Below are positions 1 to 26,013 of a DNA stretch of 26,013 bases, piece after piece (positions within the stretch are counted from its first letter, which is position 1; the number at the start of each line of letters is the position of its first letter). This DNA comes from Candidatus Sigynarchaeum calidifontis (lineage in GTDB: Archaea; Asgardarchaeota; Lokiarchaeia; Sigyniarchaeales; Sigyniarchaeaceae). The position numbers and the translations under genes are program-made. The notes under the pieces were generated by a model that searched no databases, had not been told where the DNA came from, and saw nothing but the letters and a program-made list of their open reading frames with translations. The stretch lies in assembly GCA_030587475.2 (NCBI GenBank), contig JAUQYZ020000169.1:1-26013 (forward strand). Direction: 5' to 3'.

Positions 1-730
1 GCATCCCGTCGTTATCAGTATCCCACCAGGCAGGATTTGTGCCCGTGGTGCTCACTTCATACCCATCGAAGAGACCATCATCGTCTGTATCCCAAATCCA
101 TGGATCTGTGGAATAAATGTATTCCTCGGCGCTGGTTAGTAAATCCTCATCAGGATCCGAAGCGCCGTTGTTAACCAGTGGATTTAAACTGTGGGTAACT
201 TCCCATCCGTCGGGCATCGTATCACCATCGGTATCCGGGTTCGATGGAGACGTGCCAAGGTATAAAACCTCATAACCATCGGTTAGGCCATCGTCATCGG
301 AATCATTATCCCTTGGATTCACGCCCTTGGCGTATTCCTCGCGGTTGATCAGTTCATCGCCATCCGCGTCGGAGAACGCGTCATTGCTATCGGTTGGATT
401 CAGAAGGTAGGTAGCCTCCCACCCGTCTGGCATGGTATCACCGTCCGTGTCTACCTTCTTCGGATCGGTACCCCAGGTGATTACTTCGGCCCCGTCTGTC
501 AGCCCGTCCCCGTCGTGATCGGGGTTCTTTGGATTCGTTGTCGACGTATAGATCTCCCAGCTGTCGGTTAAAAAATCCCCATCGGTGTCCGGATTCAAAG
601 GGTTCGTGGTCGAGGTGATGACCTCGTAGCCGTCGGACAAGCCGTCGTGATCTGTATCCGGATCGTTTTGGTTGGTGCCTGTCACCTTGATTTCATGGCC
701 ATCGGATAGCCTGTCGAGATCCGAGTCCAA
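1..730 (-). repeat. Intragenic tandem repeats encoding about 23-25 aa Asp-rich Ca-binding units
   Basis: About ten recurring (T/N)(N/D)P..DxDxDGxxDGxE units; DTDGDTMPDGWE occurs twice. Confidence 0.8.
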
Positions 731-1813
731 AAAGTCGAATTGATAAACCCGGTTGTCTGTACAGCGAGCAACGATGTAGTTCTCGTCGTTCGAGATTCCA
801 GGAGTATAAAAGCGGGAGACGTTCGCCCACAAGCACGGCAAGGATGGGGCAGCCGCGGCCGTGTTAAAAAGCACGATATTGCGGTCCGTCGTGGCAACAC
901 CATAGTTCCCCGCGCTAGAAATCATGGAACCCAGATACGAAGCACCATCCAATGTGGTGTTTGTCCTCACGGCGATGCCGGATTCGAAGACCCGAATAGA
1001 CGTGCTACTGTGGCCCATGCATTTCTGCGCGTTGTCGGTCACCGAAATACTATCGAGTCGGTATCCCGAAAGGGAATATCCCGATTCAACCTTGTAGATG
1101 TAATCCGTCGTGGTTGATGTCCAGGTTTGCGTGCCGTCCGCGGATATGGCAACCATCTTTGGCGCCCCGTTGAGTCCTGTGCTATAAGTAGGGTTAGGAT
1201 TCCCGCCTAACATCATGAACTTGAAGAAGTTCGTTGTTCCTGCCACGTTCACGGCGGCGGCGACAGTTCCCGCCGTTCGTGCCATCGACACCGAAACGGC
1301 CAGGTTTGTCATGGGCCCGGAGGCAAGCATTACGCCCCCGCCAGGATTGAATTGAAAGAGCCTTGGGCTGTTTCTCGATCCCCCAACGAAATAGCCATTA
1401 TCGTCGATCGCCACGCATTGCATCTGCTCGGGTGAATTCGTGATGAAGAGTTGGTTCCCGCTTGCATCATAACCGGCAAATCTATTATTGTCGAACAATA
1501 CAATCGCCCTGCCGTTTCGCGAAATCGCCCATGTATTCACACTTCCGGGAATAGTGTTCGATCTCAAGATGTTCCCTTCGACATCGTAAAGAGTCAATAC
1601 TTGGCCTCGCAGCACGTAGAACCGGTTGTTATCCGGCACGGCTTTCACCTCGTAGGGGCTTGTTGCACCGCCGGGCGGGTCGAGGCTTAGTCTTTGCGTT
1701 CGTATCGGAACCGGATTCGCCACTGCTTGACTCGATTGCGCTGTAACGCAAAAAACAACGACAGCAATCCCGAGAGCAAGTAGGGCGAATTTCAAGATTT
1801 TGGTTTTATGCAT
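1..1813 (-). CDS. Secreted/cell-surface protein: signal peptide, beta-propeller-like region and tandem Ca-binding thrombospondin type 3-like repeats (3' end outside window)
   Basis: Not in the ORF track because it runs off the window. Manual translation from ATG 1813 (SD-like GAGGTTGA upstream) gives MHKTKILKFALLALGIAVVVFCVTAQS..., a beta-rich region, then many DxDxDGxxDGxE units (DTDHDGLSDGYE, DHDGDGLTDGAE, DTDGDTMPDGWE, DSDDDGLTDGYE). Confidence 0.85.
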   Translation of the reverse strand, partial: MHKTKILKFALLALGIAVVVFCVTAQSSQAVANPVPIRTQRLSLDPPGGATSPYEVKAVPDNNRFYVLRGQVLTLYDVEGNILRSNTIPGSVNTWAISRNGRAIVLFDNNRFAGYDASGNQLFITNSPEQMQCVAIDDNGYFVGGSRNSPRLFQFNPGGGVMLASGPMTNLAVSVSMARTAGTVAAAVNVAGTTNFFKFMMLGGNPNPTYSTGLNGAPKMVAISADGTQTWTSTTTDYIYKVESGYSLSGYRLDSISVTDNAQKCMGHSSTSIRVFESGIAVRTNTTLDGASYLGSMISSAGNYGVATTDRNIVLFNTAAAAPSLPCLWANVSRFYTPGISNDENYIVARCTDNRVYQFDFLDSDLDRLSDGHEIKVTGTNQNDPDTDHDGLSDGYEVITSTTNPLNPDTDGDFLTDSWEIYTSTTNPKNPDHDGDGLTDGAEVITWGTDPKKVDTDGDTMPDGWEATYLLNPTDSNDAFSDADGDELINREEYAKGVNPRDNDSDDDGLTDGYEVLYLGTSPSNPDTDGDTMPDGWEVTHSLNPLVNNGASDPDEDLLTSAEEYIYSTDPWIWDTDDDGLFDGYEVSTTGTNPAWWDTDNDGM

Positions 1814-2210
1814 TTCTCGATCAACCTCTTTTTTTCACCATTATATCCAGTCTATTCTTTTTTGGATCGCAAGAAGCACCTTTCATCTTTTTCCATTCTA
1901 CGATTTACCGAACTGAACTGGGGTTTATGACGAGTTTTGTATTGTTTTTTCCCACTCTAAGTTATAGATTGTACTAGCACATGAACATGTTATGGAAAAC
2001 ACGTCATGGTTATTGCTTGGATACTCTCAAAAATTTAAAGCGTTTCGTTCAATTCCTAGCGTTTGATAAAGATCTTTTTTTATCGACAAAGATGCTCTCA
2101 CTTCCCCTCGTGAATACACTCAAGAAAAACGAAACCTTGAGATTTGAATCAAGCTTGGAAGAGAATACATATGAAAAAAATGAAGATCCGAGAAGAGAGG
2201 TGATGATAAA

Positions 2211-2876
2211 ATGGAAATATTGAATGCTACCAAGCTAATATGGGACTACCACCACGTGCACCATGCGCTCCAAAAGGCCGAATGCATCATGGCACTCGGC
2301 AGCAACGATATTCGCGTCGCGGAGCACGCGGCACGGCTATATCTCGACGGGTGGGCGCCGCTGCTTGTCATGTCGGGCGGGCTGGGCAATTTCACGAAGG
2401 GCAAGTGGGAAAAAACCGAGGCGGAGACGTTCAAGGACATCGCTGTTTCTGCCGGGGTGCCAGCGGAGAAAATTCTCGTCGAAAACCGTTCGACCAACAC
2501 GGGCGAGAATGTCAAGTTCACGCGGGCCATGTTCGAGCAGCGCGGCCTCTCCCCGGCCAGTTTCATCCTCGTGCAAAAGCCGTTCATGGAGCGGCGCACG
2601 CTGGCCACCTTCGCGAAGGCGTGGCCGGGACCTACGTTCGTGGTCACGTCACCCCCGATCCCCTTTGAAGAATACCCGAATGAAGCCATCCCCCTCGACG
2701 ACTTGATACACACGATGGTCGGCGACTTGCAGCGGATCATGCTCTACCCCGCCAAGGGTTTCCAGATATATCAAGCAGTTCCAGAGGAGGTACACGCTGC
2801 ATACACGTTCCTCGTGCGCGCGGGGTACACGCGGCACTTGATACCCGGGGAACCGCTGATTCCTCCGCGAGCGTGA
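2211..2876 (+). CDS. YdcF/DUF218 family protein
   Basis: Motifs ALGS, LVMSGG, TEAE, ILVENRSTNTGEN and QKPFMERR; SD GAGGTGA upstream. Confidence 0.9.
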   Translation: MEILNATKLIWDYHHVHHALQKAECIMALGSNDIRVAEHAARLYLDGWAPLLVMSGGLGNFTKGKWEKTEAETFKDIAVSAGVPAEKILVENRSTNTGENVKFTRAMFEQRGLSPASFILVQKPFMERRTLATFAKAWPGPTFVVTSPPIPFEEYPNEAIPLDDLIHTMVGDLQRIMLYPAKGFQIYQAVPEEVHAAYTFLVRAGYTRHLIPGEPLIPPRA

Positions 2877-2985
2877 ATCAACGGGTTTTGTCGGAGCATC
2901 GTCGGTAGCTTAAGCCCCGCCGAGCATTGCATTCATCGCGGGCGCAATAAATAAGAGCCGAAATGCCCTCCTCCTAGTCAAGATC

Positions 2986-4593
2986 ATGGCCAAGAAACGA
3001 CCCCGGCAAGATGCCTTCAAGGAGAGCGTGGACGAGCTGCTCGACGTGGGCGCTAACTTGAAAGCGATGGAGCCCCCCGAGCTCCGGCTGGCGACCCGCG
3101 GGCTGACCGAGGTCGAGGGATGGTGGCACGCCGTGCGGGGAACCGCGCTGTTGCGAGCCATCGGCCAGTACCTTGCCATCATGCGGCGACAGGAAGGAAT
3201 CATCCTGGACTTCCTGGACATCCAGTCCGGGCCCGGCATGTTTGTCGTGACCTCCACCGGCGGTAAAAACCAATACACGTTTCCGGGTGTTTCGATGCTC
3301 GCGTCGTGGCAAGCGAGTTTCGGCACCGAGGCGCGGTTCGACCACGTCTACGCGTTCGACGTGGATCCCGAGTACCGGGAAGCAATCCACGCCCGTCTCG
3401 GCTTGCTCTCGGCTCGGCTGGGCAGCGGCGGCATCGCGCCGCCCGGCTTCCACGTCGTCAAGGCAAGTGCCCGCGACGAGACCATCGACACCGGCCAGGC
3501 GATCGACGAGATCATCAAGAACATCCGCGACACGCATGGCAAGTTCTATCATTACTTGGGTTTCATCGATACCGAGGGGCTCGGGGTCAAGTTCTCGGCC
3601 ATCCGAGCTTTACGGGACAAGCTCCCATACGGCGACATTATCATCGACTACGACGCGGCGGCTGTCGAGGATACTCTTGCCACGCCTCGCGGATACAAGG
3701 TGCTTGACGGGTTCTTTGGCACCGCGGTGCCACGGGGAGATATCGCGTTGGGTCTGAAAGAACTTTACATCGCGCAGCTAAAACTTGTCGGATTTCGCAG
3801 CGTCGATGCGATCAGCGCGTCGCCCGCGGGCACTCCTTGCAAGCGGGAGTTGCTCTTCTGCAGCCGCGTCGAAAAGCCCGCGTGGGCGCCGATGGTGGTT
3901 AGCTTGAACGATCGTCTGTCCTGCATGACCGGCGAGATGATCGATGGTTTCTGGCGGGAAGCCGGGCGCAAGGCTCCCACGCTGCTCGATATGCTCGAGG
4001 CCGTCAAGGGGACGACATCGTCTGGCGGGGCGAATGAAACGGGGGATAAAGGCGCCGGGAGCGGACGGGTGGCCAGTGCCGATCTCGATCTTGCTTTATT
4101 TCAAGGGAAAGAGGGATTCGTCCGCCCCTTGCTCGCCGGCAACGACGATTCCACGTGGAAGGGCATCTTGTCAAAAAACGTGTTCGACGTGCTCAAGGTG
4201 AACGGGGATATGGTCGTGGTGAAGAAGCGCATCTCCAACACCGACCTGGTGCCCAAGAGTGCTTGCATCCAGGGAAAAATACGGGAAAAGCTCGGCATTT
4301 CCGCGTTAGAATCGCGGGATATCATCTTGCTTGACCGGCGTTCCCGCCAGTTCGGGCCAGCCTCGTTTCCCGGTGATGGCCGGCTCGACGGCACGGGGTT
4401 TTGGCTCCAGCTCTACAAGGAACGCTTGCAAGACGGGAATCTCGTGTTCCTGTCCAAGGTCGTCGATGCCAAGAAAATCGTGATCATCATCGATTTTTTC
4501 CAGCAGCTCTATCCGATCATCTCGTTTTTGCGGGATTATTATCAATTCTACAAGGAAATGCGCGATAGCAGCGGGGCATTCGAGTTCTCATGA
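2986..4593 (+). CDS. TcmP-like (three-Cys-motif partner, SAM-methyltransferase fold) domain fused to a C-terminal domain with kinase-like remnants
   Basis: FLDIQSGPG resembles YIDxFAGPG, then YAFDVD, FIDTEG (cf. FLDPxG), GDIII, LYIAQL and ELLFCS follow in the TcmP motif order. A Gly/Ser linker precedes about 170 extra residues. Confidence 0.6.
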   Translation: MAKKRPRQDAFKESVDELLDVGANLKAMEPPELRLATRGLTEVEGWWHAVRGTALLRAIGQYLAIMRRQEGIILDFLDIQSGPGMFVVTSTGGKNQYTFPGVSMLASWQASFGTEARFDHVYAFDVDPEYREAIHARLGLLSARLGSGGIAPPGFHVVKASARDETIDTGQAIDEIIKNIRDTHGKFYHYLGFIDTEGLGVKFSAIRALRDKLPYGDIIIDYDAAAVEDTLATPRGYKVLDGFFGTAVPRGDIALGLKELYIAQLKLVGFRSVDAISASPAGTPCKRELLFCSRVEKPAWAPMVVSLNDRLSCMTGEMIDGFWREAGRKAPTLLDMLEAVKGTTSSGGANETGDKGAGSGRVASADLDLALFQGKEGFVRPLLAGNDDSTWKGILSKNVFDVLKVNGDMVVVKKRISNTDLVPKSACIQGKIREKLGISALESRDIILLDRRSRQFGPASFPGDGRLDGTGFWLQLYKERLQDGNLVFLSKVVDAKKIVIIIDFFQQLYPIISFLRDYYQFYKEMRDSSGAFEFS

Positions 4594-4676
4594 GAAATGA
4601 TACAATCATGGTGCCCCCTCCACTTTCATGCGACAAGTCGCCTTGGATCATCAATTATGCATCCTGTGTGTAAATA

Positions 4677-5189
4677 TTATTCTGCCTTGCCATGAAGTCG
4701 TGGCTTGATACTTGTCCACTTGATACACGCATCCTTGCTTATAAACTGGTTTTCGACAAGTAACTTCACGAAATCACCATCTTCGGTTAAAAATGCCCCT
4801 TTTTTCGAGATGGCACACGATGCGATTAAACAGTCAAGTAGATCGTCGTGACCGGCAAGGCGGATCTTCGTAGCTATTGCCATGCAGGCGGGGCTCATAA
4901 GAGGGTCGAGGAGCCGGACAACCTTTGATTCCTTGATAGTCGGAAAGCCCATTTCATACCGCGCGAGGATCGAAGCATCTTGTTGCTTCTTGTATTCCCG
5001 GTTCAGCTTGAACAAGATCTCCAGCAAGCACGTCGTGGGGAGGACGAGATCGAACCCCGGCATACCCCGGCTCCAGAGGCACTCCAACGGATTTTCACCG
5101 CTCTTGGAGCTGGCGAGTTCTTCAACGTCGATGCCAAATAACGGGAGAGCATAAGTCGTGTCGAGGACAAGTAATCGACGCGATTCCAT
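4677..5189 (-). CDS. vapC: PIN-domain ribonuclease (VapC-type toxin)
   Basis: LVLDTT, LLEI, DLLDCLIASCA and FLTED acidic PIN motifs; start overlaps the stop of the upstream antitoxin. Confidence 0.85.
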   Translation of the reverse strand: MESRRLLVLDTTYALPLFGIDVEELASSKSGENPLECLWSRGMPGFDLVLPTTCLLEILFKLNREYKKQQDASILARYEMGFPTIKESKVVRLLDPLMSPACMAIATKIRLAGHDDLLDCLIASCAISKKGAFLTEDGDFVKLLVENQFISKDACIKWTSIKPRLHGKAE

Positions 5190-5452
5190 CAGCGTGCCTC
5201 CAATTTCTTGGCTTCCTCATCCAGCTCGGCTTCGATCGAGCTTGCGGATTGGGACGTGATCCGAGGCAAGTTTAATAGTTCCTTGACGGAAAAAATTCTC
5301 TTGATGATGAGCTGGTTAGGTTCAGCCTCGACGAGCACGTGATCTCCCGGGGCGATGTTTGCAATCTCGCGAAGTGCCTTCTTGGGAAGGATCTCGCCTT
5401 TTTTACCAACGATGATCTCATCTTGCATGAGTAACCATTCGTCGGAAAACAT
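5189..5452 (-). CDS. vapB: AbrB/MazE/SpoVT-family antitoxin (start may be ATG 5428)
   Basis: VGKKGEILPKKALREIANIAPGD is a swapped-hairpin signature; translationally coupled to the PIN gene. Confidence 0.85.
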   Translation of the reverse strand: MFSDEWLLMQDEIIVGKKGEILPKKALREIANIAPGDHVLVEAEPNQLIIKRIFSVKELLNLPRITSQSASSIEAELDEEAKKLEAR

Positions 5453-5578
5453 TTATTCTTTTCCGAAAATCGAAAAAAGTCAGAAAATAATACTTTTCTT
5501 CTCCAATTAACCATAACCAACAAGAACCAGATCACGACAGGGCACTTTGGCGAAAGAAATTCGTAAACGGTTGAAAAA

Positions 5579-5873
5579 ATGATATCTCGATTCCATCTTG
5601 AAGCCAAAGCAGAGTTCGATGCGGCTGTCGATTTTTATGAGTCCCGCCAACCTAATCTAGGCACCGATTTCTCGAAAGTTGTGTTCGATTCTATTAAAAT
5701 GATCCTTGAATATCCGGATTCTTGGACACCCGTTTATGGCAAATATCGACGATGTTTAACTCGGCGATTCCCGTACGGGATAATCTATTATAAAGAAGGG
5801 GATACCATCAACATCATTTGCAATTATGCTACTAAATAGGGAACCTGGCTATTGGAAAGGACGAAAAAACTGA
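5579..5873 (+). pseudogene. RelE/ParE-family toxin with a 1-nt frameshift near the 3' end
   Basis: FHLEAKAEFDAAVDFYE...RRCLTRRFPYGIIY. The family-typical tail AIMLLNREPGYWKGRKN* continues in another frame after TTT at 5817-5819 and ends at TGA 5871-5873. Confidence 0.75.
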
Positions 5874-5904
5874 AATAAAAGAGAATCGTGTAATGTTCCT
5901 AATT

Positions 5905-7098
5905 TCAGACTTTCATCGTGATCCAGTCGGCGACCTGAGGGATCATCGAGGGAAGCCCCTTTTCGAAGGCGTTCACGAGCTCGCGGAACATCATCGCGGC
6001 GGTCGGATGGAACATCATGGCGAGATCCATGCCGGCGACCGCCAGGCAGATGGCCGTGTAGCATTCCCAGAGCGGCCCGCGGAGATCGCGGATGCCCCAC
6101 TCGGGGTGCTTCGACTCGCTCATCCAGGCCTCTCTGGCACCCCACGCGTTCGTTGTCCCCGCGCTCATGGGGAAAGCAAGGTCGGTATCGCCCCGTAAAC
6201 CGGCGAGATGATAGCGCTGGTAGATGCTGTACGAGTACTCCAGGCCGTAACCGAGCGTGGCGCACGTCGGATCCATGAGAATCCGGTCGCGGGGAAGGCC
6301 GAGTTCAAGAGCAGAGCGACAAATCTTCTTTTGCGCGTTCGGGTCTAATTGCGTCCATAAAAGAACGTTGTGTCCATATTTCATGGCAATCGGGACTACT
6401 TTATCGACGGTTTCAACCTTCGCGGCTGAGAGCATCAAGCGCTCGCCTTGCGTCGCCGCCGCCACGGCCTCGAACATCTGGAGATCCTTCTCGTCGTTGC
6501 CGGACGAGCCGATCGAAACTGGCACCTTCACCGCCTGCAGCACGTTCTCCATGAGCTTGGCCGACTCCTTCGGCGGCGTGTTCTTGACCGCGGGGTCGGT
6601 CGAGACGAAGTGCAGCGAGAGCATCTGGGCGCCGAATTTCTTCACGGCGAGCTTTGCCCACTCGACCGGATTGTGCAGGATGTCCTCGCCGTACTTGTCC
6701 TTGATAGGGCCAGGCACGTGCGTGACGTGGTCGAACACGTCGTAGATCACGACCGGCGGGTTCGGGTTCTTCGATTTCTCCCAGCCATAGAAATGTGGGA
6801 CGCTCTCGCCACCGATCTTCACGGTCGTGCCGTTGGATCGCTTGAACGTGATCTCCGCGATCTTTTGCGTGTATTGCTGGTAAGGAATCTCGAATTTCGT
6901 CGCCTCCCAGTTAAAATCCTTCAGCGTCTTTCCCGCGGCGAGCTCGGGCGCGATCATGCGCTGCGCGACGCTTGACACGAGTTGCGGCAAGAAATGTAGC
7001 TCCAGGGTCTCGGCGGCGAGATCCACATCGTCTAACTCGATTTCGCCCACGTCTTGGAGGACCTTGGCGAGTGATTTTGATAATTTTTCAATGTCCAT
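5905..7098 (-). CDS. cdhD: CO dehydrogenase/acetyl-CoA synthase complex subunit delta (small corrinoid Fe-S protein subunit)
   Basis: KIGGE, YDVFD, NPVEWAK, STDP, GNDEKD, MDPTCATLGYGLEYSYS, NAWGAREAW, RGPLWE and MMFHP. Confidence 0.93.
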   Translation of the reverse strand: MDIEKLSKSLAKVLQDVGEIELDDVDLAAETLELHFLPQLVSSVAQRMIAPELAAGKTLKDFNWEATKFEIPYQQYTQKIAEITFKRSNGTTVKIGGESVPHFYGWEKSKNPNPPVVIYDVFDHVTHVPGPIKDKYGEDILHNPVEWAKLAVKKFGAQMLSLHFVSTDPAVKNTPPKESAKLMENVLQAVKVPVSIGSSGNDEKDLQMFEAVAAATQGERLMLSAAKVETVDKVVPIAMKYGHNVLLWTQLDPNAQKKICRSALELGLPRDRILMDPTCATLGYGLEYSYSIYQRYHLAGLRGDTDLAFPMSAGTTNAWGAREAWMSESKHPEWGIRDLRGPLWECYTAICLAVAGMDLAMMFHPTAAMMFRELVNAFEKGLPSMIPQVADWITMKV

Positions 7099-7332
7099 GA
7101 ACGTTCACTGGCATTTTTGTCAACAAAAGCCGGATGATCTAGATTCGTCTTTGCGCATATTAAATGTTTAACGAGCCGCGATGCCCGGAAGGCGCCATGG
7201 CCGGCGGATGAATGGTGAATGGACGCGCCTCCCGCGCCGTCCCTTGCATCCCACGACAGCATCTTCAAAAGCATGCGGTTCAAAGATTGCATCATATCAA
7301 TAGAAGCGTCATTGCATGGCATCGTGATGATC

Positions 7333-7497
7333 ATGAGCTCAAGCGAAACGCCCGTTGATGTGCCACCCGCCGTGGGCCGCAAGATCGGGATCGCAATCGC
7401 GATCACGGCCATCGCCGTGGTCGCCATCATCATCGTCTTGATATTTATCACCGGGGGCTTTTTCGCGCCCGCAGTTGGTGGCGGTTGACACGGCTAG
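7333..7497 (+). CDS. Candidate 54-aa single-pass membrane selenoprotein (UGA 7486-7488 read as Sec; C-terminus APAVGGG-U-HG)
   Basis: ATG 7333 (alternative 7327), then MSSSETPVDVPPAVGRK, a hydrophobic helix of more than 20 aa, and GGT GGC GGT TGA CAC GGC TAG. A SECIS-like hairpin and T-tract follow. Confidence 0.65.
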
Positions 7498-7515
7498 GAC
7501 ACCCGAACTCGCGAT

Positions 7516-7607
7516 CACGTGTTTCCGGATGACCATGACGGCAGGCCGCAAAACCCGAGGGCCCGCCCGAGTGCACCCCGCACGGTGCGATCCGGCCGGC
7601 ACGCGTG
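7516..7607 (+). promoter_or_regulatory. Eukaryote/Loki-type SECIS-like element
   Basis: AUGA at 7535-7538. Helix GGCAGGCC (7540-7547) pairs with GGCCCGCC (7560-7567) with one A.C mismatch. Unpaired AAAA 7550-7553 begins after an 11-nt spacer from AUGA. GA 7569-7570 is in register for tandem G.A pairs. Basal helices are CCGGAU/AUCCGG (7525-7530/7590-7595) and CACGUGU/ACGCGUG (7516-7522/7601-7607). Confidence 0.65.
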
Positions 7608-7624
7608 CATCCCTCCACGTGTCG

Positions 7625-7636
7625 TTTCCTTTTTTT
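7625..7636 (+). terminator. Archaeal oligo-T terminator
   Basis: TTTCCTTTTTTT just 3' of the SECIS-like structure. Confidence 0.55.
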
Positions 7637-7711
7637 CTATCGGGTTAATGAAATTTTAAAGGGCGCGGTGGGCGGGGTTCCGCCCGGCATCCACGTCCCG
7701 TGATTGCAAGC

Positions 7712-7935
7712 ATGAGCGAATCGCTAGGGGATCCACGGAAGTACCATCCACCATGGAATACACTCTCATCGCTGGCTCGATCATCATCGCCGCCGTGATC
7801 TCCGTCCTCGTCATGGTCGCGATCTTCCGCGGTGGCGCGGCGCCAGACCCTTGCCATGCGGTTGGCACGGCAATCAAGGCCGTTACCAACTTGCGGGGCA
7901 CCGACCTGTTCTCCATGATCGTGCCTCGCAAATAA
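7712..7935 (+). pseudogene. Diverged tandem paralog of the 7333 micro-protein; either frameshifted or expressed as the 60-aa ORF 7753-7935
   Basis: Collinear matches at a 377-381 bp offset: ATGAGC start, 14/19 nt at 7357-7375 vs 7738-7756, a TM helix ending in GG, GCGGTTG[A/G]CACGGC at 13/14, and CCATGA-N8-CGCAAA. Confidence 0.55.
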
Positions 7936-8127
7936 ACGCGTGCTCGCCGCGGGCGGGTGATAGGGACTAGCAAGTCCTTCGGGAGCCCTTTCGCGAGGCG
8001 TGGTCGCCAAGACCGGTGTCCAGGAACCAAGAGAGACCCGCGTTCGCCATTCTATTAGTTCTTGGGGAAAAGGCGAATCCTTTTAACGTATCTCTAAATT
8101 CTCTAAATAGCCTCGCGGGGATATGCA

Positions 8128-8760
8128 TTGCTTACCAAGTCAACGAACAACGGTCAAACGCGTCTTGAAATAGAAAAACGACGAGAATTGCCTTTCTGGA
8201 AAACCATCACCGAGGCCATGGTTTGCTTGATTCTTGGAACTTTATTGTTTTTCATCGGCCTATACTGCTTTCCTCCCGTCTGGATGATGGGGATAGGCAT
8301 ACCGGTCGTGTTATTCTGGTGTTATGGCCTCTTTTGCATCAAGGTCTCGTTAGAACCGTTCAAGAAGACGTTCGTGATCGACGTGCATGCCACCACGCTT
8401 AGCTTGATCATGGCACGTTCCAGGCCCTTGCGTGCTCGCCGGCACACGTGGCTGTTCGCGGAACTCGAACAACTGTATTTCACGGAGGAACGGCGGGGGA
8501 TCCCGAGCGGTTTGAAATTGCGGGTCAAGGGACGGAGACAACCCATCGACGTGGAATCCTTGCGGGTTGGCGGTGCATCGAAAGGCGTGGACATGGTCAC
8601 GATCTACAAGGAATTCGCTTCCCTCGTTCCCGGCATCGGCGGCGCCAGCGATGGCATGCTGCGGGTTTACGAATCGTCGCTGGAACAATGGGACAAGGGC
8701 AACGTGCGACTGTCGGACATCGAGGTCCCGGATGCCACGGAGCAGGAAAAGAAACCGTGA
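8128..8760 (+). CDS. Hypothetical membrane protein (two N-terminal TM helices and a soluble beta-rich domain)
   Basis: Hydrophobic segments MVCLILGTLLFFIGLYCF and MGIGIPVVLFWCYGLFCI; TTG start uncertain. Confidence 0.7.
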   Translation: MLTKSTNNGQTRLEIEKRRELPFWKTITEAMVCLILGTLLFFIGLYCFPPVWMMGIGIPVVLFWCYGLFCIKVSLEPFKKTFVIDVHATTLSLIMARSRPLRARRHTWLFAELEQLYFTEERRGIPSGLKLRVKGRRQPIDVESLRVGGASKGVDMVTIYKEFASLVPGIGGASDGMLRVYESSLEQWDKGNVRLSDIEVPDATEQEKKP

Positions 8761-8899
8761 GATCGTCGACCGTGTAGGTCGCATCGGGACTCGGTCTTGA
8801 AATTCCGAGGCCCGCACGATATCTCCGCGAACTCCATTTTCCTGATCGGCGACGGGCTAGTAGAATCGAACAGCTTCTACAATGCAATCAAGCATTTTA

Positions 8900-10180
8900 T
8901 TACTGATCGGGAGCGATGCCCATCTCTTTCATGTGGGCCTGGAAGAAATTGTTGCGGTAATTGATGACGACAGGCTGCAGGAGAAACATGGCATCGAGTT
9001 GCTCTAGCGCGGCTTGCGGCTCGCAACATGCCTTCCCCTCCCTCACCAGCGTGGAGGGCGTGGTTTGACCGGCCACGATGCGTGCAAGGTCGTTCCGCGT
9101 CAGCGCGAACACGGCGCCCCGGTTTCCCTTCGTCGAACCCCCCTCGTGGATGACAAGATGACCGCTAGCACGGGATAATGTCACGCGCTCGCCGTCCACG
9201 TCGATTATAACATCATTCGCAAACCCAAGTTTTTCATCATGCAAGAAATCGGCGAGCGCATCATCGAGTTGGCCGCGAATCGCCTCGAAAAACTCCTTGA
9301 CCATGTTGATCCGGACCATGTCCACGTTGCCACCGATCTTGTTCTCGGTTCCACCGAACTCCTTCATGGCTGCCGCGAGCCCGGGTACGACGTGGAACCC
9401 TGCAGAAACCGCTTCAAATTCGTCGTCGAACGCGAGTAGCTCTTTAAAGACGCTCGCGACGAGCCCGGGTTCGTACTCGTCCAACGCGAGTTCTTGGATA
9501 GAAATGCGCAAGCTCTCCCCATTCTTGACGCTCGCGTCCCGGTTACCGAGCACGTAGCCGACAAGCCGGTCGTCACGCCAGATCTCGTTGAAAAAATCGA
9601 CCAGGCTACCCTGGCAAGCCTTTTCGACGAGCTGCTTCATGTATCCTTCGTTGGTGTAAACGAAAAACCAGCACTTGTTAGCCATGCGCTCTCGCAAGGC
9701 CACGTAACTGGCGAGCCGGTCGATAGATCCGTCGCGGAGCTCGATGCCAACCGGCGCCTTCGAAGCGCGTGTCTCGACCGCTGCACGGGAAACCGAGATC
9801 TCCACGCGCTCGCGGATGACTTCCCAGCCCTTCGACGCGTAGAAACGCGGCACGGGGGTCTCGAGAAACGAGAGCACCAGTCGTTCCGATCGCATGATCT
9901 CGACCGCCTTGTCCAGCATGGCGTGCCCGATGCCTCGTTTCTGGTAGGCCGGGTCGGTGCCGACCATGTGCAAGACCCCGGCTCGCAGGATCGAACCGCC
10001 CACGTGGAAGAGCATGGGCCGGATGGACGTGTGCCCCGCGACCTTGCCATCGAGTTCTGCGATCACGACGAACCTGGATGGCGGTAGTGGATAGGCATTT
10101 GCGCCAGGGTTCTTGAAACTCTTCTGGATGACCTCGTTCATGGCTTGCTCGTCGCGAGGCTGGAAGGTGCGCACTAGCAC
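8900..10180 (-). CDS. Eis-like GNAT acetyltransferase with a C-terminal SCP2-like domain
   Basis: VGTDPAYQKRGIGHAML acetyl-CoA motif A and FYASKGW; length and the C-terminal LARIVAGQTTPSTLVREG segment fit the Eis architecture. Confidence 0.85.
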   Translation of the reverse strand: MLVRTFQPRDEQAMNEVIQKSFKNPGANAYPLPPSRFVVIAELDGKVAGHTSIRPMLFHVGGSILRAGVLHMVGTDPAYQKRGIGHAMLDKAVEIMRSERLVLSFLETPVPRFYASKGWEVIRERVEISVSRAAVETRASKAPVGIELRDGSIDRLASYVALRERMANKCWFFVYTNEGYMKQLVEKACQGSLVDFFNEIWRDDRLVGYVLGNRDASVKNGESLRISIQELALDEYEPGLVASVFKELLAFDDEFEAVSAGFHVVPGLAAAMKEFGGTENKIGGNVDMVRINMVKEFFEAIRGQLDDALADFLHDEKLGFANDVIIDVDGERVTLSRASGHLVIHEGGSTKGNRGAVFALTRNDLARIVAGQTTPSTLVREGKACCEPQAALEQLDAMFLLQPVVINYRNNFFQAHMKEMGIAPDQ

Positions 10181-10271
10181 AATATTATTTATGTGCCGTC
10201 GTTAAATAGTTGGTATCGGGTCAAGGTCGTGCACCAAGCAATCTTTTTTCACAGCTATTAGGCGGATCATC

Positions 10272-11225
10272 ATGGATGATATCATCGAGATCATGGACCT
10301 AATGAAGGTTTTCTCTTCGAAAAAGCGCCACGTCGTCGCGCTCAACAAGATCAACTTGCGACTGAAGCGGGGCACGATTTTCAGCTTTTTAGGACCGAAC
10401 GGCGCGGGCAAGACGACCACCGTCCGGTTACTTTCGTGCTTGCTCAAGCCAACGGCAGGCGAGGCTTACGTGTTCGGCAAGAACGTGCTCGACGATCCCG
10501 TCGGCATCCGTTCGCGGATCGGTGTCTTGACCGAGAACCACGGGATGTACGAGCGCATGACCGTCAAGGAAAACCTGGAGTTCTTCTCGTCGTTCTACGG
10601 CATCGACAAGGCGACCCTCATGCACCGCTTGGATGACTTGCTCGCCGCGTTCAATCTCACCGAACGGCTTGACGACAAGGTCGGGGCACTGAGCAAGGGG
10701 CTCAAGCAGCGGGCGGCGCTCATCAAGACCCTCGTGCACGACCCCGAGCTGGTTTTCCTTGACGAGCCGACGTCTGGCCTTGACCCGAAAGTTTCGGCCG
10801 AGTTCCGCGATTACATCCGGCTGCTCGGCAAGGAATACCACAAGACGATCTTCATGTGCACGCACAACCTCGTTGAAGCGCAGAAGCTGAGCGACCTGGT
10901 CGCCATCATCGACAAGGGCGCGATCAAGAAGATCGGCCCGCCGGCCGAGCTGGAGAAACAACTGTTCGAATCGGTGACGTTCAAGGTCGTATCCGCCAGG
11001 CCGATACCCGCGGATGTCGCCCTCAGCATCGGCGATAGCGAGGGGGTCAAGGTTTCAATGGTAGGGCCGAAAGAGCTAACCATCTTCCTTTCCAAGCCAG
11101 AGGAGGAGGAAATGCCCCGCATCGTGCGGAAACTCGTCCAACTCGACGTGCCCGTCGTTGAAGTCGCGAAAAAATCACACTCGCTGGAAGACGTGTACTT
11201 GAAACTCATGGGAGGTGAAAGCTGA
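10272..11225 (+). CDS. ABC-2 type exporter ATP-binding subunit
   Basis: Walker A GPNGAGKT, signature LSKGLKQR, Walker B VFLDEPTSGLD, H-loop THN. Confidence 0.95.
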   Translation: MDDIIEIMDLMKVFSSKKRHVVALNKINLRLKRGTIFSFLGPNGAGKTTTVRLLSCLLKPTAGEAYVFGKNVLDDPVGIRSRIGVLTENHGMYERMTVKENLEFFSSFYGIDKATLMHRLDDLLAAFNLTERLDDKVGALSKGLKQRAALIKTLVHDPELVFLDEPTSGLDPKVSAEFRDYIRLLGKEYHKTIFMCTHNLVEAQKLSDLVAIIDKGAIKKIGPPAELEKQLFESVTFKVVSARPIPADVALSIGDSEGVKVSMVGPKELTIFLSKPEEEEMPRIVRKLVQLDVPVVEVAKKSHSLEDVYLKLMGGES

Positions 11226-11975
11226 ATGCTCCGTATAAGCCTTTTGCTCAAAATTGCCAAGAAAGACTGGCATGAAATCAAGTCAAACAAGCAGATTCTC
11301 GTGCCGATGCTCGTGCTGCCTATTCTCGTGACGGTGGTCTACCCGCTCCTCATGGTCGCTGGCCCGCTCTCCGACCCCGCGAGCCTGCAAGATTATGGTG
11401 GGGTCATCGGCCTGCTCGACATGATGGTCGGCAATGTCATCCGGCCCATGTTCGTCATGATTCCCCTCCTCATCACGATGGCAATTGCAAGTGATGCGTG
11501 GGCCGGGGAAAAGGAACGTAGAACCGCCGAATCGCTGTTTTTGCTGCCGTTGTCCGACACGGAGCTCTTCGTGGCGAAAGTGCTCGCCAGCTTCATTCCC
11601 GGCATGCTCATCACGTGGGGGTGCTGGGTTGCCCTCACGGTCTTGATCGACTCCATCGTGTTTCCCTATCTTGGTTTCCTATACATGCCGGACCTCACCT
11701 GGATCTTCATGGTGTTCGTTTTTTCGCCTATCCTGGCATTTTTCTCGATTTTCGTGAATGTCTGGGTGTCTTATCGTGCGAAGGACACGAAATCGGCCCA
11801 ACAGATAGGTGGCTCCGTCGTCACGATCTTTTTCGGCGTGCTCATCGGCGGTATTTTTGGCGTGCTCCAGATCATCCTGATCTTGCTTACGATCGTGTTC
11901 GGGGCCTTGGACCTGGTTCTCATTCGCTTGTCTCCCCGGATCTTCTCACGCGAGGCGATGATCGCGAAGTTTTGA
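11226..11975 (+). CDS. ABC-2 type exporter permease
   Basis: About six TM helices and the AGEKERRTAESLFLLP motif; abuts the ATPase gene with SD GGAGGTGA. Confidence 0.92.
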   Translation: MLRISLLLKIAKKDWHEIKSNKQILVPMLVLPILVTVVYPLLMVAGPLSDPASLQDYGGVIGLLDMMVGNVIRPMFVMIPLLITMAIASDAWAGEKERRTAESLFLLPLSDTELFVAKVLASFIPGMLITWGCWVALTVLIDSIVFPYLGFLYMPDLTWIFMVFVFSPILAFFSIFVNVWVSYRAKDTKSAQQIGGSVVTIFFGVLIGGIFGVLQIILILLTIVFGALDLVLIRLSPRIFSREAMIAKF

Positions 11976-12014
11976 AAAGAAAAAATGCATTTATTTCCAA
12001 GCTTCAACGGCATT

Positions 12015-13418
12015 TCAGTTGCTTTTTTCCTTTTTTTCGGTAACCGGCTGCGAGAACACGCGCTGCGTCTCGCCTTGACCCACGTCGAAGCCATTCGGAG
12101 GTTCCGCGGCCAGGATCTCGCCCCGGAGGTTCGTTTCCATCATCGCCTTGATCTTGGCGGGGTCCTTCTCGTGGCCGAGCACCCACATGAGTTTCACGAC
12201 GGCGGTCTCTGGCAGCATGCTCTTGCCATCGATGATGCCCAGCGCTAGTTCCTCGCGGCCGGTCTCGTACACGTTCATGCCCGTGAAACCCCACAATGTT
12301 TGCACGACCATTACGACCGATACGCCATTGTCGATGATTTTCTTGATTGCAGGGAAGGTGGCATGGGGAACGTGCCCGAGCCCCGTGCCCGCGATGATAA
12401 GACCCTTGTATCCAGCATCGCCGAAGAACTCGAACACCCTCGGGTCGATACCGGGGTATGTATAGACCAGGCCAACCCGCTCGTCGATCTTGATATCGGC
12501 TTGCGTTACCTTGTCCTCGCCGCGCTTCTTGTAGTCTTTCTGGAATATTTCAATGGTGCTGCCATCGACCTTGCCGAACGGTGTCGTCTTGATCGTCCGG
12601 AACGTGTGTCGCACCGAGCTGTGCATCTTGCGGACGAGCACGCCCTTGTGGAGATACGCGAAGGTATGGTTCTGCGTGCCCATCATGCAAACGACCACGT
12701 CGGCGAAATCGCCCCTCGCCGCGGCGGTCGTGGCGTGGATGAGGTTCATGGCCGCATCGCTCGATGGCCGGTCGGAAGACCGCTGGCTACCCACGATCAC
12801 GACGGGGATGGACAGTTTCGGCAGCATGAATGACAGCGCGGCCGCGGAATAGCTCATCGTGTCGGTACCGTGGCCGATCACGACCCCGTCCTTCCCTTTC
12901 TTCGCGGCGTCCTCGACCGCCTTGGCAAGCTCTTGCCAGTGCTTCGGGGTCGCATCCTCGGAGAAAATCCGGTACTTGACCACGGTCTCGACGTTCGAGA
13001 TGTCGGCCAGCTCGGGCACCGCGGTGAACAGCTCGCCCGGCGAAAACGCTGGAATGACCCCGCCGGTCGCGTAATCCAGCCGCGATGCGAGCGTGCCACC
13101 CGTGCCGATGAGCGTGATGCTCGGTTTCTTCGGATCCGGCACGAGTATTTTCTCCGGCAGCTGGTATGCACCTTTCTGGTGATCGAGAACCTTGAATTCG
13201 GTGTTGGCGTCGACACGTATGCCGACGTTGTAGCCGTTCTTGAGCTTCAAGTCGATGAGGCCAGGGGCGTCGAACTTGTTGCGGGGCAATAGGATGCCCT
13301 CGAAACTCTTGTCGCCCGCCTTGACAGCGAGCTTGTCCCACGTCTTGATGCCCTTGGCCTTGAGGATTGCAAACACGTCGCCCGTGTACCCTTCCAGTTC
13401 GTTTGTCTCGTTGCTCAT
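12015..13418 (-). CDS. gatD: Glu-tRNA(Gln) amidotransferase subunit D
   Basis: N-terminal LKLKNGYNVGI domain and asparaginase motifs GTGGTLAS, HGTDT, GSQRSSDRPSSD and RKMHSS. Confidence 0.97.
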   Translation of the reverse strand: MSNETNELEGYTGDVFAILKAKGIKTWDKLAVKAGDKSFEGILLPRNKFDAPGLIDLKLKNGYNVGIRVDANTEFKVLDHQKGAYQLPEKILVPDPKKPSITLIGTGGTLASRLDYATGGVIPAFSPGELFTAVPELADISNVETVVKYRIFSEDATPKHWQELAKAVEDAAKKGKDGVVIGHGTDTMSYSAAALSFMLPKLSIPVVIVGSQRSSDRPSSDAAMNLIHATTAAARGDFADVVVCMMGTQNHTFAYLHKGVLVRKMHSSVRHTFRTIKTTPFGKVDGSTIEIFQKDYKKRGEDKVTQADIKIDERVGLVYTYPGIDPRVFEFFGDAGYKGLIIAGTGLGHVPHATFPAIKKIIDNGVSVVMVVQTLWGFTGMNVYETGREELALGIIDGKSMLPETAVVKLMWVLGHEKDPAKIKAMMETNLRGEILAAEPPNGFDVGQGETQRVFSQPVTEKKEKSN

Positions 13419-13428
13419 GGTGCTCGCC

Positions 13429-15354
13429 TTATTTCTTCACTCGCTTGTTGATCTCCTTCCGGAGCTCGTCAGACACGATCTTGCCATCGATCTTGCCGCG
13501 CGCGTCCTTCATGACATCGCCCATGTAAGCCTGGAACGCCCGATCGCCCTTCTCGACGATGATGTTTGGATTCGCGTCGATCACCTTGCAGATGATGGCT
13601 CGCAGCTGGTCGATCGTCATGGCCGAGATGTTGAGGCCCTTGGCCGCCTTGGCGACCGTGAGGGAGGGATCCTTGCAGATCTCGCGCAGCACGCCGTCGA
13701 TCGCCTCCTTGCTGATCTCGTTCTTCGACAGCGCCTTGAACAGGTCGAGGAAATGCTTGTCCGTGATGTTCTCCGTGTCGAGGTTATCCCGGCCGATCGC
13801 GGTGAGCGTGTCGAGAAAGGTCGTGAGCACGATGGACGGGTTCACCTTGAACTTGTCAACGATCTCGTTGAAAAGGACGAGGAAGCCATCGAGGATCAAC
13901 TGTTCAACGCGATTGGGATCGAGCCCGTGTTTCTTGCTCATGGCATCGATCACGTCCCAGGGTTTTGGCGGGATCTTGATGGCCTCCACGTGCGCTGGAT
14001 CGAGGAGAATGGATCTGGTGTCGGTATCCGGGTAAAGGCGGGAGCCGCCATGGAGAGCACGCAAGAAATCGGTATTGCCGTTCTCCAGGGCGCGCCGCGT
14101 CTCCTTGGGGACGCCATCCAGCGCGAGTTCGATGCGTTCCTTGATGACGGGGAAAGCTCGCTTGAGCTTGGCCTCGGGACCAAGGACGATGATGAACGCG
14201 TCGTCGGGACCGACGCAGAGTTTTTTCTTGATCGCAGCGATCTCGTCGGCGGAAAAGCCATACTTGTCCAGTTTTTCATCGGAATGGATGATACCGCTCA
14301 AGGCGACGAGGGTCTTGACCCGGTCGCTGATCTCGGTGCCGAAGCGGCGATCGGGTTGCAGTTCAATGCCCAGCAAGCCGGCCATGGCCGGCACCTTGAT
14401 GCCGTGAACCTTGTCACCTCTCTTGAGTCCCGAAGCGATGAATTTCACCGCGGTCTTGGAGAGCTCCGCGGACACGTCGGTACCCTCGATCGCTATCGAA
14501 TCTATCACGGCTTTCGTTATCTTCCTCTTTACCATCGCTTTCTTGAGCTCGACGAGCCTCGTTTGCCTCAAAACCTCGCGATCGATGAGCAGCGGGATCC
14601 AATCGAGTTTTTGCACGCCCTTAATCTCGGTGCGCTCGCCCTCCTTGATGCTCACGTTGAGGTCTTGCCTGATGACGCCCAGGCCGCGCCGAACCTTGCC
14701 GGTCGACCGGAGCAGCAGGCCGAGCCGCGCGGCCGCTTCTTTAGCCTCCCCGGGGTCGTTGATGTCGGGGGCCGTGGCGATCTCGACGAGGGGAATGCCG
14801 AGGCGATCGAGCCTGAACGTGATGGTGCCCGGGCCCTCGGTAATCCGTCTCGCCGAATCTTCTTCCAAGCAAAGTATCTCTATGCCTATCTTCTTGCCAT
14901 TGGCGAGCGTGTAATGGCCATCCTTCCCCACGATCATGGTTCGCTGAAAACCACCCGGCACGGAGCCGTCGACGTAATTTTTCCGGCAGACCTTTAACTC
15001 GTCGACGATCGTCATGTTGAGGACCTTGGCCAGTTCTATGGAGATGTCGATCGCTTCCGGGTCACATTCGAACGGCGGCGTGTCATCGAGCTCGTAGGTG
15101 CAGTTTATATCGTTGTATCCCTCGTAGATGACCTTGGTCTTTTTTTCAAATTCCAGGAGCATGGCCTCGTCGAACACGCCCATCTCCCCGAGAACCGGGC
15201 GAAAATTTCGCATTATCGTGAAATCCGGCTCCCTTGTGGTCATTTCCACGGGACAACGACAGAATAATTTCCGCTTGGTCTTTAATTGCTGGTGTATTTC
15301 GATGCCAGCCTTTAGGCCAAGCGCCGCGTAGTCAAGTTTGTCTTTCGTGCTCAT
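13429..15354 (-). CDS. gatE: Glu-tRNA(Gln) amidotransferase subunit E
   Basis: DYAALGLKAGIEIHQQL, KLFC, DGSVPGGFQRT, LEEDSAR, RRGLGVIRQD, EIKGVQ and RLYPDTD; start set at MSTKD. Confidence 0.97.
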   Translation of the reverse strand: MSTKDKLDYAALGLKAGIEIHQQLKTKRKLFCRCPVEMTTREPDFTIMRNFRPVLGEMGVFDEAMLLEFEKKTKVIYEGYNDINCTYELDDTPPFECDPEAIDISIELAKVLNMTIVDELKVCRKNYVDGSVPGGFQRTMIVGKDGHYTLANGKKIGIEILCLEEDSARRITEGPGTITFRLDRLGIPLVEIATAPDINDPGEAKEAAARLGLLLRSTGKVRRGLGVIRQDLNVSIKEGERTEIKGVQKLDWIPLLIDREVLRQTRLVELKKAMVKRKITKAVIDSIAIEGTDVSAELSKTAVKFIASGLKRGDKVHGIKVPAMAGLLGIELQPDRRFGTEISDRVKTLVALSGIIHSDEKLDKYGFSADEIAAIKKKLCVGPDDAFIIVLGPEAKLKRAFPVIKERIELALDGVPKETRRALENGNTDFLRALHGGSRLYPDTDTRSILLDPAHVEAIKIPPKPWDVIDAMSKKHGLDPNRVEQLILDGFLVLFNEIVDKFKVNPSIVLTTFLDTLTAIGRDNLDTENITDKHFLDLFKALSKNEISKEAIDGVLREICKDPSLTVAKAAKGLNISAMTIDQLRAIICKVIDANPNIIVEKGDRAFQAYMGDVMKDARGKIDGKIVSDELRKEINKRVKK

Positions 15355-15402
15355 CGCGACCACGATTCTTCTAAGGCTCAAGGGTTCTCTTTCTGAGCCA
15401 CC

Positions 15403-16521
15403 ATGAATGATTCAAATAACCGGTTGTCCAATATTAAAAATAGCACGGTTTCATTTGACTTAAAGACAAATGGAGCCGCCGGGGGTTCCGCAAAAAACGA
15501 ATCATATTTGCCGTCCTGGTTGAATAAAATGTTTAAATCCATCGATGAAACGAAATCCAATGACATTTTACCTTCAAAAAAGATCATTTTCACTGGTCTT
15601 GATAACGGTGGAAAATCAAGCATTATCCTTGCACTGCAGCGCACGCTCGCGAATCTGGCAACCCTTGCACCTACCAAAATGGTTGATCGCATGGTTTTCG
15701 ATTATCTCGGTTACAAGATAACGAATCATGATCTTGGGGGGCAAAAGAAGTACCTCATCACCTACCTCAAGCAACCTGGAAAGTATTTCATCGACGCATC
15801 GGTCGTCATCTACGTCATCGACATCCAGGACACGAGTCGCCAGGAGGAATCCCTCTCGTATTTCAAGGACGTTCTTGCCGAGTTGGTGGCTCTCCAGATA
15901 AAGCCTTTGATCTTCGTCTTGTTCCATAAAGCCGAAAAGATCCTGTTACAAGGCGACCCGGAGACGGAGAAGGAGCTCGAAGGATCGGGTATGCAGCGCG
16001 TTAAGCAGCTGGAAAAGACCATCATGGAAATCAACGCTGGTCGCTTCAAGATCGACTTCAAGATCACGACCATCTTCGACTTGTGGAGCATCATGTCCGC
16101 ATTTTCAGACATCATGCTCAGCATTTTTCCCCAAAGCGTTCTGCTCGACAAAACCCTGGGAGAATATGCCTCAGCTAACCAGCTCGATGCCTTGCTCCTC
16201 CTCGATTCGAACTCGTTGCACCTCGGCGCCTATTACCGGAACAAGGACTCGCAAGACATCGTCCGCTCGTCGACCCCTTACTTCCTCACGCTGCTCGACT
16301 CGTGGAAACCTTTCAAGATCGGCTCGCAGCGCAAGCAGATGAAGGTCACGTTGAACGAATACACGTTTTACTTCAAGGAGATCCGGCAACCAATCCCATC
16401 TGCGAAGGACAAGGACGCGTACATTTCTTTCTATTTCCTTGCCATGACGACGAATTCAAAGTTCGATGTCGACCGCCTAGAGGATTTCTCGAAGATGATC
16501 CTCGGCATCTTGAAAATGTGA
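15403..16521 (+). CDS. Rag/Gtr-like small GTPase with a C-terminal roadblock/longin-like domain (eukaryotic signature protein)
   Basis: G1 GLDNGGKS, G2 APT, G3 DLGGQ, G4 FHKAE and G5 TTIFD, plus a C-terminal alpha/beta extension of about 130 aa containing LLLLDSNSLHLG. Confidence 0.85.
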   Translation: MNDSNNRLSNIKNSTVSFDLKTNGAAGGSAKNESYLPSWLNKMFKSIDETKSNDILPSKKIIFTGLDNGGKSSIILALQRTLANLATLAPTKMVDRMVFDYLGYKITNHDLGGQKKYLITYLKQPGKYFIDASVVIYVIDIQDTSRQEESLSYFKDVLAELVALQIKPLIFVLFHKAEKILLQGDPETEKELEGSGMQRVKQLEKTIMEINAGRFKIDFKITTIFDLWSIMSAFSDIMLSIFPQSVLLDKTLGEYASANQLDALLLLDSNSLHLGAYYRNKDSQDIVRSSTPYFLTLLDSWKPFKIGSQRKQMKVTLNEYTFYFKEIRQPIPSAKDKDAYISFYFLAMTTNSKFDVDRLEDFSKMILGILKM

Positions 16522-17660
16522 TCCCGGCTCGGCACATGATACCCCGCCATCTCGATTTCTTCGAGCACTTCATCCCGGCGCACACGGTCGATTTCACCGC
16601 CGGCAACGAGGTCAAGGCGCGTGAAGACATCACTTCACGATTTCTCGCCACTTACCCGATAGCTGACATCGGGTTCGAGTTCGTGGTCTTTCCCAGGAAA
16701 CTCGGGCCCCGGGACATCAACACGCAAGTCCAAAATTTCCACGATATGCGTGGCCGGCTCGAGGCAAAACATCGCGTCAAGGTGCACGCGTCGATGCACT
16801 TCCCGACCGAGAACAACAACACGGGGCTGTTCCTGGGTGCTCAAGATGCGGGGACAAGGATCAAGGTGCTTGATTTGTTCGATCGCTGCGTCGAGCTCGC
16901 GATGGCAGCTGGCATCCAGACCATCGTGATCCATTCAGGTGCAAACATCAATCATGCAACGTGGGCGCGTATCAAGGATGATTACAACGCGAAACGGCTG
17001 CAGCTTCGCGTGATCGCCGAGCGATTGCGGGAAATGCTCGACAAATGCGCGGAGAGAGGGTACAAGGGCGCTCTCGCTTGGGAAAACGTGCCGTGGCCGT
17101 TCGACATCCCGGATGCGCTTTCCTACACGAACATCGTCGCGGGGGATTTCAAGGCCGTGCTCTCCGATCTTGACAAGATGGGCATCCCGAACGTCGACCA
17201 GCTCGGCATCTGCGTCGACCTGTGCCACTCGTGGATTGTCGAGCGCGTGGCGGGCGTGTACGCACGTGGCGAGTTGCATCCTGACCGGGCCCGCGTGCCT
17301 CCAGGCATTTTTCCCGAGGAGGAGCAAGATTTCTTAAACCTCGCCGACATGAATGCTTTCATCGCGCCATTCGCCAGCAGAATCTATCATGTCCACCTCG
17401 CTGATTCCGCTGGCGATTTCATACCCGCTGCAGACGGGGTCACTTGCAAGCGCCAGCCAAGCGAGGGGGCGGAGCTTGGCACGGGCGATTTCTCCCGGTC
17501 GCCCGCGTTCTCGAGTGTCCTGGGCAAGATCGCTGCCGGGCTGCGGCCTGGCAAGAAGGTCATCTGCACGCTCGAGGTCAAGGATACCGATTTTTCACGG
17601 CCCGACAAGGCATACCGCAGCCTGCTCTTCCTCGGCAAGTCGTTCTTCCACGAGCGGTAG
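16518..17660 (+). CDS. Xylose isomerase/AP endonuclease 2-like metal-dependent TIM barrel protein
   Basis: SMH, IVIHSG, WENVP, CVDLCH, HVHLAD and TLEV motifs. Start is GTG 16518 overlapping the upstream stop, or ATG 16536. Confidence 0.8.
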   Translation: MIPARHMIPRHLDFFEHFIPAHTVDFTAGNEVKAREDITSRFLATYPIADIGFEFVVFPRKLGPRDINTQVQNFHDMRGRLEAKHRVKVHASMHFPTENNNTGLFLGAQDAGTRIKVLDLFDRCVELAMAAGIQTIVIHSGANINHATWARIKDDYNAKRLQLRVIAERLREMLDKCAERGYKGALAWENVPWPFDIPDALSYTNIVAGDFKAVLSDLDKMGIPNVDQLGICVDLCHSWIVERVAGVYARGELHPDRARVPPGIFPEEEQDFLNLADMNAFIAPFASRIYHVHLADSAGDFIPAADGVTCKRQPSEGAELGTGDFSRSPAFSSVLGKIAAGLRPGKKVICTLEVKDTDFSRPDKAYRSLLFLGKSFFHER

Positions 17661-17666
17661 ATGCGC

Positions 17667-18752
17667 TCAGTAGGACAGCTTGAACCGCAAGAGCGCGGCC
17701 ATGCCGCCAAGACCCCTAATTTTCTTGCCTGCTTCGTGAAGCGTACTGATGACCGTGACCTTGCCGCGGGATGCTTCTACTTGCTTGAGCAGATCGAGCA
17801 TCGGGGCGTTCTTTTCCGCGTTGACCTTGCGCATGACCTCGTCCGTGACGAGCAAGTCCTGGATGGCCCCCATGTCTGCAGCTTTCTTGATCTCCTCCAT
17901 GCCGTAGGCGAAGTCCGCCGTGTCCCTGGCGACCCGCACGAGCAACTCGTCGACCAGCTTGGTCTCCTCGAGGATGCGCGAGTCTTTCAGCAGGACCTGG
18001 ACCGTCTGCTTGGCCAGCAGCTCGCGGATGCCGCTCTGCGTCGCGGTACTGGTGGACTCGGTCATGAGCATCGGCTTCAAGCCGGCGTTTTTCTTGATGC
18101 AGTACTCCATGAAGTGCTCCCGCGTGAAGCCGGGGCCCGTGATGATGACCTTCGTGTATTTCGCTTGGGCCATCATGTTCTCCATCATCTTGTAAACCTC
18201 GGCGTAAAAATTGTTGCGGGCTTCTGCATCATCCTTCACGTCGCCGTACCGCTTGCCCGGGATGTGTTCCGATACCTTGATGGATGTTTTCTGGTAATAA
18301 TCGCCGATCTCGCCGAACGTCGCCTCGCCCGCATCGATGGCGATGACGAGCACTTTCTGCACGACCTTCCGTCTCTCGGCATCTTCCAATAAATGCCATT
18401 CTTGGGACGTCCACTCGTCCTTGGTGAGGAAAAAAACCGTGCCCTCCTCGATGTTGAACGTGTGATAGGTATGCAGCTGCACGAGATCATCCGGTCCTTC
18501 GACGATCTTGCCCTTCGCGCGCAGCCGGTTCGCGAACTCGTGGAATTCTATCTCTTCGACCACGATCTTGAGATGGATAAGCCGTCTCTCGCCCTTGTCA
18601 TCGTCCCGGTCGGTGGTAATGATGCGGCGGCTGGTCTTGCCGTCGATGCGATCCCCGGGCTGTATCAAGTTGTAGAGGATCCAGAGGTCATCGAGGTTTT
18701 CGACCTGGATGCCGACCGTTTCCTTGCGGGACTTCTTCGAGATGATCTTCAT
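17667..18752 (-). CDS. pelA: Pelota/aDom34 ribosome rescue factor
   Basis: ENLDDLWILYNLI, EFHEFANRLR, YHT, IPGKR, GPGF, AYG and LGGMAALLRF. Confidence 0.97.
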   Translation of the reverse strand: MKIISKKSRKETVGIQVENLDDLWILYNLIQPGDRIDGKTSRRIITTDRDDDKGERRLIHLKIVVEEIEFHEFANRLRAKGKIVEGPDDLVQLHTYHTFNIEEGTVFFLTKDEWTSQEWHLLEDAERRKVVQKVLVIAIDAGEATFGEIGDYYQKTSIKVSEHIPGKRYGDVKDDAEARNNFYAEVYKMMENMMAQAKYTKVIITGPGFTREHFMEYCIKKNAGLKPMLMTESTSTATQSGIRELLAKQTVQVLLKDSRILEETKLVDELLVRVARDTADFAYGMEEIKKAADMGAIQDLLVTDEVMRKVNAEKNAPMLDLLKQVEASRGKVTVISTLHEAGKKIRGLGGMAALLRFKLSY

Positions 18753-18758
18753 GGGGGA

Positions 18759-19781
18759 TCAGGCGGTTCGCTTCTTGGCGAAGTATTCGATGGCAGCCTC
18801 GAACGCGTCCTTGTTCGGCAGGCCGGGGAAGTGCTTGTTGAACGCCGCTTTCGCCTCGTCCGCGTAGCGTTCGGCCATCTCTTCTGCAAAGGCAATGGAT
18901 CCCCGTTTTTTCATCAGGCCGATGATGAACTCGACATCCTTGGCTGTTTTTTCCGCCCGCGGCTTGTTCATGATCTCGAGCACCTTCGCGTGCTCGTCCC
19001 CCGCGGTGTGCTTGATCAAGTGGATGAGCATGATCGTTCGCTTGCCCTCGAGGATATCCCCGCCGATCTCCTTCCCGTAAACCGATCCCTTGCCCACGAG
19101 GTTCAAGATGTCGTCGCGGATCTGGAACCCCTTCCCGAGCGGGATGGCAAATTGGCTTATGTGTTCGAGCGAGCGGTCATCCGCGCCCGCGATGATCGCC
19201 CCGAGCCGGATCGGGCCGGCGATCGTGTACTCGCACGTCTTCCCGTACACGATTTGCTCGTAGTGGCTGTAATCGAGCTGGTCGAGGGGGATCTTGCCGA
19301 GAAAGGTCAGCGAGTTCTCGAGATGCTGGCCCTTGGTCGTGATCTCGAGAAACCGCTGGAACTCGCCCATGACGCGGAAGGTGAGATCGTCGCCGAGGAT
19401 GGGACGGTTGGCAAGCAGCACTTTCCACATGATCACGTGCAAGGCATCGCCCGCGTTGATTGCAAGCTCGTTCCCGTAAATTTTGTGCAAGGCAGGCTTG
19501 CCACGGCGTTCCTCGGAATCATCCTCGAAATCATCATGGATGAGGATCCAATCCTCTGAAATTTGCATGGCCGCGGCCGTCCGGACCGCCTTCAAGGGAT
19601 CGCCACCAAATGCTTCGCACCCGAGCAGCACCAGCGTGCCCCTGCCGTATTTTCCTTGTCGTGTTGGATAATCCCGGGTGATCTCCACGAAATCGAGAGG
19701 CCCTTCTGTCGGAAGGAATGCCTGGACCTCCTTCCAGATGATGCCCTTTTTTTCTGCGAGGATATCAGCGAAATTGACCAT
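18759..19781 (-). CDS. idsA: Short-chain trans-polyprenyl diphosphate synthase (probable GGPP synthase)
   Basis: GKYGR, first Asp-rich motif DDFED followed by RRGKP, AINAGD, GQ, KT and second motif FQIRDDILN. The bulky Trp five residues before the first motif indicates a short-chain product. Confidence 0.9.
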   Translation of the reverse strand: MVNFADILAEKKGIIWKEVQAFLPTEGPLDFVEITRDYPTRQGKYGRGTLVLLGCEAFGGDPLKAVRTAAAMQISEDWILIHDDFEDDSEERRGKPALHKIYGNELAINAGDALHVIMWKVLLANRPILGDDLTFRVMGEFQRFLEITTKGQHLENSLTFLGKIPLDQLDYSHYEQIVYGKTCEYTIAGPIRLGAIIAGADDRSLEHISQFAIPLGKGFQIRDDILNLVGKGSVYGKEIGGDILEGKRTIMLIHLIKHTAGDEHAKVLEIMNKPRAEKTAKDVEFIIGLMKKRGSIAFAEEMAERYADEAKAAFNKHFPGLPNKDAFEAAIEYFAKKRTA

Positions 19782-19812
19782 GGTTCATCTCGGGACTTGA
19801 GTGAAACGTGGT

Positions 19813-19857
19813 AAAAAAACGAAAGGGGAAAAAAAAACGGGGATGGAAAAAGGAAAA
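19813..19857 (-). terminator. Oligo-T terminator tracts after rpl12
   Basis: Several A5-A9 runs on + (T-tracts on -) directly after the rpl12 stop. Confidence 0.55.
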
Positions 19858-19858
19858 T

Positions 19859-20188
19859 TCAACCGAACAAGGCGTCCAAGCCCACGGGCTCCTCTTCCTT
19901 CTTCTCCTCTTCCTTCTTTTCTTCTTTCTTGCCCTTACCTTTCTTTTCCTCGGCGGGTGCAGCGGCTGGTGCGGCTGCAGGCGCAGCTACGGCGGCGACA
20001 GGCGCGGCCATCATGGTCGCGCTGGCAAGCACTTCCTTGAGGTTCATCTCGCCAACGGCCTTCACGAGGGTCTTGATCTGGGCCTTATCAGCACTGCCAC
20101 CGGCAGCCTTGACGATTTTCTCGACCGCATCCTCGCTGATTTCCTTGCCAAGGGCGTGAAGCAGAAGAGCGGAATAGACGTTCTCCAT
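19859..20188 (-). CDS. rpl12: 50S ribosomal stalk protein P1 (L12p)
   Basis: [11 protein letters not shown], Ala-rich hinge and acidic tail ending GLDALFG. Confidence 0.97.
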
Positions 20189-20257
20189 GATTCATCACTC
20201 CATGTTTTTTTTGTGGTTGGTGGTTGATCGTGATATTCATTCACGCGTGTTCGACGT

Positions 20258-21250
20258 TCAGCCAAATAGATCGCCCAGGCCGACATCCTCCTTCTTTTCC
20301 TCCTCCTTGGGCGCCTCCTCCTTTTTCTTCGTGGAGTCGTCCTTGGCGGCGGGTGCCTGGGCAGGGGCCGCTGGTGCTACCAGTGGTTTCCCCGTGACCC
20401 TCGCGTTGAGCACGAGCGCCTCGGCTTGCGCCTTCGCGAGGTAATCCTTCATGAGTTCCGGTATGATGATCGGCAATTTCAAGGCAAGGGCCTTGGCCTT
20501 CAAGAATGCCCTTTGGATGACGATTTTCGCGTTCTCGGGCGTCACGATGCCCGCTTCGAGGCATAGCTTGAGCGCGTTGGACTGCGCGGCGAGGAACATG
20601 TTCTTGAACGCGTCGATGTCGATCGTGAGCATGCTCTTGTCGAGTACCTCGCCGTTCTCGTACGCCACGTACAAGTCCATCACGACCTCGATGGGCTCGA
20701 TGTTGAGCTTCGTGAGCACGTTCGCGACCTTGCTGTCGACCGCTTGGCCGGCCTTCACGACGACGCAGTCTTTTGTCACCCATATGGTGCCGTCTTGGGT
20801 TCTCGTCGCCAGGCCAACCGCGTTCAGCTCCGTGATGGCGGGTCCCGGGGGAAGCTTCGTGTTCCCGGCCGGTATTACCAGATCCTTCTCCATGACCTCG
20901 CCGATCTTGGCGCGAATCCTCGTCTTGTTTTCATCGAAGATCTTGCGGACCTTGATAGCTGGAAGGTTCGTGAACACGAGCGCGGACGGGCCGGTCTTTT
21001 CCGTGAAATATTTCATCATGGCGGCGATGCCCGGCTTCCCGTTAACCTTTTCCAGCGCCCGCCCGATGACGGACTTCTTGGCCATGCGGATGAGCACCGT
21101 GCCGCGGAGCTTGGCGCGGAGGGAAGCGATCTTGGCCGAGCCGATCTTCGACATCTTCACCAGGCCGATGGTATTGTAGGCCTCGCAAAGGCTTGTGATT
21201 TCGGCAACCGCCTTGAGCTTGTTCTCGGAAATGGTTCTTGCTTGGCTCAT
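20258..21250 (-). CDS. rplP0: 50S ribosomal protein L10/P0 (uL10)
   Basis: LRAKLRG, ALVFTN, IPAGNT, PGP, LNIEP and C-terminal GLGDLFG; ATG 21250 overlaps the rpl1 stop (ATGA). Confidence 0.95.
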   Translation of the reverse strand: MSQARTISENKLKAVAEITSLCEAYNTIGLVKMSKIGSAKIASLRAKLRGTVLIRMAKKSVIGRALEKVNGKPGIAAMMKYFTEKTGPSALVFTNLPAIKVRKIFDENKTRIRAKIGEVMEKDLVIPAGNTKLPPGPAITELNAVGLATRTQDGTIWVTKDCVVVKAGQAVDSKVANVLTKLNIEPIEVVMDLYVAYENGEVLDKSMLTIDIDAFKNMFLAAQSNALKLCLEAGIVTPENAKIVIQRAFLKAKALALKLPIIIPELMKDYLAKAQAEALVLNARVTGKPLVAPAAPAQAPAAKDDSTKKKEEAPKEEEKKEDVGLGDLFG

Positions 21251-21924
21251 AACAGCCTGATCGCCTCCCCCATCGTGGTTTTCACGTAGATTGACTTGAT
21301 ATTCGCCTTGCCCTTCTCCAATTTTTGCTCGATCCAATCTAGCGATGCTTTAAGGTTTTGGGCGAGTTTTTTCACGTCCATGGCCTTGTTCCCGATCTTG
21401 TACTGGATCAAGGGGAACTTCTGGAGCTTTATGCGCACGACACGCTTGTACCTCTCAATGGTGGGCGCGATGCTGTCACCCGGGTTGATGACGCCATAGC
21501 CTTGCGGCTGCGGGCGAGGCATCTTGCCGTGGGTGCCGAACAGCTTGCCGAGGTTCTTCGCCACGAGCTTCATGGTCTCGGTATTCGCCACGAAATACTC
21601 GTACTTGTTCACGAATTTTCGCTTCACTGCCTTCTCCGCCTTGCCCATGGCGTCCATCGCGTCCTTTCCCAAGGCATCGACTTTAAGATTGCTGGCCTGA
21701 ACGAGCTGGTCGCCTTCAACGAGAAAGCACACGGATGTCTTCTCGTCCACGGTATTGGGCAGCTCGACCTCGTTGTTGAAGCGCTTGTTCGGATCCTTGA
21801 GATTGACGTTCTTGAGGTTCACGATGACGTCGATCGTCTCGACGAACTTGCGTTTCTTCTTGGCCTCGCTCTTGGCGATGGCTTCTTTCAAGCCTTTTTC
21901 GATGTCGCTCAATTGCAATGACAT
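21247..21924 (-). CDS. rpl1: 50S ribosomal protein L1 (uL1)
   Basis: RKFVETIDVIVNLK, GKMP and IYVKTTMG. Confidence 0.97.
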   Translation of the reverse strand: MSLQLSDIEKGLKEAIAKSEAKKKRKFVETIDVIVNLKNVNLKDPNKRFNNEVELPNTVDEKTSVCFLVEGDQLVQASNLKVDALGKDAMDAMGKAEKAVKRKFVNKYEYFVANTETMKLVAKNLGKLFGTHGKMPRPQPQGYGVINPGDSIAPTIERYKRVVRIKLQKFPLIQYKIGNKAMDVKKLAQNLKASLDWIEQKLEKGKANIKSIYVKTTMGEAIRLL

Positions 21925-21930
21925 TGCTCA

Positions 21931-22434
21931 TCACTCCTTCAGCAAGTCGTCGTATTCGCCATCGTCGATCGCCTGCTGGACGATCCGCGGGTCCTTGCCA
22001 CCATCGACCGTGACGCCCGTGCTCACGCACGTGCCCAAAACAGTCTTCACGGCAGCCTTCAAGCTCTTGACGTTCATCTCGCCACGCTTCATCTTCGCGA
22101 GCTTGACCGCGCCTTCCATGGACAAGTCCCCGACCTTGGTCTCGTGCGGGGTGCCGCTGCCTTGCTCCGCGCCGATTTCACGCAATATCAAGGCGGATGT
22201 CGGCGGGTTCTTGACCTCGATACGGAAGCCGGCCGGTTTCTTGCTCTTGTCTACCCAGACCACGACCGGAACCTTGAGCCCCGCGAATTGCTGCGTGAGC
22301 TCGTTGATCTTCGCGACGACCTGCCCCGCGGGAACCCCCAAAGGTCCAAGCGCCGGCCCGAGCGGGGGGCCTGCGGTAGCCTGTCCTCCGACGATCAAGG
22401 CTTCTACAGGTATTTCTTGACTCGACAATTCCAT
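21931..22434 (-). CDS. rpl11: 50S ribosomal protein L11 (uL11)
   Basis: GGQATAGPPLGPALGPLG, PPTSALI and GTCVSTGV; start may be TTG 22428. Confidence 0.97.
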   Translation of the reverse strand: MELSSQEIPVEALIVGGQATAGPPLGPALGPLGVPAGQVVAKINELTQQFAGLKVPVVVWVDKSKKPAGFRIEVKNPPTSALILREIGAEQGSGTPHETKVGDLSMEGAVKLAKMKRGEMNVKSLKAAVKTVLGTCVSTGVTVDGGKDPRIVQQAIDDGEYDDLLKE

Positions 22435-22442
22435 CACTGTTG

Positions 22443-22520
22443 ATATCCGGTCATCGTAGACCGAATATGGTCGTGCAATTCACGTCACGTGCCCATCGGG
22501 CTCGCGACATTGCTCCTACC
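22443..22520 (-). promoter_or_regulatory. Structured 5' leader of the rpl11 operon (two adjacent hairpins; possible L1-binding site)
   Basis: Minus-strand RNA GGU-AGGA-GCAAU-GUCGCG-A-GCCC-GAU-GGGC-A-CGUGAC-GUGA-AUUGC-ACG-ACC, followed by the 10-bp hairpin AUAUUCGGUC/GACCGGAUAU. Confidence 0.5.
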
Positions 22521-22641
22521 GCATCCCGCTCCGAGTCGACAGAACGAGGGGGTAGTATGTCGAATAAGTAAGCAGTTGATAAAAAGAAATATTACGCGGT
22601 CGTGCGCGTTATCATCGAATCATCTCTTCAGATTCGATCGA

Positions 22642-23136
22642 TCAATGGAACGTCCTCGCTGTCTCGAATGTGATGCCAAGTCCTTTCTTAAGCTCGGCGC
22701 ACAGCTTCTGTAGAGTTTTTTCTTGCTTCATTTCTTCCTGGATCTTCCACTCGTAATCGATTAACGTTGCTTGTCTTAAATCGCTGTTGGCTATCGTGAA
22801 ACCAAATTCCCCCTCGATATCACTTCCCGCAGGGAAAATTTTTATGTGCTGGCGTTTTGCGCATTCATCATTCTCGCCAACACGTTCTAAGAATGGTAAT
22901 GAACCTATCCGCTTGATATCGTATGAAATAACGATCGGCTCTCCATTTGTATCAAAGATGGGGGAACCATTTTGGTCAAATCTAATTTTTTCGACTGTCG
23001 CATCCAACCGTTCTTTTTCTTTCTTGTCGATGATTCCAAATTTTCCCAACAAAGAGATAACTTGGTGTAATTGAGATCTATTCGGAATGAATTTCGGATC
23101 CCTTGTTCCGAGCACGTTTTCTGAATACACGCCCAT
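22642..23136 (-). CDS. Hypothetical protein (low GC)
   Basis: 164-aa ORF with SD GAGGAG, 14 nt downstream of the 452-aa ORF; no motif recognised. Confidence 0.7.
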   Translation of the reverse strand: MGVYSENVLGTRDPKFIPNRSQLHQVISLLGKFGIIDKKEKERLDATVEKIRFDQNGSPIFDTNGEPIVISYDIKRIGSLPFLERVGENDECAKRQHIKIFPAGSDIEGEFGFTIANSDLRQATLIDYEWKIQEEMKQEKTLQKLCAELKKGLGITFETARTFH

Positions 23137-23150
23137 AATTCCTCTCCTCG

Positions 23151-24509
23151 TTAAATTTTTTCATTCAAAGCCTCACCACCGAACTGCATCAAAACGGTGT
23201 CGAGCATTTTCTTAGTAATATGAAGAATATCATGGCCCACATCAACGCATAATTCTTTGAACATTTGCTCATAAACATTTTTATCATGATCCAAGAATTC
23301 TCGTGCATCAACATTGATGTTATACATTCGATTCAATACATTCAAGAATGCCGCAATTTCTGCTGCCAATATAGGATAAGTTGTATTAAGCTTGAGGATC
23401 CAGAGTGGGAGTTTTATCGCACCCCCTGCACAATCGATATCATCAATAAGGCAATCTTTTCCTTCATATGTGAATCCACACCGGTAATTGCCCGTTTTGT
23501 CTATTTTTTTAGCATCGATAAAATCCCAACTAATATCAGTTCGTTTGTATTCTACGATGATATTATCGATATTTACTGCCACTTTCACATCCCGATAAAA
23601 GAATTTGGTGGATATATCGTCAATTAGCATGCTAGAACCAATGAGATCTTCGCAACCTGAATCTTTCAAGATATACAAAATGAATAACTTAACTGAACCA
23701 AATCTTTCGATAGAATTTAACACTAAACGAGCAATATTCCAGTAAACGCTCCGTTTTCTATTTTTCTTGTTGTTGATCGTTCCATGAACAATCGCTATGC
23801 AATCCTCCTCCTTCTTGTCTTCGGATCTTCCTTTCATCAAACAGCCATCGGCAAAGATTTGTTGCCATTCTTGGGGATGTGCGATGAACTTGTTAGGAAT
23901 GAATTGGATGGGAAGGTCGGACTGCAGATTTTTTTGCAGTGCTCGAAGAACGCCTTTGGGTAAGTCTTTGAAAAAAGCCACGTCAGCGGGATTCAGCCCA
24001 TTTAATAAAACTTTCTCAAAATTTTGAATGAAATCATTAAGAAAGTGTTGAACATGACGCACTGCGTTCCAGGCAATCAAATATTTACGTGCAAATTCGC
24101 TCTGGAAAGTTCTCGCATCTATATAATCGGGAAGTTTTCCATTTTTAACCAAATATGAAAAGCTCGTTTCTGTCATGTCATTATAGCTCATGAGCAATGC
24201 CAGCGGGCCAAATGCATGAACTTTTTGAGAATATTGTGAATGCCCCGCAGAGTTCAACAATTCAAGGAGCATTGAAGCAAGTGGCATGTCCTTTTTCAAG
24301 AACCCGTATTGTTCCCAGAATTGGAACGCCATTTCAGGAATGTAAACCGCGAGTTCCGTTTCGATGTGATATTCCATAGATCGCGTTATATCCTCGCCAT
24401 GCCGCAGTGCATCTTCGATTTCCAGGTAAGGAAGGATAACGTTGTCTATCAAGCACAAATAACCCTTATTTATTCTTCTAAATGGAGGCCCTTCCATTAT
24501 CATTTCCAC
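23151..24509 (-). CDS. Hypothetical protein (low GC)
   Basis: 452-aa ORF in AT-rich DNA, too long to arise by chance; start uncertain (GTG 24509, ATG 24503 or ATG 24497). Confidence 0.8.
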   Translation of the reverse strand: MEMIMEGPPFRRINKGYLCLIDNVILPYLEIEDALRHGEDITRSMEYHIETELAVYIPEMAFQFWEQYGFLKKDMPLASMLLELLNSAGHSQYSQKVHAFGPLALLMSYNDMTETSFSYLVKNGKLPDYIDARTFQSEFARKYLIAWNAVRHVQHFLNDFIQNFEKVLLNGLNPADVAFFKDLPKGVLRALQKNLQSDLPIQFIPNKFIAHPQEWQQIFADGCLMKGRSEDKKEEDCIAIVHGTINNKKNRKRSVYWNIARLVLNSIERFGSVKLFILYILKDSGCEDLIGSSMLIDDISTKFFYRDVKVAVNIDNIIVEYKRTDISWDFIDAKKIDKTGNYRCGFTYEGKDCLIDDIDCAGGAIKLPLWILKLNTTYPILAAEIAAFLNVLNRMYNINVDAREFLDHDKNVYEQMFKELCVDVGHDILHITKKMLDTVLMQFGGEALNEKI

Positions 24510-24579
24510 CAGAATTGAATTTCACAACTATCTTTTTCCTTAGATTTATTAAATACAACTAATCGGGAAAGTGAAGAAA

Positions 24580-24632
24580 ATCGAATTGAGATATCGAGGT
24601 GATATCGAATCGAGATATCGAATCGAGATATC
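24580..24632. repeat. Short tandem repeat array with a (GA)GATATCGAATC-type unit
   Basis: GATATC palindromes start at 24590, 24601, 24614 and 24627 (spacing 11, 13, 13). Confidence 0.8.
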
Positions 24633-24969
24633 TTGACCCAAAACACGGGGGCTCGACCCGGATCCGTTCCCCCTTGTGCACCGGCACCAATATTATTCGA
24701 CCCCACTTGTCCATCCCCTTCGTATCGGTTGATTCAATCATGCTGATGCTGAAGATATCAAAATGATTCGATCTAATGAAGTTTACATTTCGGTGGGCTT
24801 CCCGTGAGCGAGATATAGCTGACATATTTTATCCGCGTAGGGTCTGCTTTTTTTTGCACGGGCCATGACATGCCATGATAAGGACCACTTTTTATCTTGG
24901 CCGAAAACATGTCCGGCGCGACTCTTAGCCCGAAAGGCCAGGAATTGTTTGAAATTCATTTAAAATCAG

Positions 24970-25251
24970 GTGAAACGCTTTTTTTTTCGATCAAACAGGG
25001 ACAGAACCGGACTCATTGTCTCTTACATCAACATCTTGAAGTTCAAGGAATATGGCTTGGGCCCTTCGGCCTTTAACGCTGTCAACACGCCACAGCAAGT
25101 GGCTTTCTCACCCCATCAATGTCCCCTTTGCTCTAGTTTGATTGTAGAAAATCATTGTTCAAGTTGTGGAACGAAATGGTGTCCTACTTGCGGTCAATGG
25201 AACGATGCATCCGCTGAAAGATGCATCACGTGCGATGACAGCCTGGTATAG
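24970..25251 (+). CDS. Small double zinc-ribbon protein
   Basis: Four CxxC knuckles: CPLC, CSSC, CPTC and CITC; start uncertain. Confidence 0.7.
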   Translation: MKRFFFRSNRDRTGLIVSYINILKFKEYGLGPSAFNAVNTPQQVAFSPHQCPLCSSLIVENHCSSCGTKWCPTCGQWNDASAERCITCDDSLV

Positions 25252-25463
25252 TAATTCAAGGCCTCTGGTCGCTGGCTGTTTTCTATTTCTAGCTTGTCGT
25301 GTCATGTAGCCACACGCTTACAGGTTTCATCATCGTGAAGACCAATCCCCAAGATATGAAGATCAGCCACGATGAGCACCAAGAATCTAATCAATTTCTT
25401 GGATCAATTGACTTAATCCGTACTAAAAAACAATAAGAATGAAAAAACAGCAAGTGTGGGACG

Positions 25464-26013
25464 TCAAGGGTTTTCATCAGGCACGTCATCATCCATTTCT
25501 TGCGGGGCATTCTGGATAAATTCCTTGATGGCATTCACGTCGAATTTTTCCATCGACTCGATCTTCTTGATGATCGAGTCGAGCATCGTCTTGGTTTGCT
25601 CCACGCGTTTGATACGGTATTCGAGGCGGTCCATGAACCGCTTTACCGAATGCCGGAAACCCTGGAAATAGTCCAGCGCGTCTTCCTTCGACTTCAACGT
25701 GCCGACGTGCTCGAGCATGCGCTGCCGGTGGCGCGGCCGCCGGAAGGGGTTGCCGTGGAGGTCGGGCGGGGCCATCTCGGACAGGATGGAGAACCGGCTC
25801 GCCCAGTCCTCCTTGAGCCGTTCCACGTACTGCTTGCCCTTGTCGGTGATCGTGTAGTATTTCTGGTTCCGGCCGTCTTTCACGTCCTCGCGGGTCGCCA
25901 CGTAGCCTAGTTCCTCCAGCTCGTCGAGCGTCCGGACGAGATTACCGCGAGGAATGGCGTATTTTTCTTGCAGCTGGTAGCCCGTGATACCCTTGGGCTC
26001 GTCGGCGATGAGC
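25464..26013 (-). CDS. PadR-family winged-helix regulator (5' end outside window)
   Basis: The frame is open to the window edge: ITGYQLQEKYAIPRGNLVRTLDELEELGYV...KYYTITDKG, followed by a coiled-coil tail. Confidence 0.85.
   Translation of the reverse strand, partial: LIADEPKGITGYQLQEKYAIPRGNLVRTLDELEELGYVATREDVKDGRNQKYYTITDKGKQYVERLKEDWASRFSILSEMAPPDLHGNPFRRPRHRQRMLEHVGTLKSKEDALDYFQGFRHSVKRFMDRLEYRIKRVEQTKTMLDSIIKKIESMEKFDVNAIKEFIQNAPQEMDDDVPDENP

Follow-up and report, generated by a model that had tools for sequence, protein, structure and literature searches.

A probable one-helix membrane selenoprotein family of Lokiarchaeia, associated with a Loki-type SECIS element

The window, that is, the whole 26,013-nucleotide stretch of Candidatus Sigynarchaeum calidifontis DNA analysed here, carries on its forward strand a short reading frame (7333..7497) that starts with ATG at 7333, meets an in-frame TGA directly after Gly-Gly-Gly (7486..7488) and, two sense codons later, ends at what is probably its true stop, TAG (7495..7497). 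Read with TGA as selenocysteine (Sec, U), the frame specifies 54 residues, with Sec as U52. An alternative in-frame start, ATG 7327, lies two codons before ATG 7333, and the extension of the frame to an ATG at 7219 shows no conservation. Arg-Lys, encoded at 7378..7383 ahead of a single predicted transmembrane helix (7384..7452, residues ~18-40, best 19-residue hydropathy 3.34), is a positive-inside signal that would keep the N-terminus cytoplasmic. Compared with seven orthologues, the frame shows a coding pattern (115/63/160 differences at the three codon positions), and the length differences are multiples of three throughout. The arrangement TGA-NNN-GGN-TAG is kept in the orthologues G001, L103, L104, L107 and L111. 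The gene stands alone: among the family neighbours checked, there is no same-strand upstream selenoprotein gene with which it might share a SECIS element. The divergent cdhD gene (5905..7098, minus strand), a synteny marker in the clade of the window gene, lies outside the selenoprotein unit. Elsewhere in the window (4677-5452, minus strand), a PIN-domain gene and an upstream MazE/AbrB-like gene form a probable VapBC toxin-antitoxin pair.

A Loki-type (eukaryote-like) SECIS core (7535..7570, plus strand) starts 49 nt past the TGA. It consists of AUGA (7535-7538), a stem of 7540-7547 with 7560-7567 (seven of eight pairs formed), a 12-nt A-rich loop with AG at its end, and GA (7569-7570); the stem-loop is valued at -11.9 kcal/mol. 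The element resembles those behind SelD, HdrA, VhuD and VhuU in the same genome. PMC4989117 characterizes lokiSECIS by AUGA, a 9-bp stem, an 11-nt A-rich loop ending in G, and GA; the consensus of the family described below fits these features, the window copy deviating by its 12-nt loop and one mismatch. Directly 3' of the core there is a short hairpin (7572..7589, plus strand), which also occurs behind most other SECIS elements of the source genome, and a lower helix (7525-7530 with 7590-7595) is able to close the SECIS and this hairpin into one unit. Across the family, such a hairpin lies 1-5 nt past the core in 73 of 81 distinct elements, is more stable than shuffled sequences and often has a GCAA-type loop; the passages of PMC4989117 consulted do not mention it. 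Further downstream, a hairpin (7601-7622) preceding a T7 tract (7630-7636) constitutes a probable terminator (7601..7636, plus strand) by consensus match, such hairpins occurring at chance level in the region. A sequence-only reading of this DNA had placed the frame, TGA 7486, TAG 7495, the SECIS-shaped hairpin and the T tract exactly where we find them.

The Asgard origin proposed in that reading is borne out, the source genome being that of a member of the Lokiarchaeia. It contains tRNA-Sec (ARAGORN), SepSecS and a Sec-containing SelD, together with a PSTK-like gene (E 2e-29) and a SelB/EFSec-like gene (E 2e-71), both being only partial or below the curated cut-off; the Sec machinery that the reading had asked for is thus represented, in the latter two cases by such weaker matches. 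SelD and VhuD of this genome carry in-frame TGA codons. A motif scan returned 28 SECIS-like matches, many of them due to chance, and ten clear short-form SECIS elements are located behind TGA-containing frames, namely those of SelD, VhuD, VhuU, two HdrA, four unlisted candidates and the window gene. The signal from a single genome is nevertheless weak: at 54% GC, this genome uses TGA more than any other stop (in 1609 of its 2886 long frames), and region 7480-7645 folds no better than its shuffles (z 0.12). The pattern of a short transmembrane frame with TGA and a SECIS element 35-140 nt later has one match in 5 Mb, the window locus itself. The excess over chance comes from the homologues, not from the source genome alone.

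The genome offered some further observations. Two paralogous small proteins, encoded at C14 (SECIS at 2447, minus strand) and C86 (SECIS at 51322, plus strand), have a Cys-TGA-TGA (CUU) motif, ~35-40 conserved codons past the TGAs and a SECIS each, and fall outside the seven published Asgard families. A ~75-aa frame at C249 (SECIS at 6469, plus strand, type II) with CxxU near its N-terminus resembles SelW/Rdx proteins. The ~105-aa frame at C129 (SECIS at 8790, plus strand) is possibly HesB-like; its in-frame TGA encodes the U of S-U-S-G, and its SECIS is strong. Finally, ~20 tRNA genes are clustered at C212 (11601-17650), possibly on a mobile element or a foreign contig.

Searches with the single protein recovered the same-genus orthologue only, other weak matches being due to chance, and the family was reached by cdhD synteny and profiles. 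The orthologue (G001), whose NCBI entry is a hypothetical Lokiarchaeota protein of 50 aa ending at the TGA, keeps Gly-Gly-Gly-TGA-x-Gly-TAG and the SECIS, and a genome of another genus (G003) has two tandem copies beside cdhD, each with TGA and its own SECIS. A profile built from members of these types led to divergent members in a large AT-rich sister family. Profile searches, which treat all three stops alike by reading through them, with a second round over 161 Lokiarchaeia genomes and metagenome contigs, yielded 96 family frames, 85 of them in 81 genomes (about half of the Lokiarchaeia genomes searched) and 11 on eight metagenome contigs. Matches within long frames (signal anchors) were left out of this count, as were six fetched matches: one TGA frame lacking a start, a Gly linker and a SECIS, and five ending in TAA or TAG with no convincing SECIS, four of which represent a separate syntenic locus of poly-Gly type and one an unrelated sequence. 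The Sec-less look-alikes of L095, L102, L159, L167 and L199 are ~45-aa single-helix peptides with a poly-Gly tail and a TAA/TAG end, occupy a syntenic locus of their own and have no convincing SECIS.

In the searches made, the family is confined to two Lokiarchaeial families. These queries did not find it in 14 genomes of family f2, including three single-contig genomes, or outside Lokiarchaeia in 87 genomes of another Asgard class and a 400-genome phylum sample; this falls short of proving absence, and the RNA-model searches scored no more than 150 candidates per genome. No clean homologue with Cys in place of Sec came to light. Proteins of ~110 aa from another Asgard family (L205, L206 and L210), membrane-anchored and with a Cys-x3 repeat tail past the helix, are possibly metallothionein-like surface proteins.

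The family provides the evidence on how the UGA is read. TGA occupies the Sec site in all 96 members, 80 of which are in AT-rich genomes, while neighbouring genes stop at TGA in 34 of 225 cases (15%); the members are kin, so that counts out of 96 are not independent trials. A loose SECIS detector fires behind 91 of the 96, 41-125 nt downstream of the TGA, as against controls of 2 in the reverse complement, 5 in upstream sequence and 3.4 in shuffled sequence, and homologous loci thus share the hairpin of the window. The remaining five comprise one member cut by a contig end, two with variant stems, one that has its SECIS in common with the next copy, and a fifth member. The family stem is 92.8% paired, a percentage that is partly circular as pairing is built into the detector; this applies less to the covariation, with double-sided changes at all eight pairs and a value of 0.66 compared to 0.23 in shuffles (above all 500 of them) and at most 0.24 in slid registers. 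Past the TGA, the codons change synonymously: in 82 of 96 members the +1 codon specifies Gly, Pro, Ser or Ala, both Gly and Pro being written with each of their four codons, and the +2 codon specifies Cys in 49 (TGT 37, TGC 12), Gly in 20 and Ser in 16. This coding constraint, together with Cys at +2, argues that read-through is selected. Gly precedes the Sec at -1 in 76 members and at -2 in 74. Of the GG-U-HG tail highlighted by the sequence-only reading, the glycines therefore hold in part, and the His after Sec is not conserved.

The opposing interpretation, a plain UGA stop yielding a 51-aa membrane peptide that ends in Gly-Gly-Gly, with the hairpin either serving another role or lying too close, may draw on the prevalence of TGA stops in the source genome, on the shortness of the UGA-SECIS distance and on the tail beyond +4, which shows no clear constraint across the 96 members. 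It is, however, hard to reconcile with a TGA that is invariant even in AT-rich genomes, with the coding constraint past it, with a canonical, covarying SECIS, with the 20 members that lack the -1 Gly and with the joint decay of TGA and SECIS described below, and we consider it very improbable. The distance itself counts against recoding of the window UGA: its 49 nt are near the low end of the family range for Sec TGAs (41-125 nt) and below the eukaryotic minimum of roughly 51 nt. On the other hand, of 23 TGAs that act as the following stop, 22 are no more than 37 nt from AUGA. A minimal UGA-SECIS distance, with nearby UGAs acting as stops, has been proposed for Loki in PMC4989117, and the apparent split between 41 and 37 nt in the family fits this rule; the threshold suggested by our data, ~40 nt, would place the 49 nt of the window on the recoded side.

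The window gene's clade has one to three tandem copies, the sister family usually one. In the window, a second copy has decayed: alignment to the intact L106, L107 and L109 copies identifies 7712..7935 (plus strand) as a former tandem paralogue of CxU type, whose start, helix and Pro-Cys-Gly now lie in three different frames owing to two frameshifts, with the ancestral TGA turned into TGG (7863-7865) and the ancestral TAA into CAA. Its damaged SECIS (7915..7960, plus strand), with six of eight pairs as against eight of eight in L106 and L107, lies 52 nt past the TGG, the same spacing as in intact copies. The same alignment rules out 7753-7935 as a Cys homologue. In the second copy of G016, CGA replaces TGA and the loop adenines of the SECIS are lost. 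The joint loss of TGA and SECIS in two decayed copies supports recoding. Two further arrangements were noted among the copies. On L109 (2896-3400), a contig with three copies, two tandem genes apparently share one SECIS, as do HdrA and VhuD; and a copy seen in L071 (3054-3250) and L105 (381-580) has two TGAs three codons apart, then Cys, with the second TGA 32 nt from the SECIS and thus probably a stop, a two-Sec product being possible.

Taken as a whole, the comparisons indicate that UGA 7486 is very likely recoded as Sec, and the window gene very probably encodes a 54-residue one-helix membrane selenoprotein that gene callers stop at the UGA. The earlier proposal of an unannotated single-pass selenoprotein is upheld.

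Members of the family have a common layout: the N-terminus is short and basic, and a single helix is followed by a Gly/Pro/acidic linker and Sec. The helix is strongly hydrophobic (mean best hydropathy 3.09) and poorly conserved (mean column identity 29%), and the Sec follows it by 7-33 residues, the linker having a median of 13. K and R together number 4.0 on average ahead of the helix and 0.1 behind it, and they are more numerous ahead of it in 96 of 96 members. By the positive-inside rule, the sole basis of this prediction, the Sec tail probably lies outside the cell, in agreement with the outward orientation suggested earlier. The linker is neutral to acidic (net positive in two of 96), and the caveat already attached to the first reading, that a basic linker is missing, is apt. 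In 74 of 96 members, Sec has a Cys no more than four residues away, at variable spacing (UxC 49, UxxxC 14, CxU 6, CxxU 3, UC 3; one member has two of these motifs), as expected of a flexible redox tail. The two parts of the family differ in their ends. Sec is at most four residues from the end in all 16 members of the window gene's family-level clade as against 10 of 80 in the sister family, in which tails past Sec are longer (70 of 80) and mildly hydrophobic (0.9 versus -0.25 in other frames); Cys near Sec is missing from 13 of the 16, the window protein included, and present in 71 of the 80. Near-terminal Sec is, on these counts, a trait of the clade and not of the family, so that the SelK-like position of Sec noted before applies to the window protein and its clade and does not as a rule extend to the sister family.

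Three readings of this layout were rejected: a lipoprotein signal, given that Sec lies 7-33 residues past the helix; a ubiquitin-like Gly-Gly end, given that the Gly is not invariant; and a cis-acting leader peptide, the downstream neighbours being variable and often convergent. Family neighbours indeed vary by genus (cdhD, GNAT, TrmB, FGGY kinase, ARMT1-like, MFS), and there is among them no co-conserved partner gene to indicate a substrate.

The layout invites comparison with SELENOK and SELENOS. SELENOK is a single-helix protein that dimerizes through a diselenide; its Gly/Pro-rich tail is cytosolic, and Sec is its antepenultimate residue. The family and these two proteins alike are small and have one transmembrane helix, a Gly-rich stretch and Sec near the C-terminus, with no Trx fold. 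The tail of SELENOK and SELENOS is basic, whereas the family linker is short and neutral to acidic; the family is moreover half the size, has no sequence match and the opposite predicted topology, varies in the position of Sec and often has a Cys adjacent. Distant homology or ancestry to SELENOK/SELENOS would agree with the helix, the Gly-rich stretch and the third-from-last Sec of the window protein, as well as with a host lineage close to eukaryotes and its eukaryote-like SECIS. However, PF10961 and PF06936 give no match at the locus even at E<=1, the SELENOK C-terminus is cytosolic, the tail is long in 70 of the 80 sister-family members, and the 87 genomes of another Asgard class and the 400-genome sample outside Lokiarchaeia did not yield the family; we regard such kinship as very improbable. 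A minimal SelK/SelS relative, one of two options in the sequence-only reading, is accordingly unlikely, while the other, a convergent analogue, stands. As judged from the sequences, the likeness of the family to human SelK is limited to layout, kinship being undetectable, and the family is not to be filed as SelK; the family's mode of action may be SelK-like to some extent, the SELENOK diselenide dimer being a model for the Cys-less form.

The family shares its recoding system with the lokiSECIS genes described so far, VhuU, HdrA-VhuD, PrxL and SelD (PMC4989117, PMC11227280): the same machinery and a 3'-UTR SECIS with AUGA, a short stem, an A-rich loop ending in AG, and GA. Those genes, however, belong to soluble enzyme families found via known Sec or Cys homologues, whereas the present one encodes a foldless single-helix membrane peptide for which no Cys-homologue family was found. 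Pfam/NCBIfam scans detected no homology to the seven Asgard families (SelD, FrhA/VhuU, HdrA, FrhD/VhuD, Prx-like, AhpF-N and DsbA-like), and no Pfam or NCBIfam family came near its cut-off for the window protein, the plain 51-aa frame being included in one NCBIfam scan. The family is absent from the 119 prokaryotic selenoprotein families tabulated in a 2026 review (PMC13188914), and literature searches of limited coverage found no description of it. On this comparison, it is a new putative selenoprotein family on a known recoding system.

How might such a protein work? We propose that the window mRNA's own 3' Loki-type SECIS would let EFSec and tRNA-Sec read UGA 7486 as Sec, with termination at UAG; the basic N-terminus would stay cytoplasmic and the helix would place the flexible Gly/Pro linker and Sec on the outer face. 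The exposed selenolate could then be a tethered redox arm whose targets at the cell surface are disulfides, persulfides/polysulfides or peroxides. In most members it would be resolved by the nearby Cys (UxC, UxxxC, CxU, CxxU or UC) and, in Cys-less ones such as the window protein, by a second chain, with which it would form a diselenide or selenosulfide; re-reduction would presumably come from a transmembrane electron conduit. A parallel is seen in mammalian thioredoxin reductase, a soluble flavoenzyme with a flexible C-terminal Cys-Sec tail: there, too, a mobile arm that contains Gly carries Sec and Cys at its tip, with the difference that the arm is part of a soluble enzyme, while in the family the arm is the whole, membrane-tethered protein. 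The lack of a fold, the variable spacing of Cys and the invariance of Sec favour a redox arm; the missing resolving Cys in the window protein and most of its clade (13 of 16), the want of a clean Cys homologue and that of a conserved partner gene count against it. For the full combination, a stand-alone gene for a tail-anchor-like Sec microprotein with recoding, outward topology and a surface redox arm, we hold belief and doubt in equal measure.

Several alternatives accept a real selenoprotein. The Sec/Cys tip may be non-catalytic and bind soft metals or metalloids (Hg, Cu, Ag, As) at the surface, acting as a scavenger or hand-over arm, in accord with the flexible acidic linker, on which 1-4 residues separate Sec and Cys, and with prokaryotic metal-handling selenoproteins that have CU, UxC and CxxU motifs (PMC13188914); we find this unlikely, as no metal transporter or regulator is among the commonest neighbour clusters and Cys-less members supply one ligand only. 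Somewhat more doubtful still is a selenium sink or gauge, in which the gene either keeps a membrane store of Se or signals Se supply to a membrane partner through the proportion of read-through over truncated product. A minimal protein in which little except the helix and Sec is conserved, the presence of one to three tandem copies, some of them decaying, and a Sec close to the SECIS distance limit would suit it, but the Cys beside Sec, unneeded for storage, is under selection, and the variable, often convergent downstream genes make a cis-acting leader role unlikely. About as doubtful is a third alternative, in which the protein belongs to a larger membrane complex as a small redox subunit whose tail possibly points toward the cytoplasm: small size and a single helix are typical of accessory subunits and the post-Sec tail of the sister family is mildly hydrophobic, yet there is no co-conserved neighbour, the helix is poorly conserved and the charge bias points outward in every member.

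Returning to the favoured interpretation, a membrane selenoprotein with a redox-active surface tail, the family would give a first indication of selenium chemistry on the surface of Asgard cells. There is a very slight probability that it lies at the archaeal origin of the eukaryotic single-pass SELENOK/SELENOS class, or that it is a prokaryotic counterpart which arose independently and already served membrane-protein quality control; if so, a eukaryote-type selenoprotein, and not only the SECIS, would predate eukaryotes. The published Asgard selenoproteome comprises seven families, all recognized by homology to known selenoproteins, and a SECIS search run de novo on one Loki assembly gave no further families. 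That the present family is membrane-anchored, without a Cys-homologue family and truncated in databases suggests that current surveys miss lineage-specific archaeal selenoproteins. The gene would be a compact natural reporter for the action of a eukaryote-like SECIS without SBP2, and the split between 37 and 41 nt predicts a testable minimal UGA-SECIS distance.
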